DNA of 64,000 nucleotides, from the NCBI GenBank assembly GCA_016342285.1, contig JAEINQ010000030.1, positions 4,490-68,489 of the forward strand, given 5' to 3'. Every line of letters starts with the position of its first letter. The stretch's first letter is position 1. The notes under the pieces are model-generated. The model was not told where the DNA came from. It worked only from the letters and a program-made list of their open reading frames with translations, and did no database searches. Below are positions 1 to 64,000 of the stretch, piece after piece. Both the position numbers and the translations under genes were made by a program. Origin of the DNA: Desulfobacterales bacterium. Lineage in GTDB: Bacteria; Desulfobacterota; Desulfobacteria; Desulfobacterales; JAEINQ01.

Positions 1-111
1 GCCGGTAAATATGAACACCCCGCCGCCGATGGTCATCCCCACGGCGATGAAGGTCACCGCCCCAAGACCGAGCACCGGCTTCAGGGCCGGGCCGGATCGA
101 TGATCTCCCAT
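1..111 (-). CDS. APC-family amino acid permease, N-terminal part (runs off the window)
   Basis: Not in the ORF track. Manual translation from ATG 111 gives MGDHRSGPALKPVLGLGAVTFIAVGMTIGGGVFIFTG, matching the APC TM1 motif (LxxxLGL...VGxxIGxGIF). GAGG RBS upstream; overlaps the 3' end of the activase. Confidence 0.8.
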   Translation of the reverse strand, partial: MGDHRSGPALKPVLGLGAVTFIAVGMTIGGGVFIFTG

Positions 112-1040
112 GCCTCTTCTCCCGGGGAAAAAGAAACGATCCCCTGCTGTGCCAGAATACTCTTGGCCCGATTCACCCCATCGTCTCCCATCTCTCCGCG
201 GATGGGCGACGGGTCCAGCCCCAGCCACTGCCGTTTGTTGGCCCCCATGTCGTGGTAGGGCACCACGGTGACGTGCCCGCACTGCCTGTCGCGCAGAAAA
301 CCGGCCCACTGGGTCAGGTTCTCCCGGGTATCGGTGATACCCGGCACCAGGGGAATCCGGGGCCAGACCGGAGGGGCGGCCCGGTCCAGATACGCCCGCT
401 GCAGACGGGTAAAGTTCTCCCGTATGGACCGGTTCTCCCTCTTACAGAGCCGGACGTGCTGGTCCGGGTCCCATACCTTGAGGTCAAAAAGGATCAGGTC
501 CACGGAAAGGAGAAGCCCTGCCACCGGGTGTTGCGACCCAAGATCGGTTTCGGCAAAAAAACCGCAGGTGGACAGGGCCACGTGAACCCCGCGTTCCTGC
601 AACGCCGACGTCAACACCCGGGCAAACGCGGCATGGAGAACGGGCTCGCCCCCGGACAGGGTCACCCCGCCGCCCGAATCGGCCATCAGGGGAAACTCCG
701 GTGCCAGATCGGCCAGGAGAGAAGAGACCTCCCTGTCCTGGCCAAAGCGCACCCGGGCACCGGTGGGGCAGCGATCCACACAGGCAAAACAGCGGGTGCA
801 GGCCCCGTCCGCGCCGGCCGCCGCCCCGGTGGGGCAGACCTCGATGCAGGCCCCGCAGCCGATGCATCGGTCTTCACGAAAGCCGATCTCCGGCGCCGGC
901 CGCCACGACTCCGGGTTCTGGCACCAGGCACAGCGCAGCGGGCACCCCTTGAAGAATACCAGGCTACGGATGCCCGGCCCGTCATGGAGGCAGAAATGCT
1001 GCAACGAAAAGACCGGGGCCGTGAGCCGGTCAGACCCCAT
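81..1040 (-). CDS. Glycyl-radical enzyme activating enzyme (radical SAM, with 2x[4Fe-4S] ferredoxin insert)
   Basis: HDGPGIRSLVFFKGCPLRCAWCQNPES; insert CIGCGACIEVCP/CTRCFACVDRCP; GGVTLSGGEP. Start re-set to ATG 1040, which overlaps the GRE stop. Confidence 0.95.
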   Translation of the reverse strand: MGSDRLTAPVFSLQHFCLHDGPGIRSLVFFKGCPLRCAWCQNPESWRPAPEIGFREDRCIGCGACIEVCPTGAAAGADGACTRCFACVDRCPTGARVRFGQDREVSSLLADLAPEFPLMADSGGGVTLSGGEPVLHAAFARVLTSALQERGVHVALSTCGFFAETDLGSQHPVAGLLLSVDLILFDLKVWDPDQHVRLCKRENRSIRENFTRLQRAYLDRAAPPVWPRIPLVPGITDTRENLTQWAGFLRDRQCGHVTVVPYHDMGANKRQWLGLDPSPIRGEMGDDGVNRAKSILAQQGIVSFSPGEEAWEIIDPARP

Positions 1041-3483
1041 GGGCGGTCCTTTCGATGATCTCGTCCTGGACCTGGGGATTGAGGTCGTTGAAATAGGCGC
1101 AGTACCCCGCCACCCGGACCACAATCCCCGGCCAGGAAGCCGGATCTCTCTTGGCGGCCCGGAGGATGTTCGAATCCAGCACATTGGGCTGGACCTGCAT
1201 GCCTCCCTGGGCAAAGTAGTTTCGAAACAGGGATACCAAAGCCCGCCGGCCGCTCTCCGCCCTGACGAGACGGGGATCGAATTTGATGTTCAGCGCCGCG
1301 CAGTTGGCCCATTTGGAACTGTCCAGGGAGGCCGCCGAGCGAAGCAGCGCCGACGGCCCTTCCCGGTCCATGCCGTCCACCGGAGACAGGCCGTTGGACA
1401 ACCGGGTGCCGGCTTTTCGCCCGTTGGGCAGGGCGCCGGTGACGCGGCCAAATCCCACGTGGCAGGTCATGGAGTAGATCCCGGGAATGTAACGCCCTCC
1501 CCGGCTGTTTTGATGGGCGAGAACGGCGTCGCTGTAAATGTCGGCCGCAAGCTGGGTCATCCGGTCGGCCTCGGGGTGGCCGTTGCCGTATCTGGGGAAG
1601 CGCAGGGCCAGTTCCATGCGCAAGGGCTCCTCTCCGGCGAAGTCGGAGGCCAAAATGGCGGCCAGGCGGGAAAGGGAGAGTCTCTTTTCTTCGAAAACCA
1701 GTTTTTTCAGCGCCAGCAGCGAATCGCCGGTGTCGGCCAGGCCGGCCACCTGGATGGAGGTCAGGTCGTAATGGCCGCCGCCCCAGGTCGCATCCTTTCC
1801 CGTGTCCATGCAGCCCTGGGTCATCATGGAGGTAATGGGGGTGGGACGGTGGATACGGTAGGTCACCTCCAACCGGGTGATCACCCGGGCCATGCGGCCG
1901 ACCGCATCAGCCACCTGACTGCGAAAGGCGTCGAGAAAATCTTCGAAAGAATGCATCTCGGCCACAGCCGGGGTGGCCGCTCCCAGGGGCCGCTGCCCGG
2001 GTCTGGCTCCGAAGCATCGCCCCTGGTTCAAGGCCAGTTCCAGGCACAGGGGCAGGTTGAAAAGGGCGGCATCGGAAGAGTTGTAGGTCCGGCCCTGGCT
2101 GCCGATCTCCACGCAGCCGATCACCGCGTAGTCCCTGGCGTGGGGCAATGTCATGCCCGCGGTTTCGGTCAGGGCCCGGATCACGGCCTTATCTCCGAAA
2201 AAGGAGGGTTTGCCGCACCCGAGCTGCACCACGGCCACGGCCTTTTCCAGAAAAGATGCCGGGGTATCGTCGTGCACCCGCACATGGAGAGCCGGCTCCC
2301 GGGTCCGGAGCCAGGCATACGCTTCCAGGAAAAGATGGGAGAGTTCGTTGGTGGTATCTCCGCCCGCTTCATCCACGCCGCCCAGGGTAATCCCCTGAGC
2401 CACACCATTGCCGCTGAAAAACCGGTCGATGCGCTGAGAATACAGGGGAAGGGTTTCGCAGGTCTTTAGCTGAAAGCTGGCGATACGTTCCAGGGCCTGT
2501 TCGCGGGTCAGGGTTCCCCGGGCCAGCTCCCGACGGTAGAGAGGCTCCAGAAAACGGTCCAGGCGGCCAAAGGACATGCCCTGCTCGAAGTCCTCCTGGA
2601 TCAGGGCCACATGGACCAGCCAGCAGGACTGCAGGCCCTCGGCAAAGGTCCGGGCCGGGTGATAGGGGACGTGCCGGCAGGCCCGGGACGCCCGGAGAAG
2701 TTCCTCCCGCCGTGTGGGGGATACGCCGGGGCACCGGGCCTCTTTTTCCGCTTCGACCGCCAGGTTTTCAGCCATGCGCCGGATGCCGTCAATGGCCATG
2801 CGCACGGATCGGAAAAAGGCGGTCTGGTCGCAGGAAAGCCGCCGCCCGTTGGGAAGTGCGTTTCTTTCCAGTGCTTTTTGAGCCTCCCGGTCAATCCGGA
2901 CGAGTCCGTGGCGGATCAGGCTGTGGTAGTCGCCCACCTGGTGTCCCACCCCCGCCTCTTCCGTAATGAAGTAGCGCCGGGCGCGAAAGAAATCGAAAAA
3001 ATCGGAAAGCCATCCCGGACGCAAAAGTGCCTTGGCGCCGATACTTCGGCCCATGCTTTCCACACAAAATCCCGCCAATCGGACTTTCTCCCCAAAGCTG
3101 AGCGTCAACGGAGACTGGCGCCGTTCCAACCGGAAAAGATCTTCAAAGATGTTCATGGATCCGCCTTCCGGATAAAAATTGGCGGCGATCCGCTTGGACG
3201 TCATGTTGCCGATGATCATCTCTTCAGGATAGATCCGAGGCTGGCGGTGGACGAGGAGAAACCGCAGTGCCCGGGCCCTTTTGACCAGGGGGTGGTCGCG
3301 CCGGGCCCGGCGTCCTTCCCGGGAAAGGGAAAACCGGCGCAGCAACGAAGGACGTTCCAGACAAACGGAGGCCGACGTATTTAGCACGGTGCTGCGGATG
3401 GACGCGATCCGCGGAGGCGGCTCGGCAAACAGGTGGGAAGGTGCCGAATGGACGGCTGTGGGACTGGCAAGGCATCCGCTCAT
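1030..3483 (-). CDS. Glycyl radical enzyme, PFL-like fold, single-Cys (eliminase-type) class, substrate unknown
   Basis: Cys loop IGCVE; glycyl radical motif VRVAGY; GVGH; SFGRLD. Start moved to ATG 3483/3486 behind a GGAGG RBS, because the longer ORF start overlaps the promoter and operator. Confidence 0.95.
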   Translation of the reverse strand: MSGCLASPTAVHSAPSHLFAEPPPRIASIRSTVLNTSASVCLERPSLLRRFSLSREGRRARRDHPLVKRARALRFLLVHRQPRIYPEEMIIGNMTSKRIAANFYPEGGSMNIFEDLFRLERRQSPLTLSFGEKVRLAGFCVESMGRSIGAKALLRPGWLSDFFDFFRARRYFITEEAGVGHQVGDYHSLIRHGLVRIDREAQKALERNALPNGRRLSCDQTAFFRSVRMAIDGIRRMAENLAVEAEKEARCPGVSPTRREELLRASRACRHVPYHPARTFAEGLQSCWLVHVALIQEDFEQGMSFGRLDRFLEPLYRRELARGTLTREQALERIASFQLKTCETLPLYSQRIDRFFSGNGVAQGITLGGVDEAGGDTTNELSHLFLEAYAWLRTREPALHVRVHDDTPASFLEKAVAVVQLGCGKPSFFGDKAVIRALTETAGMTLPHARDYAVIGCVEIGSQGRTYNSSDAALFNLPLCLELALNQGRCFGARPGQRPLGAATPAVAEMHSFEDFLDAFRSQVADAVGRMARVITRLEVTYRIHRPTPITSMMTQGCMDTGKDATWGGGHYDLTSIQVAGLADTGDSLLALKKLVFEEKRLSLSRLAAILASDFAGEEPLRMELALRFPRYGNGHPEADRMTQLAADIYSDAVLAHQNSRGGRYIPGIYSMTCHVGFGRVTGALPNGRKAGTRLSNGLSPVDGMDREGPSALLRSAASLDSSKWANCAALNIKFDPRLVRAESGRRALVSLFRNYFAQGGMQVQPNVLDSNILRAAKRDPASWPGIVVRVAGYCAYFNDLNPQVQDEIIERTAHGV

Positions 3484-3533
3484 CATTTTCCTCCAAAGGC
3501 GGGATATGTTGGATCTGGGGAAATGAGCCAAAT

Positions 3534-3583
3534 CGGTATTACCGGATGCGCTTTCTGTAACAGCCCTGCTCAAGCCCTGTCAA
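3534..3583 (-). promoter_or_regulatory. Sigma70 promoter of the GRE operon plus palindromic operator CGGTATTACCG
   Basis: TTGACA on the minus strand (3583-3578); TGnTACAGA-like -10 near 3559-3554; palindrome at 3534-3544. Confidence 0.7.
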
Positions 3584-3648
3584 GGTGTAAATATCGCATA
3601 TATCCTTTTAATCTATAACTATAACGAAAACATACGCACCCCTTCCCC

Positions 3649-3688
3649 TTGACAAGAAAAGCCATCCTGACGCATAGTGGTATTACCA
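3649..3688 (+). promoter_or_regulatory. Sigma70 promoter of the GntR regulator plus operator TGGTATTACCA
   Basis: TTGACA (3649-3654), 18-nt spacer, CATAGT, then palindrome at 3678-3688 resembling FadR/PdhR-subfamily boxes (TGGT-N3-ACCA). Confidence 0.75.
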
Positions 3689-3701
3689 ATCAAGGTAAAT
3701 A

Positions 3702-3882
3702 GGCTGAAGACTGAAGGCTGAAGGCTGAAGGCTGAAGCAAAACCCGAATTCAGATCCAAACCCGCTGTGTCCGGATACAGCAAGGGCCGATGACTCAATA
3801 AGGGGGACAAACCCTCATTTCAACGGAATCTTCGATGATCCTCACCTTCGGACTTCGGACTTCGGACTTCAACCTTCAGACT
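3702..3882. repeat. Inverted pair of 5x heptamer tandem arrays, (GCTGAAG)n ... (CTTCGGA)n
   Basis: CTGAAG units at 3704, 3711, 3718, 3725, 3732; CTTC units at 3846, 3853, 3860, 3867, 3874. Confidence 0.85.
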
Positions 3883-3906
3883 ATACAGCTAATCGCAGGG
3901 GACCAC

Positions 3907-4635
3907 ATGGCCGACAATCTCTCGGATGCGGTTTACCGGAAACTGCAAAAACAGATTCTCGACAAGACCTATCCGCCGGGAAGCCGGTTCCCGTCAGAAA
4001 GGGACCTGGCCGAAGCCCTTGGCGTGAGCCGGGTGACCGTCCGTGAGGCGGTCCGCCGCCTGGCAGAACTGGGGCTGGTGAACAAGATTCCTTCCAGCGG
4101 AACCTATGTCAGGGAATTCGAGTCCGAAGCCTCCCTAGACCTGCTGGTGAAAATCATGCAGTCCAGAGACTCGCTGGATCCTGACATGCTCTCTTCCCTT
4201 TTGGAATTCCGGAGGGCCACAGAGGTATTTGCCGCCCGCGCGGCGGCCCTGCGGGCCTCACGGGAAGAGACGGCCGAGCTTCGAGCGATCCTTGCCGAAA
4301 TGGAAAACCGCCTGGAGGATGCCGACTTCCTGGCCCAGGCCGACTACCGGTTCCATTTCGCCCTGATCCGCATCTCCGGCAACCGGGTGTTCCGGCTCAT
4401 TCTCAATGCATTCAAACCGGTCTACACGTTTTACACCCGGTTTTTTTACGGTTTGGAAGAGATGCCCAGGCGGTCCATCCTCTTTTTCAGGAAACTCGTT
4501 TCGGCCCTTGAATCCAAGGATGAATTGTTTGCCGCCTACATCATGGAAAAGATGCTGGAATACGCCGAAAACCGGGTCAAGGAGGAGACCGACTTATTCA
4601 CCCGGTCCTTGGCCGGGGAAGGACAGACGAAATAG
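3907..4635 (+). CDS. GntR-family (FadR subfamily) transcriptional regulator
   Basis: PPGSRFPSERDLAEALGVSRVTVREA winged HTH; FCD domain DYRFHFALIRISGN. Confidence 0.95.
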   Translation: MADNLSDAVYRKLQKQILDKTYPPGSRFPSERDLAEALGVSRVTVREAVRRLAELGLVNKIPSSGTYVREFESEASLDLLVKIMQSRDSLDPDMLSSLLEFRRATEVFAARAAALRASREETAELRAILAEMENRLEDADFLAQADYRFHFALIRISGNRVFRLILNAFKPVYTFYTRFFYGLEEMPRRSILFFRKLVSALESKDELFAAYIMEKMLEYAENRVKEETDLFTRSLAGEGQTK

Positions 4636-4663
4636 AATCGGAATATTCATCGGAGGAACAAAA

Positions 4664-5550
4664 ATGACACCCAAGCACTGTCTCCGCCCCTGGTTTTTCT
4701 CCTTGTCCCTATTCTGCTCTTCTCCTGTGCATCCCACAGCCGGAAGCATTTTTCCCCGGATGCCGACGTCCAGCGCCCCCTGACAGAACTGGACAACCGG
4801 ATCCGGAACCTGGTGACCACCTCTTCGGGTCTTTCGCTCTCCGTCAAGCCTTTTCCCGAAGAAGAGGCTCATCCCCTGTGGCACATCACTCGAAAGGCAA
4901 AAAAGAATCCGGTCCGCCGGGTGTTGATCACCAGCGGCATCCATGGCAACGAGCCCGGAGGCGTGGAGACAGTGCTGGCCTTTATTCGAGCCCTGGACGC
5001 AGAACCGGACCGCTACCCAAACATCGAATTTCACATCCTGCCCCTGCTCAATCCCTGGGGATGGACGCGAAATCTGCGGTTCAATTCCAACGGCACGGAT
5101 ATCAATCGGGATTTTTCCTCGTTTGAATCGGTCAAGGCCCGGGCGATCCGAACCCTGGTGGGGCAGATGCGTTTCGACCTGGTGGTCAATCTCCATGAAG
5201 ACCCCGAGGCCACCGGGTTTTACATGTACCAGTATGCCCGACCGGACAAGGTGTTGTGCCGGCAGATCATCGAAACGGTGAGGCAATCCGGATTTCCGGT
5301 GGAACAAGAGATCCGGATGCTGCTCCTGAAAACCGAGGAAGGATTGATCGACGCCCCCCTGTGGGGACTTTGGTACATGCGCCTGACCCGGCAGTTGAGC
5401 TTTGACAATTACTGCCGGCTCGAATTGTCAATAAATGTCTTCACCCTGGAAACGCCCATGCAAGGCCCCATGGATACGCGGGTCGCCGTTCAACTGAAGG
5501 CCCTCCACATACTGATCCAGGCCCTTTGCGACCCCCTGCCCGGCGCTTAG
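4664..5550 (+). CDS. M14-family zinc carboxypeptidase/desuccinylase-like lipoprotein, with a 1-nt frameshift near 4687-4698
   Basis: SGIHGNE (HxxE), DINRDF, NLHED. GGAGGA-ATG at 4664 is out of frame with the downstream LVFLLVPILLFSC lipobox and catalytic domain. Confidence 0.75.
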
Positions 5551-5570
5551 CAGGCTGCTGAAAATGGAAA

Positions 5571-5948
5571 CTACTTTGTATCAAAACCCGGCATCTGCTT
5601 GAGCAGGCCAACGAGCATGTCGGCCTCCTTTGCCCCCGGGCTGGCCGGAATTCGGGCCATGATGCCCAGCCCTTCACTGGCCTCGTGAAAATCGTCTTCC
5701 GAAAGGTCGCTGACCACGGCCATGTTGATCATGGCATTAACGGCGATGACCTGCCGGGCAACGGCCAAGGCATCGCTGCCGTCGACCATGGCGTCAATGA
5801 CCAAAAGATCCGGTGCTTTGCCAAAGGCCAGGTCAACATCCCCAATGGACGAAGCACAGTCAGTCTGGCATTGGAAAGCGTCAGCCAGCCGCCGGGCCAT
5901 TTCGTCAAAGGCCGATACCCGTTCGGTCAGGATCACAATCTGTGGCAT
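5571..5948 (-). CDS. Single-domain atypical receiver (REC-like) protein
   Basis: PDLLVID with the phospho-Asp retained; the KP motif is absent (RIP); GAGGA RBS. Confidence 0.65.
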   Translation of the reverse strand: MPQIVILTERVSAFDEMARRLADAFQCQTDCASSIGDVDLAFGKAPDLLVIDAMVDGSDALAVARQVIAVNAMINMAVVSDLSEDDFHEASEGLGIMARIPASPGAKEADMLVGLLKQMPGFDTK

Positions 5949-6045
5949 GTTTGTTTCCTCAATGGGGTGTTGGAAAACGTCATGAACGAAGCGACTCCAC
6001 AACTTTGATAAAGCCGTGGTCACCGACATGCCGTTTTTTTCATTA

Positions 6046-6108
6046 ACCACGAAGCACACGAAGCTGAAATCATAATATATTATTTAACCCCTTCGTGCTC
6101 TTCGTGGT
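6046..6108. repeat. ACCAC...GTGGT palindromic repeat with 9-nt sub-repeats
   Basis: ACCACGAAGCACACGAAG, AT-rich loop, CTTCGTGCTCTTCGTGGT. The loop is shared with the inverted copy at 61822. Confidence 0.85.
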
Positions 6109-6190
6109 AAAAAATGGCGTTTTTATTGATAACGTTTGTCGAGACCGGATTGCTACCGCGGGAAATCCCCCGAGAAACCACAAGAAAGGT

Positions 6191-6445
6191 TCAGATAGGC
6201 CCTTTACCGCAGCAGGAACCCGGACCCGCGCACCCGGCATGTCCGGGCGTGGAACCGCAGCACGCCGTGTCCCCCGGGCCGGGCAGGGACGGCCCGGTTC
6301 GACCGGTCATGGAACTGGTGGCGGCCATGAGCTTCCGGACGTTACTGCCGCCACAGGCGGGGCAAATCATTTCATCATTGCCCGACATCACCAGAAGTTC
6401 ACTTTGCGCCTCGCAGGAAAGGCAAACCACCTCATAAATCGGCAT
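6191..6445 (-). CDS. FmdB-family zinc ribbon protein
   Basis: MPIYEVVCLSC...CPACGG; Cys-rich tail. Confidence 0.9.
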   Translation of the reverse strand: MPIYEVVCLSCEAQSELLVMSGNDEMICPACGGSNVRKLMAATSSMTGRTGPSLPGPGDTACCGSTPGHAGCAGPGSCCGKGPI

Positions 6446-6680
6446 GATGCGCTCCTTTTGCCCATGACATTATTTCACTCAAATTGAGCGTTTCCAATTT
6501 CGGCAATCGCTCAACTCAGGTTTCACGAAGGTTAAGAAAAAGACGGCCGCCGGCCCTCAGAAAACCGTGGAGGCAAGCGGTTTTCTGATTTACCGGGAGG
6601 AGGTGCCCTTAACCCTGCAGAGCGCAGGCCAGCGGCCGCCAGATACCCGTCATCATATAAAATGAGCCGAGCTGGCCGTT

Positions 6681-7061
6681 CTAGTTACCCCCGCCGCCGC
6701 CACAGGTGTGCTCCTGGGTAAACTGGGGCAGATTGCCCGCCACCAAAGCGGTCACTGCAGCCCCAACGGTCTCTGCGTCACCGCCGAAATAGACATCTAC
6801 GCCGACCTGGTTAAACCCCATAAGGGGCCGCATACCCATCCCGCCGGCGATCAGAATCTTGGCACCATTGTCGGCCAGGTACTGAACCGGCGCCATGCAC
6901 CCGCCCTGTTGATGGGGCACGCAGGGAATGACATTCACCGACTTGATCTCACTATTTTCGACGGAAACCAGGGTGTACATATCGCAATGGCCAAAATGCG
7001 CACCCAGCGGGGCTTCCAAACCGCCGGGCGAAGAAGAGGGAATGGCAATAACCGTATTCAT
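6681..7061 (-). CDS. NifB/NifX-family (MTH1175-like) metallocluster-binding protein
   Basis: HFGHC, HQQGGC, GGMGMRP; GGAGA RBS. Confidence 0.9.
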   Translation of the reverse strand: MNTVIAIPSSSPGGLEAPLGAHFGHCDMYTLVSVENSEIKSVNVIPCVPHQQGGCMAPVQYLADNGAKILIAGGMGMRPLMGFNQVGVDVYFGGDAETVGAAVTALVAGNLPQFTQEHTCGGGGGN

Positions 7062-7121
7062 CGTAAAATCTCCTTTTTTTGTTAATTCACTTTGCTGGTT
7101 TAATCTTTGCATTATCAACGC

Positions 7122-7258
7122 TTGATACATTCGTAAAAAGTCATTTTTAAACCACGAAGGCACAAAGCACACAAAGAACAAAGACTTTCAATTTAGCTTG
7201 TTAACTTTGTGCCCTTTGTGTCTTTGTGGTAATTTTGGTCTTCTTACGGGGCCATCAA
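7122..7258. mobile_element. MITE-like element with TTGAT-N-CGTAAAAAG terminal inverted repeats, carrying an ACCAC/GTGGT palindrome
   Basis: Ends TTGATACATTCGTAAAAAGTC and CTTCTTACGGGGCCATCAA; inner palindrome at 7151-7230. Confidence 0.7.
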
Positions 7259-7288
7259 ATTTTTGCTCCGGGCTATGGACTTCATTGT

Positions 7289-8176
7289 TCACGCCGCCGC
7301 CCGAGTCGCGCTCCACCCTTCAATGTTCTGCCAGATGAGCCGGATCTCACGGGCAATAGCGCTGTCCGGGGCGTATTCGGTAACGGTTTGTGCCGCCACC
7401 ATGGCTTCGGTCATCACCTGATCGTGGGGCAACTTTCCAAGCATGGCAAGGCCGTTTTTCGTGCAAAAATCTTTGATGACCCCGGTTCTTTGGATATGCA
7501 GATCAAACTTGTTGACAATCACGCCCGTGGGGATTTTGAAAAACGCACAAAGTTCGACAATCCGTTCCAGGTCATGTAAACCGGACGGGGTCGGCTCGGT
7601 AACGATCACCGCCATGGCCGCACCGGAAAGCGAACTGATCACCGGGCAACCGATACCCGGGGGGCCATCCGACAGGATAAGATCGAGCCCGTCCTGTTCC
7701 GCCATAACCTTGGCTTTCTGCCTGAGCAATGCCACCAGCCGACCGGAATTTTCTTCCCCAGGAAAGAGCTGGGCATGGATCATGGGACCAAACCGGCTGT
7801 CGGATCGGTACCAGTCCCCGCAGTATCTCGGTGTAAAATCAATGGCATCGGCCGGGCAAAATTCCACGCAGACTTTGCACCCCTCGCACCGAAGCGAATC
7901 GATCCGGAATGCGTCCGGGCCTTCGATAATGGCGTCGTAGCGGCACCGTTCAGCGCAGACACCACAGGCCGTGCAGTCTTCCGGGCGAATGGTAGCCTCA
8001 AAACCGGAAACAAAAGCTTCGGTCTCCAGCCGCTGGGGGTCGAGCAATAGATGCAGGTCCGGGGCATCCACGTCCAGATCACAAATGACATGGCGCGAGG
8101 CCAGATGGGCAAAGGCAGCGGTCAGAGACGTCTTGCCGGTCCCTCCCTTGCCGCTGAGCACCACAATTTCAACCAT
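7289..8176 (-). CDS. MinD-superfamily P-loop ATPase with inserted ferredoxin domain
   Basis: SGKGGTGKT, DLDVDAPD, CTACGVC/CEGCKVC, DGPPGIGCP, VTEPT. Confidence 0.92.
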   Translation of the reverse strand: MVEIVVLSGKGGTGKTSLTAAFAHLASRHVICDLDVDAPDLHLLLDPQRLETEAFVSGFEATIRPEDCTACGVCAERCRYDAIIEGPDAFRIDSLRCEGCKVCVEFCPADAIDFTPRYCGDWYRSDSRFGPMIHAQLFPGEENSGRLVALLRQKAKVMAEQDGLDLILSDGPPGIGCPVISSLSGAAMAVIVTEPTPSGLHDLERIVELCAFFKIPTGVIVNKFDLHIQRTGVIKDFCTKNGLAMLGKLPHDQVMTEAMVAAQTVTEYAPDSAIAREIRLIWQNIEGWSATRAAA

Positions 8177-9053
8177 GGGAGACCTCCGATCGGCAATCCG
8201 CGTCCGGCACCATGGACCGGATGCGCTGCACCATTTCATCAAAAATGCCACGCGTTTCAGGAGTTGCATCGGCAACGATGCGGCCATCGGCATAGGCCTC
8301 GGCGATGCGCCGATCATAAGGGATTTCCGCAATGATGGGCAGATCCCGGTCCTTGCAGACCTTGTAGACATCCGGTGAGCCGATGCCGGCCCGATTCACC
8401 ACCACGGCCATGGGTTTTCCCAGCGGCGCAAACGCCTGGTGGGCCAGGGCCAGATCAAAGACCCCGAACGGGGTGGGTTCGGTAACCAACACGATGGCGT
8501 CGGCATCCATGACAGCAGCAACCGCCGGGCAACTGACCCCCGGCGGGGCATCAATAATCACATCGCAATCCCGCCCGTCAATCATTTGGGCCAGGCGCTG
8601 TTTGACCTGCCGCATGAGGGGCGGGCTCATGGCCTCACCAACCCTCAAGCGCCCCATGAGAAAATCGACCGATCCCACCGTCCCCCAGGAAATCTCCCCC
8701 AGTTCCCGGCTGCCGGCAGAAAGCGCCCCCTCGGGACAAACAGCAATGCAACCGCCGCAGCCATGGCACATTTCCGTAAATGTCAGAATCACGTCTCCCA
8801 GCACACTGATGGCCTTGAACTGGCAAATCTCAGTGCATTTGCGGCACTGGTTGCACAAGCTTTCGTCGGCAACGGGGACCTCCATCAGGGCCGTTTCGTG
8901 ACCGGTAATCTCGGGATTGAGGAAGAGGTGCAGATTCGGCTCCTCCACGTCCAGATCGACGGCGACCAGGGGGGTCGACCAGATCGATGCCAGAGACGCC
9001 GTGACCGTGGTCTTACCGGTCCCTCCTTTTCCGCTGGCGATAGAGATTTTCAT
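8169..9053 (-). CDS. MinD-superfamily P-loop ATPase with inserted ferredoxin domain (paralog)
   Basis: SGKGGTGKT, DLDVEEPN, CNQCRKC/CHGCGGC, DAPPGVSCP. Confidence 0.92.
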   Translation of the reverse strand: MKISIASGKGGTGKTTVTASLASIWSTPLVAVDLDVEEPNLHLFLNPEITGHETALMEVPVADESLCNQCRKCTEICQFKAISVLGDVILTFTEMCHGCGGCIAVCPEGALSAGSRELGEISWGTVGSVDFLMGRLRVGEAMSPPLMRQVKQRLAQMIDGRDCDVIIDAPPGVSCPAVAAVMDADAIVLVTEPTPFGVFDLALAHQAFAPLGKPMAVVVNRAGIGSPDVYKVCKDRDLPIIAEIPYDRRIAEAYADGRIVADATPETRGIFDEMVQRIRSMVPDADCRSEVSHG

Positions 9054-9418
9054 CGCCAGTGCCCCGGCCGGTTGGGCTCCGCGGCCACGGTCACATCACC
9101 GGCATTGTACTTGTCCAGGGCCTCACGAACCGTCAAATTTTCCATATTCTGGCTCACACTGATTTTGGCGGCCGACAAGGCCTGAAAGGCTTTAGGTCCC
9201 ACAAAGCCGGTCAGCACCACGGAGGCGCCGGAATTGGCGACAATCTCCGCTGCCTGAATACCCGCCCCCTGGCTCATGACCTGGGTCGAACCATTGTCAA
9301 GAAATTCAAAGGCAAGGGTTTTCGGATCCACGACGAGAAATCCCGCCGCACGGCCAAACCGCGGATCGACCCGGGCGTCGAGGCTCGGACCTTCACAACT
9401 CACTGCTATTTTTTCCAT
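9050..9418 (-). CDS. Orange protein (ORP)-like NifB/NifX-family protein
   Basis: IAVSCEGPSLDARVDPRFGRAAGFLVVD...GAGIQAA...TGFVGPKAFQAL closely matches Desulfovibrio orange protein as I recall it. Confidence 0.85.
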   Translation of the reverse strand: MEKIAVSCEGPSLDARVDPRFGRAAGFLVVDPKTLAFEFLDNGSTQVMSQGAGIQAAEIVANSGASVVLTGFVGPKAFQALSAAKISVSQNMENLTVREALDKYNAGDVTVAAEPNRPGHWR

Positions 9419-9476
9419 ATCGGGCTCCTTGGATTGGGGTGGCGTCAAAGCCAGCACTGACAGTGGACGCCCCCGT

Positions 9477-9524
9477 TACGAGCATATGCTCGTAGAAAAT
9501 AGGCGTCACCACTCTCCCTGTCAA
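9477..9524 (-). promoter_or_regulatory. Promoter with perfect 18-bp palindromic operator TACGAGCATATGCTCGTA
   Basis: TTGACA on the minus strand (9524-9519), 17-nt spacer, TATTTT; palindrome at 9477-9494. Confidence 0.7.
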
Positions 9525-9757
9525 GGCTATTTTTGAGTTCATACCCACTAAAAACTTGCCGCGCACCCCCATTAATTTACAACATATCGTTATTACGGAA
9601 TTTTTTGGTTTTCATACGCTGGAAAGAAATCAGGTCCCATAAAAAAGGGCCATGTTTTGACCCGGCGTAAGATAAATCCCTAAGAAAATGGAATGCACCC
9701 ATATATACCCCCGTGGCGCTTATTGTGGAATCGTCGATTCTTTGCCCATGTTCAATA

Positions 9758-9895
9758 TTGATAGCCCCGTAAAAAGTCGAAAACCGTCCTTTTTTCGTCT
9801 TTCCCGCGAAGGCGGGAATCCAGTCATTTCAAATGGTTCTGGATGCCTGCCTTCGCAGGCATGACGGGATCTCGGACTTTTTACGAACGCATCAA
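9758..9895. mobile_element. MITE-like element (same TIR family as 7122) carrying a REP-like double hairpin
   Basis: Ends TTGATAGCCCCGTAAAAAGTC and GACTTTTTACGAACGCATCAA, with TA on both sides. Inner hairpins TTCCCGCGAAGGCGGGAATCC and GGATGCCTGCCTTCGCAGGCATGAC. Confidence 0.8.
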
Positions 9896-9989
9896 TATTG
9901 CCCTTTCCGATTGCACAGCCTCATGTTGGATGTTAAGACGGCAAAAGCCATTCCCATGGGGCGAATGGACGCTGGCATGAAAAGAAACG

Positions 9990-10058
9990 GAACCACGAAT
10001 GGACACCAATGCACACCAATGAAAAATATTCGTGTTTATTGGTGTCCATTCGTGGTTC
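9990..10058. repeat. ACCAC/GTGGT-type palindrome with perfect 21-bp arms
   Basis: GAACCACGAATGGACACCAAT ... ATTGGTGTCCATTCGTGGTTC. Confidence 0.9.
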
Positions 10059-10105
10059 AAAATAGAAAGCGTTAACCCCAAAAAAGGGGCAATAAGGATT
10101 AAATT

Positions 10106-10480
10106 TTGAACTCAATGGATCAGGTCTTAACGAAAATGGATTTCGAGTTTTTTGGCTCCGGAGAGCATGGCATGAGTATCGAAGGCATGCGCAAAGCGCT
10201 GGGAAACGATCACGTTGTCTTTTTAGACGTTCGCTCTGACAAGGAGATCGAATACCTGTCTTTCCCTTTTGCACTTCACATTCCATTAAACAAACTGCCT
10301 GCACGCCTGGGAGAATTGCCAAAGGACAAACTCATTGTCGCCTTCTGCTCATCGGTTTTCCGCGGGGCCATTGCCTATACCTACCTTCGGGCCAACGGTT
10401 TTGATGAGGTTAAAGGGCTAACCGCGTCTTTTGAAGAGATGGTCATGGCATTCAAGCCGGGTCCGCTGGCTAAGCTATAG
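10106..10480 (+). CDS. Rhodanese-like domain protein
   Basis: FLDVRS, HIPL, active-site loop CSSVFRG. Confidence 0.85.
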   Translation: MNSMDQVLTKMDFEFFGSGEHGMSIEGMRKALGNDHVVFLDVRSDKEIEYLSFPFALHIPLNKLPARLGELPKDKLIVAFCSSVFRGAIAYTYLRANGFDEVKGLTASFEEMVMAFKPGPLAKL

Positions 10481-10616
10481 ATAATCATGCATAAGTTGTT
10501 TTTTTCACCATGTAGGTCATGTAGCACATGAAGGATTCCGATAATATCGGCATATTGTCTATTGTATGCGATTTATGCGCTTCATGGTAAATGGCAACTT
10601 TTTGCGAATCCATCAA
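10478..10616. mobile_element. Degenerate MITE-like element (TIR family of 7122/9758) carrying an ACCATG/CATGGT palindrome
   Basis: Right end CAACTTTTTGCGAATCCATCAA; degenerate left end TAGATAATCATGCATAAGTTG; inner arms at 10507-10588. Confidence 0.55.
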
Positions 10617-10696
10617 AATCTAACGCTCCAATCCGCGCCGCTGCCGGGACAACCGAAACAGCACAGCAAATTTTCTCACAATCCCGGACATATCAT

Positions 10697-11446
10697 ATGG
10701 ACGCCATTACCCTGATCATCAGTCTCCTCTCCTTCGGTCTGAGTTTCATCTTTGCTCTCGGCGGCGTGGGTTCGGCCGTGGTTCTCATTCCAACCCTGTC
10801 CTGGCTGGGCGTACCCTTCAACCTGGCCCGCCCGACGGGGCTCTTTGTCAATTGCGTAAGCATGCTGGGCGCCACCTATTCCAACATCAGGGAAAAACGC
10901 CTGGATGTCCGCCTGGGGCTTCCCATCATCGTCTCATCCATCCTTCTGGCGCCGGTGGGAGCCTGGGTGGGCCACCTCATCCCGACCCGATTCCTGCTTC
11001 TGGCCTTTATCGCCTTCCTGTGTTTTTCCGGCTCCATGATGCTCTTTTTCAAAAGCTCGAAATATGCGGATCAGTATCGCAAAGACCGGCCGGTGGCCGG
11101 CCCGCTGCTGGTGGGGGTCGTAGCGGGCTTCATTTCCGGCCTGCTGGGGGTTGGCGGCGGGGGCGTCATCTCGCCGCTCATGATCCTGCAGGGTTTCAAC
11201 CCCAAGAAAGTGGCCACGGTCACGGCCTTTTCCGTCCCCTTCTCTTCATTTTCCGCGTTTATTGCATACGCTGCCATGGGCTCGGTTTCAGGCAAAATTC
11301 TCATCTTTGCCGGATTGGCGGCGTGGGGCGGCGGATACCTGGGGACCCGGGTGATGCAAAAAAAAATGCGCCCCCAAACCGTCAAACGGATGTTGGGCGG
11401 CGTTTTGCTTCTGATCGCAATAAAGCTGGCCTGGCCATTGATGTAA
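10697..11446 (+). CDS. Sulfite exporter TauE/SafE-family membrane protein
   Basis: GGVGSAVVLIP and GLLGVGGGGVISP repeats; about 8 TM segments. Confidence 0.9.
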   Translation: MDAITLIISLLSFGLSFIFALGGVGSAVVLIPTLSWLGVPFNLARPTGLFVNCVSMLGATYSNIREKRLDVRLGLPIIVSSILLAPVGAWVGHLIPTRFLLLAFIAFLCFSGSMMLFFKSSKYADQYRKDRPVAGPLLVGVVAGFISGLLGVGGGGVISPLMILQGFNPKKVATVTAFSVPFSSFSAFIAYAAMGSVSGKILIFAGLAAWGGGYLGTRVMQKKMRPQTVKRMLGGVLLLIAIKLAWPLM

Positions 11447-11571
11447 TCATCAGCCTGGTCATCGCGGGCTAAAAGACGACTTCGGTTTTCCTGGGACGGC
11501 TCATGGAATTCATAACGATCCTGAACAGTCGAATCGTTCCATAAATACTAAACGTTACAAGGAGCATCACC

Positions 11572-12378
11572 GTGAATTTTGACACCGTAAAACTGGCCTA
11601 TTTCTCTCCCACCGGCACCACCCGAAAAATCCTCAATGGAATTGCCGAGGGCTTTGGGGCCGAAAACGTCCGACAAATCGACTTGACATTGCCCCAGATG
11701 GATACACTGGTGTCAAATGAAGTCCGGGATGATTTGGTGGTTTTAGGCGTTCCGGTTTACGAAGGCAGGGTCTCCAGGACGGCCATTGCCAGACTGAAAC
11801 GGCTCAAGGCCGATCATACCCCGGCAGTCATTGTCGTGGTGTATGGCAACAGGGACTTTGAAGATGCGTTGATTGAACTCAACGATCTGGCCCGGGAATC
11901 GGGCTTTCTGCCCGTGGGGGCAGGGGCCTTTATCGGGGAGCATTCCTTTGCCAACGAAAACCGGCCCATGGCCAACGGCCGGCCCGATGCCGAGGATATC
12001 GCGGCGGCGAAAGCCTTTGGATCGAAGATCCGCGCCAAAATGAACGACCTGGTTTCGATTGATGAAATGTCCTTGATCGAACCGCCCGGGAACCGGCCCT
12101 ACATCGACCGCGACCGAAGCGCAATGGAAGACAAGGCCGCCTCGACCATGGATGAAAAGTGTACCCTCTGCGGCGAATGCGCCTCCCTTTGCCCCGTGGG
12201 CGCCATCACCATCGAGGATACGGTGAAGACGGACAACATGGCCTGTATTTTGTGCAATGCCTGCGTCAAACACTGCCCGGAGGGGGCCCGGGTGGTGGAC
12301 GATCCCATGATCAACAAGATCGTCAACTGGGTAAGCAAAAACTTTCAGGCTCGAAGGGAACCCGAAACATTTATTTAA
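11572..12378 (+). CDS. Flavodoxin-ferredoxin fusion (EFR1-type 4Fe-4S protein)
   Basis: YFSPTGTT, VYGNRDFEDAL, CTLCGECASLCP, CILCNACVKHCP. Confidence 0.9.
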   Translation: MNFDTVKLAYFSPTGTTRKILNGIAEGFGAENVRQIDLTLPQMDTLVSNEVRDDLVVLGVPVYEGRVSRTAIARLKRLKADHTPAVIVVVYGNRDFEDALIELNDLARESGFLPVGAGAFIGEHSFANENRPMANGRPDAEDIAAAKAFGSKIRAKMNDLVSIDEMSLIEPPGNRPYIDRDRSAMEDKAASTMDEKCTLCGECASLCPVGAITIEDTVKTDNMACILCNACVKHCPEGARVVDDPMINKIVNWVSKNFQARREPETFI

Positions 12379-12387
12379 AGAATCGAT

Positions 12388-12588
12388 ATGAATGACACCC
12401 TTGAAAACCTTTCACCGCTGGGATGGAACTCTCATTTTCAGACACAATGGGACGATGATGGCAGGATCGAGGCCGCTTTTCCGGAAATTGAGGCGTTTTC
12501 CGCTGACGAAACCAAGTGCAAACAGGTCGGAATTTGTGCGGCCTTGCAAACCCGGTTACGAAGACAGGGCGATAGATGCGGCATATAG
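12388..12588 (+). pseudogene. rsgA: Internally deleted rsgA remnant
   Basis: LSPLGWNSHFQ (long-form RsgA N-terminus) joined directly to WDDDGRIEAAFPEIEAF (the segment preceding the RsgA zinc finger). The GTPase core is absent. Confidence 0.6.
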
Positions 12589-12641
12589 GACTTGCCCCAT
12601 CTCCGTATCATGTCGAAATCCCGGGATTTTCTTGATAGCCG

Positions 12642-13217
12642 CTACCAGGCCTCGGTAAATATCTCGAAAAAACCAATGGGCCGGACGCAGGCAGGGCATT
12701 TTTCAGGGGCATCTGCCCCCTTATGGATATAGCCACAGTTGTTGCAGCGCCAAACCCGTTCTTCATCTCTTTTGAATACCCGACCGGTTTCAAGGTTGTC
12801 TGCAAGGGCCAAAAACGTTTTTTCATGCTGCGCTTCCGCCACTGAGATGGCATCCCAAAAATCAGCGGCCCGGTTAAACCCTTCCTCGCGGCCCATTTTT
12901 GCAAATCCAGGATATAAGTCGGTATGGACGTGTTTTTCCAGATCGGCCGCAGCGATTAGGTTCTCGTAGGTGGATTTCACCACACCGGTTAGAAACCGGG
13001 CAGTGATTTCTAAATCCCCCCCGTTAAAGAACTTGAAAAACCGCAAAGCGTGTTCCAATTCCTGGTCCGAGACCTCTTTAAATATGTTGGAAATCTGGAT
13101 AAAGCCGTCTTCTTTCGCTTTGTTGGAGAAAAAGATATACCGCGTTGTTGCCTGTGATTCGAAGGCATAGGAAACAAGTAGGTTCTTTGCCGTTTGGCTT
13201 TCTCTGAATTTTCCCAC
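12642..13217 (-). CDS. rbr: Rubrerythrin
   Basis: ESQATTRY, QELEHA, EAQHEK; C-terminal WRCNNCGY...CPAC. Confidence 0.95.
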   Translation of the reverse strand: MGKFRESQTAKNLLVSYAFESQATTRYIFFSNKAKEDGFIQISNIFKEVSDQELEHALRFFKFFNGGDLEITARFLTGVVKSTYENLIAAADLEKHVHTDLYPGFAKMGREEGFNRAADFWDAISVAEAQHEKTFLALADNLETGRVFKRDEERVWRCNNCGYIHKGADAPEKCPACVRPIGFFEIFTEAW

Positions 13218-13276
13218 TCTGGTACCCCCCTCTCTATACGGATATACTGCTACCTAAATTGAGCTCAACTCAGGTT

Positions 13277-13381
13277 CTAGTGGCCGTCCTCAATGATCTC
13301 GATGGCGTCGGCACCGCACTCAGCTGCGGCACGGCGGCAGATTTCCTTGTATTGGTCTGGTATTTTCTCATACTTGACCAA
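13277..13381 (-). pseudogene. C-terminal half of a small ferredoxin, 5'-truncated
   Basis: Manual translation VKYEKIPDQYKEICRRAAAECGADAIEIIEDGH*; in-frame TGA just upstream; no N-terminal CxxCxxC half. Confidence 0.6.
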
Positions 13382-13417
13382 TGTTCAAAATCCATATGAT
13401 TCCAGAACATTAGTGAA

Positions 13418-13621
13418 TGGCAAACAGTCCGCAGTCCCTCCGCTTGGCCACCTTGCCGATGGTTATTCGCGACATTCCTCATGTAGTGCCGAGTTCCGCC
13501 CCCTCGGTTCATGGTTGCGCTCGTCTATTCTTCTGGAGTATCATGAAATCCTATCCCGAATGGTCTCTGATCACTGCTGGCCTGTACCTGACGCTGTTAC
13601 GAATACCGTTGGAATCCTTGA
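13418..13621. repeat. 204-bp non-coding direct repeat, copy 1
   Basis: First 65 nt identical to 15272-15336; the remainder aligns with substitutions and two 1-nt indels. Confidence 0.95.
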
Positions 13622-13686
13622 CAATTCAAAAACGCCATTGATTCAAACAAAATAAAGCCACGTTTTGATGCGGAGAGAAGAACGTT

Positions 13687-15105
13687 ATGGTAACGACTCT
13701 AACAGATCAGATATTCGAAAATATCGTAGAGACAATACATGAACCCCTTTTGGTTCTGGATTCAGATCTGAAGGTTATCATAGCAAACCGAAGTTTCATT
13801 AATTCATTCAAGGTAACACGGGAAAAAACTTTAGGCAATTTTATCTATGACCTGGGCAATAAACAGTGGGATATCCCCAAGCTGCGGGAACTGCTGGAAA
13901 CCATCCTTCCCCAACAGACCAGCTTTGACAACTATGAGGTTGAACACGATTTTGCCACCATCGGCAAACGCGTCATGCTGTTGAATGCCCGCCAGATTGA
14001 ACGAGGGATGGACAAGGAACGGATCATTCTTTTGGCCATTGAGGACATCACCAAGCGCAAGGAGATAGAAGCCGGTCTGGAAAAGACCCGAAAAGAACTG
14101 GCGATCATTAAAAAAACCGCGGATGAAGCCCATGAATTCGCTGAGAGTATCATCAACACGGTGAGCGAATCCTTAATTTCCTTGGACCAGGACCTCAGGG
14201 TGGTCACCGTCAGCCGTTCATTCTATGACTTGTTCAAGGTAAAACCTGAAGAGACCGTGGGGCAGCTTATTTATGACCTGGGCAATAAACAGTGGGATAT
14301 CCCCAAGCTGCGGGAATTGCTGGAAACCATCCTTCCCGAAAAGACCGCCTTTGACAACTATGAGGTTGAACACGATTTTGCCGCCATCGGCAGGCGCGTC
14401 ATGCTGTTGAATGCCCGCCAGATTGAGCAAACGTGGGGCAAGGAACGGATCATCCTGCTGGCCATAGAGGACATTACCGAGCGCAAGCAGGCGGATCAGG
14501 CACTGCAAGATAGCGAAGCAAAATTCCGGAATCTATTTCAAAATCATTCCGCCGCCAAACTAATAATTGACCCCGATACTGGAAATATTGTTGAAGCCAA
14601 TAGATCGGCTGAAATATTTTATGGGTGGTCGGTGGAGCAACTCAAAGAAATGCGAATTCAGGACATCAACACGTTATCGAACGAACAGGTGAAAGCGGAG
14701 ATGGAAAAGGCCAGACTTCTGGAACGTACTTATTTCGAATTTCGCCACCGGTTGTCCGATGGATCCTTTAAGGAAGTGGGTGTATACAGCTGCAAAGTTG
14801 ACATCAAGAGAAAGGCTCTGCTCCATTCCATCATTCATGATATTAGCAAGCGCAAGCGGACAGAAGAACAAAAGGACAGGTTAGTTTCGGACCTTCAAAA
14901 GGCACTATCAGAGGTTAAAACGTTGCGGGGTTTTCTTCCCATTTGCTCAAATTGCAAAAAAATCCGTGATGATAAAGGCTATTGGAATCAGATTGAATCC
15001 TACATTCGAGATCGCTCTGACGCTGAATTCAGTCACGGCATTTGTCCTGAATGCGCGAAAAAATTGTACCCTGATATGAACCTGTATGAAGAAGATGCCA
15101 AGTAA
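13687..15105 (+). CDS. Triple-PAS protein with C-terminal Cys/His (LPICxxCKKIRD...SHGICPEC) domain
   Basis: Two near-identical PAS domains (LGNKQWDIPKLRELLE) offset by 426 nt; no kinase or other recognised output domain. Confidence 0.85.
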   Translation: MVTTLTDQIFENIVETIHEPLLVLDSDLKVIIANRSFINSFKVTREKTLGNFIYDLGNKQWDIPKLRELLETILPQQTSFDNYEVEHDFATIGKRVMLLNARQIERGMDKERIILLAIEDITKRKEIEAGLEKTRKELAIIKKTADEAHEFAESIINTVSESLISLDQDLRVVTVSRSFYDLFKVKPEETVGQLIYDLGNKQWDIPKLRELLETILPEKTAFDNYEVEHDFAAIGRRVMLLNARQIEQTWGKERIILLAIEDITERKQADQALQDSEAKFRNLFQNHSAAKLIIDPDTGNIVEANRSAEIFYGWSVEQLKEMRIQDINTLSNEQVKAEMEKARLLERTYFEFRHRLSDGSFKEVGVYSCKVDIKRKALLHSIIHDISKRKRTEEQKDRLVSDLQKALSEVKTLRGFLPICSNCKKIRDDKGYWNQIESYIRDRSDAEFSHGICPECAKKLYPDMNLYEEDAK

Positions 15106-15271
15106 GGATTTTCGATGCATATTTAGATAATTTGGAGCTTAAACAATAATTATCCTATGCGCAACCACCGTTGACCCCGGACAGATCAAACATACCAATC
15201 CAATCCTTGACTGTTCAATACGGTTATTTTCGACAGTCATTCCTCAGGCATAATCTTTTCAAATGCGGGAC

Positions 15272-15475
15272 TGGCAAACAGTCCGCAGTCCCTCCGCTTG
15301 GCCACCTTGCCGATGGTTATTCGCGACATTCCTCATCTAGTACCGAATTCTGACCCTCGGTTAATGGTTGTGCTCGTCTATCCTTCTGGAGTATCCTGAA
15401 ATATCCTCTCGAACTGGTCTCTGTTCGCCCTTGGTCTCGACATGACGCTGTTACGAATACCACTGGAATCCTTGA
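15272..15475. repeat. 204-bp non-coding direct repeat, copy 2
   Basis: See copy 1 at 13418-13621. Confidence 0.95.
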
Positions 15476-15545
15476 ACCTTGCAGCACTCAAGGATAATGC
15501 AAATAATCATGACTCGAAAAGATTGAGAAGGTAGGGGCAAAATCC

Positions 15546-17945
15546 ATGTCTGGAAAACCTACGTATGAAGAATTAGAACAACGGGTTCGGGAATTAGAAC
15601 AAGCAGAATCAGAGCGAAAAGAGGTTGAGGATACGCTGCGGGAGAGCGAGAGTAGATTGCGAGAAGCCCAGCGATTGGCTCACATGGGAAACTGGTCTTG
15701 GGACGTCAATTCAGGTAAAGTGGAATGGTCCAACGAAGTGTTCAAAATTTTCCGACTTGACCCGAAAGTGTTCACACCTCAGATTGATTCAATTCTGGAT
15801 TTGTCGCCCTGGCCTGAGGATCACCAACGCGACAAGGAACTCATCCAGAAAGCAGTCGAAAGTCGTGAAGTCGGTTCCTATGAACAGAGGTTCCTCCGGC
15901 CCGATGGCAGTACCGGATACTACTTCTCAAGCTTTCAGGGGATCTACGATGACAACGGAAAACTCACTGCAATAAACGGAGTGGTGCAAGACATCACCGA
16001 ACGCAAGCAAGCGGAGGAAGAAATTAGGTCAGCTACGTCATTTATCGATAGGGTTGTCGATATGAGCCCTTTCGCCATGTGGATTTCCGATCGAGAAGGA
16101 ACGGTCATAAGGACAAACAGCTCTCTGCGCGAAACATTAAATATGTCGGATGATAAGATTGTGGGCCAATACAATGTACTCAAGGATGAAAATCTGGAGA
16201 CACAGGGTGTTATGCCCATGGTGATGGCTGTTTTCGAGAATCACGAGCCCGCGAATTTCAGTATTCCATGGAAAGCATCAACGGCTGGTGATGTCAATTT
16301 TGATGGCGCACGAGATCTGTACATCGATGTGTCAATATTTCCGATAGTTAGTGCAGAGGGTGAACTTACGAATGCAGTATGTCAGTGGGTGGACATCACC
16401 GAACACAAGAAAAACGAAGAATCCCTCCGTGAGAGTCACGAGAAATTTAAATCAATCGTCGACAACATTGGAATAGGGGTAGCATTGATCAGCCCGGCTA
16501 TGGAAATACTCGAAATGAATCATCAAATGCGCGAGTGGTTTACGGAACATGATCTGGACAAAAGACCAATTTGTTACCGTACTTTTAACAATCCACCACG
16601 TGAAGAAATCTGTGAATACTGCCCGACTTGCAAGACGCTTAAAGACGGCAAAGTTCACGAAGACACAACTGCCAGGCCACAGGCAGACAAAACGCGGAAT
16701 TATCGCATTGTTTCTTCACCTCTAATCAATCCACAAGGAGAAGTGACAGCAGCCATCGAAATGGTTGAGGATATTACCGAGCGTCTGAACCTGCAAGCAC
16801 AGCTTATACAGGCGCAAAAAATGGAGTCCGTGGGCCTATTGGCTGGCGGTATTGCACACGACTACAACAATATCTCCAGTGTCATCATCGGTTATTCGGA
16901 GTTGGCTCTGGAAAAGGTGGACCAGAATGATCCTCTACATGACGATCTCATAGCGATTCTTACGGCTGCGAATCGTTCGACGAACATTACCCGGCAATTA
17001 CTGGCTTTTGCTCGCCAACAAACCATTGCACCCAAGGTGCTCGATCTAAACGGTACTATAGAAACGATGCTCAAAATGCTCCGGCGGCTGATAGGCGAGG
17101 ACATCAATCTTGCCTGGCGACCTGGAGTGGAGGTGTGGCCGGTCAAAATTGATCCCTCCCAGGTCGATCAAATTCTGGCCAACCTCTGCGTGAACGCCCG
17201 AGACGCTATTGCGGGGGTAGGTAAAATTACCATCGAAACCGGAAATGTCAGCTTCGACGAGAACTACTGCGCTGATCATGCCGGGTTTGTTCCCGGTGAG
17301 TATGTATTGTTAGCGGTAAGTGACGATGGTAGCGGAATCGCGCCGGAAACCCTGGACAAGATTTTCGAACCGTTTTTCACTACAAAGGAATTCGGCCATG
17401 GGACAGGGCTGGGGCTGGCCACCGTTTATGGCATTGTCAAGCAGAACAACGGCTTTATCAACATATACAGTGAGCCGGATGAAGGGACAACAATCAAAAT
17501 ATATTTGTCACGGCATTCAGGGGATATCGAAGCCCTTCATAAAAGTACCTTAGAAAACCCAATAAGTCGAGGCGAAACAGTATTGCTGGTTGAAGATGAT
17601 CGTTCCATCATGGAACTCGGGACAAGAATGCTCAACGATCTGGGTTATTCAGTGTTGTCCGCAACTATTCCGGGTGAGGCCATTCGCTTGGCCAAAGAGC
17701 ATGCTGGCGAAATTAACCTTCTGGTAACGGATGTGGTTTTGCCCGAAATGAATGGCCGCGAACTCTCTGAGCAACTGAAAATCCCTTGTCCTAATCTTAA
17801 AATACTTTTCATGTCCGGCTATACGGCCAACGTCATTGCCCATCGGGGAGTGCTGGAAGATGGCGTTTGTTTCATGCCGAAACCGTTTTCCAAAAAAGAT
17901 CTGGCTGCAAAGGTTAGAGAGGCCTTGGATAATGACAACGGCTGA
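15546..17945 (+). CDS. Cytoplasmic PAS hybrid sensor histidine kinase (PASx3-HisKA-HATPase-REC)
   Basis: [33 protein letters not shown]. Confidence 0.95.
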
Positions 17946-18065
17946 TTGAGGACAATTATCCGAACGTTGAGTATTCACGGATCGGAATTTTTAAGGATAC
18001 AGGAGGATAAAGGGGGTGTTCTTGAGTTCAGCCTGAAAGACGTCGTGATCGATACTCGTAGGAGG

Positions 18066-18105
18066 GGGCTTGAATTAGGGACGCACTTCAGGAATATTCA
18101 AGCCC
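18066..18105. terminator. Hairpin between convergent genes (possible terminator)
   Basis: GGGCTTGAAT ... ATTCAAGCCC. Confidence 0.4.
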
Positions 18106-18114
18106 GGCTGGCCG

Positions 18115-18849
18115 TCAGCCCCCGAGAAACGTCATGGAGCCGGCGGCATGAACCTTATCGTCGCTGAAAATTTTGAACCGGCAGCCATCATCCGCGTTCA
18201 GGCCGCCGGCCCGAACCGCCCGGCATCGCGCCCCAATCTCCTTTTGAAACTGGATCTTCAATTCACCAATCCTCCCATTTGCTGCAAAGGCGCGGGAGGC
18301 CATGGTTTCCAGGTAATCGAAATAGAGCGAATTGTTCACATGGCCCAGGGGATCGAAATCGCTGGATCTTGTGGTGATCTCGATATGGGCTTCCGGTTCG
18401 AACTCGGCCTCTGGCCGCCAGGCATCCAGGTCCAGGTCGAGCACGGTCTCGTCTTCGACTGAGTAGGCTTCGATCAGGTCTCCAGGTACGCGAACAATCC
18501 GCTTTCGTTTCATATCGAAATAAAGCCAGATGCTGGCGGCGACGGCCAGTCGCTGATCCCCCGAGGAAACGACAAAATCCCGAAACGCCTTGAATCCCTT
18601 GGCACCTCTGCTCCAGGTAGTCACGGTGACCGTCTCTCCGTACTCCGGATAGCGGATAATTTCGGCGGCAATTTTATTGAGGATCCACACGGTGCCGTCA
18701 TTGACAAGGGTGCGGCTTCCGATCCCGACCCGCTCACTGTGCATCACCGCCGCTTCCTGAAAATACCGGAACAGTGACACCAGCTTCAGGCCAAATCGTG
18801 AATCGACGTCAAAATAGTCAAGCGGTCTTTCCATGCGAAATTTCATCAT
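18115..18849 (-). CDS. Acyl-ACP thioesterase (FatA/FatB-like)
   Basis: YFQEAA, DFDPLGHVNNSLY; double hotdog fold. Confidence 0.9.
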   Translation of the reverse strand: MMKFRMERPLDYFDVDSRFGLKLVSLFRYFQEAAVMHSERVGIGSRTLVNDGTVWILNKIAAEIIRYPEYGETVTVTTWSRGAKGFKAFRDFVVSSGDQRLAVAASIWLYFDMKRKRIVRVPGDLIEAYSVEDETVLDLDLDAWRPEAEFEPEAHIEITTRSSDFDPLGHVNNSLYFDYLETMASRAFAANGRIGELKIQFQKEIGARCRAVRAGGLNADDGCRFKIFSDDKVHAAGSMTFLGG

Positions 18850-18857
18850 CGCCCCCT

Positions 18858-19376
18858 TTATGAACCGCTTTCGGGACAACGAATATATTGCCCCCCCAAG
18901 GACGCATAAGCCGCCTGGCCAAAGGCCATAGCCTGGCGGTGGGCTTCGGTGGCTTTCTTCACCGGCTCAGCAGGCCGGCCGGCGACAATGGTACCGGCGT
19001 CCACGGTGGTACCGTCGCGCAGGTGGGATTGTTCGGCAACAATGGCATCGGCACCGATGACCACCCGGCTACCCACCAGCGACTGCATGCCCACCAGGAC
19101 ATTGTCGCCGATTTCGGCATCGTGAACCATGGCCTGGTGGCCCACGATCACCCCTTTACCGATCCGGGTCGCCTGGGCCGCATGGATCACCACGTTGTCT
19201 TCGATGATGCTACCGTCGCCGATGGCGATCAATCCGAAATCGCCCCGAATCACCGCCCCGAATCCGATGTAACAGCCCCTTCCGATCTGCACGTCGCCGA
19301 TGACTGAAGCGTTGGGGGCAATCCAGCACCCCTCTCCGATGACCGGCCGCTTTCCGTTGATTTCGTATAGACTCAT
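18858..19376 (-). CDS. Gamma-carbonic anhydrase family protein (PaaY/CaiE/YrdA-like)
   Basis: Hexapeptide repeats; IRGD; three His ligands (VIH, VGH, MVH). Confidence 0.9.
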   Translation of the reverse strand: MSLYEINGKRPVIGEGCWIAPNASVIGDVQIGRGCYIGFGAVIRGDFGLIAIGDGSIIEDNVVIHAAQATRIGKGVIVGHQAMVHDAEIGDNVLVGMQSLVGSRVVIGADAIVAEQSHLRDGTTVDAGTIVAGRPAEPVKKATEAHRQAMAFGQAAYASLGGQYIRCPESGS

Positions 19377-19640
19377 GAAGCGGGGTCCTTTCTGTTCTGA
19401 AATGGGAAAAAGGTCTTTTATCATAAAGAGACGCCGTTGACAAAGAAACGGCTGTATTGCCCATGAAATGACAATCCAGACCACCGCCATCGGTTTGCCA
19501 TTTTCAATTTCTCAAGAATCGTGTATGATGGCCGATAACAAATAAAGACAAAGGGGCCGGACGACAATCGTCGCCCGGACAAATACCCGCAGCGCCATTA
19601 AAGGCGCTGCTTTTGTTTTTTTATCCCCGAGGAGAAAAGG

Positions 19641-19892
19641 ATGTACTTCGAAGCCACGTTCAAACCGTCGGACCCTACAGAATATATCGCGGAAGCCGAG
19701 CCCCTGGTCGGCCAGAGGATATCCATTCAGCAAGGATGGATACTGGAAGACGGCCCCTACCAGGGAGAGCTGTGCTACTACATTCCCAACACCACCATCG
19801 GCACCATACCGACCAGCCACCTGGACAACATTGAGCCGATCTCCTACGCCAAATGGCGCGAAATCCACAAGCACCTGGGATTCAGCAACTAA
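19641..19892 (+). CDS. Hypothetical protein (83 aa)
   Basis: AGGAG RBS and host-like codon usage. Confidence 0.7.
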   Translation: MYFEATFKPSDPTEYIAEAEPLVGQRISIQQGWILEDGPYQGELCYYIPNTTIGTIPTSHLDNIEPISYAKWREIHKHLGFSN

Positions 19893-20312
19893 ACGGGCAA
19901 AACGCACATTATATCTTTGAACACGGATCGCCCGAGTTTCACCCCACTGCAGACCGCCTCTTCCGGGGACGGGTTGATCTGCGTCCATGCCTGCTGATTC
20001 CAGGTACGGGCAATTCCCCAACTTCAAAGGGCTTTTTGGTTCCCAAAACCGGGCCATTGCGTTAACATACCAGAAATGCCTCTTTCACGTGACATGACCG
20101 GAAGGTAAGGAATCAACGCCACCGCATCATCGTTTTGGGAGAAAAACATGCCCATGGGGCAGATCAAAGCGGTCCTAGCTCGCCTGATTTTTTGCCTCAC
20201 TGTCCCCATTCACATAGCCAATGGGGGATCTCTCCGACCCTAACCGACAGTGGCCACAGGTGCCGGTCCTTTTTGCCAGAGGCAACGTTACCATCAACCA
20301 CAGGAGGTGGAC

Positions 20313-21407
20313 ATGTCCAGGGGACTCAATATCGCCATCAACACCGGCGGCGGCGATGCGCCGGGCCTCAACGCCGTCATCGAGGCGGTGGTCATGGCGG
20401 CCCACAACCGAAACTGGGATGTTTACGGCATCAAGAGCGGCTACACAGGCCTGATCGATACTGACGAGATCGTCCGCCTGACCCCGGACCGGGTCCGTCG
20501 CATCTCCAGCACCGGCGGCACCATTCTCGGCACCACCAACAAGGGCAATCCCTTTGAAATGCCGGTGACCAACGCTGCCGGCGAAGTGGAGATCCGTGAC
20601 GTTTCCGACCGCGTGGTGGAAAATTTCAAGCGTCTGCGGTTCGACTGCCTGGTCGCCGTTGGCGGCGACGGCTCCCTGGAAATCGCTTACCGTTTTTTCC
20701 AGAAAGGAATCCCGGTGATCGGCGTGCCCAAAACCATCGACAACGACATGGGCGGCACGGTCATCACCTTCGGCTTTGACACGGCGGTCAGCACGGCCAC
20801 CGAGGCCATCGACCGGATCCACTCCACGGCCCGCAGCCACGAACGGGTGATCGTGGTGGAGGTTATGGGCCGCCACGCCGGCTGGATCGCCCTGAACTCC
20901 GGCATTTCCGGTGCGGCCCACGTCATCTTGATCCCCGAGATCCCCTTTGATATTGAAAAAGTCTGCGACCATATTATGGCCGAAGAGCTTCACGGGGAGC
21001 GCTATGCAGTGGTGGTGACGGCCGAAGGGGCCGTACCGGCAGGCGGCGGCCAGATCGACCGGGGCGCGGGCGAGGTCGGCCGCCAGGACGTGCTGCTGGG
21101 CGGTGTCGGACAGTACGTGGCCGAGGAAATCGCCAAGCGAACCGGAAAAGACGCCCGATCCCTGGTGCTGGGGCACCTCCAGCGCGGGGGATCGCCCACG
21201 ACCTTCGACCGCCTGCTGGCCCTTCGCTTCGGGGCTGCCGCGGTACGTCTCATCGAAAAAGGCAAGTTCGGCTCCATGGTGGGCCTGGACCCGCCCAAAA
21301 TCAAGGCGGTGCCCCTGGAGCAGGTCATCGGCAGCATTCGAAACGTCCCCCTAGACAGCGACACCATCGCCACCGCCCGGGACATCGGCATCTGTTTCGG
21401 CGACTGA
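20313..21407 (+). CDS. pfkA: 6-phosphofructokinase (PfkA family, group III-like)
   Basis: GGGDAPGLN, GGDGS, PKTIDND, VEVMGR; AGGAGG RBS. Confidence 0.93.
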   Translation: MSRGLNIAINTGGGDAPGLNAVIEAVVMAAHNRNWDVYGIKSGYTGLIDTDEIVRLTPDRVRRISSTGGTILGTTNKGNPFEMPVTNAAGEVEIRDVSDRVVENFKRLRFDCLVAVGGDGSLEIAYRFFQKGIPVIGVPKTIDNDMGGTVITFGFDTAVSTATEAIDRIHSTARSHERVIVVEVMGRHAGWIALNSGISGAAHVILIPEIPFDIEKVCDHIMAEELHGERYAVVVTAEGAVPAGGGQIDRGAGEVGRQDVLLGGVGQYVAEEIAKRTGKDARSLVLGHLQRGGSPTTFDRLLALRFGAAAVRLIEKGKFGSMVGLDPPKIKAVPLEQVIGSIRNVPLDSDTIATARDIGICFGD

Positions 21408-21410
21408 GCC

Positions 21411-21633
21411 GGGTACGGGGCATTGGGTTGTCCCGGAAGGGGCCGGGTTATCGCCCCCCATATCAGTGTGGGGTGCCTAAAGTGAACTAAAGTGACTAAA
21501 GTTGAGGAGTCGCTACGCTCCACCGGTTTTTAATAATAGGAAGAATTCTTTAACTTTAGTCACTGGCAATGTGTCTCGGCATAGCCAACAGACACTGACC
21601 ACACCCACATCATGTGGATTCCGACTGCGTATT
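21411..21633 (+). repeat. Intergenic repeat family B (GAATCC...GTGGATTCC), copy
   Basis: Shares CCCCATATCAGTGTGG, CTAAAGTGA arrays, GTGTCTCGG.ATAGCCAA and GTGGATTCC with 55518; shares GTCGCTACGCTCC with 52862. Confidence 0.8.
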
Positions 21634-21652
21634 GAAAAGGAGAAACCGTCCC

Positions 21653-22798
21653 ATGGCAGAACCGAACTGGCGGGTTCACAACCCCTCCGGGAAACGCCGC
21701 GTCATCATCACCAAGGAGCTGCCCGGAGGCCGATGGCTGGACATTCTGACCACGGCCGACTGCCGGGTGGAGATCTGCACCACCACCGATGTGCTCACCG
21801 TTGAAGCAATTCGGACGGCCATGGGCGACCGGTGCCACGGGGCCATCGGGCAGTTGACGGAACCCTGGGGAGAAGAACTCTTTTCAGCCCTTGCGGCCGC
21901 CGGAGGAAAAGCCTACAGCAACTATGCCGTGGGATTCAACAACATCGACCTTGATGCCGCCACCCGCTGCGGCATCCCCGTGGGCAACACCCCCGGTGTA
22001 CTCACCGAAACCACGGCGGAAATGGCCGTGGCCCTGACCTTTGCCGCAGCCCGGCGCGTCTGCGAATCCGAACGGTTCTTAAGGGCGGGGAAATACAAGG
22101 GGTGGCTCCCCACCCTTTTTCAGGGAGAACTGCTGTGGCGAAAAACCCTGGGGATTATCGGCGCCGGACGCATCGGTGCGGCCTACGCCCGCATGATGGT
22201 GGAAGGCCACAAAATGGATCTTGTCTACTACGACCTCTACCCCAACCCGGACCTCGAATCGTACATGGCCGATTACAGCACCTTTCTGACCGCCCGGGGA
22301 GAAGCCCCGGTGACCTGCAAGCGAACCGAAACCGTAGAAGAACTGATGGCTGCCGCCGACTGCATCAGCCTGCACACGGTGCTCGATCCGGCCACCCGCC
22401 ATCTGATCAATGCCCAGCGACTGGCCCTGATGAAAAAAACCGCCATCCTGGTAAACACGGCCCGGGGACCGATCATCGACGAGGCAGCCCTGGTGGCCCA
22501 TTGCCGTACCCATCCCGACTTCAAGACAGCCCTGGACGTTTTCGAAGACGAACCGGCTCTGGCACCGGGCCTGGCCGACCTGGACAACGCCGTGATCGTG
22601 CCCCACATCGCCTCGGCCACGGCATGGACCCGTCAAGGCATGGCGATCCTGGCCGCCACCAATGTGGCCGCCATTTTATCGGGCCATCCGGTCTGGCCGG
22701 AAGCCGACATCGCACCCTTTCTTGCACCCGACCCGCCCGCCGCGGCACCGAGCATTCTGAATGCCAAAGAGTTGGGCTTGTCACACTTGGATTTGTAA
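21653..22798 (+). CDS. D-glycerate dehydrogenase / hydroxypyruvate reductase, plant HPR1-like
   Basis: GNTPGVLTETTAE, GAGRIGAAYARMMVEG, NTARG, LDVFEDEP, PHIASA. Confidence 0.92.
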   Translation: MAEPNWRVHNPSGKRRVIITKELPGGRWLDILTTADCRVEICTTTDVLTVEAIRTAMGDRCHGAIGQLTEPWGEELFSALAAAGGKAYSNYAVGFNNIDLDAATRCGIPVGNTPGVLTETTAEMAVALTFAAARRVCESERFLRAGKYKGWLPTLFQGELLWRKTLGIIGAGRIGAAYARMMVEGHKMDLVYYDLYPNPDLESYMADYSTFLTARGEAPVTCKRTETVEELMAAADCISLHTVLDPATRHLINAQRLALMKKTAILVNTARGPIIDEAALVAHCRTHPDFKTALDVFEDEPALAPGLADLDNAVIVPHIASATAWTRQGMAILAATNVAAILSGHPVWPEADIAPFLAPDPPAAAPSILNAKELGLSHLDL

Positions 22799-22815
22799 TC
22801 GAATTTTACACAAAA

Positions 22816-22840
22816 AGAGAAGGCCGCCGGCCTCTTCTTC
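22816..22840. terminator. Hairpin between convergent genes
   Basis: AGAAGGCC-GCC-GGCCTCTTCT with an upstream A-run. Confidence 0.4.
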
Positions 22841-22889
22841 GAATCATCAATTTGGCATATGCCAAACCGATCATGACTGCCTGCAAGTA

Positions 22890-24848
22890 TTACTTCCCCA
22901 ATTCCCTTTTGACAGCCAACCCGAGTCTTTCCAAGGTCAACGGCTTTTTTAAATATTCGCCGGCCCCCAATTTTTGGGTCCCCTTCACCTTGTCGGTTTC
23001 AGCGAATCCACTGACTATGAGCGCTTTTTGGCTAGGGTGAATCTTTACTATTCTCTCATAAGTCTCGTGACAATTTATTCCGGGGTCCATGATCATATCA
23101 AGCAGCAATAAATCCACAAAATTTTCCTTTAAATATTCAACCGCTTCCTCTCCACTGGACACGGCTTTCGAAATATAGCCAAGTCTATTCAATATCCTGC
23201 TGGATATCTCTCGTTGATTTTTCTCGTCATCAATGACCAGGATTGTCTCTCCACGCCCCATCAAGTCATCAATGGGTTGGAACAAACCTTCATCCAACAT
23301 TTCATCTCTGGTAATCTGAAAATACGACTCAATTGTTGTGCCATTCTTATCACTGGTCACATCGATGTAACCCCGATGGTCCTGCACAACGTTCCATACC
23401 ACTGCCAGACCCAAGCCCGTACCGCTGAGGCCCATTATCTTCTTCGTATAAAATGGCTCGAATATCCGCGATAGATCATCCGGCGATATGCCGGAACCAT
23501 CGTCCGATACGGCAAGAACGGCATATTCACCGATGGTCACATCATCGTAACCCGCTATAGGTTTATCGATATATCGGTTCATGGTTGATATGGTCACATT
23601 GCCACCACTGTCAACCGCTTCCGCCGCGTTTATGACCAGGTTCATCACCACCTTCCTGACATGAACATGAGACCCGATTATATTCAGCAACTCCGTATCT
23701 AAGTCCGTCTTGAAGGTTACGGAAGAATGCAGCTGTTCAAGCTTTCTAAACTCCGGTGAATTTAGATAATTACGTATCAGGTTGTTTAAATTCACCGGTT
23801 CTTTTGTGGTGGCCACACCTCTGGCAATGGTCAACAGATCCTGGATAACGGCGGCCGCCCTGTATCCGGAGTCCTTTATGGTGGAAAGCGGTTCTCTGAG
23901 ATTGCTGTCTGGTGGCAAATCCATTAAAAGCAATTCTGGATAACTGACAATGCCTGACAGGATGTTATTGAGGTCGTGAGCGACACCGCCTGCCAAAAGC
24001 CCCAATGATTCCATCTTCTTTGACCTGACAAGCTTGTCTTCGCTCGCTCTAAGCGCTTCCTCCATCCGCTTGCGGTCCTTAATTTCGGCTTCTAATTTTT
24101 TGTTGGTTTTGACAAGATCGGCTGTTCTTTCCTCAACTCTCATTTCTAATTCTTGATGGGCTTCCTCTAAAACTTGACCGGCCAGCGCTAATTTTCTGTT
24201 ACTGTTTTCAAGTTCCGTATTTTTTTCGCGCAATTTTCTCCTGCTTTTTCTCAGCAACGCCCCGATGTAAGCCGAAACGAGTGCCACAATTTGAAGATAG
24301 ACGGCAACCGTAATAACAATTGTTGCCTGGTAGTGTCCTGGCAAAAATAGGTTCGGGATAGGATCTTGACACGGAAGGATTCCCACATATTCCATCGAAA
24401 CCATCAAAACCGCCACAACCCCACAAAAAGTGGCGACAATAAAGGGGGTCTTTTTCTGTCCTACGATTCCGATATAGTTGATTAACACGACATAGATGGG
24501 GCTCATCCAAAAGGCTCGGATACCACCCAAAAAATAGATTATTGCCGTGTAGGCAATGACTTCTATTAAATTTGTAACAAGAGAGAATAAATTTGATGCG
24601 CGGTTACTTTTTGGCCGCCTTAAAATCCATAATATTACCGGATTCATAAGGATCAAAAAGAGCACTGAAGCACTGATGCCGGCAATGTTGTTGTATTTGA
24701 TAAGTTGGAGCCGATAGGCACCAAAAGCGAATGCCCACATGAACAGACTTGCCCCGGTTCGTAACCAGGCCCCATAATAATGGTTCCGGTATAGTCTTTC
24801 AACAAAATCTACCTGACGTTCCATTCCACCTTGACTGTCCATTTCCAT
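22890..24848 (-). CDS. Membrane-bound (about 6 TM) hybrid sensor histidine kinase
   Basis: Hydrophobic N-terminus; GVAHDLNN; GTGLGLA; LDMIMDP. Visibly AT-richer than its neighbours. Confidence 0.93.
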   Translation of the reverse strand: MEMDSQGGMERQVDFVERLYRNHYYGAWLRTGASLFMWAFAFGAYRLQLIKYNNIAGISASVLFLILMNPVILWILRRPKSNRASNLFSLVTNLIEVIAYTAIIYFLGGIRAFWMSPIYVVLINYIGIVGQKKTPFIVATFCGVVAVLMVSMEYVGILPCQDPIPNLFLPGHYQATIVITVAVYLQIVALVSAYIGALLRKSRRKLREKNTELENSNRKLALAGQVLEEAHQELEMRVEERTADLVKTNKKLEAEIKDRKRMEEALRASEDKLVRSKKMESLGLLAGGVAHDLNNILSGIVSYPELLLMDLPPDSNLREPLSTIKDSGYRAAAVIQDLLTIARGVATTKEPVNLNNLIRNYLNSPEFRKLEQLHSSVTFKTDLDTELLNIIGSHVHVRKVVMNLVINAAEAVDSGGNVTISTMNRYIDKPIAGYDDVTIGEYAVLAVSDDGSGISPDDLSRIFEPFYTKKIMGLSGTGLGLAVVWNVVQDHRGYIDVTSDKNGTTIESYFQITRDEMLDEGLFQPIDDLMGRGETILVIDDEKNQREISSRILNRLGYISKAVSSGEEAVEYLKENFVDLLLLDMIMDPGINCHETYERIVKIHPSQKALIVSGFAETDKVKGTQKLGAGEYLKKPLTLERLGLAVKRELGK

Positions 24849-25031
24849 CTGAAATCCTCGCACTGTAAGCGTTTACAGGGCGCCGTAGATGCGAGACGCC
24901 GGGCATGCAGACGTACTATAGCGTACTTCAAATGCCCGGGAACAAAGTCACGCCCAGGCGTGATGCCCTGTGAACGATCTTCTTTTTCCGACAATGCCTT
25001 TGCTTCCCCAACAAATCAAGGCCGGACCGAA

Positions 25032-28000
25032 TCAGGGATCACGGCTGGCGCCATCCAGCACCCTGCGGACCGTTTCGGCCAGGTTCGAACCCAGCACCGG
25101 CTTTGGGATAAAGTCTTGAATCCCTATCTCCCGGGCCTTTTCATCGGTCATGTTTCTGCTGTAACCGGTGCTCAGAATCACCGGGATATCGGGCCTGATC
25201 CGTATCAATTCGGCGGCCAGCTTGTCTCCGGTCATTTTCGGCATGGTCATGTCGGTGATCACCAGATCGAATGTCCACGGCGACTGCCTGAATGCCGCCA
25301 GGGCCTCGGGGCTGCCGCTGCAAGGGGTAACCGTGTAACCGAGCTTTTCCAGCATCTGCTGTTCGACTTCAATCAGGATCGGTTCGTCGTCCACCAGCAG
25401 GATGTGTTCGCATCCTCCGGGCAGGTTCGACGCCTCTTTCCCCTCCTTGGCCCGTTCCTGTTTGATTGCGGGTATATAGACGTTGAAGCTGGCGCCGTTC
25501 CCCAATTCACTGTAAGCGTAGACAGCACCATGGTAACTCTGCAAAATCCCATGAACCACCGACAGACCCAGGCCGGTGCCCTTGCCCTTTTCCTTGGTGG
25601 TGAAGTAGGGGTTGTAGATGTTTCCCAAAACCTCAGGGGCAATACCCGGTCCGGTATCCTGGACAAGGAGCTTGACGTAGTCGCCCGGCATCAACCCGGG
25701 ATGGAGCCGGATATCCCGGGAGGTCAGATGAACCTGTGACAGGCCGACTTTCAACCGGCCGCCTTCTCCTTCCATGGCGTGTGCGGCGTTGGTGCACAGG
25801 TTCATGACGATCTGATGGATTTGGGTCGGATCGGCCATCACATTGTCAAGATCCTCATCGATTTCCTGGGTGATTTCAACGGTGGTCGGAAGAGACGAGC
25901 GCAGCATTTTGATCGCCTCCTTGACCAGGGGGCCGACCTGCAGCGGTTTAAGCTGGCGTTCTTCCTGGCGGCTGAAGGTCAGGATCTGGCGGACCAGGTC
26001 GCCGGCTCGCATGCCGGCCGCAAGAATCTGCCTCAGGTTGCGGTGAAGCGGGGTCCCGGCTGTTTCATCGGCCAGGGCCAGCTCCGCGTAGCCGATCACC
26101 GCCGAGAGAATGTTGTTGAAGTCATGGGCGATGCCGCCGGCCAAGGTGCCGATGGCTTCCATCTTCTGGGCCTGCTGCAGGGCCTTTTCCAGCCGATTGG
26201 CCTCCTTGGCCATGGCGACACGATCGGTGATGTCCATGACAAAGGAAATGGAAAAGCCCTCATTTCGGTATTCCATAAAATTGATCAGAATTTCCACCGG
26301 AAAGACGCTCCCGTCTTTCCGCCGGTGCGTGGTCTCGATGACGACGGCCCCGCTATCCCGCACGTTTTTCCTGTGGGCTGCCCACGCTTCTTTGTGAAAC
26401 CCGGGATCAATGTCAAAAATGGTCATCTGGCAAAGGTCTTCGCGGCTGTAGCCGAGACTCTTGCAGGCCTGATCGTTGACCGTGAGAATCCGGGCGTCCG
26501 GTCCTGTCCGGAAAATACCGAAAGAAGCCCTGTCGAAACAAAACTGGGTCAGGCGCAGGGCCTCTTCCATCCGCCGCCGCTGGGTGATATCCGTCAGCAC
26601 GCCATTAAAGACGACCTCATCCTCAGACCGGTGGGAAGCGGAGTCGCCGGCGAACCAGATCATTTCGCCGTCGGGCTTGATGAACCGCCCCTCGTAATGC
26701 CAGGGCGCGACCCTATCCACGGCCTCTGACACGGAGGCCTGAAAGGCTTCTTTTTCAGAGTCCGGAATGCATTTGGCGAATTCGGCGAAAAAGGCCTCCG
26801 GGGGTGCTTCGATACCGAAGAGGGCCACTGCCTTTTCGCCGATGAATGTATTGGTATAGCGATGATCGGCCGTTGCCCGAAACTGGTAGACCACGCCGGG
26901 GATGTTGCTAGTAACATGTTTGAGCAACCGCTCGCTTTCACGGATCTGCTGTTCCCGGGCATAGGCCTCAGTGACATCCCGGAACACCAGGACCACGCCG
27001 ATGATTTGGTCGTCGGTATTGCGGATGGGCGCACCGCTGTCGGCGATCTGGTACTCACTGCCGTCTTTGGCCAACAGCACGGCATGGTTGGCCAGGCCCA
27101 CAGTCCGGCCTTCGGCCAGCACCCTGTCGGCCGGGCTGTCGACCTTTTGGCGGGTATGGGCATTGACGATAACAAAAACCTTGTCCAGGGCCTCTCCGAA
27201 TGCATCGGCACGATTCCAGCCGGTCAGCCCCTCGGCCGCCTTGTTCATGCGAACAATCTTTCCCTCTTCGTCGGTGGAGATCACCGCATCGCCGATGGAG
27301 TTGAGGGTGACCCTCAGGTTGCTTTCACTCGCCGTCAGATCCTGCTGGGTCTCATTCAAGTCGTGAACGAACCGGATGATGTCCCGGGCCAGCAAGGAAC
27401 CCAAAACGAACAGGCCGACCACAAGGCCCAGGATCAGGCCCCAGTTCAGCCACCGGTTCAGACGGCTGGCGCGTAATGTATCGGCGACGATCCGGTCCGA
27501 AAGGGCACGGCTGGCGGCGACCAGTATTTCGCCGGTATCATTCAAACGCTGCTCGAGCTGCACCAGGACCGAAAAATTTTCAATGATCGCCCCTTCGTGG
27601 ACGACCAGATCGGCCAGGTTTTTGTCCAGGGCCTTGATCACGGGTTGAATCTTCGGCTCGTTGCCCATCAGCACGTTCAAGAACCGCAACTGGGCCTTGT
27701 GCTTGGCCAGGGCATCAATCAAATCCTGTTTTTGGTGCCGATACGCATCAAGGTCCGAACTCAACAAAAGTTCAAGCAGAATCAACTGCTGCTTGATATG
27801 CAGGGCCACCAGGTCGTAGGCCGTGTCCTTGATCCTGGACTTGAACGGATCAATGGCGTCGCCGTGATAGGTCCGCAGGCCCTCTTCTTTCCGATAGGGG
27901 CGTATGATCTGTTCCTCGACCTGGTTTGAAAATGAGATGCCGATCCCCTGCAGGACTTCCTTCTGGGCCTTGAGGCTCACCGCCGGTCCGTTCAACATTC

Positions 28001-28334
28001 TCAAGACGCCATGATATCCCTCCAGACTGATTTTCAGGGCCGCCATTTCCGCCTGCCAGTCACCTGGCGTTTTGGCCGATGCTGCCAGGTCACCGCGGAT
28101 CGACGCCATGGTCCGGTTGATCCGCTGCCAGTTCCCCGGATCGGCGTTTCGAATGAATCCCCTGCCCAGGAGCCGAAGATGTTCCACACGCACCACGGTT
28201 TGCTGAATCCGCGAGAGAAACGCCTGGTTGTTGTGGTCTTTTTCGATAAAATACCGGCTGATGAAAAAACTCATCAGGCAGGCACCCACCCCCAGAAGGA
28301 CGATCAGGACGACTTTTTTATTGGCACTCATCAT
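25032..28334 (-). CDS. Hybrid histidine kinase with periplasmic domain and 3 PAS domains
   Basis: Two TM segments; GIAHDFNN; TDMTMP. Confidence 0.95.
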   Translation of the reverse strand: MMSANKKVVLIVLLGVGACLMSFFISRYFIEKDHNNQAFLSRIQQTVVRVEHLRLLGRGFIRNADPGNWQRINRTMASIRGDLAASAKTPGDWQAEMAALKISLEGYHGVLRMLNGPAVSLKAQKEVLQGIGISFSNQVEEQIIRPYRKEEGLRTYHGDAIDPFKSRIKDTAYDLVALHIKQQLILLELLLSSDLDAYRHQKQDLIDALAKHKAQLRFLNVLMGNEPKIQPVIKALDKNLADLVVHEGAIIENFSVLVQLEQRLNDTGEILVAASRALSDRIVADTLRASRLNRWLNWGLILGLVVGLFVLGSLLARDIIRFVHDLNETQQDLTASESNLRVTLNSIGDAVISTDEEGKIVRMNKAAEGLTGWNRADAFGEALDKVFVIVNAHTRQKVDSPADRVLAEGRTVGLANHAVLLAKDGSEYQIADSGAPIRNTDDQIIGVVLVFRDVTEAYAREQQIRESERLLKHVTSNIPGVVYQFRATADHRYTNTFIGEKAVALFGIEAPPEAFFAEFAKCIPDSEKEAFQASVSEAVDRVAPWHYEGRFIKPDGEMIWFAGDSASHRSEDEVVFNGVLTDITQRRRMEEALRLTQFCFDRASFGIFRTGPDARILTVNDQACKSLGYSREDLCQMTIFDIDPGFHKEAWAAHRKNVRDSGAVVIETTHRRKDGSVFPVEILINFMEYRNEGFSISFVMDITDRVAMAKEANRLEKALQQAQKMEAIGTLAGGIAHDFNNILSAVIGYAELALADETAGTPLHRNLRQILAAGMRAGDLVRQILTFSRQEERQLKPLQVGPLVKEAIKMLRSSLPTTVEITQEIDEDLDNVMADPTQIHQIVMNLCTNAAHAMEGEGGRLKVGLSQVHLTSRDIRLHPGLMPGDYVKLLVQDTGPGIAPEVLGNIYNPYFTTKEKGKGTGLGLSVVHGILQSYHGAVYAYSELGNGASFNVYIPAIKQERAKEGKEASNLPGGCEHILLVDDEPILIEVEQQMLEKLGYTVTPCSGSPEALAAFRQSPWTFDLVITDMTMPKMTGDKLAAELIRIRPDIPVILSTGYSRNMTDEKAREIGIQDFIPKPVLGSNLAETVRRVLDGASRDP

Positions 28335-28391
28335 TGACCCATTGGATGGTTGCGGTTGTTTCGGCAGACGGAAACCGCGTCTCCACCCGAA

Positions 28392-29621
28392 CTATGGCCC
28401 GTTGCCCTTGCGCCTGGAAAGCACCTCGCTTTCAGGCAGCCACGTCTTGGCGGCCGGAATTTCGATTACCAATTCCATAATGGCAAAGGGGTATTGGGGA
28501 CGATACACCAGACGCCCGAAAAAGGCCGGGCAGTCTAGTTGCCCGTCGACAGCCCGGATAAAACGGTCCCCCCGCAGCCCGGAAAACGACATCCCTTTTA
28601 GGGCTTCGGCCACCACGGCGGGTTCTGCCGACGACGCATTCTCCACGGCCTGGCGCCAGGCCAGCAGGGAGTCATAGCAGCAGAGGGTAAATCCCAGAGG
28701 ATACGCCCCGGAAATGCGGTGGAATTTCTCGGTGAATGCCTTGGTCATGGGAAACTTGTCCTTCAAAAAGTTGAACGGTCCGCGAGACAGGGTCCATATC
28801 CCTTCCGGAATCAGGCGTCCGTCTTTTCCCTCAATCAGGGAAAACCCGCCAAAGACCGCCATTTGCCCAAAAAGACCGGTCGGTTTGGCCTGCATAATGA
28901 AATGCCGAACGTCTTCTCCCCATGAGGCAACCACCAGGGCGTCCGGCTTGGCGTCAATGATCTGCTGGACAATACCGGCAAAATCCCGGGTGCCCAGGGG
29001 GTGCCAGGCCTCAACAGCCCAGTCGATGGCCGCGCCGAGTTCATCGAAATTCTGTTTGAAATAGCGCAGCACCTCGTGTCCCCAGACGTAATCCGGTCCG
29101 AGCCACGCGAAACGCTGCCAGGGCATCAGTGTGGCAAAGAAGCTGAACCCTTTGGACTCCATCCAGGTATTGGGTGCGAAAAGAAAGACGAACGGATGGC
29201 CATGTTCCACCACCACCGACTGGGAGTTGCCGATGGAAACCAGGTAGGGGATTTCCAGTACCCGGCATGCCTCCGAGGCCTTAAACACACAGGAACTCGA
29301 CGCGCCGCCGAAGATGGCCACGACCTTTTCTTTGGCCGCCAGCGCCCGCACATGGTCCTCATGCCGTTGGGGATCGTTGCCACCGTCCCGTTTGTGCAAC
29401 ACGACGGGCCGCCCCAGCAATCCGCCATCGGCATTGAACTGATCGACCGCCATTTTCGCCGCCACAAAGGCATTGCGGGTGTACGCCCTGGAGACATCGG
29501 AAAAGTCGCCCACAAAGCCGATGGCAATGGGCGCAGGCTTGGCATGCCCCATGGTGTTCACCCCAAAAATAGCGATGATCACGGGAAATGAAATGCGAAG
29601 AATGACCCAACCAAGTCTCAT
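28392..29621 (-). CDS. Periplasmic solute-binding protein (branched-chain amino acid/LivJ-like)
   Basis: NADGGLLGRP, GPDYVWG, FSGLRG; no permease or ATPase nearby. Confidence 0.88.
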   Translation of the reverse strand: MRLGWVILRISFPVIIAIFGVNTMGHAKPAPIAIGFVGDFSDVSRAYTRNAFVAAKMAVDQFNADGGLLGRPVVLHKRDGGNDPQRHEDHVRALAAKEKVVAIFGGASSSCVFKASEACRVLEIPYLVSIGNSQSVVVEHGHPFVFLFAPNTWMESKGFSFFATLMPWQRFAWLGPDYVWGHEVLRYFKQNFDELGAAIDWAVEAWHPLGTRDFAGIVQQIIDAKPDALVVASWGEDVRHFIMQAKPTGLFGQMAVFGGFSLIEGKDGRLIPEGIWTLSRGPFNFLKDKFPMTKAFTEKFHRISGAYPLGFTLCCYDSLLAWRQAVENASSAEPAVVAEALKGMSFSGLRGDRFIRAVDGQLDCPAFFGRLVYRPQYPFAIMELVIEIPAAKTWLPESEVLSRRKGNGP

Positions 29622-29812
29622 TGGAACCTCCCTCTATTGAATATCGCCCAAAAACCATACTAGTTGAACCGTTACAGGGAATAAGCCCTTCGGAACAATT
29701 TTCTGAAAACCGCTGTAATGGTGAAAAGATACAATGGGTTGATGGGAAAACACAACCTCGGCAAGTTAAGCCGTGCTAAAGTCAATGGCGAAAATGCCGT
29801 TATATAGATGTA

Positions 29813-31801
29813 ATGGCAGCCGAACCCAACCATACCGCATGGAAAACGCTTATGGAAACCCGATTCAATACCCGAATAATGCCTGAAGGACCTGAGAACA
29901 GCGATCCGGACCTGTGGGCCGCGGCCATGGAAATCGCCTCGGATGGATGGTGGGACTGGCGGCTGGACACCGATAAGATACGGTTCGACCGGCGCTTTTA
30001 TACCGTTGCCGGCTACACGCCGGATGCATTCCCGGAAAATATTGAAGAGTGGGTCGCCCGGGTGCACCCCGAGGACCTGCCGAACCTTCTGGAAAAACTG
30101 GCCGCCTGTCGCGGGCTAAACAAGGCCGTCTTTGAGGCCCACTACCGGTTTCGCGCCCAAAACGATGCCTGGATCTGGATCCATGCCAGGGGAAAGGTCG
30201 TCGAACGGGATTCGGACGGACGCCCCCTTCGCATGATCGGCGTCATCAACGACATCACCGAAAAAAAACATGCCGAAACCGTTCACCGACTTTCCGGAGA
30301 ACGCTACCGGATGGTGGTTGAAAATGCCCTGGATGCCATCATCATCGCCCAGGACGAACGGCTTCGATACGCCAACCCCAGCACCGAACGGATGCTGGGC
30401 TACTCCCGGGAGGAACTGACCCGGGTTCCCTTTGCTGAACTCATTCACAAAGACGACCGGGCCATGGTGGTCGATCGGCACCAGCGGCGGCTGCGGGGCG
30501 AATCCGTCCCCGATTATTATTCCTTCCGGGCCCTGCACAAATCCGGAAAGGCGCGATGGCTGGAGGTCAATACCGTTCGCACACAATGGGAAGGAGCCCC
30601 GGCAATCCAGGCGTTCATGCGGGACATCACCCGGACCAAACGGCTGGAAAAGCAACTCATTCAGGCCCAGAAGATGCAGGCCATCGGCACCCTTGCCGGC
30701 GGAATCGCCCACGATTTCAACAACATTCTTTCCGCCATGATGGGTTACACAGAGATCTGCCTGGCCGAGTCGGGAAACCAAAGCCCCCTGGCTCCCCGCC
30801 TGGAGCGGGTGCTCCAGGCGGGCAGTCGTGCCAGGGACCTGGTCAGACAGATCCTGAGTTTCAGCCGGCAGCGCGATGACGACGAAAAGCCCGTCGAAAT
30901 CGGACCTATCGTCGATGAAGCCACGAAGCTGCTCCGGCCCTCCATCCCCATCGACATCGCCATCGATGTAAAGCTTGAAAAAGAAACCGGCGTTGTGCAG
31001 GCGGATCCCTCACGGATTCACCAGATCGTCATGAATCTCTGCGTCAACGCCGCCCACGCCATGAAAGCCCGCGGGGGACACCTGGGCATCCACCTGGAAA
31101 ATCTCGATATCGACCCGGAGGATGCCGAACGGTTTCTGGAGCTGCCTCCGGGTCCGTATACCAGAATCAGCGTCTCCGATACCGGCCAGGGCATGACGCC
31201 GGAAATCGTCAAGCAGATCTTTGATCCGTATTTTACCACCAAACCCCAGGGGGAAGGGACCGGTCTGGGCCTGTCGGTGGTCCACGGCATCGTGACCAGC
31301 CTCGGCGGCGCCATCAACGTATACAGCGAACCGGGCCACGGAACCACCTTCAACCTGTACCTGCCACAGATCCAAAGCGATCTCGACACCCGGCCCGGTG
31401 GGCGGTCCGAACTCCCCCGGGGCAATGAAACCATTTTGCTCGTCGACGACGACCAGTTCGTGCTGGAGATGACGGCCGAGATGCTCGGCAAGTTGGGATA
31501 TACGGTGGTACCGAGAATCAGCAGCGTGGAAGCCCTTCAGGCCTTTGCCGCCTCCCCCCAACGGTTCGACCTGATCGTCACCGACCATACCATGCCCCAT
31601 ATGAGCGGCCTCGAACTGGCCCAAAAAGTCCGGGAAATCCGGCCGGAACAGCCCATCGTTCTGTGCTCCGGATTCAGCCCCGGTCTGACCGAAAGTAAAT
31701 ATATGGCGTACGGCATCCACGCCCTGTTGAACAAACCGGTCCTCAAAAGCGAAATGGCCGCAGCCATCCGAAGGACATTGGATTTTCAACCCGCGGAGTA
31801 A
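29813..31801 (+). CDS. Cytoplasmic PAS-PAS hybrid histidine kinase
   Basis: VHPED PAS_3; GIAHDFNN; TDHTMP. Confidence 0.95.
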   Translation: MAAEPNHTAWKTLMETRFNTRIMPEGPENSDPDLWAAAMEIASDGWWDWRLDTDKIRFDRRFYTVAGYTPDAFPENIEEWVARVHPEDLPNLLEKLAACRGLNKAVFEAHYRFRAQNDAWIWIHARGKVVERDSDGRPLRMIGVINDITEKKHAETVHRLSGERYRMVVENALDAIIIAQDERLRYANPSTERMLGYSREELTRVPFAELIHKDDRAMVVDRHQRRLRGESVPDYYSFRALHKSGKARWLEVNTVRTQWEGAPAIQAFMRDITRTKRLEKQLIQAQKMQAIGTLAGGIAHDFNNILSAMMGYTEICLAESGNQSPLAPRLERVLQAGSRARDLVRQILSFSRQRDDDEKPVEIGPIVDEATKLLRPSIPIDIAIDVKLEKETGVVQADPSRIHQIVMNLCVNAAHAMKARGGHLGIHLENLDIDPEDAERFLELPPGPYTRISVSDTGQGMTPEIVKQIFDPYFTTKPQGEGTGLGLSVVHGIVTSLGGAINVYSEPGHGTTFNLYLPQIQSDLDTRPGGRSELPRGNETILLVDDDQFVLEMTAEMLGKLGYTVVPRISSVEALQAFAASPQRFDLIVTDHTMPHMSGLELAQKVREIRPEQPIVLCSGFSPGLTESKYMAYGIHALLNKPVLKSEMAAAIRRTLDFQPAE

Positions 31802-31840
31802 AGAATCCTGGCCCAAAGGACGTGGATTCCTGCTTCGAAT
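31798..31840 (+). repeat. Collapsed repeat family B copy (two ends fused)
   Basis: GTAAAGAATCCTGGCCCAAAGG joined to ACGTGGATTCCTGCTTCGAAT, equivalent to the two ends of 55518-55698. Confidence 0.75.
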
Positions 31841-31853
31841 GGAAGGCAAAACC

Positions 31854-32930
31854 ATGCCGAACCTGGCCCGCTCCATGAAAGCCGCTTTCACCATAATGGC
31901 CGCCTTAATTGCGCTGGCCTCCGGCCCAGGTAGCGCCGCCGAAACCGGCAGGCGGATCCTGATTCTCCACAGCACCACCGCCGAGAGCATCACCGGCCGC
32001 CCCCAGCAAGAAGGCGCCATCAAGGCCCTGGAAGATGCCGGATTCTGCCCTGGCGGAAACCTGCGCATGGGCATCCATGCCATGGCGGCCCATCCGGGAA
32101 AGGATACCGTCGAAACGATTTCCCGACAGATCAGCGACGCCGTTTCACGAATCGCCCGGTTCCGTCCGGAAATCATCCTGACCATCGGCGACACCGCCTT
32201 TGCCACCGTCGCCCTTCCCCTGGCCCGAACGCCGATCAGTATTGTCTTCAGCGGCCTCAGGGGGCAGCCGGAGACCTACAACCGGTTTATCCGGTTCATG
32301 AAGAGCCGGCGCCATCCCGGCCACAACATTACCGGCGTCTATGAAAAACGACACATCCGACATGCCCTGGAAATCCTCTCCAGGGTAACCGATCTGAAAA
32401 AAGTTCGCATGGTCCACGACCTGACCCCAACCGGCCGCGTCATCGCCGAACAGGTCGCACTGGAGTTGCAGCCCGAAAACGCCATGCCTCCCCTTTCCTA
32501 CCGGACGGAACAGGTCGATCTGGACTCCTGGGAAGCCTTCCAGCAGGAGATTGTCACCATCAACGCTTCGCCGGAGATCGATGCCTTTTACCTCGGCGCT
32601 CTCATGCTCAAGGACGCCGACGGCCACGCCCATTCGGCAACGGACATTATTCAGTATGCCATCGCCCATGCCACAAAACCGGCTATCGGTATCGACGCCA
32701 CCGCCATTAATCACGGCCTTTATGGCGGAACCTCCGTCGACTTCTATGCCATGGGGTATCAGGCGGGGGAAAAGATCGCGGAGATCCTCGGCGGCGCCGA
32801 GGCCGGCAGCCTGCCGATCCAGGATGCCCAAACGGTCACCCTGGTCTTCAACCTCGTGCGATCCGAAACGCTGGGATTGAAAATCCCCAGCGAAATCCTT
32901 CTGGCCGCCGACGAGGTATTCACCCGGTAG
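31854..32930 (+). CDS. ABC_sub_bind-type periplasmic binding protein
   Basis: Signal peptide; HNITGVYE; GYQAGE; C-terminal LGLKIPSEILLAADEV. Confidence 0.85.
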   Translation: MPNLARSMKAAFTIMAALIALASGPGSAAETGRRILILHSTTAESITGRPQQEGAIKALEDAGFCPGGNLRMGIHAMAAHPGKDTVETISRQISDAVSRIARFRPEIILTIGDTAFATVALPLARTPISIVFSGLRGQPETYNRFIRFMKSRRHPGHNITGVYEKRHIRHALEILSRVTDLKKVRMVHDLTPTGRVIAEQVALELQPENAMPPLSYRTEQVDLDSWEAFQQEIVTINASPEIDAFYLGALMLKDADGHAHSATDIIQYAIAHATKPAIGIDATAINHGLYGGTSVDFYAMGYQAGEKIAEILGGAEAGSLPIQDAQTVTLVFNLVRSETLGLKIPSEILLAADEVFTR

Positions 32931-33164
32931 ACGCCCCAAAATGGCATGAAGCCCGTTCAGGTAAAAAACAAATGGGAAAACAGCCTTACCGTATGCTACC
33001 GTCAACGGAATCATGAAAACGGTGACGGCAAGGGCCGCAAGACTGACCCTCAGCGGATAATCCCTCGCTTCTGCCCCTGCCGCGTCAGGACCGCCATATT
33101 CGGCAGAAGTCAAGCCCGAGCCACGACGGCGCCGCCATCGTTTGATTGTGCCTGCGAATCTGCC

Positions 33165-33194
33165 TTGACACTGAAAAAGAGTCACGACTATTAT
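33165..33194 (+). promoter_or_regulatory. Sigma70 promoter
   Basis: TTGACA, 18-nt spacer, TATTAT, upstream of the kinase at 33324. Confidence 0.6.
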
Positions 33195-33323
33195 ATCCTT
33201 GTTGTTCATCGGTAGAAATCTTCCGTTAAACATCTTTTTACCCGTTCTCCTCAGCAAAAAGCGTTGGTAACGGCCGAAAAAGCCAGATCTCCTTCCCTCC
33301 CCCTAATTGAGGCATAACCCATC

Positions 33324-36260
33324 ATGATGGAAAAACAGGGTGCCGACCGGCTCGATTCAGAGCACCAATCCATGCAACGCCAGATGGTGAAACTCAACGC
33401 GCGCAACGCCGAGCTTGAAAAAGCGGTGGAAGATGCCAGGGCACACCTGAACCATCTTGAAAAACTGGCAGCGATAGATAGGGTTATTCGCTGCGAGACG
33501 GATTTGGAAAAAGCGCTCCAAGCGATCCTTAAGACAACTCAGGACATATTTCAAAGCGATCGCGCCTGGTTGCTCTACCCCTGCGACCCCGAAGCCGACT
33601 CTTGGCATGTCCCCATGGAGGTCTCCCGCCCGGAATATACCGGCGCTCTTCTTCCGGGCAAAGCTGTGGCAATGACCCAGGACGTTCGGGAGAGCTTCGC
33701 AGAGCTCCTCGCTGCCGACGGCCCAATCACCTGCGATCTCAGTCCCAGCGAGCCCCAGTGGGATCCGGATGATACGTTCGTTGTCCGGGCCACCCTTTCC
33801 ATGGCGCTTTTCCCGAAAGTGGGAAAGCCGTGGGACTTCGGACTTCATCAGTGCTCTCACCGGAGAACATGGACCGAAGAAGAAAAACGCCTTTTCCAAG
33901 CCATCGGCTACCGGATTGCCGAGGCTCTGAGCAACATGCTGCTCCTGAAAAATCTGGCCGAAAGCGAAGAACACTACAAAAACCTCTACGAAACTGCCCT
34001 GGTCGGGCTGTGGCGGACCCGGATTGGGGACGGCGCATTCATCAAGGCCAACCAGACGACAGCTGAGCTACTCGGCTACGACAGCGTCGAAGAGCTCAAG
34101 GCCAACAGTAAGGCCAGCGAACTCTATCCCCCCGATGTCCGCAAAACCTATGTCGAACAGCTCAAACTGAACGGCTACGCCTCAGGCATGGAGACCCGCT
34201 ACGTGCTCAAGGATGGTACAGAAAAGGACATTTCCGTTTCAGCCCGTATTTTTCCTTACAAAGGATACATCGAAGGGGTCATCATCGACATCACTGAACG
34301 CAAGCGGGCCGAGCGACAGCTGGCCCAGGTACAGCGCCTTCTAGAGGCCGTCATCGAGCAGTCCCCGATTCCCATCGTCATCGCCTCGCCCCAGGGCCAA
34401 CTCGTGGTTTTCAACCAGGCCTGCCGGAAGCAACTTCTCATCGAGATCGACGATGACGTCAGACAAGGGGTCAATCTACTGGAAATGGCACCCACCTGGA
34501 AAGACTATGACCGGGACGGAAACTTCGTTCCCACCGGCAAGCTTCCCCTGGCGCTGGCCTTAGAGGGGAAAACCACACGGAACATGGAACTGCGGGTGGT
34601 CCGAAAAGACGGAACGGAACGATGGGAGATCGCTAACGGCGGTCCCGTTTACGACGACCAAGGCAACCTGATCGCAGCGTTCGTTGCCTTTCCGGACATC
34701 ACCCAGCAAAAGATGGCCGAAGAGGCGTTGCGGGCCGAAAAGGAGTTTACCGATTTCGCCCTCAATGCCCAGACCGACACATTTTTCGTGTTCGAAACGA
34801 CCACCGGAAAGGCGATCCGCTGGAACCGTGCCTTCAATCGCATATCCGGTTACTCCGATGAGGAGATCCGGTCCCTGAAAGCACCGGAAAGCTATTACAG
34901 TGCAGAAGATCTCCAAAAAGCAGCCGCAGTCATGGAAAAAGTGTATGCCGAAGGTGCTTCCACCGTGGTAATCTCCCTGGTCGCCAAGGATGGCAGGTGC
35001 ATCCCGACGGAGTATTCGGTCTCCTTGCTCGGAGACAGCGAAGGCAGGCCCGAATACATGGTCTCGGTGGGAAGGGACGTGTCCGAGCGAAACCGAACCG
35101 AGGCAAAAAGGACACAACTCGAAGCTCAGCTCCACCAGGCCCAGAAAATGGAATCCTTAGGCACCCTTGCCGGTGGCATCGCCCATGATTTCAACAACCT
35201 GCTCATGGGAATCCAGGGAAACGCCTCCCTGCTCCTCCTGGAATCAGAAATGCCCATGGGTAGCCTTGAAAAACTCAAAAATATCGAAAGGTACGTTCGG
35301 CGAGGTGTGGATCTTACCCGGCAACTTCTCGGGCTTGCCCGGAGCGGCAAATATGAAATAAAGCCAACCGATCCGAATGAACTGATTCGAGACTGTGCCG
35401 CCATGTTCGGCCGCACCAAAAAAGAAATCCATATCCACACACACCTGACGGATGGAACCTGGACGGTGGAGGTGGATAAGGGTCAGATCGATCAGGTACT
35501 CTTGAACCTCTTTGTCAATGCCTGGCAGGCCATGCCGAGCGGAGGGGACCTGTATATACGAACGACCAACGAATTTTTAAATGAAGACGACGTGAGACCC
35601 CATGGGGCTGCCCCCGGGAGATACGTCAAAGCAACCGTCACCGACACCGGCACCGGCATGGACAAGGCGATTCAGGAGAGAATCTTTGACCCGTTTTTCA
35701 CCACCAAGGAGATGGGCCGGGGCACCGGCCTTGGCCTGGCGTCAGCCTACGGCATTGTCAAGAACCACGATGGTTTCATCGGTGTCGACAGCGAACCGGG
35801 GAAAGGAACGACGTTCACCATCTTTCTGCCAGCATCGGATAAACAGCCGACAGCAAAGGTGAGAGAAAAGGACGAACTGCTCGGCGGAAATGAAACGATA
35901 TTGTTCGTGGACGATGAAGAGATGGTCATAGACGTCGGAAAGCAGCTCTTGGAAAACCTCGGGTACACGGTAAAAACCGCATTTTCCGGCCTTGAAGCAC
36001 TGGCACGGATGGATGAAACGGGCAGCGTCGTCGATCTGGTGATTCTGGACATGATCATGCCGGACATGGGCGGGGGGGAAACCTTCGACCGGATCAAATC
36101 CGCCTCTCCCGGCACACGGGTCCTGCTCTCCAGCGGGTACAGCATTGACGGTGAGGCCTCAGAGATCCTGGCAAGAGGCTGCGACGGCTTCATTCAAAAG
36201 CCCTTTAATTTGAAGAAACTGTCTCAAAAGATACGCCGAATCCTCGATTCACCAGCGTGA
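33324..36260 (+). CDS. GAF-PASx3 hybrid histidine kinase
   Basis: GAF (FGLHQCSHRRTW); GIAHDFNN; LDMIMP. Confidence 0.95.
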   Translation: MMEKQGADRLDSEHQSMQRQMVKLNARNAELEKAVEDARAHLNHLEKLAAIDRVIRCETDLEKALQAILKTTQDIFQSDRAWLLYPCDPEADSWHVPMEVSRPEYTGALLPGKAVAMTQDVRESFAELLAADGPITCDLSPSEPQWDPDDTFVVRATLSMALFPKVGKPWDFGLHQCSHRRTWTEEEKRLFQAIGYRIAEALSNMLLLKNLAESEEHYKNLYETALVGLWRTRIGDGAFIKANQTTAELLGYDSVEELKANSKASELYPPDVRKTYVEQLKLNGYASGMETRYVLKDGTEKDISVSARIFPYKGYIEGVIIDITERKRAERQLAQVQRLLEAVIEQSPIPIVIASPQGQLVVFNQACRKQLLIEIDDDVRQGVNLLEMAPTWKDYDRDGNFVPTGKLPLALALEGKTTRNMELRVVRKDGTERWEIANGGPVYDDQGNLIAAFVAFPDITQQKMAEEALRAEKEFTDFALNAQTDTFFVFETTTGKAIRWNRAFNRISGYSDEEIRSLKAPESYYSAEDLQKAAAVMEKVYAEGASTVVISLVAKDGRCIPTEYSVSLLGDSEGRPEYMVSVGRDVSERNRTEAKRTQLEAQLHQAQKMESLGTLAGGIAHDFNNLLMGIQGNASLLLLESEMPMGSLEKLKNIERYVRRGVDLTRQLLGLARSGKYEIKPTDPNELIRDCAAMFGRTKKEIHIHTHLTDGTWTVEVDKGQIDQVLLNLFVNAWQAMPSGGDLYIRTTNEFLNEDDVRPHGAAPGRYVKATVTDTGTGMDKAIQERIFDPFFTTKEMGRGTGLGLASAYGIVKNHDGFIGVDSEPGKGTTFTIFLPASDKQPTAKVREKDELLGGNETILFVDDEEMVIDVGKQLLENLGYTVKTAFSGLEALARMDETGSVVDLVILDMIMPDMGGGETFDRIKSASPGTRVLLSSGYSIDGEASEILARGCDGFIQKPFNLKKLSQKIRRILDSPA

Positions 36261-36479
36261 CCCTAACAATGCAAAAGCCGGAGGGCTCCAGAGCCAAGGC
36301 GAAAATGGCTGTTTTCCATCCACAAATGCGACAAACCACTAAGGGGCTCGAGCCCTGAACTCTGAAAACTGGCTGAAATTGGTTTTTGGGCCTTTGTGAT
36401 CAACGAAACGATAGTGTATATTGCCATATTTATAAATGCTGGGCTGAATTTCCATGGTGGAAAAAATAGAGGGCAGTCG

Positions 36480-36848
36480 GTGACGATTCAGCAAAACCCA
36501 CATGAAACAGGGCAGACGATCGCACTGGAAAAATTGCAGCGTCGTATCGACGGCTGGGTGAAGACCTATGGGGTGCGTTACTTTTCCGAACTGACCAACC
36601 TGGCCGTGCTGGTCGAAGAGGTCGGCGAGCTGGCCCGGATCATGTCCCGACGTTTCGGCGACCAGAGCTTCAAGACCGGAGAGGGAAAGGACGATCTGGC
36701 CGACGAACTGGCCGACGTGCTCTTTGTCCTGGTCTGCATCGCCAACCAGACCGGCGTGGACCTGACGGATGCGGTGGAAAAGAACCTGGAAAAAAAGACC
36801 CGCCGGGATCACCACCGGCATGTCAACAATCCCAAACTGAAACCCTGA
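36480..36848 (+). CDS. MazG-like nucleotide pyrophosphohydrolase (YpjD-like)
   Basis: YFSELTNLAVLVEEVGELAR, DELADVLFV, CIANQTGVDL. Start uncertain. Confidence 0.9.
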   Translation: MTIQQNPHETGQTIALEKLQRRIDGWVKTYGVRYFSELTNLAVLVEEVGELARIMSRRFGDQSFKTGEGKDDLADELADVLFVLVCIANQTGVDLTDAVEKNLEKKTRRDHHRHVNNPKLKP

Positions 36849-36868
36849 GCAAAAGGAGCCGCCTGACG

Positions 36869-37954
36869 ATGAGCGAAGATGTGTATTATACACTGGCCCA
36901 GGCCCTCAATACCCTGCCCAACGGTTTTCCATCAACCGAATCCGGCGTGGAAATCAGAATTCTGAAAAAAATTTTCCGACCTCAAGACGCCACACTTTTC
37001 TGCGATTTAAGGTTGGAATTCGAAACAGCCCGGCAGATTGCGGAGCGCACGGGGCGCCCAATTGACGGCTTGGAAGATCACCTGATCGAGATGGGCAAGC
37101 GGGGGCAGGTGTTCGGGATCAATATCGGCGGCATTCACATGTTCAAAATGGTTCCCTGGGCATTTGGCATCTATGAATTCCAGGTTGCCCACCTGGATCG
37201 GGAACTGGCCGAAATGTGTGAGGAATACGGAAAGGTTTTCGGCGCACAATTCTTCAAAACCCGCCCCCAGTTGATGCACGTGATTCCCGTGGAAAAGGAA
37301 ATTCCCAACAAACAGCAATCCCTGCATTATGAACAGGTCTCCAATATCATCGAAAGCAGCCTGTCATTTTCGGTATTTGACTGCATCTGCAAAAAGAAAA
37401 AGCACCTGCTGGGACATGGTTGTGACAAACCTCTTGAGATCTGCATGGCCTACGCCCCCATCCCCGGCGTTTTCGACAAGATCCCCCACCACCGGCCGGT
37501 TTCAAAAGAGGAGGCCTATGCCCTTCTCGATAAGGCCGAAGAAGCCGGTCTGGTCCATTTGACCTGGAACATGGAAAGCGACCACTTTTTCATCTGCAAC
37601 TGCTGCGGATGCTGCTGCGAGGTCCTGAGCGCCATCAACGAATTGGGCATCAATGCCGCGGACGTCATCAATTCCTACTACTATGCCAAAATCGATGCCG
37701 ACCAATGCGTTGCCTGCGGAACATGCAGGGATGAACGGTGCCAGGTCAATGCCATCGAAGAAGGTGACGATGCCTACGAGATCGTTCGCGAAAAGTGTAT
37801 CGGCTGCGGTCTTTGCATATCGACCTGCCCCTCCGAAGCCATTTCCATGGTGAGAAAAAGCCCTGAGGAGATTGTCCTGCCGCCCAGTAATGAAATGGAT
37901 TGGTTTGAAAAACGCGCCATGGCTCGCGGGGTGGATATCGGCAAATACAGATAA
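36869..37954 (+). CDS. 4Fe-4S binding protein
   Basis: CICKK, ICNCCGCCC, and two C-terminal ferredoxin motifs. Confidence 0.88.
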   Translation: MSEDVYYTLAQALNTLPNGFPSTESGVEIRILKKIFRPQDATLFCDLRLEFETARQIAERTGRPIDGLEDHLIEMGKRGQVFGINIGGIHMFKMVPWAFGIYEFQVAHLDRELAEMCEEYGKVFGAQFFKTRPQLMHVIPVEKEIPNKQQSLHYEQVSNIIESSLSFSVFDCICKKKKHLLGHGCDKPLEICMAYAPIPGVFDKIPHHRPVSKEEAYALLDKAEEAGLVHLTWNMESDHFFICNCCGCCCEVLSAINELGINAADVINSYYYAKIDADQCVACGTCRDERCQVNAIEEGDDAYEIVREKCIGCGLCISTCPSEAISMVRKSPEEIVLPPSNEMDWFEKRAMARGVDIGKYR

Positions 37955-38211
37955 CCGATAAGTAGCGGGTTGATGCATTGGGCCGGTTCTGAACCATTCA
38001 GAGCATGCCAGCCAGTTTATCCAACGATATTCCAGTAGCCGCCTGGACAGTCTTTCGGGTTCACCGACAAAAAATGGCTTTGACCCATGCGGGTCAAAGC
38101 CATTTTGTTTTATTCTCTCAACTTTCGAGTTTCATGCGGGAGCTTTTCGTCGTCAGGCCATGCACTCGGGCCGGATCGTCTTCGCCCGGCCCATTTCCTT
38201 TGTTTGCGTTT

Positions 38212-40089
38212 TCAGAAATCCTGGAAGTCGTCGTCGTCCAGGGGCAGCACCTTTTTCGGATTGACTTCGATCTCAGGACTTACCCGGGATCGAGAGGACA
38301 CCGCCATCGGCGTATTCTTTTTTCGGGAAACGTTTACCGGACGAGTCTTTCCGGCCGGATTGGCCGAATGGGCCTCACGGCCGTCCACCAGGGCCTTTAA
38401 CTGGCCGATGAGGTCCTTCATCTGTTCGGCCTGGGCACTCATTTCCTCGGAAGAACTGGCGGACTCTTCGGCACTGGCCGCGTTTTGCTGGGTCAGTTTG
38501 TCCATCTCGACCACGGCGCGATTGACCTGTGTAATCCCTTCGGCCTGTTCCTTGGAAGCGGCGGCGATTTCACCCACCAGATCGGCGACCTTGCCGGCCT
38601 GGTCGGAAACCTGGGCAAAGGCATCGTTGGTCCGGTTCACCAGGGTCGAGCCTTCCCGCACCTTTTTCCCGGTATCCTCGATGAGGGTCGAGGTATTCTT
38701 GGCCGCATCGGCAGCCCGCATGGCCAGGTTTCTCACCTCGTCGGCCACCACGGCAAACCCGGCCCCGGCCTCGCCGGCCCGGGCCGCCTCCACGGCGGCG
38801 TTTAACGCCAACAGGTTGGTCTGGAAAGCGATTTCATCGATGGTCTTGATGATCTTGCTCGTCTCTTCGCTCGCCTTTGAAATGGCCGTCATGGACGTGA
38901 TCAGTTGGATCATGGACTCGGTGGCCGAAGCCACCACCTGGCGGGTTTCCGCCATGAGCTTATCCGCCTGGTCGGCATTGTCGGCGTTCTGGCGGGTCAT
39001 GGAGGCCATCTCCTCCAGTGAAGCGGAGCTCTCCTCCAGGGAGGCCGCCTGCTGGCTGGCGCCGCTGGCCAGGGTCTGGCTGGCCGAAGCCACCTGGGAA
39101 GAGGCCGTGCCGACCTGGTCGGCGCTTTTGTTCAGCCCCCGTACCGCCCGGTTGATGGGGTTGACGGCACTTCGCACCAACAGCAGCACCATCAGGCCGG
39201 CCGCCAGCACCACGACCAGCCCCACGGCCAGATTGATCCGGCCGATGGCCCGCACCGGCGCCATGATCTCTGCGGCCGGGGCGGTCACCACCACAATCCA
39301 TTGTTGCCGGCTCTCACGGTCAAAGGCCACGAGCTTTTTCACCCCCTCAAAGGTGTAGATGAACAGACCCTTGCCCTCGGAAAGGATCCGCTTGCCCCAG
39401 TCATAATCGGTAAGGTTGACTTTCATGAGCACGGCCGGATCCGGATGGGCGATGACCAGACCATCGGACCCTGCGATATAGGCGTATCCTGAATCGCCGA
39501 TTTTTATGGGGGCGATGAACTGGCGGCTGAAGGCGGCCAGGTTCACCACGGCGAAAATGACCCCTTTGACATCGTCTTTTTCCTTGAGCGGGGCGGCGAT
39601 CATAAAAACAGGATTGCCACTCTGGCGGCTGGCAAGCACCTTGGAAACGATCGTCTCACCCTTCATGGCGGGCTGGAAATAGGGCCGCTCCTTGACATTG
39701 ACCTTTCCCACCACGCTTTCCTCGGCGGCGGCAACGATATCTCCGTCGGGCGAAGCGACGCAGATGTTCTCATAAAAGTCGTAAGTCTTCAGAATTTCGG
39801 CCAACTGGTCTGAGGCGCTTTTACGGGCCGCCTTGCCCATGAAGGAATCTAAAACGGCGGTGCGGTAGGCCTTGTCCTTGCTCCAGGTGTTTATGTTGAG
39901 CTCACGGTCCCGGATCCAGGTACCGAGGTAGTCGGTGGTCGATTTGGCCTGCTGGGTGAGTTGGTCGTTGATGGCATGGGTCAGGGCCACTTCGGATTTA
40001 TAATAGGATACGCCCGAAGACACCCCCATGCCGATGATGATCAGGGCCACGGTGGGCAGCAGGAACCGGTTTTTAAGGCTCAGTTTCAT
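38212..40089 (-). CDS. Methyl-accepting chemotaxis protein with dCache domain
   Basis: [34 protein letters not shown]; two TM segments. Confidence 0.96.
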
Positions 40090-40159
40090 TTGGGTACTCC
40101 TTTGAACGTGTAGCGCCGCCTGAACCGGTAGCGCAAATCGGGAAAAAACAAAAATACGG

Positions 40160-40215
40160 CCGGTTTTCGGGGGCCGGCCATGCGCCTGGCGCAAGGTCCG
40201 GCCCCCGAAAGCCGG
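40160..40215. other. Strong intergenic stem-loop between the binding-protein gene and the MCP gene
   Basis: CCGGTTTTCGGGGGCC ... GGCCCCCGAAAGCCGG. Confidence 0.5.
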
Positions 40216-40227
40216 GCAGGGGCTGTC

Positions 40228-41190
40228 TTATTCGATCACTTTTTCCGCTGCACTGAGCAGTTCGAAGGGGAGTTCGACCCCCAGGGCCTGGGCGATACGG
40301 GTGTTGACGATGAGCTGGCCCATCTGGTTTTGGGCGATCTCGATGCTGGCCGGCGAGGTGCCGCCGAGGATTTTCACCGCCGCATCGGCAGCCCAGGCAC
40401 CCTGCTCGGAAGCCACTTTGCCGTAAGTGATCAAGGCATAGGAGGCCATGAAATCGTATGCGGCACCCGTGGGAATCTTGGTACTCGCTTCGACAAAGGA
40501 GACCATCTCCTGGGCCTTGTCCGCGTAGAGACCGCCATCGCTGTCGATGATCAGCATGTCCACTTTGGACTGCAGTTCCGTGAACCCCTTTTTCCAGTCT
40601 TCGAAATCCTTGGCATAATATGCGGTGACCTCCAGACCAAAGACGGTCTTGTAATTGGCGGCTTCTTTTTTGGCGGTCAGGAGGTCCGGTGCGAGAAAAC
40701 CGATCTTCGTGCCTTTGGCATAGGGCTTGAGCTGGTCGATGAGCTGGGGAATGGGGGTGACCTCCACCATGCCGGTGACATTCTTGCACGGAAAACCGTA
40801 AACGGTTGCATCCCAGTTCACGCCGCAGAAGACAAAGGGGAGGGCCGCATCCTTATAAAAAGGGGCGACCAGAAATTTGGAGGCATTGTCATCGGCGGCA
40901 ATGACCACGTCCGGTTTGAAGCTTTCGATCTCGGCCTTGGCTTTTTCGGCCGCGGCTTTCTTAAAATCGTCGCTGCCGTTTCGCTTGGTGTCCATGCGAA
41001 AGATCTTGAGCTCGGCACCGGTATCGGCCAGGACTTTTTGAATCCCGTCGGTAATGCCGTCGCTCCAGGCATACCCCTGGTGGTAGGAATCGATGAACAT
41101 CACCTTTTTCCCGCTGAGGGTGGCGGCCGACGCCGGGGCACAAAGCGCAATGACCAGGAAAGCAGAGATTAATGCAGACGTTTTTTTCAC
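40228..41190 (-). CDS. ABC_sub_bind-type periplasmic binding protein
   Basis: Signal peptide; DSYHQGYAWS, PFVFCGVN, NVTGMVE. Confidence 0.88.
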   Translation of the reverse strand: MKKTSALISAFLVIALCAPASAATLSGKKVMFIDSYHQGYAWSDGITDGIQKVLADTGAELKIFRMDTKRNGSDDFKKAAAEKAKAEIESFKPDVVIAADDNASKFLVAPFYKDAALPFVFCGVNWDATVYGFPCKNVTGMVEVTPIPQLIDQLKPYAKGTKIGFLAPDLLTAKKEAANYKTVFGLEVTAYYAKDFEDWKKGFTELQSKVDMLIIDSDGGLYADKAQEMVSFVEASTKIPTGAAYDFMASYALITYGKVASEQGAWAADAAVKILGGTSPASIEIAQNQMGQLIVNTRIAQALGVELPFELLSAAEKVIE

Positions 41191-41460
41191 GGGTGGGTCT
41201 CCTTTTTTTCTTTGATGGAATTTATAAAAAAATTGTGTCGAGGACGGGTCCTATAGGCGAACAGGCCAATTATCGGCATTTTTTCATGAAACTTGAGATT
41301 TATTTTAAGGTTCCTGATGGGTCGGGCTCCGGAACCGTGCACTGGGCAGAGTCGCTGAAAGTCGGGCGAACGGACCCGGCGGGTCAGGTACTCGGACCCG
41401 GGATGACAGCCATACTTTTTCTCATTAAAAGCATCGGGGATGCTATTCACCGAACCCACA

Positions 41461-41490
41461 TTGACACAACAACAGCCAGACCGTTATGAT
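41461..41490 (+). promoter_or_regulatory. Sigma70 promoter
   Basis: TTGACA, 18-nt spacer, TATGAT. Confidence 0.65.
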
Positions 41491-41498
41491 TCGCCTGT

Positions 41499-41594
41499 TG
41501 GGTGAAAACCGATGGGGTGAGATATTTTTCCGAACTGACCAATCAGACCGGCGTGGATCTGACGGAAACGGTGGGAAAGAACCTGGGAAAAAAG
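41499..41594 (+). pseudogene. Internally deleted duplicate of the MazG/YpjD gene at 36480
   Basis: Translates as WVKTDGVRYFSELTN|QTGVDLTETVGKNLGKK, versus WVKTYGVRYFSELTN...QTGVDLTDAVEKNLEKK in the intact gene. Confidence 0.85.
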
Positions 41595-41602
41595 GAGAGA
41601 AT

Positions 41603-42088
41603 ATGATTCAGCGCAAAGCGATCCTGTCGATTTTTATGGGGACGACCATGGCGCTGTTATTGATCGGCTGCTATCCGAAACCGGTCGGGTCCGTTGGGCC
41701 CGGCGGCAACCGGTTGACCTGGCCCGAGATGACCCTTGAGCAGCGAAAAGCCCATATGGGCGCGGTGGTTCTGCCCATTGCCGCCGACCTGTTTCGCACC
41801 TGGCGGCCCGACCGCTTTTCCCAGGTAAACTGCTCGCTGTGTCACGGACAGGGCGCGGCAACCGGCAAGTTTTCCATGCCCACCGATCACCTTCCCCGGC
41901 TCAGTGGAAATGTCCTCCTGGGACCCGAGTTTGAAAAACATCCGGATACCACGCGGCTGAAGCTCGACCGTCTGGTACCCGAAATGGCCGAGGCCCTCGG
42001 CCTGAAGGGTTTCAGTATCATCACGCGCCGGGGCTTTGGCTGCTACGCCTGCCACCTCGGACCCACCGGCCCCATGTTCGGACACTGA
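41603..42088 (+). CDS. Putative diheme c-type cytochrome lipoprotein
   Basis: Lipobox LLIGC; CSLCH and CYACH; AGGAG RBS. Confidence 0.8.
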   Translation: MIQRKAILSIFMGTTMALLLIGCYPKPVGSVGPGGNRLTWPEMTLEQRKAHMGAVVLPIAADLFRTWRPDRFSQVNCSLCHGQGAATGKFSMPTDHLPRLSGNVLLGPEFEKHPDTTRLKLDRLVPEMAEALGLKGFSIITRRGFGCYACHLGPTGPMFGH

Positions 42089-42130
42089 TCCCCGGTCGCG
42101 CTGGAAAAGTTCAGTTTAGGGGAAAAACGG

Positions 42131-43195
42131 TTACGCGCCCGTCTTATCGGCCGGATAACTGCCTAGAAACTTGATGGATATGGTCAGCTCCCCGAGCCGC
42201 CGGAGTACCGAGGCAATCTTTTCATCCTGGTCCGAACCTTCAAAATCGAGAAAAAAGCAGTAGTTTCCCGGATCCGAACGAATCGGCATGGAAGCGATGC
42301 GGGTCAGGTTGATCTGTGCCTCGGCAAACAGCTGAAGTACGCCGTAGAGCCGCCCGGCTTCATGGGTCGTGGAAAAAACAATGGAGGTTTTGCCGCCGGG
42401 GCCGGTATTGGGCTCGGTGGAGAGAAGCAAAAACCGCGTGGTGTTGGCCGGACCGTCCTCAATCCCCTCCTTGACGACTTCAAGATCGTAGAGGTCGGCG
42501 CACAGGGCACTGGCAATGGCCGCCGATGCCCGGGGATTTTCCCGGGCCAGCATCTTGGCCGCACCGGCCGTGTCATAAAAGGGGCGGGCCTCGATTTTGT
42601 TGCGTGCCAGAAACCCCCGGCATTGGGCCAGGGCCTGGGGATGGGAGTAGACCTGCCGGATCTCCCGGTAATCGGTGTCGCCAGCGGTCAAAAGGCAGTG
42701 TCTGACCGCCACTTTGGCCTCTCCGATGACGTTCAGGGAGGTTGTGGTGAGAAGATCGTTGACCTGGGTCACGGCCCCTTCCAACGAGTTTTCCACCGGC
42801 ACCACGCCAAAATCGAAATCGCCTTCTTCGACCCCGCGGAACACGTCCATGAACTCCATGCAGGGGATATAGGCCCCTTCGGGCGCCAGGCGGCGTGCGG
42901 CCACCTCACCGTAGGCGCCATGTTCGCCCTGGAAGGCAACCAACATTCGGTCCGCCTCCTGAAGCCGCCGGCTCTCTTCGATGATGGCCCCGAGCAGCCG
43001 CCGGGTAAAGGGACGCTCAACCAGATCCAGGTTCAGCCGCTCGATCCGCGCCAGCATATCGGCCTCCCGGTCCGGATCGGAGACGGTCTTTTTGAACTTT
43101 GTCGATCGCAACGCCAACCCCATCCGTTCCTGAAGCAGCACCAGCAGTTCCCGGTCAAGCCGATCGATTTTGCCGCGGATTTCATCCAGTTTCAT
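42131..43195 (-). CDS. pheA: Chorismate mutase / prephenate dehydratase (P-protein)
   Basis: N-terminal CM (IRGKIDRLD), PVENSLEG, SHPQALAQC, TRF, and an ACT domain. Confidence 0.95.
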   Translation of the reverse strand: MKLDEIRGKIDRLDRELLVLLQERMGLALRSTKFKKTVSDPDREADMLARIERLNLDLVERPFTRRLLGAIIEESRRLQEADRMLVAFQGEHGAYGEVAARRLAPEGAYIPCMEFMDVFRGVEEGDFDFGVVPVENSLEGAVTQVNDLLTTTSLNVIGEAKVAVRHCLLTAGDTDYREIRQVYSHPQALAQCRGFLARNKIEARPFYDTAGAAKMLARENPRASAAIASALCADLYDLEVVKEGIEDGPANTTRFLLLSTEPNTGPGGKTSIVFSTTHEAGRLYGVLQLFAEAQINLTRIASMPIRSDPGNYCFFLDFEGSDQDEKIASVLRRLGELTISIKFLGSYPADKTGA

Positions 43196-43229
43196 TGATC
43201 ACCTCGTTCATATTTGCCGCGAAGGCCTT

Positions 43230-44045
43230 TCAGGACGGCAGCGTGTCCATGAAAGCCCTCATGGGGCGCAACTGTTTCATGATAGCGGAAAACATCTCCG
43301 GGGTCAGGGCCTGATCAGCGTCGCAAAGGGCCTCGGCCGGGTTGCGATGGACCTCAATGATCAGCCCGTCCACACCGGCTGCCACCGAGGCCAGGCTCAT
43401 GGGCCCGATGAGGCTCAGCCGCCCGGTACTGTGGGTCGGATCCACGATGATGGGCAGGTGGGTCAATTCCCGGATTGCCGGAACAGCGCTCAGGTCCAGG
43501 GTGTTGCGGGTATAGGTCTCAAAGGTACGGATGCCCCGTTCGCAAAGGATCACGTCGGGGTTGCCCTCGCTGAGAATGTATTCAGCGCAGTTGAGCCATT
43601 CTTCCAGGGTGGAATACATGCCGCGCTTGAGTAGCACCGGCCGTCCGGCCCGGCCCACCTCCTTTAAAAGGGCGTAGTTCTGCATGTTGCGGGTACCGAT
43701 CTGAAGAACATCGGCGAACTCGGCCACCCAGGAGACGTCTCTGGGGTCGATCACTTCGGTGACAATGGGCAGCCCGGTCGCTTTTTTCGCTTTTTCAAGG
43801 ATTTTCAGTCCGGCCAGCCCCATGCCCTGAAAGGCATAGGGGGAGGTACGGGGTTTGAAGGCGCCACCGCGCAGCATATCGGCACCGGCGGCAGCCACCG
43901 CTTCCGCCGTTTCAATGGCCTGGGCCTCGCTTTCGACGCTGCACGGGCCGGCAATCACCACCAGGTCCCGGCCCACGGACACACCGCCCACCTGGACAAC
44001 GGTCCGGGGACGGGCGTCGCGGGCGGCCAGTTTGAGATTTTTCAT
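43230..44045 (-). CDS. aroF: DAHP synthase, type I-beta (short form)
   Basis: [36 protein letters not shown]. Confidence 0.95.
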
Positions 44046-44427
44046 GAGTCATCCTTTTCCTGCTGCAAATCAAACCCCATCGGCCCCAGGCCGACGTGTC
44101 TGTTTAGTAAACCAAATCCGAACCGGACACAATGGGAAGATACCATCACCGTATCCGGACCCGGCGTCGCGTCAACCCTTCACCCGGCCCCTTGGGCAAT
44201 CGCCTTGCTCATCCTTGCGTATCGATCCGGACTGGTCTAATATGGTCCCATACCCGGGGAAAAGCCTGCCCTGTCATTACCGAACCAATCCGACATAGAC
44301 AAACCCGGACCAGAGTCAACGCTCGTGTTTCAGCAGATCGTGCCCATCGATAAGCGCCTAAATCAAGGTTGATGCGCTCGTAAAAAGCGTTTCCAATTCG
44401 AAATACGGAACTCGATCGGGGTCCCCC

Positions 44428-47352
44428 ATGAGACTGAAAATCATCGTCATCGCCTTGTCGTTGCTGACGGTCTTGTCAACGGCAGTGGGCCTCTTTTCTT
44501 TTTACGCCTCGTTGAAAGAGGCGGCCTTTGCCGAAGACCACATCGTTTCCGGCCAGCACCTTCATGACGTGGAAAACGCATTCTCCCTGTTGATCGAACA
44601 TTACAAGCGGATCGCTCAGACCATGGCCAGCCAGAAGGCCCTGGCGGCTGTGTTGGAAAACCCCGATACGACCCACATGTCAGCCGCGAACGGCATATTG
44701 GACCTTTTCAACACCCACATGGAGACCAGTGTCTGTTACCTCATGAACCGCCGCGGCACCACCGTGGCATCCAGCAACCGGGGATCGACGGAAAGCTTCG
44801 TTGAAAAGAACTACGCCTTCAGGCCGTATTTCAAGACAGCCATCACCGGAAAACCGGGCATTTACGCAGCCCTCGGCGTCACGTCGGGCAAACGCGGCAT
44901 CTACTTCAGCCATCCGGTGATCCAGCCCGGCGATGATACACCCATTGGCGTCGTGGCGGTCAAGCAGGACATTGAGATGCTGGAAAAACGGTTTATGAGC
45001 GTCCAGGACGCCGCTCAGAACAGGTTTCGACACATCACGATCATTACCGATCCAAATGGCATTATCTTCGCTTCCGACCGAAAGGCGCTTCTTTACCAAA
45101 GCCTGTGGCCATTTGAGGAAAAGGGCCGTAAGGGGTTGGCCGCATCCAAACAATTCGGCCAAGGACCGTGGCCATGGAGCGGGTTTCGAAAGATCGCCGC
45201 AGACCAGGCCGTCGATACGGATGGCACCCAATACCGGATCCACACCGATGCCATCGGACTGATGCCGGGCTGGCAAATCGTACACATGAGCGACCAGGCC
45301 GCCATATCGACCAGGGCACGCGCATCTTTCTTCCAGGCGGCCGGTTACGCACTGGTTGTGATTTTCATCATGATCGGGGCCGGCACGATCCTTCTCAACA
45401 GGCTGGCCGCCAAGGAAATCGCAAGGCGCAAAGTGACCTCAAAACAGCTTCGCGAATCCAAGGAACGCTACCAGCTCATCTTCGAAAACTCGCCACTGGG
45501 CATCCTGCATTATGATCAAAAAGGCGTCATCGTGGCCTGCAACGACTCCCTTGCAAAAATCATCGGTACACCCATAGAACGGCTCATCGGATTTCACATG
45601 CTCGCTTCCATGCCGCCGGGCGATGCTCGAGAGGCGGTTGCCAGCTCCCTGAAAATGAGTGAAAGCCGGTTCAGCGTGACCTACCGGACGGTTACCGGCA
45701 ACAAGGAAATCATCATTCGGGCCGTTCTCAAACGAATCGAAACCCAGGATGGGACGGTCATCGGCGGCATCGGCATTTTTGAGGACATTTCGGAGGCCGC
45801 CCGATCCCAGGCAGCCCTTGAATCCAATGAGGAACGCTTTCGCCAGATCTTCAACCACATGGGCACCTGCGTGGCCGTTTACGAAGGCGTCGACCATGGC
45901 AAAGACTTCATCTTCAAGGACATCAACCCTGCCGGCGCTACAGTCGGCAAATTGGACCGCGAGGCACACATCGGGAGAAGTGTTCAGGAGGTCTACCCGG
46001 GCGTTCACGAACTGGGGCTGTTCGAGGTTCTGAAACGGGTCTGGCAGACAGGCCAGGCAGAGCACCTGCCCCTGACCGTCTATCAGGACCAACGGATCGC
46101 CATCTGGATCGAAAACTACGTCTGCAAACTCCCCTCGGGAGAAATTATCGCCGTCTATGACGATATCACGGGCAAAAAACAGGCCGAAGAGGAAAACCGG
46201 CAGTTGACCAACCAGCTACGACAGTTGCAGAAGATCGAGGCCATCGGCGTTCTGGCCGGCGGCATCGCCCACGATTTCAACAACATTCTATTTCCCATCA
46301 TCGGCCTGACGGAAATGCTCATCGAAGATATACCCAAGGGCGGCCCGATCCAGAAGAGTCTACGCGAAATCCTCGCCGGTGCGGCCCGGGCACGGGATCT
46401 GGTCCGCCAGATTCTGGCCTTCAGCCGGCAGGCCGATCAGGAAGTCAAGCCGGTCCGGGTCCAGGACGTCCTTCGCGAAGTGCTCAGGCTTGTCCGCCCC
46501 TCCCTGCCGGCCACCATTGATATCCGCAGCCGCATCGATGACGCGTGCGGCCTGGTCATGGCCGACCCGACCCAGATCCATCAGGTGGCCTTGAACCTGA
46601 TCACCAACGCCTACCACGCCATGGCCGAGACCGGCGGCATGCTTGAAATCATTTTGGAACCCACGGCCCTGCACCTTTCGGACCTGGCCGACCCCGCCAT
46701 GGATTCCGGCGACTATGTCTGCCTGGCCGTTTCCGACACAGGTTACGGCATGAGCGGAGAAACCCTGGATAGAATCTTCGATCCGTATTTTACCACCAAG
46801 GACAAGGACAAAGGGACAGGCCTGGGTCTTTCGGTGGTCCATGGCATCGTGAAAAGCCACGGGGGAGACATCCAGGTAGAAAGCACATCGGGACAGGGAA
46901 GCATTTTTCGGGTTTATCTCCCGATCCGGGCATCATCCATACACGATAGCGAAAACGGTGAGATCGAAAAAACACCCGGGGGCGACGAGAGGATTCTGCT
47001 CATCGACGACGAACCGTCCATCGTAAAAATGATGCAACCCATGCTGGAACGGTTGGGTTACCGGGTGACCGCACGCACCAGCAGTATCGAGGCCCTGGAA
47101 GCCTTCAACGCCAACCCGGACCAGTTCGACCTGCTCCTAACCGACATGACCATGCCCCAGATGACCGGTCTTGAGCTGACAAAACGCGTGAAACAGATTC
47201 GGCCGAACATACGGACGGTCATCTGCTCCGGCTTCAGCGAATACATCAACGAGAAAAAGGCAAAAGAGATCGGCATTCATGGATTTGTCATGAAACCGGT
47301 GGTCAAAACCGACTTGGCAAAGGCCATTCGAAAGGCCCTGGACGCCTCTTGA
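44428..47352 (+). CDS. dCache (DctB-like)-PAS hybrid histidine kinase
   Basis: NYAFRPYF, ALGVTSGKRGIY; GIAHDFNN; TDMTMP. Confidence 0.95.
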   Translation: MRLKIIVIALSLLTVLSTAVGLFSFYASLKEAAFAEDHIVSGQHLHDVENAFSLLIEHYKRIAQTMASQKALAAVLENPDTTHMSAANGILDLFNTHMETSVCYLMNRRGTTVASSNRGSTESFVEKNYAFRPYFKTAITGKPGIYAALGVTSGKRGIYFSHPVIQPGDDTPIGVVAVKQDIEMLEKRFMSVQDAAQNRFRHITIITDPNGIIFASDRKALLYQSLWPFEEKGRKGLAASKQFGQGPWPWSGFRKIAADQAVDTDGTQYRIHTDAIGLMPGWQIVHMSDQAAISTRARASFFQAAGYALVVIFIMIGAGTILLNRLAAKEIARRKVTSKQLRESKERYQLIFENSPLGILHYDQKGVIVACNDSLAKIIGTPIERLIGFHMLASMPPGDAREAVASSLKMSESRFSVTYRTVTGNKEIIIRAVLKRIETQDGTVIGGIGIFEDISEAARSQAALESNEERFRQIFNHMGTCVAVYEGVDHGKDFIFKDINPAGATVGKLDREAHIGRSVQEVYPGVHELGLFEVLKRVWQTGQAEHLPLTVYQDQRIAIWIENYVCKLPSGEIIAVYDDITGKKQAEEENRQLTNQLRQLQKIEAIGVLAGGIAHDFNNILFPIIGLTEMLIEDIPKGGPIQKSLREILAGAARARDLVRQILAFSRQADQEVKPVRVQDVLREVLRLVRPSLPATIDIRSRIDDACGLVMADPTQIHQVALNLITNAYHAMAETGGMLEIILEPTALHLSDLADPAMDSGDYVCLAVSDTGYGMSGETLDRIFDPYFTTKDKDKGTGLGLSVVHGIVKSHGGDIQVESTSGQGSIFRVYLPIRASSIHDSENGEIEKTPGGDERILLIDDEPSIVKMMQPMLERLGYRVTARTSSIEALEAFNANPDQFDLLLTDMTMPQMTGLELTKRVKQIRPNIRTVICSGFSEYINEKKAKEIGIHGFVMKPVVKTDLAKAIRKALDAS

Positions 47353-47585
47353 ATCCCTGCCGTGAGGCTCCAGCCGCAAAGCGGGTGGCTTCACGTGAAA
47401 CTTTTCTCGCCGGCAGCAGAAAAACCTTTCCGGGTCCACCACTTGAAGGGGTGGCTTCAAACCGGCGCGATTCCCCTCCAACCCCGGGCGAGATTCCTTT
47501 GGTTTGAGCCTGGAAATTCATGCAAATTGTGATACGCTAAGTACTTGTAGGCGTAAATATTGTGACATTGACAAGGAATGCTTTA

Positions 47586-47750
47586 ACCACTGAGACACTG
47601 AGGTCACAGAGCTTTTTATCGTTTATCCCCGGCCGGGAGACGGCGGCCGGGGATAAGAAAGCCAGCAACAGTGTTCACTTTTCACAGATCGTCGTCTCCC
47701 GATCTGTGAAAAAAAAAGAAACCTCTCTGCGTTCTCTGTGACTCTGTGGT
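47586..47750. repeat. ACCAC/GTGGT element enclosing two hairpins with complementary loops
   Basis: Outer arms ACCACTGAGACACTGAGGTCACAGAG and CTCTGCGTTCTCTGTGACTCTGTGGT; inner loops GGAGACGG and TCGTCTCC. Confidence 0.85.
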
Positions 47751-47821
47751 GACCCAAATATATGTCATCGAATTTATGACAGTGTGTACTAAGCTCCACC
47801 TCGAAACGATCGGTTTTTTTA

Positions 47822-49288
47822 ATGGAAAAAAAGAAGATCCTCATCGTTGATGACAACCGCGCCATGCGTGCTTTTCTGAGCAGGCTGCTCGAAAAAGAGG
47901 GCCACGACGTATGGATGGCCCATGATGGTTACCATGCACTGAAATATGTCTTCCGTGAGCAGCCCGATATTATGTTCATCGACTTTTTTATGCCGAAAAT
48001 CGATGGCGGCCTGCTCTGTCAGATGGTCAGAAAAATGCCGCAAATGAAGAACAGCTATCTGGTCATCATCTCCGCGGCATTGGCGGAAATGGATTTTGAT
48101 TGTCAAAAAGTGGGAGCCGATGCCTGCATCGCCAAAGGACCATTCGGACAAATGAGCAAGCACGTTCTCGAATCGGTGCGGGAGGCGGGCACCTCCGGCA
48201 GGGAAAGTTGTCCGAAGCCGATCCTTGGACTGGATCCCTGCCAGGAGGCTTCGGTTCACCCGAGACAGATGACCAAAGAGCTTCTTTCCATGAAACGCCA
48301 CCTGGAAAGCGTTCTCGACAGTCTCCGGACCGGCGTCCTGGAACTCAACGCCAACATCATCGTTTATGCCAACGCATACGCCGAATCCATTTTCGGGATG
48401 AAAAAAGAAGACCTTATGGCACGGGATTTCGTGGAACTCTTCGACCCTAGGGAGCGAAACCGCATCAGGGCCTTGGCAAATGGCGAGGCAGGAAAATCTT
48501 CGGCCATTCCAACCGATGACCCGGTCTCCCTCCATGGCAGGCAGTTATCCATTGAAATGAATGCACGGAAAGCAGGCGGCGCCTCGGCCATCATTCAGAT
48601 CACCGACATCACCGATCAAAATGAGAGGGTTTTTGAGCGGTATCGCACCCAAAATGCCTTCGTGCTATCGGACCTGGCCCAACGAACCGCCCGGCTGCTG
48701 GAAGTCCAGATTGCCGGGATCGGACGGTCCTGTCAGAAATTGCTCGAGACCATCGATCGGAAAGGCCCGACGTTCAAACAAATTGAAGTGATCGATCAGC
48801 ATTCGCGGGAAATGGGTACCATCGGCAACCAGCTCTCCAGAATCGCCCACGCCGAAACGCTGACGAGAGCCCACGGCCCACTGCCGCTGGAAAAGGGCAC
48901 GGAAACGATCCTGCTCATCGATTGCAAAAAACTGCTCTGCCATGTCAACCGGCGCATGATCGAGGAACTCGGCTACAAGGCCCTGGTCGCCAAAACAGTG
49001 AAGTCAGCCTTGTTGAAATACGAGTCCCGGGCAAAAAAGAAATACAACAACATCGACCTGGTCATCGTCAACAACGAACCCTCGGAAATGGACACCGATG
49101 GCCTTGTTCAAGGGTTGAAACAGATCGACCCGGAGGTTAAAATTCTCTTTTCCGGAAACCCGCCCCCGTTCAAGGCATCAATCTGGCGCCCCCCGGGCCA
49201 ATCCTCAGGCGTGGTTGCAAGCCCTTTCGATGTCTACCAAGTCGCCGCTGAAATCAGGAAGGCGCTGCCCGGATCAAAACCCCAGTGA
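47822..49288 (+). CDS. REC-PAS protein with degenerate kinase linker and C-terminal pseudo-receiver
   Basis: Intact N-terminal REC (VDDN, IDFFMP); no His box or HATPase; C-terminal REC has IDCKK and VIVNN. Confidence 0.8.
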   Translation: MEKKKILIVDDNRAMRAFLSRLLEKEGHDVWMAHDGYHALKYVFREQPDIMFIDFFMPKIDGGLLCQMVRKMPQMKNSYLVIISAALAEMDFDCQKVGADACIAKGPFGQMSKHVLESVREAGTSGRESCPKPILGLDPCQEASVHPRQMTKELLSMKRHLESVLDSLRTGVLELNANIIVYANAYAESIFGMKKEDLMARDFVELFDPRERNRIRALANGEAGKSSAIPTDDPVSLHGRQLSIEMNARKAGGASAIIQITDITDQNERVFERYRTQNAFVLSDLAQRTARLLEVQIAGIGRSCQKLLETIDRKGPTFKQIEVIDQHSREMGTIGNQLSRIAHAETLTRAHGPLPLEKGTETILLIDCKKLLCHVNRRMIEELGYKALVAKTVKSALLKYESRAKKKYNNIDLVIVNNEPSEMDTDGLVQGLKQIDPEVKILFSGNPPPFKASIWRPPGQSSGVVASPFDVYQVAAEIRKALPGSKPQ

Positions 49289-49918
49289 AGCGTTGACGAG
49301 CACCACCGACATATCGGTGAGCATGGGCCGGCGGTGTAAAATAGTGGTGATGTTGCAGATGCGCTGGGGGACGTTGCAGTCGCTGCAGATGCCGGTCTTG
49401 GCGCAGGGGGTTTCCATGCTAAGGCTCCTGGCACGCATGGGGCCTGCCACCTGGCGCACCCTTGCCACAGCCGAAGCCAGGTCCTCCGTCACCTTGTTCA
49501 TGCCGGCAACAATGATCACTTTTTTCGGGCCAAAGGCCATGGCGCTGGTCCGGTTGCCGATACCATCCACATTGACAATTTCCCCAGTCATGGATATCCC
49601 GTTGGCACTGCACAGAAAGCAGTCGCAACGCCCCTGAGCCAAACGGATCGCCATGATCTGCTCTGGTGTCAGACCCGGCTGCCAGTGGTCGTGAACGGTT
49701 TCCCCCTGTCGCTTGAGTTCCTCTGCGATGCCCAGTGACCTCACCGTATCCGACCCGCCGATGCCGAAGGTCTCAAATCCTCTTGTCAGATCGGCGACGA
49801 CGTTTCCGGCAACCTTGCCGTCAGAACAGGCGTGGGCATCGAAACCGTGACGCTTCAAGTTCTCCACGCATTTTTCGGCGCGCTTTTCCATCAGCCATTG
49901 ACTGTAGTCCTTTTCCAT
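49274..49918 (-). CDS. LUD-domain (LutC/YkgG-like) protein
   Basis: GGSDTV, SANGISMTGEIVNVDGIGNR, GMNK, TPCAKTGICSDC. Confidence 0.88.
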   Translation of the reverse strand: MEKDYSQWLMEKRAEKCVENLKRHGFDAHACSDGKVAGNVVADLTRGFETFGIGGSDTVRSLGIAEELKRQGETVHDHWQPGLTPEQIMAIRLAQGRCDCFLCSANGISMTGEIVNVDGIGNRTSAMAFGPKKVIIVAGMNKVTEDLASAVARVRQVAGPMRARSLSMETPCAKTGICSDCNVPQRICNITTILHRRPMLTDMSVVLVNASLGF

Positions 49919-50053
49919 AGGCGTTCCTTCAAGTCATTTGTAAGGCATAAAAGCCCTTGCTCTCCGGATCGTTTCAGGGTTCAGGGGCTCAGCCATCAGA
50001 GGGTTGTGAATCCGTCGAACCGGGTTATGGTTATTGACGACAATTGGAACCCC

Positions 50054-50082
50054 CATCCCACATCCCACATCCCCCATCCCAC
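50054..50082. repeat. Heptamer tandem repeat (CATCCCA)n
   Basis: CATCCCACATCCCACATCCCCCATCCCAC. Confidence 0.7.
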
Positions 50083-50087
50083 CCCCC

Positions 50088-50384
50088 CTACCGCTTCAAC
50101 CCGACCACCTCGTCGTAAGTGTCAATCTGCGGGGCACCGTCCATCATGGGGGCCGTGGTCTTCATCAGTTCCTTGAAATAAGGGGTCGACCCGTGAAAGG
50201 CGAAGGCATCCATGTCCGTATATTTTTCGTAAAACATAAAGATCGACGGGTCTTTCTGGGAACGGTGCAGGGTATAGACCAGGGTCCCGGCCTCCTTGCC
50301 CACCTTGGCAACCATCTCCTGCAAGGTCTTTTCCATCTCCGCCGCCTGTCCCGATTTGGCCTTTATCTTCGCCACAACAATCAT
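50088..50384 (-). CDS. ABM-family monooxygenase (YgiN-like)
   Basis: EAGTLVYTLHRS, FYEKY, HGSTPYF. Confidence 0.9.
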   Translation of the reverse strand: MIVVAKIKAKSGQAAEMEKTLQEMVAKVGKEAGTLVYTLHRSQKDPSIFMFYEKYTDMDAFAFHGSTPYFKELMKTTAPMMDGAPQIDTYDEVVGLKR

Positions 50385-50496
50385 TTTTTCTCCCTATGTT
50401 TTCCGTTGTTGAAGTGGCCTCCGGGCCGCGAACCTAAATTCCCAAACCACAATTCGTCAACCTGTCGGGCGTAGCCGCGAGGCGAAGCCTGATCCG

Positions 50497-50530
50497 GCAA
50501 TCCGCCAATCCGCCAATTTCCCCATTCGCC
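50497..50530. repeat. Octamer tandem repeat (CAATCCGC)n
   Basis: GCAATCCGCCAATCCGCCAATTTCCCCATTCGCC. Confidence 0.6.
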
Positions 50531-50533
50531 ACT

Positions 50534-51289
50534 TCAAAACTGCAAATAACGCTTTTCATATACCACCAGCGGCCCGTATCCGAACAGGGCGTTGAGATGG
50601 TGTAGCAAGGCATGGCGCCCTTCGTCCTGCCAGGTGCGGGTCAGTTCTTCGTCGACTTTTTGAAAAAACCCAAGCCTTTCGGCCAGATCGTCGGGAACCT
50701 GGCCGCCGTCGGTCCGAGACGCGATATCTTCGACCAGTTCGAGCCACATGCGGCTGGCGCCCATAATAAAATGGGGCCATGCGCGCTGAACCGGTTCAGA
50801 CCAGTTCTGATCGGCGGTGTCGGCAATACGCGGCTTGCCAATGTGATCGGTGTCGGAATACGCCACCCGGTTCACTACCCCATCCTGTTCAAGACGAGAA
50901 AGCAGACGATCGGACCGAAGGATACCGAAAATCGCCTTGGCCGTCGCCTGCTCCGAATAGAAGATAAAACTGAACTGGTGCCCGGTCTTGTCCCGCATGG
51001 CCCGGCGGTGAAATCGCCACAGAGAGATCTCGGCATCAAAGGCCTTGAGCACCGGTGCCACCACCTGATGGGCAATCAGGGCATCAAGGTGCCAGGCGGG
51101 ATCGGCCCCTTGGGGCCAGTCAAACTGAAACCGGGCCGCCCACCACCCGCTGTCGGCATTGCTCGCGGGTGCCGGCGGCGGCTTTACCAACGGCGCCGGC
51201 GACAAAGGAATTCCGGCGACGCAGCCGGAGAACACCACCACCCCCAAAAGGGCCAGGACAATAAGGGGGCAGCGGGTTGAGGTTATCAT
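50534..51289 (-). CDS. Hypothetical lipoprotein
   Basis: Lipobox VFSGC; Pro-rich linker; WRFHRRA, GHQFSFIFY, HHLNALFGY. Confidence 0.8.
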   Translation of the reverse strand: MITSTRCPLIVLALLGVVVFSGCVAGIPLSPAPLVKPPPAPASNADSGWWAARFQFDWPQGADPAWHLDALIAHQVVAPVLKAFDAEISLWRFHRRAMRDKTGHQFSFIFYSEQATAKAIFGILRSDRLLSRLEQDGVVNRVAYSDTDHIGKPRIADTADQNWSEPVQRAWPHFIMGASRMWLELVEDIASRTDGGQVPDDLAERLGFFQKVDEELTRTWQDEGRHALLHHLNALFGYGPLVVYEKRYLQF

Positions 51290-51292
51290 GGC

Positions 51293-51988
51293 CTATCCCA
51301 TCTCGTCTCCGCTCACCCACCCTTTCTTATACATATGGCGGGCGGTGGCCACGGAGATGATGACCATGGGCGGGATCACCACCGAATAGGGGATATTGTC
51401 TTTGATCAGCGCGATGCCCAGACCCAAAACCAGGGGAACGGCGGCAAGCTTCGGGTTTTTCAGGATATAGATCCCTCCCAGGGCACCGAACAGGGCGGGC
51501 AGCACCTGGTCCAGGGCCAGGCTCAATGACGTACCGGATTCTTTCAGCCCGTCGATGAAGGGCAAAAAGGCCAGCATGCCGACGATGAGGACCAACTGGC
51601 AGGAAATCATCGAGCCGGCGATGCCCAGGGTGGAGACCACTTCGGCCTCGGGGGTACCCGGGCGGGTGCCGACCACCTCCTGGGCGGTCATGGCCACGGG
51701 CACCCGCAGGTTGAGCACGTTGCCCACCAGAAAAGACATGTAGGTACCACCGAACCCCAGCATGGGGTAATAGACCACCGGCTCAATGAGGCCGATCACC
51801 ACAAAAATGGCCCAGACAGCCAGCAGCGCTCCCATCAGGGTACCCGGATCAGGGACCATCCCGTGAAAAAAAGCCAGGTAGAGCCCGGGCAGAAACAGAC
51901 AAACCACCGCCGCCAGCATGGTTCCCCGGCCGTTGCGGTGAATGGGATCAATGAACGCCTTCTGAAAAACCGCTTCCTTGTCAATCAT
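51293..51988 (-). CDS. Polytopic membrane protein (partner of DUF5058)
   Basis: EPVVYYPMLG, YMSFLVGNVLNLRVP, VLPALFG; GGAGG RBS; start re-set to 51988. Confidence 0.8.
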   Translation of the reverse strand: MIDKEAVFQKAFIDPIHRNGRGTMLAAVVCLFLPGLYLAFFHGMVPDPGTLMGALLAVWAIFVVIGLIEPVVYYPMLGFGGTYMSFLVGNVLNLRVPVAMTAQEVVGTRPGTPEAEVVSTLGIAGSMISCQLVLIVGMLAFLPFIDGLKESGTSLSLALDQVLPALFGALGGIYILKNPKLAAVPLVLGLGIALIKDNIPYSVVIPPMVIISVATARHMYKKGWVSGDEMG

Positions 51989-51989
51989 C

Positions 51990-52718
51990 TCAACCTCCGA
52001 TCCCAAAAAGTGCGTGTCCGAATCCGGCTGCCGCCATGCCGCCGACAATGGCCATGGAGACGATCCACTCCTTGAGCCAGGCCTGTTTACCGATGGTATA
52101 GATCGCCCCGAGGACCACAACGGATAAAAACCCGCCCAACAGCGCCACCAGGGGTGCTCCACCGCGAACCAGGGGCTGGGAAACCATGTACCCCACCGCA
52201 CCGAAAAAAGCGGCAGTGGACAGCACTCCCATCCACTTGGCATCGCCACCAGCCAGTTTCCCCTTGAGGTTCTTGATCTTGGGTGTGAAAAAGGCCACGA
52301 AAATCAGAGGGATCAAAAACCCCATGCACATGACCCAGACCGCCGTGGCAAAGGCCCGGCCGGTGGGATCCTGGGTGATGCTTTCCAGTCCCATTTCCCG
52401 GGCTGCAATGGCCGAGGCCATCAACTCGTAAACCACATTGCCCAGAACGGAAAGCCGCATCCAGGGAAAAGGAGCACCCAGGCTCGGAATCAGCACGGCC
52501 AGGCCCAGCAAAATGGCGATGGACGGCACCAAAGCCGTGGTGAACCCGGTGCGAAAAGCGGTCATCATCTGCGTTCGGGTCAGTCCAATGGCCTCACCCG
52601 CCCTTAAGGAGATCAGGGTAAACCGGATGGCCTGAAAAAAGACCACCACCACAATGGCCGAGCATGCCAGCCACATGCCGGCGCTGTTGGCGACGTCCAG
52701 ATAGTTCTCCATGTACAC
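51990..52718 (-). CDS. DUF5058-family membrane protein
   Basis: YLDVANS, PSIAI, PFPWMRLSVLG..YEL, WLKEW. Confidence 0.75.
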   Translation of the reverse strand: MYMENYLDVANSAGMWLACSAIVVVVFFQAIRFTLISLRAGEAIGLTRTQMMTAFRTGFTTALVPSIAILLGLAVLIPSLGAPFPWMRLSVLGNVVYELMASAIAAREMGLESITQDPTGRAFATAVWVMCMGFLIPLIFVAFFTPKIKNLKGKLAGGDAKWMGVLSTAAFFGAVGYMVSQPLVRGGAPLVALLGGFLSVVVLGAIYTIGKQAWLKEWIVSMAIVGGMAAAGFGHALFGIGG

Positions 52719-52734
52719 CCTTTCTTTGGATGAA

Positions 52735-52936
52735 AAAAATCCTGACCCAGAGGATCGGGCTTTGGTTAGCCCCTGGAAAGGGGATTGATTGCCACCCCAG
52801 ATCAGTGCGAAGTGACTTTGTAATTCTAAACAACATATTTTAAATTTATCAAAGACAATGCGTCGCTACGCTCCGCCGGTTTTCTATAACGGGCAGAAGT
52901 TCTTATCCTCCGTGGTCTCCGTGCGCTTCATGGTGA
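52735..52936 (+). repeat. Repeat family B copy (left part) joined to an ACCAC-family right arm
   Basis: AAAATCCTGACCCAGAGGATCGGGCTTTGGTT, ATCAGTG, GTCGCTACGCTCC; then CTCCGTGGTCTCCGTGCGCTTCATGGT. Confidence 0.7.
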
Positions 52937-52950
52937 ACGGGCCTCAATGA

Positions 52951-54417
52951 CTATCCCATCTCATCGGCATTGCGAATCACCTGGGCATAGAACCGGACCA
53001 CTTCGACCATGTTGTCCACGGCGATCCGCTCGTCGGTGCCATGAATCCGCGGCAGGTCCGCGGCAGCCAGCCTTGCCGGAAAAAACCGCAGGATCGTGTC
53101 GCTGATTTCGCTGTAGTGGGGGGTGTCGGTGGTGGCCTGGACCAGAAAAGGGGTCACCAGGGCATCGGGAAAAACCTGGCGAACGCTTCGTTCCACAGCC
53201 CTGTATCCCGGCGAATCCGGATCGGATACCCGAGACGGTTCGCTCTTCATGTTGCCGCCGATGGCCACCGAAACCCGAGGATCGTCAATGGTCCGCCGGA
53301 CCCGATCCACAGCGGAATCGGACGTGTCGCCGGGCAACAGCCGGAAATTGATCATGGCCCGGGCCTTGTCCGGAAGCACATTTTCAATCTTCCCGCCCCG
53401 GAAGACCGTCACGGCCGTTGTGGTACGAAGGGACGCCCGGGTGGCGTCTCCGCCTTCCAGGGCTTTTTGAATCAGGGGTCGAAGAAGCCAGTTGTTGGCA
53501 AAAAGAAACCGCATGCCGAACGGCATCTCCGGGCCCACGGTATCGAACATCTTTTTGGTGGCCCCCTCGAACCGGGCCGGAAATGGTTTTTTTTCAAGCG
53601 TTACCAAGGCTTGGGCTAAAATTCCGATGGCGGTCTGTTTCGGCGGCATGGCCGCATGGCCACCCGCCAGCGACACTTCCAGTTCCAGGGTCAGATAGCC
53701 TTTTTCCGCAATTCCGATCATGGCCACCGGCGCTGTGATCCCGGGAATCATGCCGGTGGTGATGGCACCGGCTTCGTCAAGAATGAACTCGGCCCGGACC
53801 CCCCTGGATTTGAGGATTTCGGCAATCCGTGCCGCTCCGAAGGAGCCCCGCGTCTCCTCATCATGACCAAAGGCCAGATAGACGGTCCGCCTCGGCCGGT
53901 GGCCGGTGGCCAGCAACGCTTCCACCGCCTCTAGAGTACCCATGAGGCTCCCCTTGTCGTCGAGGCTCCCCCGGCCCCAGATAAAACCGTCCGCGATATC
54001 GCCGGAAAAAGGCGGGTGGGTCCAGTCGGCCTCGGTTCCTTCGGCGATGGGGACCACGTCGATGTGGGCCATGAGAATCACCGGCGCCAGCGTCGGATCG
54101 CTCCCGGACCAGGTATAGAGTCGGCTGAATTCGTTGACGGGTTCACATTGCAGGGCTTCATGCACGTTGGGGAAGGCCTTTTGGACAAACCGGTGAAATT
54201 CGGCAAATGACTCCAGGTCAAGCCGCTGCGGGTCGGCATGGCCGATGGTCTTGCACTGAACCGCCGAAGACAATCGCCGGGCAACGGCATCGGCATCCAC
54301 CACAAAATCGGTCACCGGGTCCACGGCTTCCTGTCTGGATTTAAACCGCAGGGTCTTCAGGGTCATCGCCATGACCAGCAAGACAAAATGAAAAATAACG
54401 AGATATAACAGTATCAT
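52951..54417 (-). CDS. M20-family peptidase (PM20D1/Cps1-like), N-terminally anchored
   Basis: AHIDVVP, GRGSLDDK, GHDEE, LDEAG, HGTDER. Confidence 0.93.
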   Translation of the reverse strand: MILLYLVIFHFVLLVMAMTLKTLRFKSRQEAVDPVTDFVVDADAVARRLSSAVQCKTIGHADPQRLDLESFAEFHRFVQKAFPNVHEALQCEPVNEFSRLYTWSGSDPTLAPVILMAHIDVVPIAEGTEADWTHPPFSGDIADGFIWGRGSLDDKGSLMGTLEAVEALLATGHRPRRTVYLAFGHDEETRGSFGAARIAEILKSRGVRAEFILDEAGAITTGMIPGITAPVAMIGIAEKGYLTLELEVSLAGGHAAMPPKQTAIGILAQALVTLEKKPFPARFEGATKKMFDTVGPEMPFGMRFLFANNWLLRPLIQKALEGGDATRASLRTTTAVTVFRGGKIENVLPDKARAMINFRLLPGDTSDSAVDRVRRTIDDPRVSVAIGGNMKSEPSRVSDPDSPGYRAVERSVRQVFPDALVTPFLVQATTDTPHYSEISDTILRFFPARLAAADLPRIHGTDERIAVDNMVEVVRFYAQVIRNADEMG

Positions 54418-54433
54418 GAATAATATGTCCCCT

Positions 54434-55474
54434 TTAAATCACCGTTCGATTGCGGCCCCCGTCCTTGGCCCGGAGCAGATTGCCATCAGCGGCCTGGATT
54501 AACGTCTTCATTTGGTCATCGACGGGAAAGTCGACACGGGAATGGACGGCACCGAGGCTGACCGTCACCCGGCCAAAATCCTGGTTCCCCGTTTCAATGG
54601 CCTTGCGAAGCTTTTCGGATACGTCGAGGAGTGCGTTTCTGGATATCGAAGAAAGAAATAGGATAAACTCTTCACCGCCATACCGGCCGATGAGATCCGA
54701 TGCGCGAATGTTCTCCTGCAGGGTGCCGGCCACATACCGCAACACCTCGTCGCCGAACTGGTGCCCGAAGGTGTCGTTGATATTCTTAAAATGGTCGATA
54801 TCGACCATAATGACGGCGACTTCGCTGTTGTTTCGCTGGGCCAGGTGGGCCAGGGGCTTGATGGCATTGAAAAAGCCACGACGGTTGAGAACCCCGGTCA
54901 GCGGATCGGTGTTGCTCTGAATGGCCATCTTCCGGTTTTCCTGCCAAAGCCGGTTCAGGGTTTCGCCCAGCAGTTCAAGTTCCAGCGATTCCAGGCCATA
55001 GGTATCCAGGGCCTCGAACAGGGCATTGATGGCACCGTGGGCACCGGCAATGCCGGCATTTTCGGTGACGGTCCGAAGGTACTGAAAAAAAGACTCGAAG
55101 GCCGGATGAAGCAGGTAGAATTCCAGTTTGAAGGCGATGAAAATGGCTTGGCTAAGATCGCAAATTTGCTGGCTGGACACCACCAGACCGTCGAGCTTCT
55201 CCTCAATGACGGCCAGTTCTGCCAGCACATTGTCCGGTACCTCAAAAAACTGGGGGAGCATCCCCTTTCTGGCCCACCCTTCGAGCTTCTCCCAGTAGGC
55301 GCTACGCAGGCGTCCTTCCTTGAGGATTTTCAGCCAAAAATTCTTCAAATCAACGCTTTGGGCGTTGTTTGACAGGTTGCGGTAAACAGATGCCGCCTGA
55401 TGATCGATGGCCGTGCACCGCCGGACAATGCGGATGATGGTGTCCTGGTTCATTTCGTTCTCTCTCCGTTCCAT
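54434..55474 (-). CDS. Diguanylate cyclase with ferritin-like N-terminal domain
   Basis: DPLTG, DIDHFKNIND, RxxD I-site, GGEEF. Confidence 0.9.
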   Translation of the reverse strand: MERRENEMNQDTIIRIVRRCTAIDHQAASVYRNLSNNAQSVDLKNFWLKILKEGRLRSAYWEKLEGWARKGMLPQFFEVPDNVLAELAVIEEKLDGLVVSSQQICDLSQAIFIAFKLEFYLLHPAFESFFQYLRTVTENAGIAGAHGAINALFEALDTYGLESLELELLGETLNRLWQENRKMAIQSNTDPLTGVLNRRGFFNAIKPLAHLAQRNNSEVAVIMVDIDHFKNINDTFGHQFGDEVLRYVAGTLQENIRASDLIGRYGGEEFILFLSSISRNALLDVSEKLRKAIETGNQDFGRVTVSLGAVHSRVDFPVDDQMKTLIQAADGNLLRAKDGGRNRTVI

Positions 55475-55517
55475 AAAAAGTCGCCTCCCGAAAGAGGCTG
55501 GCTCTGAATCGCAAAAT

Positions 55518-55698
55518 GTAAAGAATCCTGGCCCAGAGGACCAGGCTTTGGTTTGTCCCTGAAAGGGGCTGGGTTATCCCCCCATATCAGTGTGGAGTGC
55601 CTTAACTTTAGTTCACTTTAGTCACTTGCCGCAGAGGTGTCTCGGAATAGCCAATTGACTCAGACCACGCCACAGAACGTGGATTCCTACTTCAAATT
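55518..55698 (+). repeat. Repeat family B, full copy
   Basis: GTAAAGAATCCTGGCCCAGAGG ... ACTTTAG arrays ... ACGTGGATTCCTACTTCAAAT. Confidence 0.85.
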
Positions 55699-55709
55699 GA
55701 ACTGCCCCC

Positions 55710-57446
55710 TTATGGTAAGCGGATCAGTCGAAGCCCGAGGGTCGAATACCCCAGGGCAGAGTTGACCAGCCGCCGAACCCAGGTCCGGCATGCCTCGGGG
55801 GGTGCATTACAGGAGCCGCCCCGGGCCGGGCGCCGGGCACCCGCACGGTCATAGGCAACCGTCTCGCGCTGGGTGCCGTCCACGTCAGGCACCTGCCCAT
55901 CGCCGCACCACTCCATAACATTGCCGCTCATGTCGAAAAGCCCCAGGGCATTGGGTTGCCGAAGCCCCACCGGATGTGTGGCAAGGCCGCTGTTGCCACG
56001 ATGCCAGGCCACAAGATCGGCTATGTCACCACCGGCATAGGCTTGTTTTCTGCCGCCACTTCTTGCCGCATACTCCCACTGGTCTTCCGTTGGCAGGGCA
56101 AATCGGTATCGCCGCAGGGTTAACCGAATCAGTTTCCGAACGAAATCCATGGCGTCATCATAGGAGACCTGCTCCACGGGAAGATCGGCACCGCCCTGGA
56201 AATGCGCCGGGTTGACCCCCATGACCCGCTGCCATTCACCCTGGGTTACGGGAAAGGTTCCCATCCAGAAACCCGCCAGCCCAACGGGGTCGGCCGACGG
56301 TGATTGTCCCCAGGGATCGCCCGGCCGGAATTGGCCGTCCGGCACCCAGACAAAACGCAGCCCCAGAGACGGATCCGTCCAGGCGGCGCCGGGTGCCACG
56401 GTGGTTACCCTTCTGCCGGGAGGCAGATCGATTCGATCCTGCCGGCCGGTCCCAAAAGCATCGGATCGGCTCTCATGAACCGGCTCGGGCGATGATGGGG
56501 CAGCGGCAGCCCTGGTTCGACCGATGGACGGGTCTGCCGTAAGACGCCGAAGCAACGCGTCGAAATCGGCGGGCCTCTCCTTGGGATCATGGGTCAGGCA
56601 CTGGACAATCAGGCTGCGGATCGGGTCCGGTATGTCTTCCCGGCAAAATGCAACCGGCCCCTCCTTGAACTTTCTCACCCTCTCAATGAAATCGTCTTCC
56701 TCGTGGGGCAGACACCCTTCCCATATATAATAGGCAACCAATCCGAAGGAGAAAACAGCCGAACGGATGTCCGGCCGGGCGCCCTGCAGAATGAATTCGG
56801 GCGCGCACCAGTTCAAGGAAAACTGGGTATTGGCGGCCGTGGTCATGGTGCCCAGCCGCTTCAAACCGCCCAAGTCCCCGATGAGCAGGCCGCCGTCGGA
56901 GCCGATCAGCAGATTGCCCGGTTTGAGGTCGGTGAGCACGAAAACATCGACCACTTCCATGGAGAGCCGACGCAATGCGCCGGCCAGGGAGACCATGAGC
57001 GCCTTGGCCGAATCGGGAGAAAGCGGGTGGCGATCCAGAACGAAATCCCGCAGGTTCTCCGAACAAAGCTGCATGAGGATGACCAGATGGGCCTGGGCCT
57101 GGCGATCGGTCACCTCCTTGTCCACCAGGTGAAAATCGTAGACCTCGACCACCCCGGGGCCCCGTATCTTTTCATAGTAGGCCTCTACGGCATGAAAGTC
57201 CTGGGAAACCTTGGAATCGAGCTCGGCGGTGGTCTGACAGGACAGGGAGCGTTCCACCACGATGGGAACCACTTTCACCGCCCTCTCTTTAAAGCGGTCG
57301 CGCACCCGGTAAACGCTGCCATACACCCCCTGACCGATCCTTTCACGGATCTCGTAGGTGGGAAGGCATGCTCTGATAATTTTTTCCAAAAAGCGGTTCC
57401 TTATCTCAGGGCACGGGGAATTCCTGTCAGGCATCCCGGGCATCAA
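55710..57446 (-). CDS. Ser/Thr protein kinase - FGE-sulfatase (SUMF1-like) domain fusion
   Basis: GQGVYG, AVKV, DLKPGN, APE; LPTEDQWEYAAR, GLFDMSGNVMEW. Confidence 0.9.
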   Translation of the reverse strand: MMPGMPDRNSPCPEIRNRFLEKIIRACLPTYEIRERIGQGVYGSVYRVRDRFKERAVKVVPIVVERSLSCQTTAELDSKVSQDFHAVEAYYEKIRGPGVVEVYDFHLVDKEVTDRQAQAHLVILMQLCSENLRDFVLDRHPLSPDSAKALMVSLAGALRRLSMEVVDVFVLTDLKPGNLLIGSDGGLLIGDLGGLKRLGTMTTAANTQFSLNWCAPEFILQGARPDIRSAVFSFGLVAYYIWEGCLPHEEDDFIERVRKFKEGPVAFCREDIPDPIRSLIVQCLTHDPKERPADFDALLRRLTADPSIGRTRAAAAPSSPEPVHESRSDAFGTGRQDRIDLPPGRRVTTVAPGAAWTDPSLGLRFVWVPDGQFRPGDPWGQSPSADPVGLAGFWMGTFPVTQGEWQRVMGVNPAHFQGGADLPVEQVSYDDAMDFVRKLIRLTLRRYRFALPTEDQWEYAARSGGRKQAYAGGDIADLVAWHRGNSGLATHPVGLRQPNALGLFDMSGNVMEWCGDGQVPDVDGTQRETVAYDRAGARRPARGGSCNAPPEACRTWVRRLVNSALGYSTLGLRLIRLP

Positions 57447-57862
57447 GGATCATGGCCAAACACATGGAGCCGCCGCCCTCCTCTTGCGAGCCGGGGGACC
57501 GTGGTGCCGACCCATACCATAGCGCATCGATTGCAGGGTGTAAGTCACCGTGGAGTATGTCAAAATTTGCCGACCCTGTAAAGCACCGGGCCCGCCTCAG
57601 CCATCTCTTGAAACCCAAATCGACATGGATCCGACTCATAAACAATCGAATCAAAAGAAGGACCGCCCCATGGGGCCACGGAACACGTGCCAATCACCCC
57701 ATTTGCCTGCCCCAGATCGGCTCCTGGAAGCCCTGCCATATCACCTTGCCGCTCAAGTCCTCCCCATCAAAGCCCGATAACGTCTTAGAATAGGCTGTCG
57801 CCGAAGGTTACGCGGTATATATTTACAAATTGTTGCTTCGAAATTCAAGAATTGAGAAAAAC

Positions 57863-60778
57863 ATGACCGTCGACCGGATCAACGAAGAGAATCGACCGCT
57901 GTATAACAGCCGGGTCATAAAAATCTGCTTGGAGTGTCTGATTGATCGCCATCCACAGATCGATTCCCATGGGGTCTTGGTTGCGTCCGGCATCACGCCC
58001 CAGGAAATTGAAGATCCCGCCCACTGGTTCAGCCAGCGACAGGCCGATGCCTTCATCGACGCGGTGATGGAAAAAACCGACGACCCGAACTTTCCCCGGG
58101 AGGCCGGAAGACACTACGCCAAAACCGTCAGTCTCGGCCCCATGAAGCAATATGCCCTCGGCCTGCTCAACATGGGCCTGGTCTTCAGGGCCATCAGCCG
58201 AATGTACGCCATCTTCAGCCGCGGAGCGGTTTTGCGTTTTAGGAAACTCGGGGCAACACAGGTTGAAATCGTATCGACACCGGCAGACGGCGTGGACGAA
58301 AAAGCGTATCAATGTGACAACCGGATCGGAATCTTTGAGGCCGTGGGCCAGATTTTCCGCAACCGCTTCAACACGGTGGACCACCCCGAGTGCCGGTACC
58401 GGGGGGATGCCGTCTGCCGGTATATCATTTCATGGGAACGATCAGGTCTCCAGCGCTTGCAGCACGCCCGGAACCTGAGCCTACCCGTTTTCCTCCTGAC
58501 AGCCGCCATCGCCTTTCCGTTGCTGCCGCGCGAGGCCTGGACCGTATTGTTTTTGACCCTTCTGGGCGTAACCGCCAGCCTCTTCTACGCCATTGAACGG
58601 ATCACCAATCGCAAACTCACCGGGATCATCACCCAGCAGGGGGCCATGGCCGAAGGGGTCATGGAAAATGACCGGCTGCACTACAGCAGCGCTGTTTTGT
58701 TCAAAAATCTCGGGCAGGTCGTTTCCACGGTTTGTGAAACGGATCGACTGATTGATGAGATTTCCGCTGTAATGGCCGGACAGCTCCCCTTTGACCGCGG
58801 CGCCTTCATGATCGCCAACCGTGAAGGGACCCGGTTAATCTTTCGCGGTGGATACGGATTCACGGAAGATCAAGAGCGGCTGATGGCGTCGCTCCCCATT
58901 CCCGTTGATACCCCAGCAACAAACGATCTGATTGTTAAGGTGTTTCATTCCCGGAAGCCGATCCTTTCGGAAAGCGCTGAAGGCCTTAAAGACCAAATCT
59001 CCGCGGAAAACCTGAAGAGCGTCTTGAACGTTGGGAATCGTTCGCTGAACGCGGTACCGATCGTTTACGAGGACCAGTCCCTCGGCGTACTGATTGTGGA
59101 CAACCACCTGAGCACGCCCATGCCCCAGAGCGATGTGAGTATCCTGATGGCCATCGCCTCCCAGACGGCCGTGGGCATCATCAACGCCCGATCCTATCAA
59201 CAGCTCAGGGAAAACGAGGCGAGATACCGCCTGCTGGCAGACAACGTGTCGGATATCATCTGGATTTTGGATCTGGCATCCCGGAAATTTACTTATGTGA
59301 GTCCGTCCGTTGACGCCATCCTGGACTACACTCCCGAAGAGACCATGGCACTGAGCCTGGCGCAAATCCTGCCGTCTGAGTCCGCGGTGAAAGTCGAAAA
59401 GGCCATGGCAACGGAATTGGGGAAGGAAAGAGAGGCGGACGCAGACCCTCACCGGACAAGAACCATAGCGGCCGAAAACATCCGCAAAGACGGCACGACC
59501 ATCTGGACCGAAATCATTACGCGGTTCCTGCGCAACAACAGCGGGAAGCCGACCCATATCCTCGGCATCACCCGGGATATCAGCGAAAGACGGCGCACCG
59601 AAAAAGAGAAGGCGCGCCTTCAAGAAAGACTGCAGCGAGCGGAAAAACTTGAAGCCCTGGGCACCCTGGCAGGCGGCGTGGCCCATGATCTGAACAACAT
59701 TCTCAGCGGCATCGTCGGATATCCGGACCTGCTGCTGATGGATCTCCCTGACGACAGTCCCCTGCGCCAGAGCATTCTCGCCATCAAGAAGTCCGGACAA
59801 AAGGCGGCGGCCATTGTCCAGGACCTGCTGACACTGGCCCGGCGCAGCCCGGTCAACAAGTTGGTCATGGGCCTGAACACGGTCGTTACGGAGTATCTCA
59901 ACTCGCCGGAGCATCAAGGTCTTGACCAGGACCACCCCGCCATCGCGTTCAAGATCCGCTTGTCGGACGATGCCTTGAACATCCGGGGGTCGGCGGTCCA
60001 TCTGTCGAAGGTAATCATGAATCTGGTCCGCAATGCCGCCGAAGCCATGCCGGCCGGCGGCTGCGTGACCATCGTAACCCGGAACATTTACCTGGACACG
60101 CCCGTCAACAATTTCGAACTGATCCCCGAAGGCGAATTCGCGTTGTTGAGCGTCACCGATGAGGGGGTCGGCATTTCAGCCCAAGACCTGCAACGCCTCT
60201 TCGACCCGTTCTATTCCAAAAAAAGGCTGAAACGCAGCGGATCCGGATTGGGCACCACCATTATTTGGTCCACCATCAAGGATCACGACGGGTATATCGA
60301 CGTCTCTTCCGTGGAGGGGGAGGGAACCCGGTTTGACATCTACCTGCCGTTCACCCGGGAGGAAATCGACCCTGCGGCGGCCCCCCTTCTTCTGGAAGAC
60401 TATCTGGGGGATGAGACGGTGCTGGTGGTCGATGACGTGCAAGAACAGCGGGAAATCACCGTAAAAATGTTAAGCAAGCTGGGTTATCGCGCCACCGCCC
60501 TGGCCAGCGGCGAAGAGGCCGTTGGGTTTTTCAAGACCCGCCGTGTGGATCTTCTCGTCCTGGATATGATCATGCCACCGGGAATCGATGGGCTTGAAAC
60601 CTATCGTCGGGTGAGTGAATATCATCCCCACCAAAAAGCCGTCATCGCAAGCGGATATTCCGAGTCCGAACAGGTGAAAGAGGTGCAGCGGCTGGGCGCC
60701 GGGGCATATGTTCGAAAGCCCTTTACCCTCGAACAGATCGGTCATGCCGTCCGCACCGAGCTTGATCGCACCCGCTAA
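57863..60778 (+). CDS. Hybrid histidine kinase: V4R-like N-terminal domain, 2 TM, GAF, PAS, HisKA, HATPase, REC
   Basis: QCDNRIG...HPECRYRGDAVCRY; GVAHDLNN; LDMIMP. Confidence 0.92.
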   Translation: MTVDRINEENRPLYNSRVIKICLECLIDRHPQIDSHGVLVASGITPQEIEDPAHWFSQRQADAFIDAVMEKTDDPNFPREAGRHYAKTVSLGPMKQYALGLLNMGLVFRAISRMYAIFSRGAVLRFRKLGATQVEIVSTPADGVDEKAYQCDNRIGIFEAVGQIFRNRFNTVDHPECRYRGDAVCRYIISWERSGLQRLQHARNLSLPVFLLTAAIAFPLLPREAWTVLFLTLLGVTASLFYAIERITNRKLTGIITQQGAMAEGVMENDRLHYSSAVLFKNLGQVVSTVCETDRLIDEISAVMAGQLPFDRGAFMIANREGTRLIFRGGYGFTEDQERLMASLPIPVDTPATNDLIVKVFHSRKPILSESAEGLKDQISAENLKSVLNVGNRSLNAVPIVYEDQSLGVLIVDNHLSTPMPQSDVSILMAIASQTAVGIINARSYQQLRENEARYRLLADNVSDIIWILDLASRKFTYVSPSVDAILDYTPEETMALSLAQILPSESAVKVEKAMATELGKEREADADPHRTRTIAAENIRKDGTTIWTEIITRFLRNNSGKPTHILGITRDISERRRTEKEKARLQERLQRAEKLEALGTLAGGVAHDLNNILSGIVGYPDLLLMDLPDDSPLRQSILAIKKSGQKAAAIVQDLLTLARRSPVNKLVMGLNTVVTEYLNSPEHQGLDQDHPAIAFKIRLSDDALNIRGSAVHLSKVIMNLVRNAAEAMPAGGCVTIVTRNIYLDTPVNNFELIPEGEFALLSVTDEGVGISAQDLQRLFDPFYSKKRLKRSGSGLGTTIIWSTIKDHDGYIDVSSVEGEGTRFDIYLPFTREEIDPAAAPLLLEDYLGDETVLVVDDVQEQREITVKMLSKLGYRATALASGEEAVGFFKTRRVDLLVLDMIMPPGIDGLETYRRVSEYHPHQKAVIASGYSESEQVKEVQRLGAGAYVRKPFTLEQIGHAVRTELDRTR

Positions 60779-60782
60779 CGCA

Positions 60783-60972
60783 AAAAATCCCGGCCTGAAG
60801 GACCAGTCTTTGGTTTGCCCCTTGAAGGGGTTGTCCTGTGTGCTTGAAGTTTGAAGTGCCTAAATTAAGGCATTTCGAACTTTAGCGCATTTTAGGCATT
60901 TGCCGGCGATTCTATCGGCATCGCCAATTGACTCTGACCATGCCCTGAGGGCATGGATTCCAATGGCGAATT
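60783..60972 (+). repeat. Repeat family B copy
   Basis: AAAATCCCGGCCTGAAGGACCAGTCTTTGGTTTG ... GCCAATTGACTCTGACCA ... ATGGATTCC. Confidence 0.8.
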
Positions 60973-60978
60973 GAAGAT

Positions 60979-61758
60979 TCAAGACGAGAAAATCAGGTGG
61001 GCATAATTGACGTAGATCAGCCGGACAATGGTCAGTAAAACCACGGTAATAAAGACAGGGCGGATGAAGCGCGCCCCGTTTTTGATGGCCAGCCCCGACC
61101 CGACCCGCGCCCCCACGATTTGCCCCGCGGCCATGCACAGGCCGGCCGACCACATCACATTGCCGCCGAGAATGAATCCGCCCAGGGCCACGACGTTGCT
61201 GGTTAAGTTGACGATCCGGGTAAACCCGGCGGCCCGTGTCATGTTGTGGCCCAGCAGCACGATCAGGGCCGCGGTCCAGAACGACCCGGTGCCGGGCCCG
61301 AAAAAGCCGTCATAAAACCCCAGGGCCAGGCCGAAGACCAGGGCAAAAACAAAGGCAGGCATGCGGGCTGAGCGGTCCATGTCGCCGGGGTTCTTTGAAA
61401 AGATCATGTAGGCCAGGACCAGCAGCAGCATGACGGGGATCAGGTGGCGGATAAAGGCCGCATCCATCTGCTGGACGGCCCATGAGCCAATGGCCGCACC
61501 CAAAAAGGTGAAGACCACGGCCGGGGCCGCTGTCTTAACATCAATGACCCCTTTTTTGATGTAGTTGTAAGCGGCGAACAGGGTGCCGAAGCTGCTCTGG
61601 AGCTTATTGGTCCCCAAGGCCAGTTGGGGCGGCAGCCCCACGGAGATCAAAATGGGCAGGGAAATGAGCCCCCCGCCGCCGGCGATGGAATCAACAAATC
61701 CGGCACAAAAACCGGTGGCCACCAGCAGGGCCAAAATGTCGGTGGTCATCTCTATCAT
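60979..61758 (-). CDS. TSUP/TauE-SafE family membrane protein (YfcA-like)
   Basis: AGFVDSIAGGGGLI, ALGTNKLQ, GFYDGFFGPGTG. Start uncertain. Confidence 0.92.
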   Translation of the reverse strand: MIEMTTDILALLVATGFCAGFVDSIAGGGGLISLPILISVGLPPQLALGTNKLQSSFGTLFAAYNYIKKGVIDVKTAAPAVVFTFLGAAIGSWAVQQMDAAFIRHLIPVMLLLVLAYMIFSKNPGDMDRSARMPAFVFALVFGLALGFYDGFFGPGTGSFWTAALIVLLGHNMTRAAGFTRIVNLTSNVVALGGFILGGNVMWSAGLCMAAGQIVGARVGSGLAIKNGARFIRPVFITVVLLTIVRLIYVNYAHLIFSS

Positions 61759-61821
61759 GGGCAGCATCAAGCCTATCTTTTAAATGGAAAAAATGATCCG
61801 TCCATAGAAAGCCTTTTTTTC

Positions 61822-61902
61822 ACCACAAAGGACACGAAGAGCACGAAGGGTTTGTAATAATATATAATGATTTCATCTTCGTGTACTTCGTGCTCTCGTG
61901 GT
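61822..61902. repeat. ACCAC/GTGGT palindromic repeat (inverted relative of 6046)
   Basis: ACCACAAAGGACACGAAGAGCACGAAG ... CTTCGTGTACTTCGTGCTCTCGTGGT. Confidence 0.85.
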
Positions 61903-61969
61903 TCATTAAAAAAAAGCCATTTTGTCTTCGACAACTGGGCGGGATCAGACCATATTCCAAGGGGTTTGG

Positions 61970-62962
61970 CTACCTCTTTTTCCGTTTCAACAGCCCCTGG
62001 TAGGATTCGGTCAGCCGGCCGAAAAGCGCCCCGTCCCCGCCTTTGTCCGGATGGTGCCGCAAGGCGAGGTTGCGATAGAGCCGGGTGAGCCGGCGGCGTC
62101 CCATGGCCTGAAGTTCCTGTCGGGAAACCCCGAAGAGTTCGCTGGCCGCATCCATGTCCACCGGCCGCGGGGCCGGCCATCGGTGGGCGCGGCGGGCATT
62201 CATGAAATCACGCAGATAATCGCCCATGGGGGAACCGGAGGGAAACTCGGAATCAAAATGCATGATCACGTACTTTCGCAGGTATTCTTCCAGCCCGCCA
62301 GCCCGCTCCATTCCCTTCCAGAACGCCTCGTTTTCATTGAGCCGGCAGATGTCCCGGACAAAGCATGCATCCATCTTCTCAACGCTGAGCCCCTGGGGAA
62401 ACTGTCTGGCAAAACGTTCCGTGAAATGCCGTTGCAGGTCAAAGATCGCAAAAACATAAGTCCTCAGTTCCGTGGGCTTGAGGATCCTTTCTTCAGCGGC
62501 AAAGTATTGCTCTATTTCGTCGCGGGATTTGTGGTAAAGCACCCGGGTCATTTTCGGTGAAAGCGATTCGATATTGCCCGGATCAACATCTCCGAATTTC
62601 AGGAAATGGAGCCGGCGTTTATCGAAATGGTGGATATGGGGAAAAAGATCGGGCTCGGCCGCCACGGGAGCGGCTTTCCCCGGTCTCTGAAACCCCTTGA
62701 TGACCCGCCGGATCCGCGGATCGAGAAAGTCCCAGAAAACCCGGTCCAAATCGTCGGAGCCTGGATCGAGCTCGCATTTTTCCACGGCGGCAACGACCTC
62801 GTCGTCATAATAGTATCCGTTTCCGCCCGGATAGACGATATGCCGCCCCGGATCACCCCCCAGGTTGAATACATCCCGGCTCTTCAGCGTATCGCCGTCG
62901 AGGTAGCTGTCCCGGATAAAATAGCAAATCCGGTTATGGATGGTTTTTCGCGCCAGGTACAT
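61970..62962 (-). CDS. Protein with C-terminal DnaJ (J) domain
   Basis: YRNLALRHHPDKGG; N-terminal region unassigned. Confidence 0.85.
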   Translation of the reverse strand: MYLARKTIHNRICYFIRDSYLDGDTLKSRDVFNLGGDPGRHIVYPGGNGYYYDDEVVAAVEKCELDPGSDDLDRVFWDFLDPRIRRVIKGFQRPGKAAPVAAEPDLFPHIHHFDKRRLHFLKFGDVDPGNIESLSPKMTRVLYHKSRDEIEQYFAAEERILKPTELRTYVFAIFDLQRHFTERFARQFPQGLSVEKMDACFVRDICRLNENEAFWKGMERAGGLEEYLRKYVIMHFDSEFPSGSPMGDYLRDFMNARRAHRWPAPRPVDMDAASELFGVSRQELQAMGRRRLTRLYRNLALRHHPDKGGDGALFGRLTESYQGLLKRKKR

Positions 62963-63246
62963 GGGGTTGAATTCCCTTCGGTTAGAACCTCCATTTTTTT
63001 CGCTACAAAACTCGCCAAAGGCATGAACGCACATTTGGCAATATATGCATAAAGCAGGATAAGCCAATTGTATAGGCCGGAGTATCCGGCACTGGTCGCT
63101 AAGGGGGGCATTATTTGACCTTGTTCATGATCTTCGAGTTCATGCCGAAAAGTAGCGTCGTTGCGCGAGATTTATGTTTCGCGCCAGGCAGCCCTTGACT
63201 TGGCCGATTAAAAATGGCTACAGGTTCCCATTTAGGAGGCATCCAA

Positions 63247-63291
63247 ATGAAAACCATGGGCATCAGCAAATTCTTTCCTATGGGCATGTGA
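63247..63291 (+). CDS. Candidate 14-aa small ORF MKTMGISKFFPMGM
   Basis: AGGAGG RBS 7 nt upstream of the ATG; TTGACT upstream. Confidence 0.35.
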   Translation: MKTMGISKFFPMGM

Positions 63292-63454
63292 AAAGCATCT
63301 GGTAACCATCGCGTCGCTGCCCCGTACAACCATGCATTTTGTTGAGCCGGACCGGCTGCCGACGGTGTTGACACTGGAGCCGGCAGGGTCCTGACCACAA
63401 CCGAACAGGGGATTGCCCATGATCAATGGCCTGAAATCCGCCTGCAGGAGGTGA

Positions 63455-64000
63455 ATGGAAATGCAAATCGACCTGAGAGAGTTGGAGCCGCGACATGCCC
63501 ACGACCTGATGACCAGTGCCATCATCCCCCGGCCCATCGCCTGGGTATCGTCCATGAATCGTCGCGGCCGGGCCAATCTGGCACCGTTCAGCTTTTTCAC
63601 CGGCGTGTCCTGGTCCCCGCCGATCCTCGCCTTTTCCGTGGTCAACCGATCCGACGGCACCCGGAAAGACACTGCAATCAACATCGAGCAGGTCCCGGAA
63701 TTTGTGGTCAACATCGTGTCGGTGGATCTTTTGTCCCCCATGGAAGAATCGGCAAAGCCGATCCCCTGCGGCGCCGATGAGTCTGCCATAACGGGCATCC
63801 GCTGGATTCCCGCAAAAACAGTAAGGCCTTACCGGATTCAGGAGGCGAGGGTTTCCTTTGAATGCACCCTGGAGCGCATTGTCGCCACGGGGGACGGCCC
63901 CCATGCAGGAAACCTGATCCTGGGCAGGATTCAGATGGTCCATATCCGGGATGATCTGCTTGAGAACGAACGCGAGGTGAACTGGGCCGGACTGGATGTT
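63455..64000 (+). CDS. Flavin reductase-like family protein (truncated by window end)
   Basis: Manual translation MEMQIDL...IIPRPIAWVSS...NLAPFSFF...KDTAINI...EFVVN; AGGAGG RBS. Confidence 0.9.
   Translation, partial: MEMQIDLRELEPRHAHDLMTSAIIPRPIAWVSSMNRRGRANLAPFSFFTGVSWSPPILAFSVVNRSDGTRKDTAINIEQVPEFVVNIVSVDLLSPMEESAKPIPCGADESAITGIRWIPAKTVRPYRIQEARVSFECTLERIVATGDGPHAGNLILGRIQMVHIRDDLLENEREVNWAGLDV

What the first reader, a model, noticed from the sequence alone, without database searches (positions are those of the whole stretch)
1..5550. Uncharacterised glycyl radical enzyme locus wired for peptide or amino-acid catabolism
Seen: a GRE, a ferredoxin-containing activase and an APC permease overlap one another, divergent from a FadR regulator and an exported M14 peptidase. 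Established: a single-Cys GCVE loop excludes PFL (Cys-Cys) and is typical of radical eliminases (GD, PD, CutC, HypD, IslA). Inference from recalled motifs: the active site is a mosaic. It keeps glycerol-dehydratase-like GVGH, D (SSDAA) and Y (GIYS). It replaces the GD GHS and GYP segments with EQG and GNG, and has a HypD-like TCH without the HypD WDAF or TDF. No microcompartment, P5C reductase or aldehyde dehydrogenase genes lie in the window. This suggests a new GRE chemistry on an amino acid or amine released by the peptidase.
Basis: partly seen in the sequence, partly recalled or inferred. Interest (0 to 1): 0.85.

Follow-up and report, generated by a model that had tools for sequence, protein, structure and literature searches.

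The report
Orphan glycyl radical enzyme beside peptide-salvage genes
The region holds a real glycyl radical enzyme of a widespread but uncharacterised family with its activase and its own repressor, while the permease and peptidase next to it belong to a separate conserved module found in genomes that lack the enzyme, so they say little about its substrate.

Summary
A GRE (window 1030-3486, minus strand), a three-cluster radical-SAM activase (81-1043) and the start of an APC permease (1-111) overlap by 14 and 31 nt. They face a FadR-type GntR regulator (3907-4635) and an M14/MpaA-like amidase.

The GRE fits no characterised family. All NCBIfam equivalogs score 381-412 bits against cut-offs near 1000. 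The best solved relative is A. fulgidus PFL2 (32% identity), whose function is still debated.

It belongs to a tight, sharply bounded clade, with 61-88% identity among the 119 listed relatives and the next full-length relatives at 40% or less. The clade has an invariant eliminase apparatus: G823, C487-V-E489 and H211.

In 19 homolog loci the only recurring neighbours are the activase (13) and the divergent regulator (3). The regulator comes with a TGGTAWTACCA operator. None of the 19 has the permease, M14 or PLP gene.

Conversely, M14, permease and a PLP D-Cys-desulfhydrase-like gene form a contiguous module in 6 genomes that lack the GRE.

So two modules are juxtaposed here and in two close relatives. 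"Uncharacterised GRE" stands. "Wired for peptide catabolism" holds at most for this lineage. The substrate is unknown, most likely a small hydroxylated compound.

The parts
1..111 (-). 5' end (37 codons) of an APC-family permease. The full gene is 454 aa and continues left of the window (contig C83:3236-4600).
   Evidence: Pfam AA_permease 111.6 bits and AA_permease_2 111 bits. The database gene call P0188 is identical to this start. The start codon lies 31 nt inside the activase ORF.
81..1043 (-). GRE-activating radical-SAM enzyme (320 aa from MGSDRL) with two extra ferredoxin-type clusters.
   Evidence: TIGR02494 251 bits, over its 174 cut-off. Every specific activase equivalog is under its cut-off. 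CPLRCAWC, CIGCGACIEVCP and CTRCFACVDRCP are read. Homolog starts are seen (L004, MGSAEPLIF...).
1030..3486 (-). Glycyl radical enzyme, 818 aa (the ORF is open to 3573). Key residues: glycyl loop RVAGY (G823), Cys loop GCVE (C487, E489) and His211 (847-ORF numbering).
3487..3906 (.). Shared control region.
- Perfect operator TGGTATTACCA at 3678-3688.
- Imperfect palindromic copy CGGTATTACCG at 3534-3544.
- Promoter-like TTGACA-18-CATAGT at 3649-3678 (+), abutting the operator.
- 18-nt palindrome at 3764-3781.
- Heptamer arrays at 3701-3737 and 3844-3882.
   Evidence: TGGTA[AT]TACCA also lies upstream of the GRE in L039 (2 copies), L043 and L044 (2 copies), the three loci with the regulator, and in L042. 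The 6.5-Mb genome has only 2 perfect sites, and the other one is inside a coding region.
3907..4635 (+). FadR-subfamily GntR regulator (HTH + FCD domain), divergent from the GRE. The ORF is open from 3835.
   Evidence: Pfam GntR 69.9, FCD 70.9 and FadR_C 55.7 bits. NanR, LldR, FadR and PdhR models score 84-107 bits, all under their cut-offs. Orthologs at 45-53% identity sit divergent from the GRE in L039, L043 and L044.
4664..5550 (+). M14/MpaA-like zinc amidase, a lipoprotein in relatives. Here the signal peptide (ATG 4664) is separated from the catalytic ORF (4813-5550) by a 1-nt frameshift within 4682-4690.
   Evidence: Pfam and NCBIfam. Homologs are about 290 aa with MTPK...LLVFLLV...CACAS N-termini. 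The sequence was read.

Best explanation
Two unrelated gene modules lie side by side.

Module 1 is a self-contained unit of GRE, activase and regulator.
- The activase installs a glycyl radical on G823 (inferred from family membership).
- C487 becomes the thiyl radical that abstracts a substrate hydrogen (inferred).
- E489 of the invariant C-V-E motif acts as base and H211 as acid. Together they drive a 1,2-elimination or isomerisation of a hydroxylated substrate, as in glycerol and propanediol dehydratases (inferred).
- The unit is probably repressed by the divergent FadR-type regulator through TGGTAWTACCA boxes (inferred from conserved box positions). That regulator type usually senses small carboxylates (recalled).
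- The GRE belongs to a tight, horizontally scattered family of unknown substrate. The family is sister to a clade near the debated A. fulgidus PFL2.

Module 2 consists of an M14 amidase, an APC permease and a PLP D-Cys-desulfhydrase-family enzyme. An enolase-superfamily gene follows the PLP gene in L058.
- It is a conserved salvage module for a peptide-derived amino acid.
- It exists without any GRE in other genomes.

In this lineage module 1 sits between the permease and an inverted M14 gene. The local context is therefore weak evidence for the GRE's substrate. I take the substrate to be a small polar hydroxy compound, larger or more polar than glycerol and possibly carboxylated.
For: Family membership:
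- GRE superfamily and CXE class are shown.
- C487, V488, E489, H211, Y700, D501 and G823 are invariant in 117 of 117 family sequences.
- No characterised family fits. HpfG scores 412, PflD 408, HypD 407, CutC 385 and HpsG 381 bits against cut-offs of 1000-1109, and TIGR01774 scores 584 against 678.
- This genome has its own HypD (1263 bits) and HpsG (1557 bits) elsewhere.
- Best PDB sequence match is 2f3o at 436 bits, then CutC 389 and GD 387.
- The AlphaFold model has pLDDT 86. Its best Foldseek matches are GD, 1,2-propanediol dehydratase and 2f3o at TM 0.89-0.90 and 30-32% identity.

The family is sharply bounded:
- In 1.84 billion representatives clustered at 50% identity, one full-length representative lies at 63% identity, with 5 fragments at 50-61%. 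The next relatives are at 40% or less.
- In the tree the family clade has SH-aLRT 100 on a stem of 1.39, and is sister (95) to the 37%-identity paralogs.

Neighbourhoods of 19 homolog loci:
- Activase is adjacent in 13, plus 1 cut by a contig end.
- The FadR-like regulator is adjacent in 3.
- Permease, M14 and PLP genes are adjacent in 0.
- No other ORF cluster recurs in more than 3 loci.
- The operator box is present in all 4 regulator-bearing loci, counting the window.

Independence of module 2:
- There are 7 permease-ortholog loci in 6 genomes.
- M14 is directly upstream in 5 of 7 and the PLP gene directly downstream in 6 of 7. GRE, activase and FadR are present in 0 of 7.
- In one sample of 401 genomes of the phylum, the GRE family was found in 5 and the permease ortholog in 5. 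Both were found only in the window's own genome.
Against: - The activase stop overlaps the permease start by 31 nt, which suggests co-transcription and translational coupling.
- G+C content groups the permease (61.1%) and PLP gene (62.6%) with the GRE (63.1%) and activase (66.1%). M14 (57.5%), FadR (57.3%) and the genome (56.4%) are lower.
- A simple insertion model does not explain why M14 is inverted, or why 384 nt now separate the permease from the PLP gene.
- The substrate class is inferred from motif conservation only. No coordinates were available to inspect the pocket.
- The 19 loci are those the tools could fetch, not all 368 homologs.
Confidence: 0.6

Rival explanations
1. The orphan GRE has been recruited into the peptide/amino-acid salvage operon. 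It performs a radical elimination on an amino acid or amine that the M14 amidase releases and the APC permease imports. The PLP enzyme finishes the pathway.
For: - The 14-nt and 31-nt gene overlaps chain GRE, activase and permease together.
- The linkage is kept in two relatives at 87-88% identity.
- GRE, activase, permease and PLP gene share a raised G+C of 61-66%.
- M14 now sits downstream of the GRE's regulator.
- Several family-invariant residues around the active-site motifs are acidic: E205, E206, D328 and E330.
- FCD regulators sense carboxylates, which amino acids carry (recalled).
Against: - 0 of 19 other family loci have a permease, M14 or PLP gene.
- The M14-permease-PLP module stands alone in 6 genomes where the GRE family was not found.
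- A near relative carries the permease (84%) and M14 (81%) on one 46873-bp contig, and no GRE hit has that contig length.
- The M14 gene is frameshifted here.
- 384 nt separate the permease from the PLP gene, whereas the two abut or overlap in L058, L059 and L060 and lie 40-100 nt apart in L061, L065 and L067.
Confidence: 0.25
2. The family is simply isofunctional with B12-independent glycerol dehydratase or 1,2-propanediol dehydratase.
For: - The top fold matches are GD (1r8w) and 1,2-propanediol dehydratases (9rco, 5i2g) at TM 0.88-0.90.
- The equivalents of GD His164, Cys433, Glu435, Asp447 and Tyr640 are kept and invariant.
- Having no dedicated transporter in most loci fits a freely diffusing diol.
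Against: - GD His281-Ser282 are Gln-Gly here, invariant in the family, and GD Tyr339 is Asn.
- Identity to GD is only 30%.
- The score is under the TIGR01774 subfamily cut-off.
- No microcompartment or aldehyde dehydrogenase gene lies on the contig, and none recurs in the 19 loci.
Confidence: 0.1
3. It is a hydrocarbon-activating fumarate-adding enzyme, as has been proposed for its nearest solved relative, A. fulgidus PFL2.
For: - Named homologs come from alkane-degrading taxa: Desulfosudis oleivorans, Desulfatibacillum aliphaticivorans and Smithella.
- The 2026 review reports the MASS proposal for PFL2.
Against: - The CXE glutamate typical of eliminases and isomerases is invariant.
- No recurring small-subunit ORF of 70 aa or more lies beside the GRE in 19 loci. 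Shorter ORFs were not examined.
- Fold and identity are lower to BSS and MASS (TM 0.83-0.86, 22%) than to the dehydratases.
Confidence: 0.03

Closest known systems
Archaeoglobus fulgidus PFL2 (PDB 2F3O), a GRE of debated function
   Same: - Best sequence match among solved structures, at 436 bits.
- TM 0.90/0.95 and rmsd 2.2.
- Shares TE..G.GH, E..EQ, GCVE, SSDAAL and the Tyr of the Y-x-M-T strand.
   Different: - Only 32% identical.
- Differs at family-invariant positions: E206->I, Q212->V, N389->Q, S492/Q493->P/F and C704/H705->T/N.
- A separate 37%-identity paralog clade is closer to 2f3o, at 527 bits.
- Its own function is unknown.
B12-independent glycerol dehydratase (1R8W/1R9D) and GRE 1,2-propanediol dehydratases (5I2G, 9RCO)
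   Same: - Same fold, TM 0.88-0.90.
- The equivalents of Cys433, Glu435, His164, Asp447 and Tyr640 are kept.
   Different: - 28-30% identity.
- GHS is replaced by EQG and GYP by GNG.
- No diol-pathway or microcompartment genes are nearby.
trans-4-hydroxy-L-proline dehydratase HypD
   Same: Shares T-E before the His loop and T-C-H on the Tyr strand with this genome's own HypD.
   Different: - NF043068 scores 407 bits against a cut-off of 1100.
- HypD's W-D-A-F is F-E-Q-G-M here.
- The genome already has a true HypD on contig C79, at 1263 bits.
PdhR/LldR/FadR-type GntR repressors with TGGT-N3-ACCA operators (consensus recalled, not from a call)
   Same: - HTH plus FCD domains.
- Palindromic TGGTAWTACCA boxes in the divergent intergenic region, conserved across 4 loci.
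   Different: - All named regulator models are under their cut-offs, at 84-107 bits.
- The ligand is unknown.
E. coli mpaA-ycjG murein-peptide recycling genes (recalled), as a comparison for the M14-permease-PLP module
   Same: An MpaA-like M14 amidase lies in one gene run with an enolase-superfamily (MR_MLE) gene in L058.
   Different: - The MpaA model scores 31 bits against a cut-off of 157.
- The module adds an APC permease and a D-Cys-desulfhydrase-family PLP enzyme.
- Its function is untested.

Membership tests
Glycyl radical enzyme superfamily (PFL-like) | PFL-like barrel domain plus a C-terminal glycyl-radical motif RVxG[FWY] | tested here: met
   PF02901 482 bits and PF01228 81 bits. 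RVAGY has G823 invariant in 117/117. The model shows the GRE fold at TM 0.9 to solved GREs.
Glycyl radical enzyme superfamily (PFL-like) | Adjacent radical-SAM activating enzyme | tested here: met
   TIGR02494 251 bits, over its 174 cut-off. It overlaps the GRE stop by 14 nt.
GRE 1,2-eliminases / isomerases | Single catalytic Cys in a C-x-E motif, as stated in review PMC13450708 (sections read) | tested here: met
   G486-C487-V488-E489 is invariant in 117/117.
Pyruvate formate-lyase | Cys-Cys pair; equivalog TIGR01255 | tested here: not met
   It has a single Cys (GCVE). TIGR01255 scores 119.8 bits against a cut-off of 994.
NCBIfam TIGR01774 (PFL2/glycerol dehydratase subfamily) | Score over the curated cut-off | tested here: not met
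   584.3 bits against 678.2.
Glycerol dehydratase | Substrate-binding His164, His281-Ser282, Tyr339, Asp447 and Tyr640. The residue roles are partly recalled; His164, Glu435 and Cys433 come. | tested here: not met
   The His164, Asp447 and Tyr640 equivalents are kept. His281-Ser282 become Gln-Gly and Tyr339 becomes Asn.
HypD, CutC, HpsG, HpfG, PflD, indoleacetate and HPA decarboxylases | Score over the equivalog cut-off | tested here: not met
   Scores are 407, 385, 381, 412, 408, 345 and 268 bits against cut-offs of 1000-1150.
X-succinate synthases | Small beta/gamma subunit genes beside the catalytic subunit | tested here: inconclusive
   No recurring neighbour ORF of 70 aa or more in 19 loci; shorter ORFs were not examined. 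TM 0.83-0.86 and 22% identity to BSS/MASS.
A. fulgidus PFL2 clade | Orthology: closest clade in a tree and shared specificity residues | tested here: not met
   The family is sister to, not inside, the 37%-paralog clade that scores higher to 2f3o, at 527 against 436 bits. 2f3o itself could not be placed in the tree.
GntR/FadR-subfamily regulators | N-terminal GntR HTH plus C-terminal FCD domain | tested here: met
   PF00392 69.9 bits and PF07729 70.9 bits.
APC superfamily permeases | AA_permease domain | tested here: met
   PF00324 111.6 bits. No NCBIfam equivalog is reached; the best is TIGR00909 at 162 against 557.
MpaA (murein tripeptide amidase) | Score over the NF007897 cut-off | tested here: not met
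   31 bits against 157. Only generic M14 and AstE_AspA domains are matched.

The most novel reading that the evidence does not exclude
An orphan, horizontally mobile GRE-activase-repressor cassette of unknown chemistry has been captured by a murein-peptide / D-amino-acid salvage operon in this lineage. There it would perform a radical elimination on an amino acid or amino alcohol that no known GRE handles. Only CutC is known as a C-N-cleaving GRE eliminase. If so, the permease, the PLP enzyme and the TGGTAWTACCA repressor would give three experimental handles on the substrate of a whole environmental GRE clade related to the long-debated A. fulgidus PFL2.
Probability: 0.2. Interest if true: 0.75.

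Novelty: new variant of a known kind. Interest (0 to 1): 0.45.

Why it matters
GREs are a main source of new anaerobic chemistry, and the 2026 review notes that whole clades remain unassigned.

- This clade is abundant. The best 120 clusters listed lie at 61% identity or more, and named sources include Desulfobacterota, Syntrophales, Chloroflexi and Bacillota MAGs.
- It is sharply bounded and has an invariant, distinctive active site.
- It is related to the archaeal PFL2, whose function has been argued over for two decades.
- This report supplies a defined family and a cognate repressor-operator pair for ligand screening. It also warns that the attractive local context (permease, peptidase) is a separate module.
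- The enzyme itself remains one more uncharacterised GRE until it is assayed.

Tried and rejected
- The look-up of sequencing runs listed no run and no RNA holder for window 1-5600. Expression and the M14 frameshift could therefore not be checked with reads, and read laying was not used.
- The listing of cluster members returned no accession numbers.
- A regulon scan of the whole genome for TGGTA[AT]TACCA gave 2 sites. The second (C17:90034) lies inside a membrane-protein ORF and was set aside as chance.
- In the window alone one match is not significant, since 25 of 100 shuffles had at least 1 match. The weight of the operator comes from its recurrence in L039, L043, L044 and L042.
- The promoter and terminator scans were at chance level overall.
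- The careful IQ-TREE search did not finish. The quick tree (SH-aLRT only) was used and has long-branch warnings for the own-genome paralogs.
- GD, PD, CutC, IslA and 2f3o sequences could not be placed in the tree, because PDB sequences are not stored objects here. Placement against them rests on HMM and phmmer scores and on Foldseek.
- The PFL and fumarate-adding readings were considered and rejected (see rival explanations and membership tests).
- P5C reductase genes were not searched for.
- Literature: searches found no paper assigning a function to this clade.
- Of PMC13450708 I read sections 26, 30 and 33 and found passages. Of PMC3598227, PMC7229112 and PMC6776118 I read found passages only. 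Khelifi et al. 2014 was seen only as a reference entry.
- No supplementary files were opened. Similarity-network tables in such files could bear on whether this cluster has been flagged before.
Full report
ANATOMY. The window is G000:C83:4490-68489, and I read the 4.5 kb to its left as L001.

On the minus strand the genes run as follows.
- A GRE. The ORF is 1030..3573, and the database gene call P0001 gives 818 aa from M30, i.e. 1030..3486.
- Its activase. The ORF is 81..1214, and homologs put the start at MGSDRL (1043). It overlaps the GRE stop by 14 nt.
- An APC permease of 454 aa. Its ATG (window 111) lies 31 nt inside the activase ORF, and only its first 37 codons are in the window.
- After a 384-nt spacer, a 546-aa protein (ATG at L001 2851) that fuses a D-cysteine-desulfhydrase/CuyA-family PLP domain to a SelL-like redoxin with a CPLC motif.

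On the plus strand the genes run as follows.
- A GntR+FCD regulator. The ORF is 3835..4635, with a likely start at 3907.
- An M14/AstE-like amidase at 4813..5550.

Homologs of the amidase are about 290 aa and start with a lipoprotein signal. Here that signal starts at ATG 4664 in another frame. A 1-nt frameshift within 4682-4690 separates it from the catalytic ORF.

THE GRE IS REAL AND UNASSIGNED.
- Pfam gives PFL-like 482 bits and Gly_radical 81 bits.
- Every NCBIfam equivalog is far under its cut-off: HpfG 412, PflD 408, HypD 407, CutC 385, HpsG 381, IAD 345, HPAD 268 and PFL 120, against cut-offs of 994-1150. Even the TIGR01774 subfamily model is under its cut-off, at 584 against 678.
- Against all PDB sequences the best match is A. 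fulgidus PFL2 (2f3o, 436 bits). CutC (389), glycerol dehydratase (387), PflD (371) and propanediol dehydratases (366, 360) follow.
- An AlphaFold2 model built on 53 family sequences has pLDDT 86 and pTM 0.89.
- Its best Foldseek matches are GD, a 1,2-propanediol dehydratase (9rco) and 2f3o, at TM 0.89-0.90 and 30-32% identity. BSS and MASS score TM 0.83-0.86 at 22% identity.
- The genome carries eight GRE genes. Two are assignable, HypD (1263 bits) and HpsG (1557 bits), and the window's GRE is neither.

THE FAMILY.
- The search for homologous proteins returned 368 hits. Besides the window's own protein, the best 120 clusters comprise two at 88% identity, two at 72%, and the rest at 61-68%.
- Named sources are Desulfobacterota, Syntrophales, Chloroflexi and Bacillota MAGs, and Desulfatibacillum aliphaticivorans.
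- In the library of 50%-identity representatives the family collapses to one full-length representative (63%, 1104 bits) and five fragments. The scores then drop to 598 bits or less and 40% identity or less.
- The quick ML tree puts 18 family rows in one clade (SH-aLRT 100, stem 1.39). That clade is sister (95) to three 37%-identity paralogs and is separate from the genome's HypD, HpsG and other GREs.
- One of those paralogs scores higher to 2f3o (527 bits) than the window's GRE does. The family is therefore a neighbour of PFL2, not an ortholog.
- The family is patchy. At 53% identity or more it occurs in 6 of 61 genomes of the order, and in 5 of 401 genomes of the phylum, counting the window's genome in both.

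ACTIVE SITE. Across 117 family sequences, 229 of 818 positions are at least 98% conserved. Residues are numbered on the 847-aa ORF.

The following are invariant or nearly so.
- T204-E205-E206-A-G-x-G-H211-Q212
- E327-D328-F329-E330-Q331-G332-x-S334
- F386-S-G-N389-G-V-A-Q393
- G486-C487-V-E489, followed by S492-Q493-G-R-T-Y-N-S-S-D501-A-A-L-F-N
- G698-x-Y700-S-M-T-C704-H705
- R820-V-A-G823-Y-C-A-Y-F

The HMMER alignment to GD shows the following.
- The GD His164, Cys433, Glu435, Asp447 and Tyr640 equivalents are kept.
- GD His281-Ser282 become Gln-Gly.
- GD Tyr339 becomes Asn.

T-C-H is shared with the genome's own HypD, and HypD's W-D-A-F is absent. The review PMC13450708 states that the C-x-E motif is common to all characterised GRE eliminases and isomerases.

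WHAT TRAVELS WITH THE GRE. I collected 19 loci of family members at 52-70% identity.
- tblastn with the window's proteins found the activase next to the GRE in 13 loci, plus one cut by a contig end.
- It found the FadR-like regulator divergent from the GRE in 3 loci, L039, L043 and L044, at 45-53% identity.
- It found the permease, the M14 amidase and the PLP enzyme in none.
- Clustering of all neighbour ORFs found no other family in more than 3 loci.
- Sampled neighbours are unrelated to each other: a Gate-domain membrane protein, DUF362 with Fer4, an NAD epimerase, an MFS transporter, a CNNM transporter and SfsA.

All four regulator-bearing loci carry palindromic TGGTA[AT]TACCA boxes between the regulator and the GRE. 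L039 and L044 have two each. The window has one perfect box and one imperfect box. L042 has a box without an adjacent regulator. The other 12 loci examined have none.

In the window:
- The perfect box (3678-3688) abuts a promoter-like TTGACA-18-CATAGT that points towards the regulator.
- A palindromic variant, CGGTATTACCG (3534-3544), lies on the GRE side.
- Genome-wide there are only two perfect sites.
- The box resembles the TGGT-N3-ACCA operators of PdhR, LldR and FadR-type repressors. That consensus is recalled, not taken from a call.

THE PERMEASE AND PEPTIDASE BELONG TO ANOTHER MODULE. Orthologs of the permease (50-58% identity) were found in 6 other genomes, 2 of 60 in the order sample and 4 of 400 in the phylum sample. 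In none of them was the GRE family found.

In their 7 loci:
- An M14 homolog lies directly upstream and co-directional in 5: L058, L059, L061, L066 and L067.
- The PLP enzyme lies directly downstream in 6: L058, L059, L060, L061, L065 and L067.
- GRE, activase and FadR are present in 0.
- In L058 an enolase-superfamily (MR_MLE) gene follows the PLP gene. Its ortholog in the window's genome sits on another contig.

So M14, permease and PLP form a conserved salvage module in its own right. In the window's lineage, the GRE, activase and regulator unit lies between the permease and an inverted M14 gene.

In the nearest relatives:
- GRE (88%) and permease (87%) share contigs of 52935 bp and 6031 bp.
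- A third relative has the permease (84%) and M14 (81%) on a 46873-bp contig, and no listed GRE hit has that contig length.

READING. I take the GRE to be a radical 1,2-eliminase or isomerase.
- Shown: it has the fold, the motifs and a cognate activase.
- Inferred: the roles of G823, C487, E489 and H211, by analogy with GD; repression through the boxes; and the substrate class.
- The kept GD-like Asp and Tyr together with a wider, more polar Gln-Gly / Asn-Gly wall suggest a hydroxy compound larger or more polar than glycerol.
- The FCD regulator hints at a carboxylate.

Three observations speak against treating the local context as incidental.
- The genes overlap.
- The linkage is kept in two close relatives.
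- The GRE, activase, permease and PLP gene all have 61-66% G+C, against 57% for the regulator and M14 and 56.4% for the genome.

I therefore give the lineage-specific recruitment reading 0.25.

LITERATURE.
- The 2026 review calls PFL2 'a GRE of unknown function'.
- It also states that entire clades lack validation.
- Five searches found nothing that assigns this clade.

LIMITS.
- The 19 + 7 loci are what the tools could fetch.
- No coordinates, no reads and no RNA data were available.
- The tree is a quick one and lacks the solved reference enzymes.

Noticed in passing
window 4664-4813: The M14/MpaA-like gene has a 1-nt frameshift within 4682-4690, a C-rich run. It cuts off the lipoprotein signal peptide that all close homologs carry. 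It could be an assembly error or a real pseudogene.
   Followed up: partly
L001 1211-2851 (contig C83, left of the window): A D-cysteine-desulfhydrase/CuyA-family PLP enzyme is fused to a SelL-related redoxin domain with a CPLC motif. In the six other genomes the PLP orthologs aligned only over the PLP domain (residues 11-376).
   Followed up: partly
L058, L059, L061, L066, L067 (G001, G010, G399, G333, G438): A conserved run of M14 lipoprotein amidase, APC permease and PLP D-Cys-desulfhydrase-like gene, with an enolase-superfamily gene in L058. It looks like a salvage module for a peptide-derived, perhaps D-, amino acid. Its function is untested.
   Followed up: partly
window 3701-3737 and 3844-3882, around the palindrome at 3764-3781: Two arrays of GAAG-containing heptamers (AGGCTGA x5.3 and CTTCGGA x3.6) lie in inverted orientation. 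They flank an 18-nt palindrome (GCTGTGTCCGGATACAGC) in the GRE-regulator intergenic region. No explanation was found.
   Followed up: no
G000 contigs C79, C70, C73, C88, C42: The genome holds eight GRE genes. They are a HypD (C79), an HpsG-type enzyme (C73), one TIGR01774-type GRE (C70), a 1017-aa GRE (C88), three 883-906-aa GREs on C42 and the window's own. The HpsG-type gene is followed 5-9 kb downstream by five BMC shell genes and an aldehyde dehydrogenase.
   Followed up: partly
L001 57-998: An AAA_14/DUF4143 ATPase gene sits at the contig start, just beyond the PLP gene. In L058 an enolase-superfamily gene follows the PLP gene instead. This is another sign that the region has been rearranged.
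   Followed up: no
L040 and L045 (G005, G420): In these two genomes of one genus, the family GRE has no activase gene next to it.
   Followed up: no

Follow-up and report, generated by a model that had tools for sequence, protein, structure and literature searches.

In this study, we revisited two copies of a non-coding repeat that stand ahead of two different sensor genes in a Desulfobacterales genome (assembly GCA_016342285.1, here G000). The question raised by this locus is whether the repeat is the end of a tandemly stacking mobile unit with a cargo of signalling genes, or a novel structured leader RNA or portable promoter of the genes that follow it, as an earlier note on this DNA had proposed. 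The window is the whole stretch of 64,000 nt that was analysed; other genomes compared with it are labelled G011, G034, G125 and so on, and labels such as C20 or C104 denote contigs as well as the copies on them. We use head for the conserved 5' piece that includes the 204-nt repeat, and tail for a second, unlike repeat family. The two window copies, at 13418-13621 and 15272-15475, are 87% identical over 204 nt. Their first 65 nt, beginning at TGGCAAAC (alignment columns 39-103), are the same in both, as had been described, and past this point we find substitutions and two 1-nt indels. Both copies end at CCTTGA, with TTGACA read in copy 1, and the distance from there to the start codon is 65 nt for the ATG at 13687 and 70 nt for the one at 15546. 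The AT-richer setting is equally evident, with a GC content of 44-49% at 13000-18000 against 53-63% on either side; the low-GC block with its two stacked units of head and cargo spans 13250-18000.

The sharp left boundary claimed for the repeat is real between the window copies, because a tail-family member (15142-15264) precedes copy 2, but in the wider family homology continues for 25-70 nt further upstream and passes through a GATTCCGGAATATT motif. For copy 1 this 5' extension lies at 13375-13417 on the plus strand, where TTGACC and a decayed GATTCCGGAATATT palindrome motif are followed, after 8 nt, by TGGCAAAC; the stretch is homologous to the one adjoining a recombinase gene in G125 and contains a promoter-like match, TTGACC-15-TATGAT. 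Head copy 1 itself (13418-13621, plus strand) consists of a 5' half from TGGCAAAC and a conserved core, with block A, GGTTGCGC, at 13513, GAGTATCATGAAAT at 13536, TTACGAATACC at 13597 and AATCCTTGA at 13613. Downstream, most copies extend for another 35-50 nt or so through an inverted repeat TCCTTGA/TCAAGGA and then ATGCAAG. The true end of copy 2 is thus near 15512, and head copy 2 (15272-15512, plus strand) includes the 3' arm TCAAGGAT at 15488 and ATGCAA. This 3' part has been lost from copy 1, which instead continues on the plus strand into a variant 3' end (13622-13660) without the hairpin 3' arm and the ATGCAAG motif; the same variant also follows the C11 copy, and in G034 (L148) it is found about 240 nt from a recombinase gene. 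A full head is about 250-330 nt long, which is longer than first reported.

The pair is not a simple local duplication, since a nhmmer profile search of G000 returned 16 head matches, 12 of them near-full and 4 partial. BLAST with one head against 60 relatives gave two weak matches only, and a covariance model was needed; with this model (R1), sampled across 151 genomes of Desulfobacterales, the head is present in 13 genomes, with 10 copies in G125. Pattern scans yielded 11 matches in a species-genome collection, 4 of which were confirmed by the covariance model, and 10 in metagenome contigs, where 4 fit the model at E up to 0.1, and further searching around G011 and G141 added one locus. In G000, the head points towards the next gene in all 10 copies for which a next gene can be identified, and in 8 of these PAS, kinase or receiver genes or operons lie downstream; signalling domains are encoded in 10 of the 21 next genes in other genomes. 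The genes upstream of the heads are unrelated to one another.

Such a strict orientation, the closeness of the start codon and the conservation across families would be expected if the head, from TGGCAAAC or from block A, were a riboswitch-like or attenuator leader RNA controlling the sensor gene. In addition, TCAAGGAT has two alternative pairing partners, ATCCTTGA upstream of it and TTGAG downstream, the latter followed by a T-run in some copies, one compensatory change at the TCAAGGAT pairing is present in copy C20, and a −10-like AATATT lies 8 nt before TGGCAAAC. The structure tests nevertheless failed throughout, and we consider this explanation very improbable. In agreement with the earlier statement that the repeat matches no recognised riboswitch, a search of Rfam 15 with E values up to 1 found nothing at 12500-18500 or at six other loci. 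RNAalifold on 13 copies gave −4.56 kcal/mol and no compensatory pairs, and neither a consensus structure for 31 copies on either strand nor anything in a column-pair scan or in pair counts was obtained. Covariation on the model structure was 0.171, as compared with 0.178 in shuffles (the observed value was reached or exceeded in 347 of 500), the folding z-score averaged −0.40 over 31 copies and fell below −2 in two of them, and single-copy folds, global and partial, had z-scores of −1.2, −2.25 and −0.34. Among the one-sided changes seen by eye in the arms of the hairpin, about nine disrupt a pair and two retain it as G-U, and the 3' arm or its spacing is lost from 3 of the 12 G000 copies. The stem of GGCAA and TTGCC around a CAGTCC doublet, noticed earlier, does occur in the window copies and in C60, but it is not kept across the family.

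The view that the indels and substitutions argue against a coding function was borne out, as the best frame is stop-free in 5 of 29 copies, substitutions are spread over the codon phases as 214/225/237, and the conservation of the head has no period of 3. Open reading frames on the minus strand were discarded as genes, with frames that differ between copies and no Pfam match. An upstream open reading frame starting at the conserved ATGCAAG (MQ..LSF; 4-40 aa) was rejected because its length varies, it has no usable ribosome-binding spacing and it is absent from some copies. Also, an apparent internal tandem duplication of 75 nt in the head core was not significant (z 1.6). The repeat matches no known IS end or transposase fragment. 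A DDE transposase gene follows 2 of the 33 heads examined (C15 and G073b), in both cases as a later insertion, and no tRNA or tmRNA gene was found at 9000-22000 of the window.

The genome-wide GC content of G000 is 56.4%, with a 10th percentile of 50.8% in 2-kb windows, and the DNA within 2 kb downstream of heads has a GC content of 36-51% in 10 of the 11 copies for which 240 nt or more of such sequence is available; the remaining copy (53%) is followed by an IS. Heads sit precisely at the drop in GC content from about 56% to 36-49%, and the profile falls at the head and climbs again at the tail on C104 (twice), C79, C36 and C20 as well as in the window, and in G125 a drop at the head is seen in two of the three loci profiled. 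The cargo differs from unit to unit and includes PAS proteins, a solute-binding protein with a kinase, a CHAT protease, an HSDR_N protein, a glycosyltransferase and an amino-acid permease. With 166 contigs, an estimated contamination of 8.5% and heads that are abundant near contig ends, the assembly of G000 invites the explanation that the GC steps are artefacts, that is, chimeric joins in a metagenome at repeats that different organisms have in common. This is extremely unlikely, as the islands on C83, C104 (twice) and C36 have DNA of normal GC content on both sides within one contig, and G125, a separate assembly, shows the same architecture.

The tail family is represented in G000 by 8 full and 2 partial copies. 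Five of these ten tails follow a head on its own strand and contig at a distance of 1.7-6.1 kb, against a chance expectation of about 0.07, and in G125 a tail is found 0.7-4.7 kb downstream of 6 of the 10 heads. The window shows how head, cargo and tail are arranged. Cargo gene 1 (13687-15105, plus strand) has low GC and codes for a PAS-only protein of 472 aa; it is followed on the same strand by a tail-family member (15142-15271; profile match at about 15082-15295), which closes the first unit. As this unit comprises 13418-15271 and the second starts at 15272, the first tail abuts the second head. Cargo gene 2 (15546-17945, plus strand), likewise of low GC, codes for a PAS-PAS-PAS histidine kinase with a receiver domain (799 aa), and a tail search downstream of it detected none in the window.

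At two loci of G125, G125d and G125i, a recombinase gene on the opposite strand is placed between a tail and a head. These are 2 of the 10 G125 heads, and one of the two genes is truncated. The recombinase protein belongs to PF00589 and has its best NCBIfam match to a XerA-like model (115 bits). No intact copy was found in G000, where fragments remain just upstream of head C20 and directly after the cargo of the C20 unit. The recombinase family is present in 33 of the 151 genomes and co-occurs only weakly with heads, in 5 of the 13 head-bearing genomes versus 28 of the other 138. Of 16 recombinase loci, 5 have TGGCAA[AG] at a constant distance (index 225-236). The recombinase gene of G125:C80 is frameshifted at a poly-A run and bracketed by nested inverted repeats of its own, and the gene may for these reasons be a small element in its own right that has settled in the region between units.

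Of the readings offered by the earlier note, the tandemly stacking mobile unit with signalling cargo fits best and is partly supported, because the family is dispersed, a tail family exists, low-GC cargo lies between the two, a tail meets a head in the window and a recombinase gene is found in G125. We estimate a probability of about one half that gene cassettes associated with a recombinase have heads and tails as their ends and that the head also supplies a promoter. According to this model, a unit would consist of a head (about 250-330 nt), one to four low-GC cargo genes, mostly for sensors or signalling, and a tail (about 190-250 nt), and such units would move horizontally and stand singly or in tandem. 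In the full form, the stretch that separates a tail from the following head would contain a divergent gene coding for a small tyrosine recombinase of the Xer-like kind; most copies, including all of those in G000, would have lost this gene or retain fragments of it. The recombinase would join and cut units near TGGCAA(A/G) at the left edge of the head and could act in trans on copies that lack the gene, while the promoter in the head would let the cargo be read wherever it is inserted. Of this model, the comparisons establish the family with its anatomy and orientation, the GC islands, the pairing of heads and tails, the placement of the recombinase gene and the points where homology breaks off, whereas the cutting and joining and the promoter are inferred. 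Four DNA sequencing runs, which gave short contigs on the PAS repeats and hardly covered the heads, revealed no recombination product, circle or excised unit. At 8 of the 16 heads the same 5' extension is present with no tail or recombinase gene upstream, which a simple integration model explains by decay only.

A further possibility is that the mobile thing is the piece between genes, made up of tail, recombinase gene, 5' extension and 5' half of the head, which inserts beside a conserved promoter core and merely traps genes. Its full form would be IS-like and about 1.4 kb long, and its derivative after loss of the gene would be MITE-like and measure about 210-430 nt (at about 15163-15373 in the window). 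In favour of this explanation, tail and head touch directly in the window (15142-15272) and in G125c, and in G125d and G125i they adjoin with the recombinase gene interposed. The piece is also bracketed by an inverted pair, GCGCAACC at the start of the tail and GGTTGCGC in block A of the head, and nested inverted repeats surround the recombinase gene. Moreover, the conserved part in other genomes is only the core from block A onward, and in G011 a different repeat stands in place of block A. We nevertheless think it unlikely, as a tail is missing upstream of most heads and a full head downstream of most tails, and it is the stretch from head to tail, not the one from tail to head, that has the low GC content. 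The outer inverted pair is short, and an attC-like DNA hairpin formed by the tail and the 5' half of the head (15155-15380) folds no better than shuffled sequences (z −0.57 on the plus strand and +0.06 on the minus strand).

Breaks in homology seen close to TGGCAA when genomes are compared also speak for the cassette model. The left flank of G125d is 86% identical to that of C20 over 450 nt up to head position 22, after which heads and cargo differ. Conversely, the heads of C16 and G125c are 92% identical, starting exactly at TGGCAAAC, and have unrelated flanks and cargo, and in the genus g12 a repeat family ends at TGGCAAGATA, with divergence thereafter. Heads of G000 and G125 are up to 88-92% alike when matching genes of the same window are 64-77% identical at the DNA level, and two families of the order share a head core plus amino-acid permease gene at 88-94% identity. 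The nearest genomes compared belong to other families, and the genes that flank the island are not syntenic there; in G125 a rubrerythrin gene and the counterpart of the gene to the right of the island sit on separate contigs, and for the latter gene matches in G039, G073, G141 and G036 are weak or absent.

A different explanation is that head and tail are non-mobile regulatory DNA shared by one regulon, a promoter or operator and a terminator or 3' region bound by one set of proteins, spread through duplication, gene conversion and homologous recombination with a fast-evolving family of sensor genes. This would be consistent with the conservation of the head as rigidly spaced blocks with few indels and with two pairs of promoter-like boxes at fixed alignment positions, TTGCRC-18-TATCYT, with a spacer of variable sequence and fixed length, in at least 13 copies, and TTGAAA-15-GATNAT in at least 12. 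The shortest distances from head end to start codon, 35-56 nt, fit a promoter at the 3' end of the head, paralogous genes that resemble one another at their 5' ends lie downstream of some heads (copy 2, C150 and C104a), and the identical first 65 nt of the window copies resemble the outcome of gene conversion. The regulon remains an unlikely account in our view, given that unrelated cargo occurs between the same head and tail, that GC steps fall exactly at head and tail, that heads are more alike between families than matching genes are, and that a recombinase gene is found between tail and head. Nor does the box pattern recur elsewhere: TTGCRC-N18-TATCNT has 10 matches in G000 at this spacing (positions not cross-checked), roughly the number of heads, versus 0-5 at other spacings, and a wider regulon based on it was rejected, there being no excess over the approximate number of box-bearing heads. 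The same boxes, by their fixed positions, make the portable-promoter reading of the head compatible with the data, if unproven. Compared with the sigma-70 consensus, one pair has a spacer of only 15 nt and the other a non-consensus −35 box, and a promoter scan found sites no more numerous than in shuffles. Sigma-54 boxes were also considered, and GG-N10-GC is absent by eye from all conserved blocks of the sequences inspected.

Returning to the cassettes, several known systems show similarities. As in sedentary chromosomal integrons, short co-oriented units of one to a few genes with odd base composition can be stacked in tandem with a family of conserved non-coding repeats between them, and a tyrosine recombinase gene is divergent from cassettes into which a promoter, here a putative one, points. 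An attC site is about 57-141 nt long and has inverse 7-bp core sites that close an imperfect hairpin; the window contains an inverse pair, GCGCAAC/GTTGCGC, about 210 nt apart. Unlike the single attC hairpin, the repeats described here comprise two unlike pieces of 190-330 nt, and the units are dispersed over many contigs, each with its own promoter-like head. Furthermore, the recombinase is not IntI, as the protein encoded next to heads scores 42 bits against the IntI model TIGR02249, which has a cut-off of 265. The best match in G000 is partial (108 bits), and the two true IntI genes of G125 are located on contigs C139 and C64, neither of which carries heads. In pdif modules or IMEX elements, small cargo modules are likewise thought to be moved by Xer-type tyrosine recombinases, and the recombinase near the heads has its best scores, among the models, with this type. 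Those modules have 28-bp dif-like sites and rely on the host XerC/D, and by description the long asymmetric ends and dedicated recombinase gene seen here set the present units apart. Tycheposons and cargo-only satellites of marine cyanobacteria resemble them in being tyrosine-recombinase elements with tandem cargo in islands, many without a recombinase, but integrate at tRNA genes and leave partial tRNA repeats, while the ends here are not tRNA-like. Finally, promoter-carrying MITEs such as Correia elements are also dispersed non-coding repeats upstream of genes with outward promoter-like boxes. In contrast to these, no terminal inverted repeats were found on the head (there is no inverted pair in the C104a head, and the window holds short internal or distant pairs only), which is paired with a different element several kb downstream, coincides with steps in GC content and shows conservation between families of the order.

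It is tempting to suggest, tentatively and with the odds somewhat against it, that Desulfobacterales possess an undescribed cassette system in which self-expressed units bounded by head and tail, each of about 250 nt, are swapped near a TGGCAA core by a dedicated Xer-like recombinase, stack in tandem, move between families and form a shared sensory and signalling pool. The titles and beginnings of abstracts covered by our literature search mention no such element, which does not mean that it is unpublished. If the proposal is correct, large genomes of the sulfate-reducer type would gain and reshuffle PAS, kinase and receiver genes as ready-to-express cassettes from a pool common to several families of the order, through a recombinase-driven system that is neither an integron nor a dif module nor a tRNA-targeting island and that follows an integron-like logic with different parts. 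Head and tail would then serve as annotation markers with which the limits of horizontally acquired DNA could be placed to about 100 nt, and the head would offer a candidate for a portable promoter in organisms for which few genetic tools exist. Four copies in G000 consist of a tail only (C43, C79, C128 and C76). The left edge is marked by TGGCAAAC, a TGCCAAAC-like word follows the right end in C128 alone of these four, and all of their right ends stop at a TCATTCC-type motif, which in C76 reads GTTCC.

The direct repeat described in the earlier note lies at 13418-13621 and 15272-15475, as it had been placed, and its two copies are 87% identical over 204 nt. Alignment bears out that their first 65 nt, starting at TGGCAAAC, are identical and that the copies differ past this point, through substitutions and two single-base indels. 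They stop 65 and 70 nt short of two start codons, those of a PAS-only gene (13687-15105) after copy 1 and of a PAS histidine-kinase/receiver gene (15546-17945) after copy 2, and the surrounding block is indeed richer in AT (44-49% GC at 13000-18000 vs 53-63% on either side). The PAS-only gene contains an internal tandem duplication (13765-14064 and 14191-14490, period 426 nt, 82% identity), and two of its PAS domains are therefore recent copies of each other. Its C-terminal part of about 60 amino acids (14890-15100) is Cys-rich, of the form CxxC ... CxxC, and has no Pfam match.

It had been considered that only these two copies might exist; a search of the genome with a profile of 224 positions, built from the best copies, found the repeat, here called the head, at 16 places at E < 1e-5, 12 of them covering at least 170 profile positions and 4 partial. 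The head is also longer than the 204 nt first ascribed to it, as became clear when the copies were aligned. Eight of the 16 heads have a 5' extension in common, whose GATTCYGGAATATT motif includes a 10-bp palindrome, ATTCCGGAAT, with its end 8 nt ahead of TGGCAAAC. Most heads also continue on the 3' side of CCTTGA, where TCCTTGA and TCAAGGA, ~12 nt apart, form an inverted repeat and ATGCAAG follows as a conserved word. This 3' part is missing from window copy 1, which has a variant tail instead, the same as that after the copy on contig C11. In the stretch between ~280 and 40 nt ahead of them, the heads on C128 and C98 (at 58761; loci L032 and L039) share the last part of a small conserved ORF as well as a perfect hairpin of 14 bp, which lies upstream of the 5' extension; those on C11, C36 and C15 have another upstream block of ~260 nt in common, beside phage-like genes (portal protein, Dam methylase). 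Among 60 other genomes of the order, BLAST with the head gave matches in just 2, both weak; with a covariance model of its 147-nt conserved core it was detected in 13 of 151 genomes, this one counted. Outside this genome, the Desulfobacterales genome G125 holds 10 core copies and the others 1 or 2. Pattern scans of species-genome and metagenome collections yielded few extra members, and those model-confirmed matches whose record titles name an order or family are all of Desulfobacterales type. In a tree of the cores, nine from this genome form a clade of their own, and those of C98 and C16 pair with two from G125 (G125a and G125c).

Between the first gene and the second head of the window lies a member of a second repeat family (15142-15264), the tail, with ten copies in this genome (8 full, 2 partial) and several more in G125. 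For five of the ten tails, a head on the same strand of the same contig lies 1.7-6.1 kb upstream, namely on C83, the contig from which the window takes positions 4490-68489 (head 17899, tail 19571, in contig positions), twice on C104 (7248 and 13527; 16734 and 19721), on C79 (61 and 3454) and on C36 (43966 and 46754), vs an estimated chance expectation of ~0.07 such pairs. The cargo between head and tail is unrelated from one unit to the next. With the tail at 15142-15264 the window holds two stacked units; no tail was detected for the second. In G125 a tail follows 6 of the 10 heads at 0.7-4.7 kb, and one is found directly against a head, the arrangement of the window. The assembly under study consists of 166 contigs with an estimated contamination of 8.5%, and the idea that assembly chimeras produced the GC steps at head and tail described next is hardly credible. 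GC content is 56.4% in the genome as a whole, with a 10th percentile of 50.8% over 2-kb windows. Of 11 heads followed by 240 nt of sequence or more, 10 have 36-51% GC in the DNA after them (taken up to 2 kb), and in the 2 kb before heads the value is 47-59%, mainly 53-57%. GC profiles fall at the head and recover within ~200 nt past the tail; the fall at the head is also seen in 2 of 3 profiled loci of G125. The DNA of the Cys-rich end of the PAS-only gene has many matches in G125 at 69-77% identity, often directly before a tail.

We suggest, with a probability of about one half, that head and tail are the two ends of small cassettes that move horizontally, a reading drawn from sequence comparison in which a place for a recombinase, a crossover at TGGCAA and a promoter in the head are included. 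The earlier note had proposed a mobile unit that carries signalling genes and stacks in tandem; the dispersed family, the GC islands and the stacked units are in agreement with this.

Another of its proposals, a structured leader RNA, is now very improbable. The head matched no Rfam family and gave no sign of a conserved RNA structure: RNAalifold returned -4.56 kcal/mol and 0 compensatory pairs for 13 full copies, and for 31 cores the same program gave no consensus structure on either strand. A scan over all alignment column pairs found no antiparallel stack. When the structure of the covariance model itself was used, pairing cells made up 74.8% (74.4% in shuffles) and covariation scored 0.171 vs 0.178 (347 of 500 shuffles reach the former), and the folding energies of 31 copies have a mean z of -0.40 on the plus and -0.37 on the minus strand. 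That the head is not coding had been judged correctly: its conservation has no period of three, the best frame is stop-free in 5 of 29 copies, and in 37 close pairs the three codon phases take nearly equal shares of the substitutions (214/225/237). Coding on the minus strand was likewise rejected, as the ORFs there overlap some copies in differing frames and have no Pfam match. An 80-aa minus-strand ORF without a Pfam hit (13270-13512) runs from within copy 1 leftward into GC-rich DNA; it could be spurious, or else what is left of the 3' end of a host gene that the island interrupted.

Comparison of loci, in which several junctions were called by eye from alignments, places breaks of homology in and around the head. 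On their left side the loci of heads G125d and C20 share 450 nt at 86% identity; the match reaches head position 22, past which the two carry unlike head subtypes and cargo. Those of C16 and G125c are 92% identical exactly from TGGCAAAC to just beyond ATGCAAG, with unrelated flanks and cargo; matching window genes are only 64-77% identical in DNA between the two genomes. G125 has a PocR-PAS gene behind a full head; a gene on C74 of this genome, 85% identical to it, has just the last ~45 nt of a head before it and likewise lies at a GC step. Between two families of the order, identity over head core plus permease gene is 88-94%. Another multi-copy repeat, particular to the genus g12 (L068 1317-1529; L123, L125-L127; genomes G011 and G147), ends at TGGCAAGATA, followed by divergence. 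In G011 this repeat stands in place of block A, a conserved word of the head core, upstream of an amino-acid permease gene.

Between a tail and a head of G125:C80 there is a gene for a tyrosine recombinase, transcribed away from the head (PF00589; best NCBIfam XerA-like, 115 bits, under the cut-off; 42 bits on the integron-integrase model); on G125:C112 the corresponding place is taken by a truncated copy. Full-length versions of the proposed cassettes would house such a small recombinase gene between tail and head. In this genome there are recombinase fragments only, one directly upstream of the C20 head and another right after the cargo of that unit, and related DNA is also present behind tail 1 of C104. 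Members of the family, some with frames of about 260-290 aa, were found in 33 of 151 genomes, in many cases multicopy, broken or at contig ends, and the family's overlap with the head is weak (5 of 13 head-bearing genomes vs 28 of 138 others). In 5 of 16 recombinase loci, from five genomes, the word TGGCAA[AG] recurs on the divergent side at a constant distance (index 225-236), with a GATATT-like word ahead of it in 4 of the 5, and crossover would be likeliest in this region; many of the 16 have an outward TTGACA box near the gene start. A run of 7-10 A lies in the N-terminal coding part of the family, and a frame break at this run in G125:C80 (L134 969-1830) and in the one-contig genome G048 (L143) could reflect slippage, phase variation or decay. 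The gene in L134 is bracketed by nested inverted repeats (885-897/1899-1911 and 922-932/1817-1827), the outer pair holding ATTCC and GGAAT halves; where a copy is without the gene, these two are joined as the 10-bp palindrome. These nested repeats and the short inverse pair GCGCAACC/GGTTGCGC speak for an IS- or MITE-like element composed of tail, recombinase gene and the 5' half of the head, lodged beside a conserved promoter core, though we consider such an element improbable. Terminal inverted repeats were not found on the head.

Among known systems, the cassettes suggested here would be nearest in logic to integron cassettes, but they are without IntI, attC and a single array. The integron-integrase model found two genes over its cut-off in G125 (G125:C139:144574-145509 and G125:C64:825-1757) and none in this genome, where the best match is a 108-bit fragment (C63:27419-27643). 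There is also a resemblance to Xer-driven dif modules and to the cargo arrays of tycheposons; however, the ends described here are long and asymmetric, and, in distinction from tycheposons, there is no tRNA target, a search of 9000-22000 having found no tRNA gene. A literature search covering titles and the openings of abstracts found nothing similar.

All 10 heads of this genome with an identifiable next gene are oriented toward it, and the genes upstream of heads bear no relation to one another. PAS, kinase or receiver genes or operons come next in 8 of the 10, the remaining two being followed by genes for a ferredoxin-type protein and then an AMP-ligase, and for a glycosyltransferase; in other genomes signalling domains are found in 10 of 21 such genes, and 3 of the 21 are orthologous amino-acid permeases. 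Two promoter-like pairs of boxes have fixed alignment positions, TTGCRC/18-nt spacer/TATCYT at the start of the core, with a spacer variable in sequence and constant in length, and TTGAAA/15-nt spacer/GATNAT spanning the 3' inverted repeat, and the shortest distances from head end to start codon are 35-56 nt. In an automated scan, promoter-like sites were no commoner in heads than in shuffles. The head is a putative promoter that would drive the cargo. Head and tail might also be a shared regulatory module that does not move, which is possible but, in our view, unlikely. Of two further heads of this genome, one stands before an inserted IS and one runs into a contig end. The IS, with a DDE_Tnp_1_6 transposase (L031 2808-4439, on C15), lies on the opposite strand 89 nt past the head and has probably inserted between this head and its cargo.
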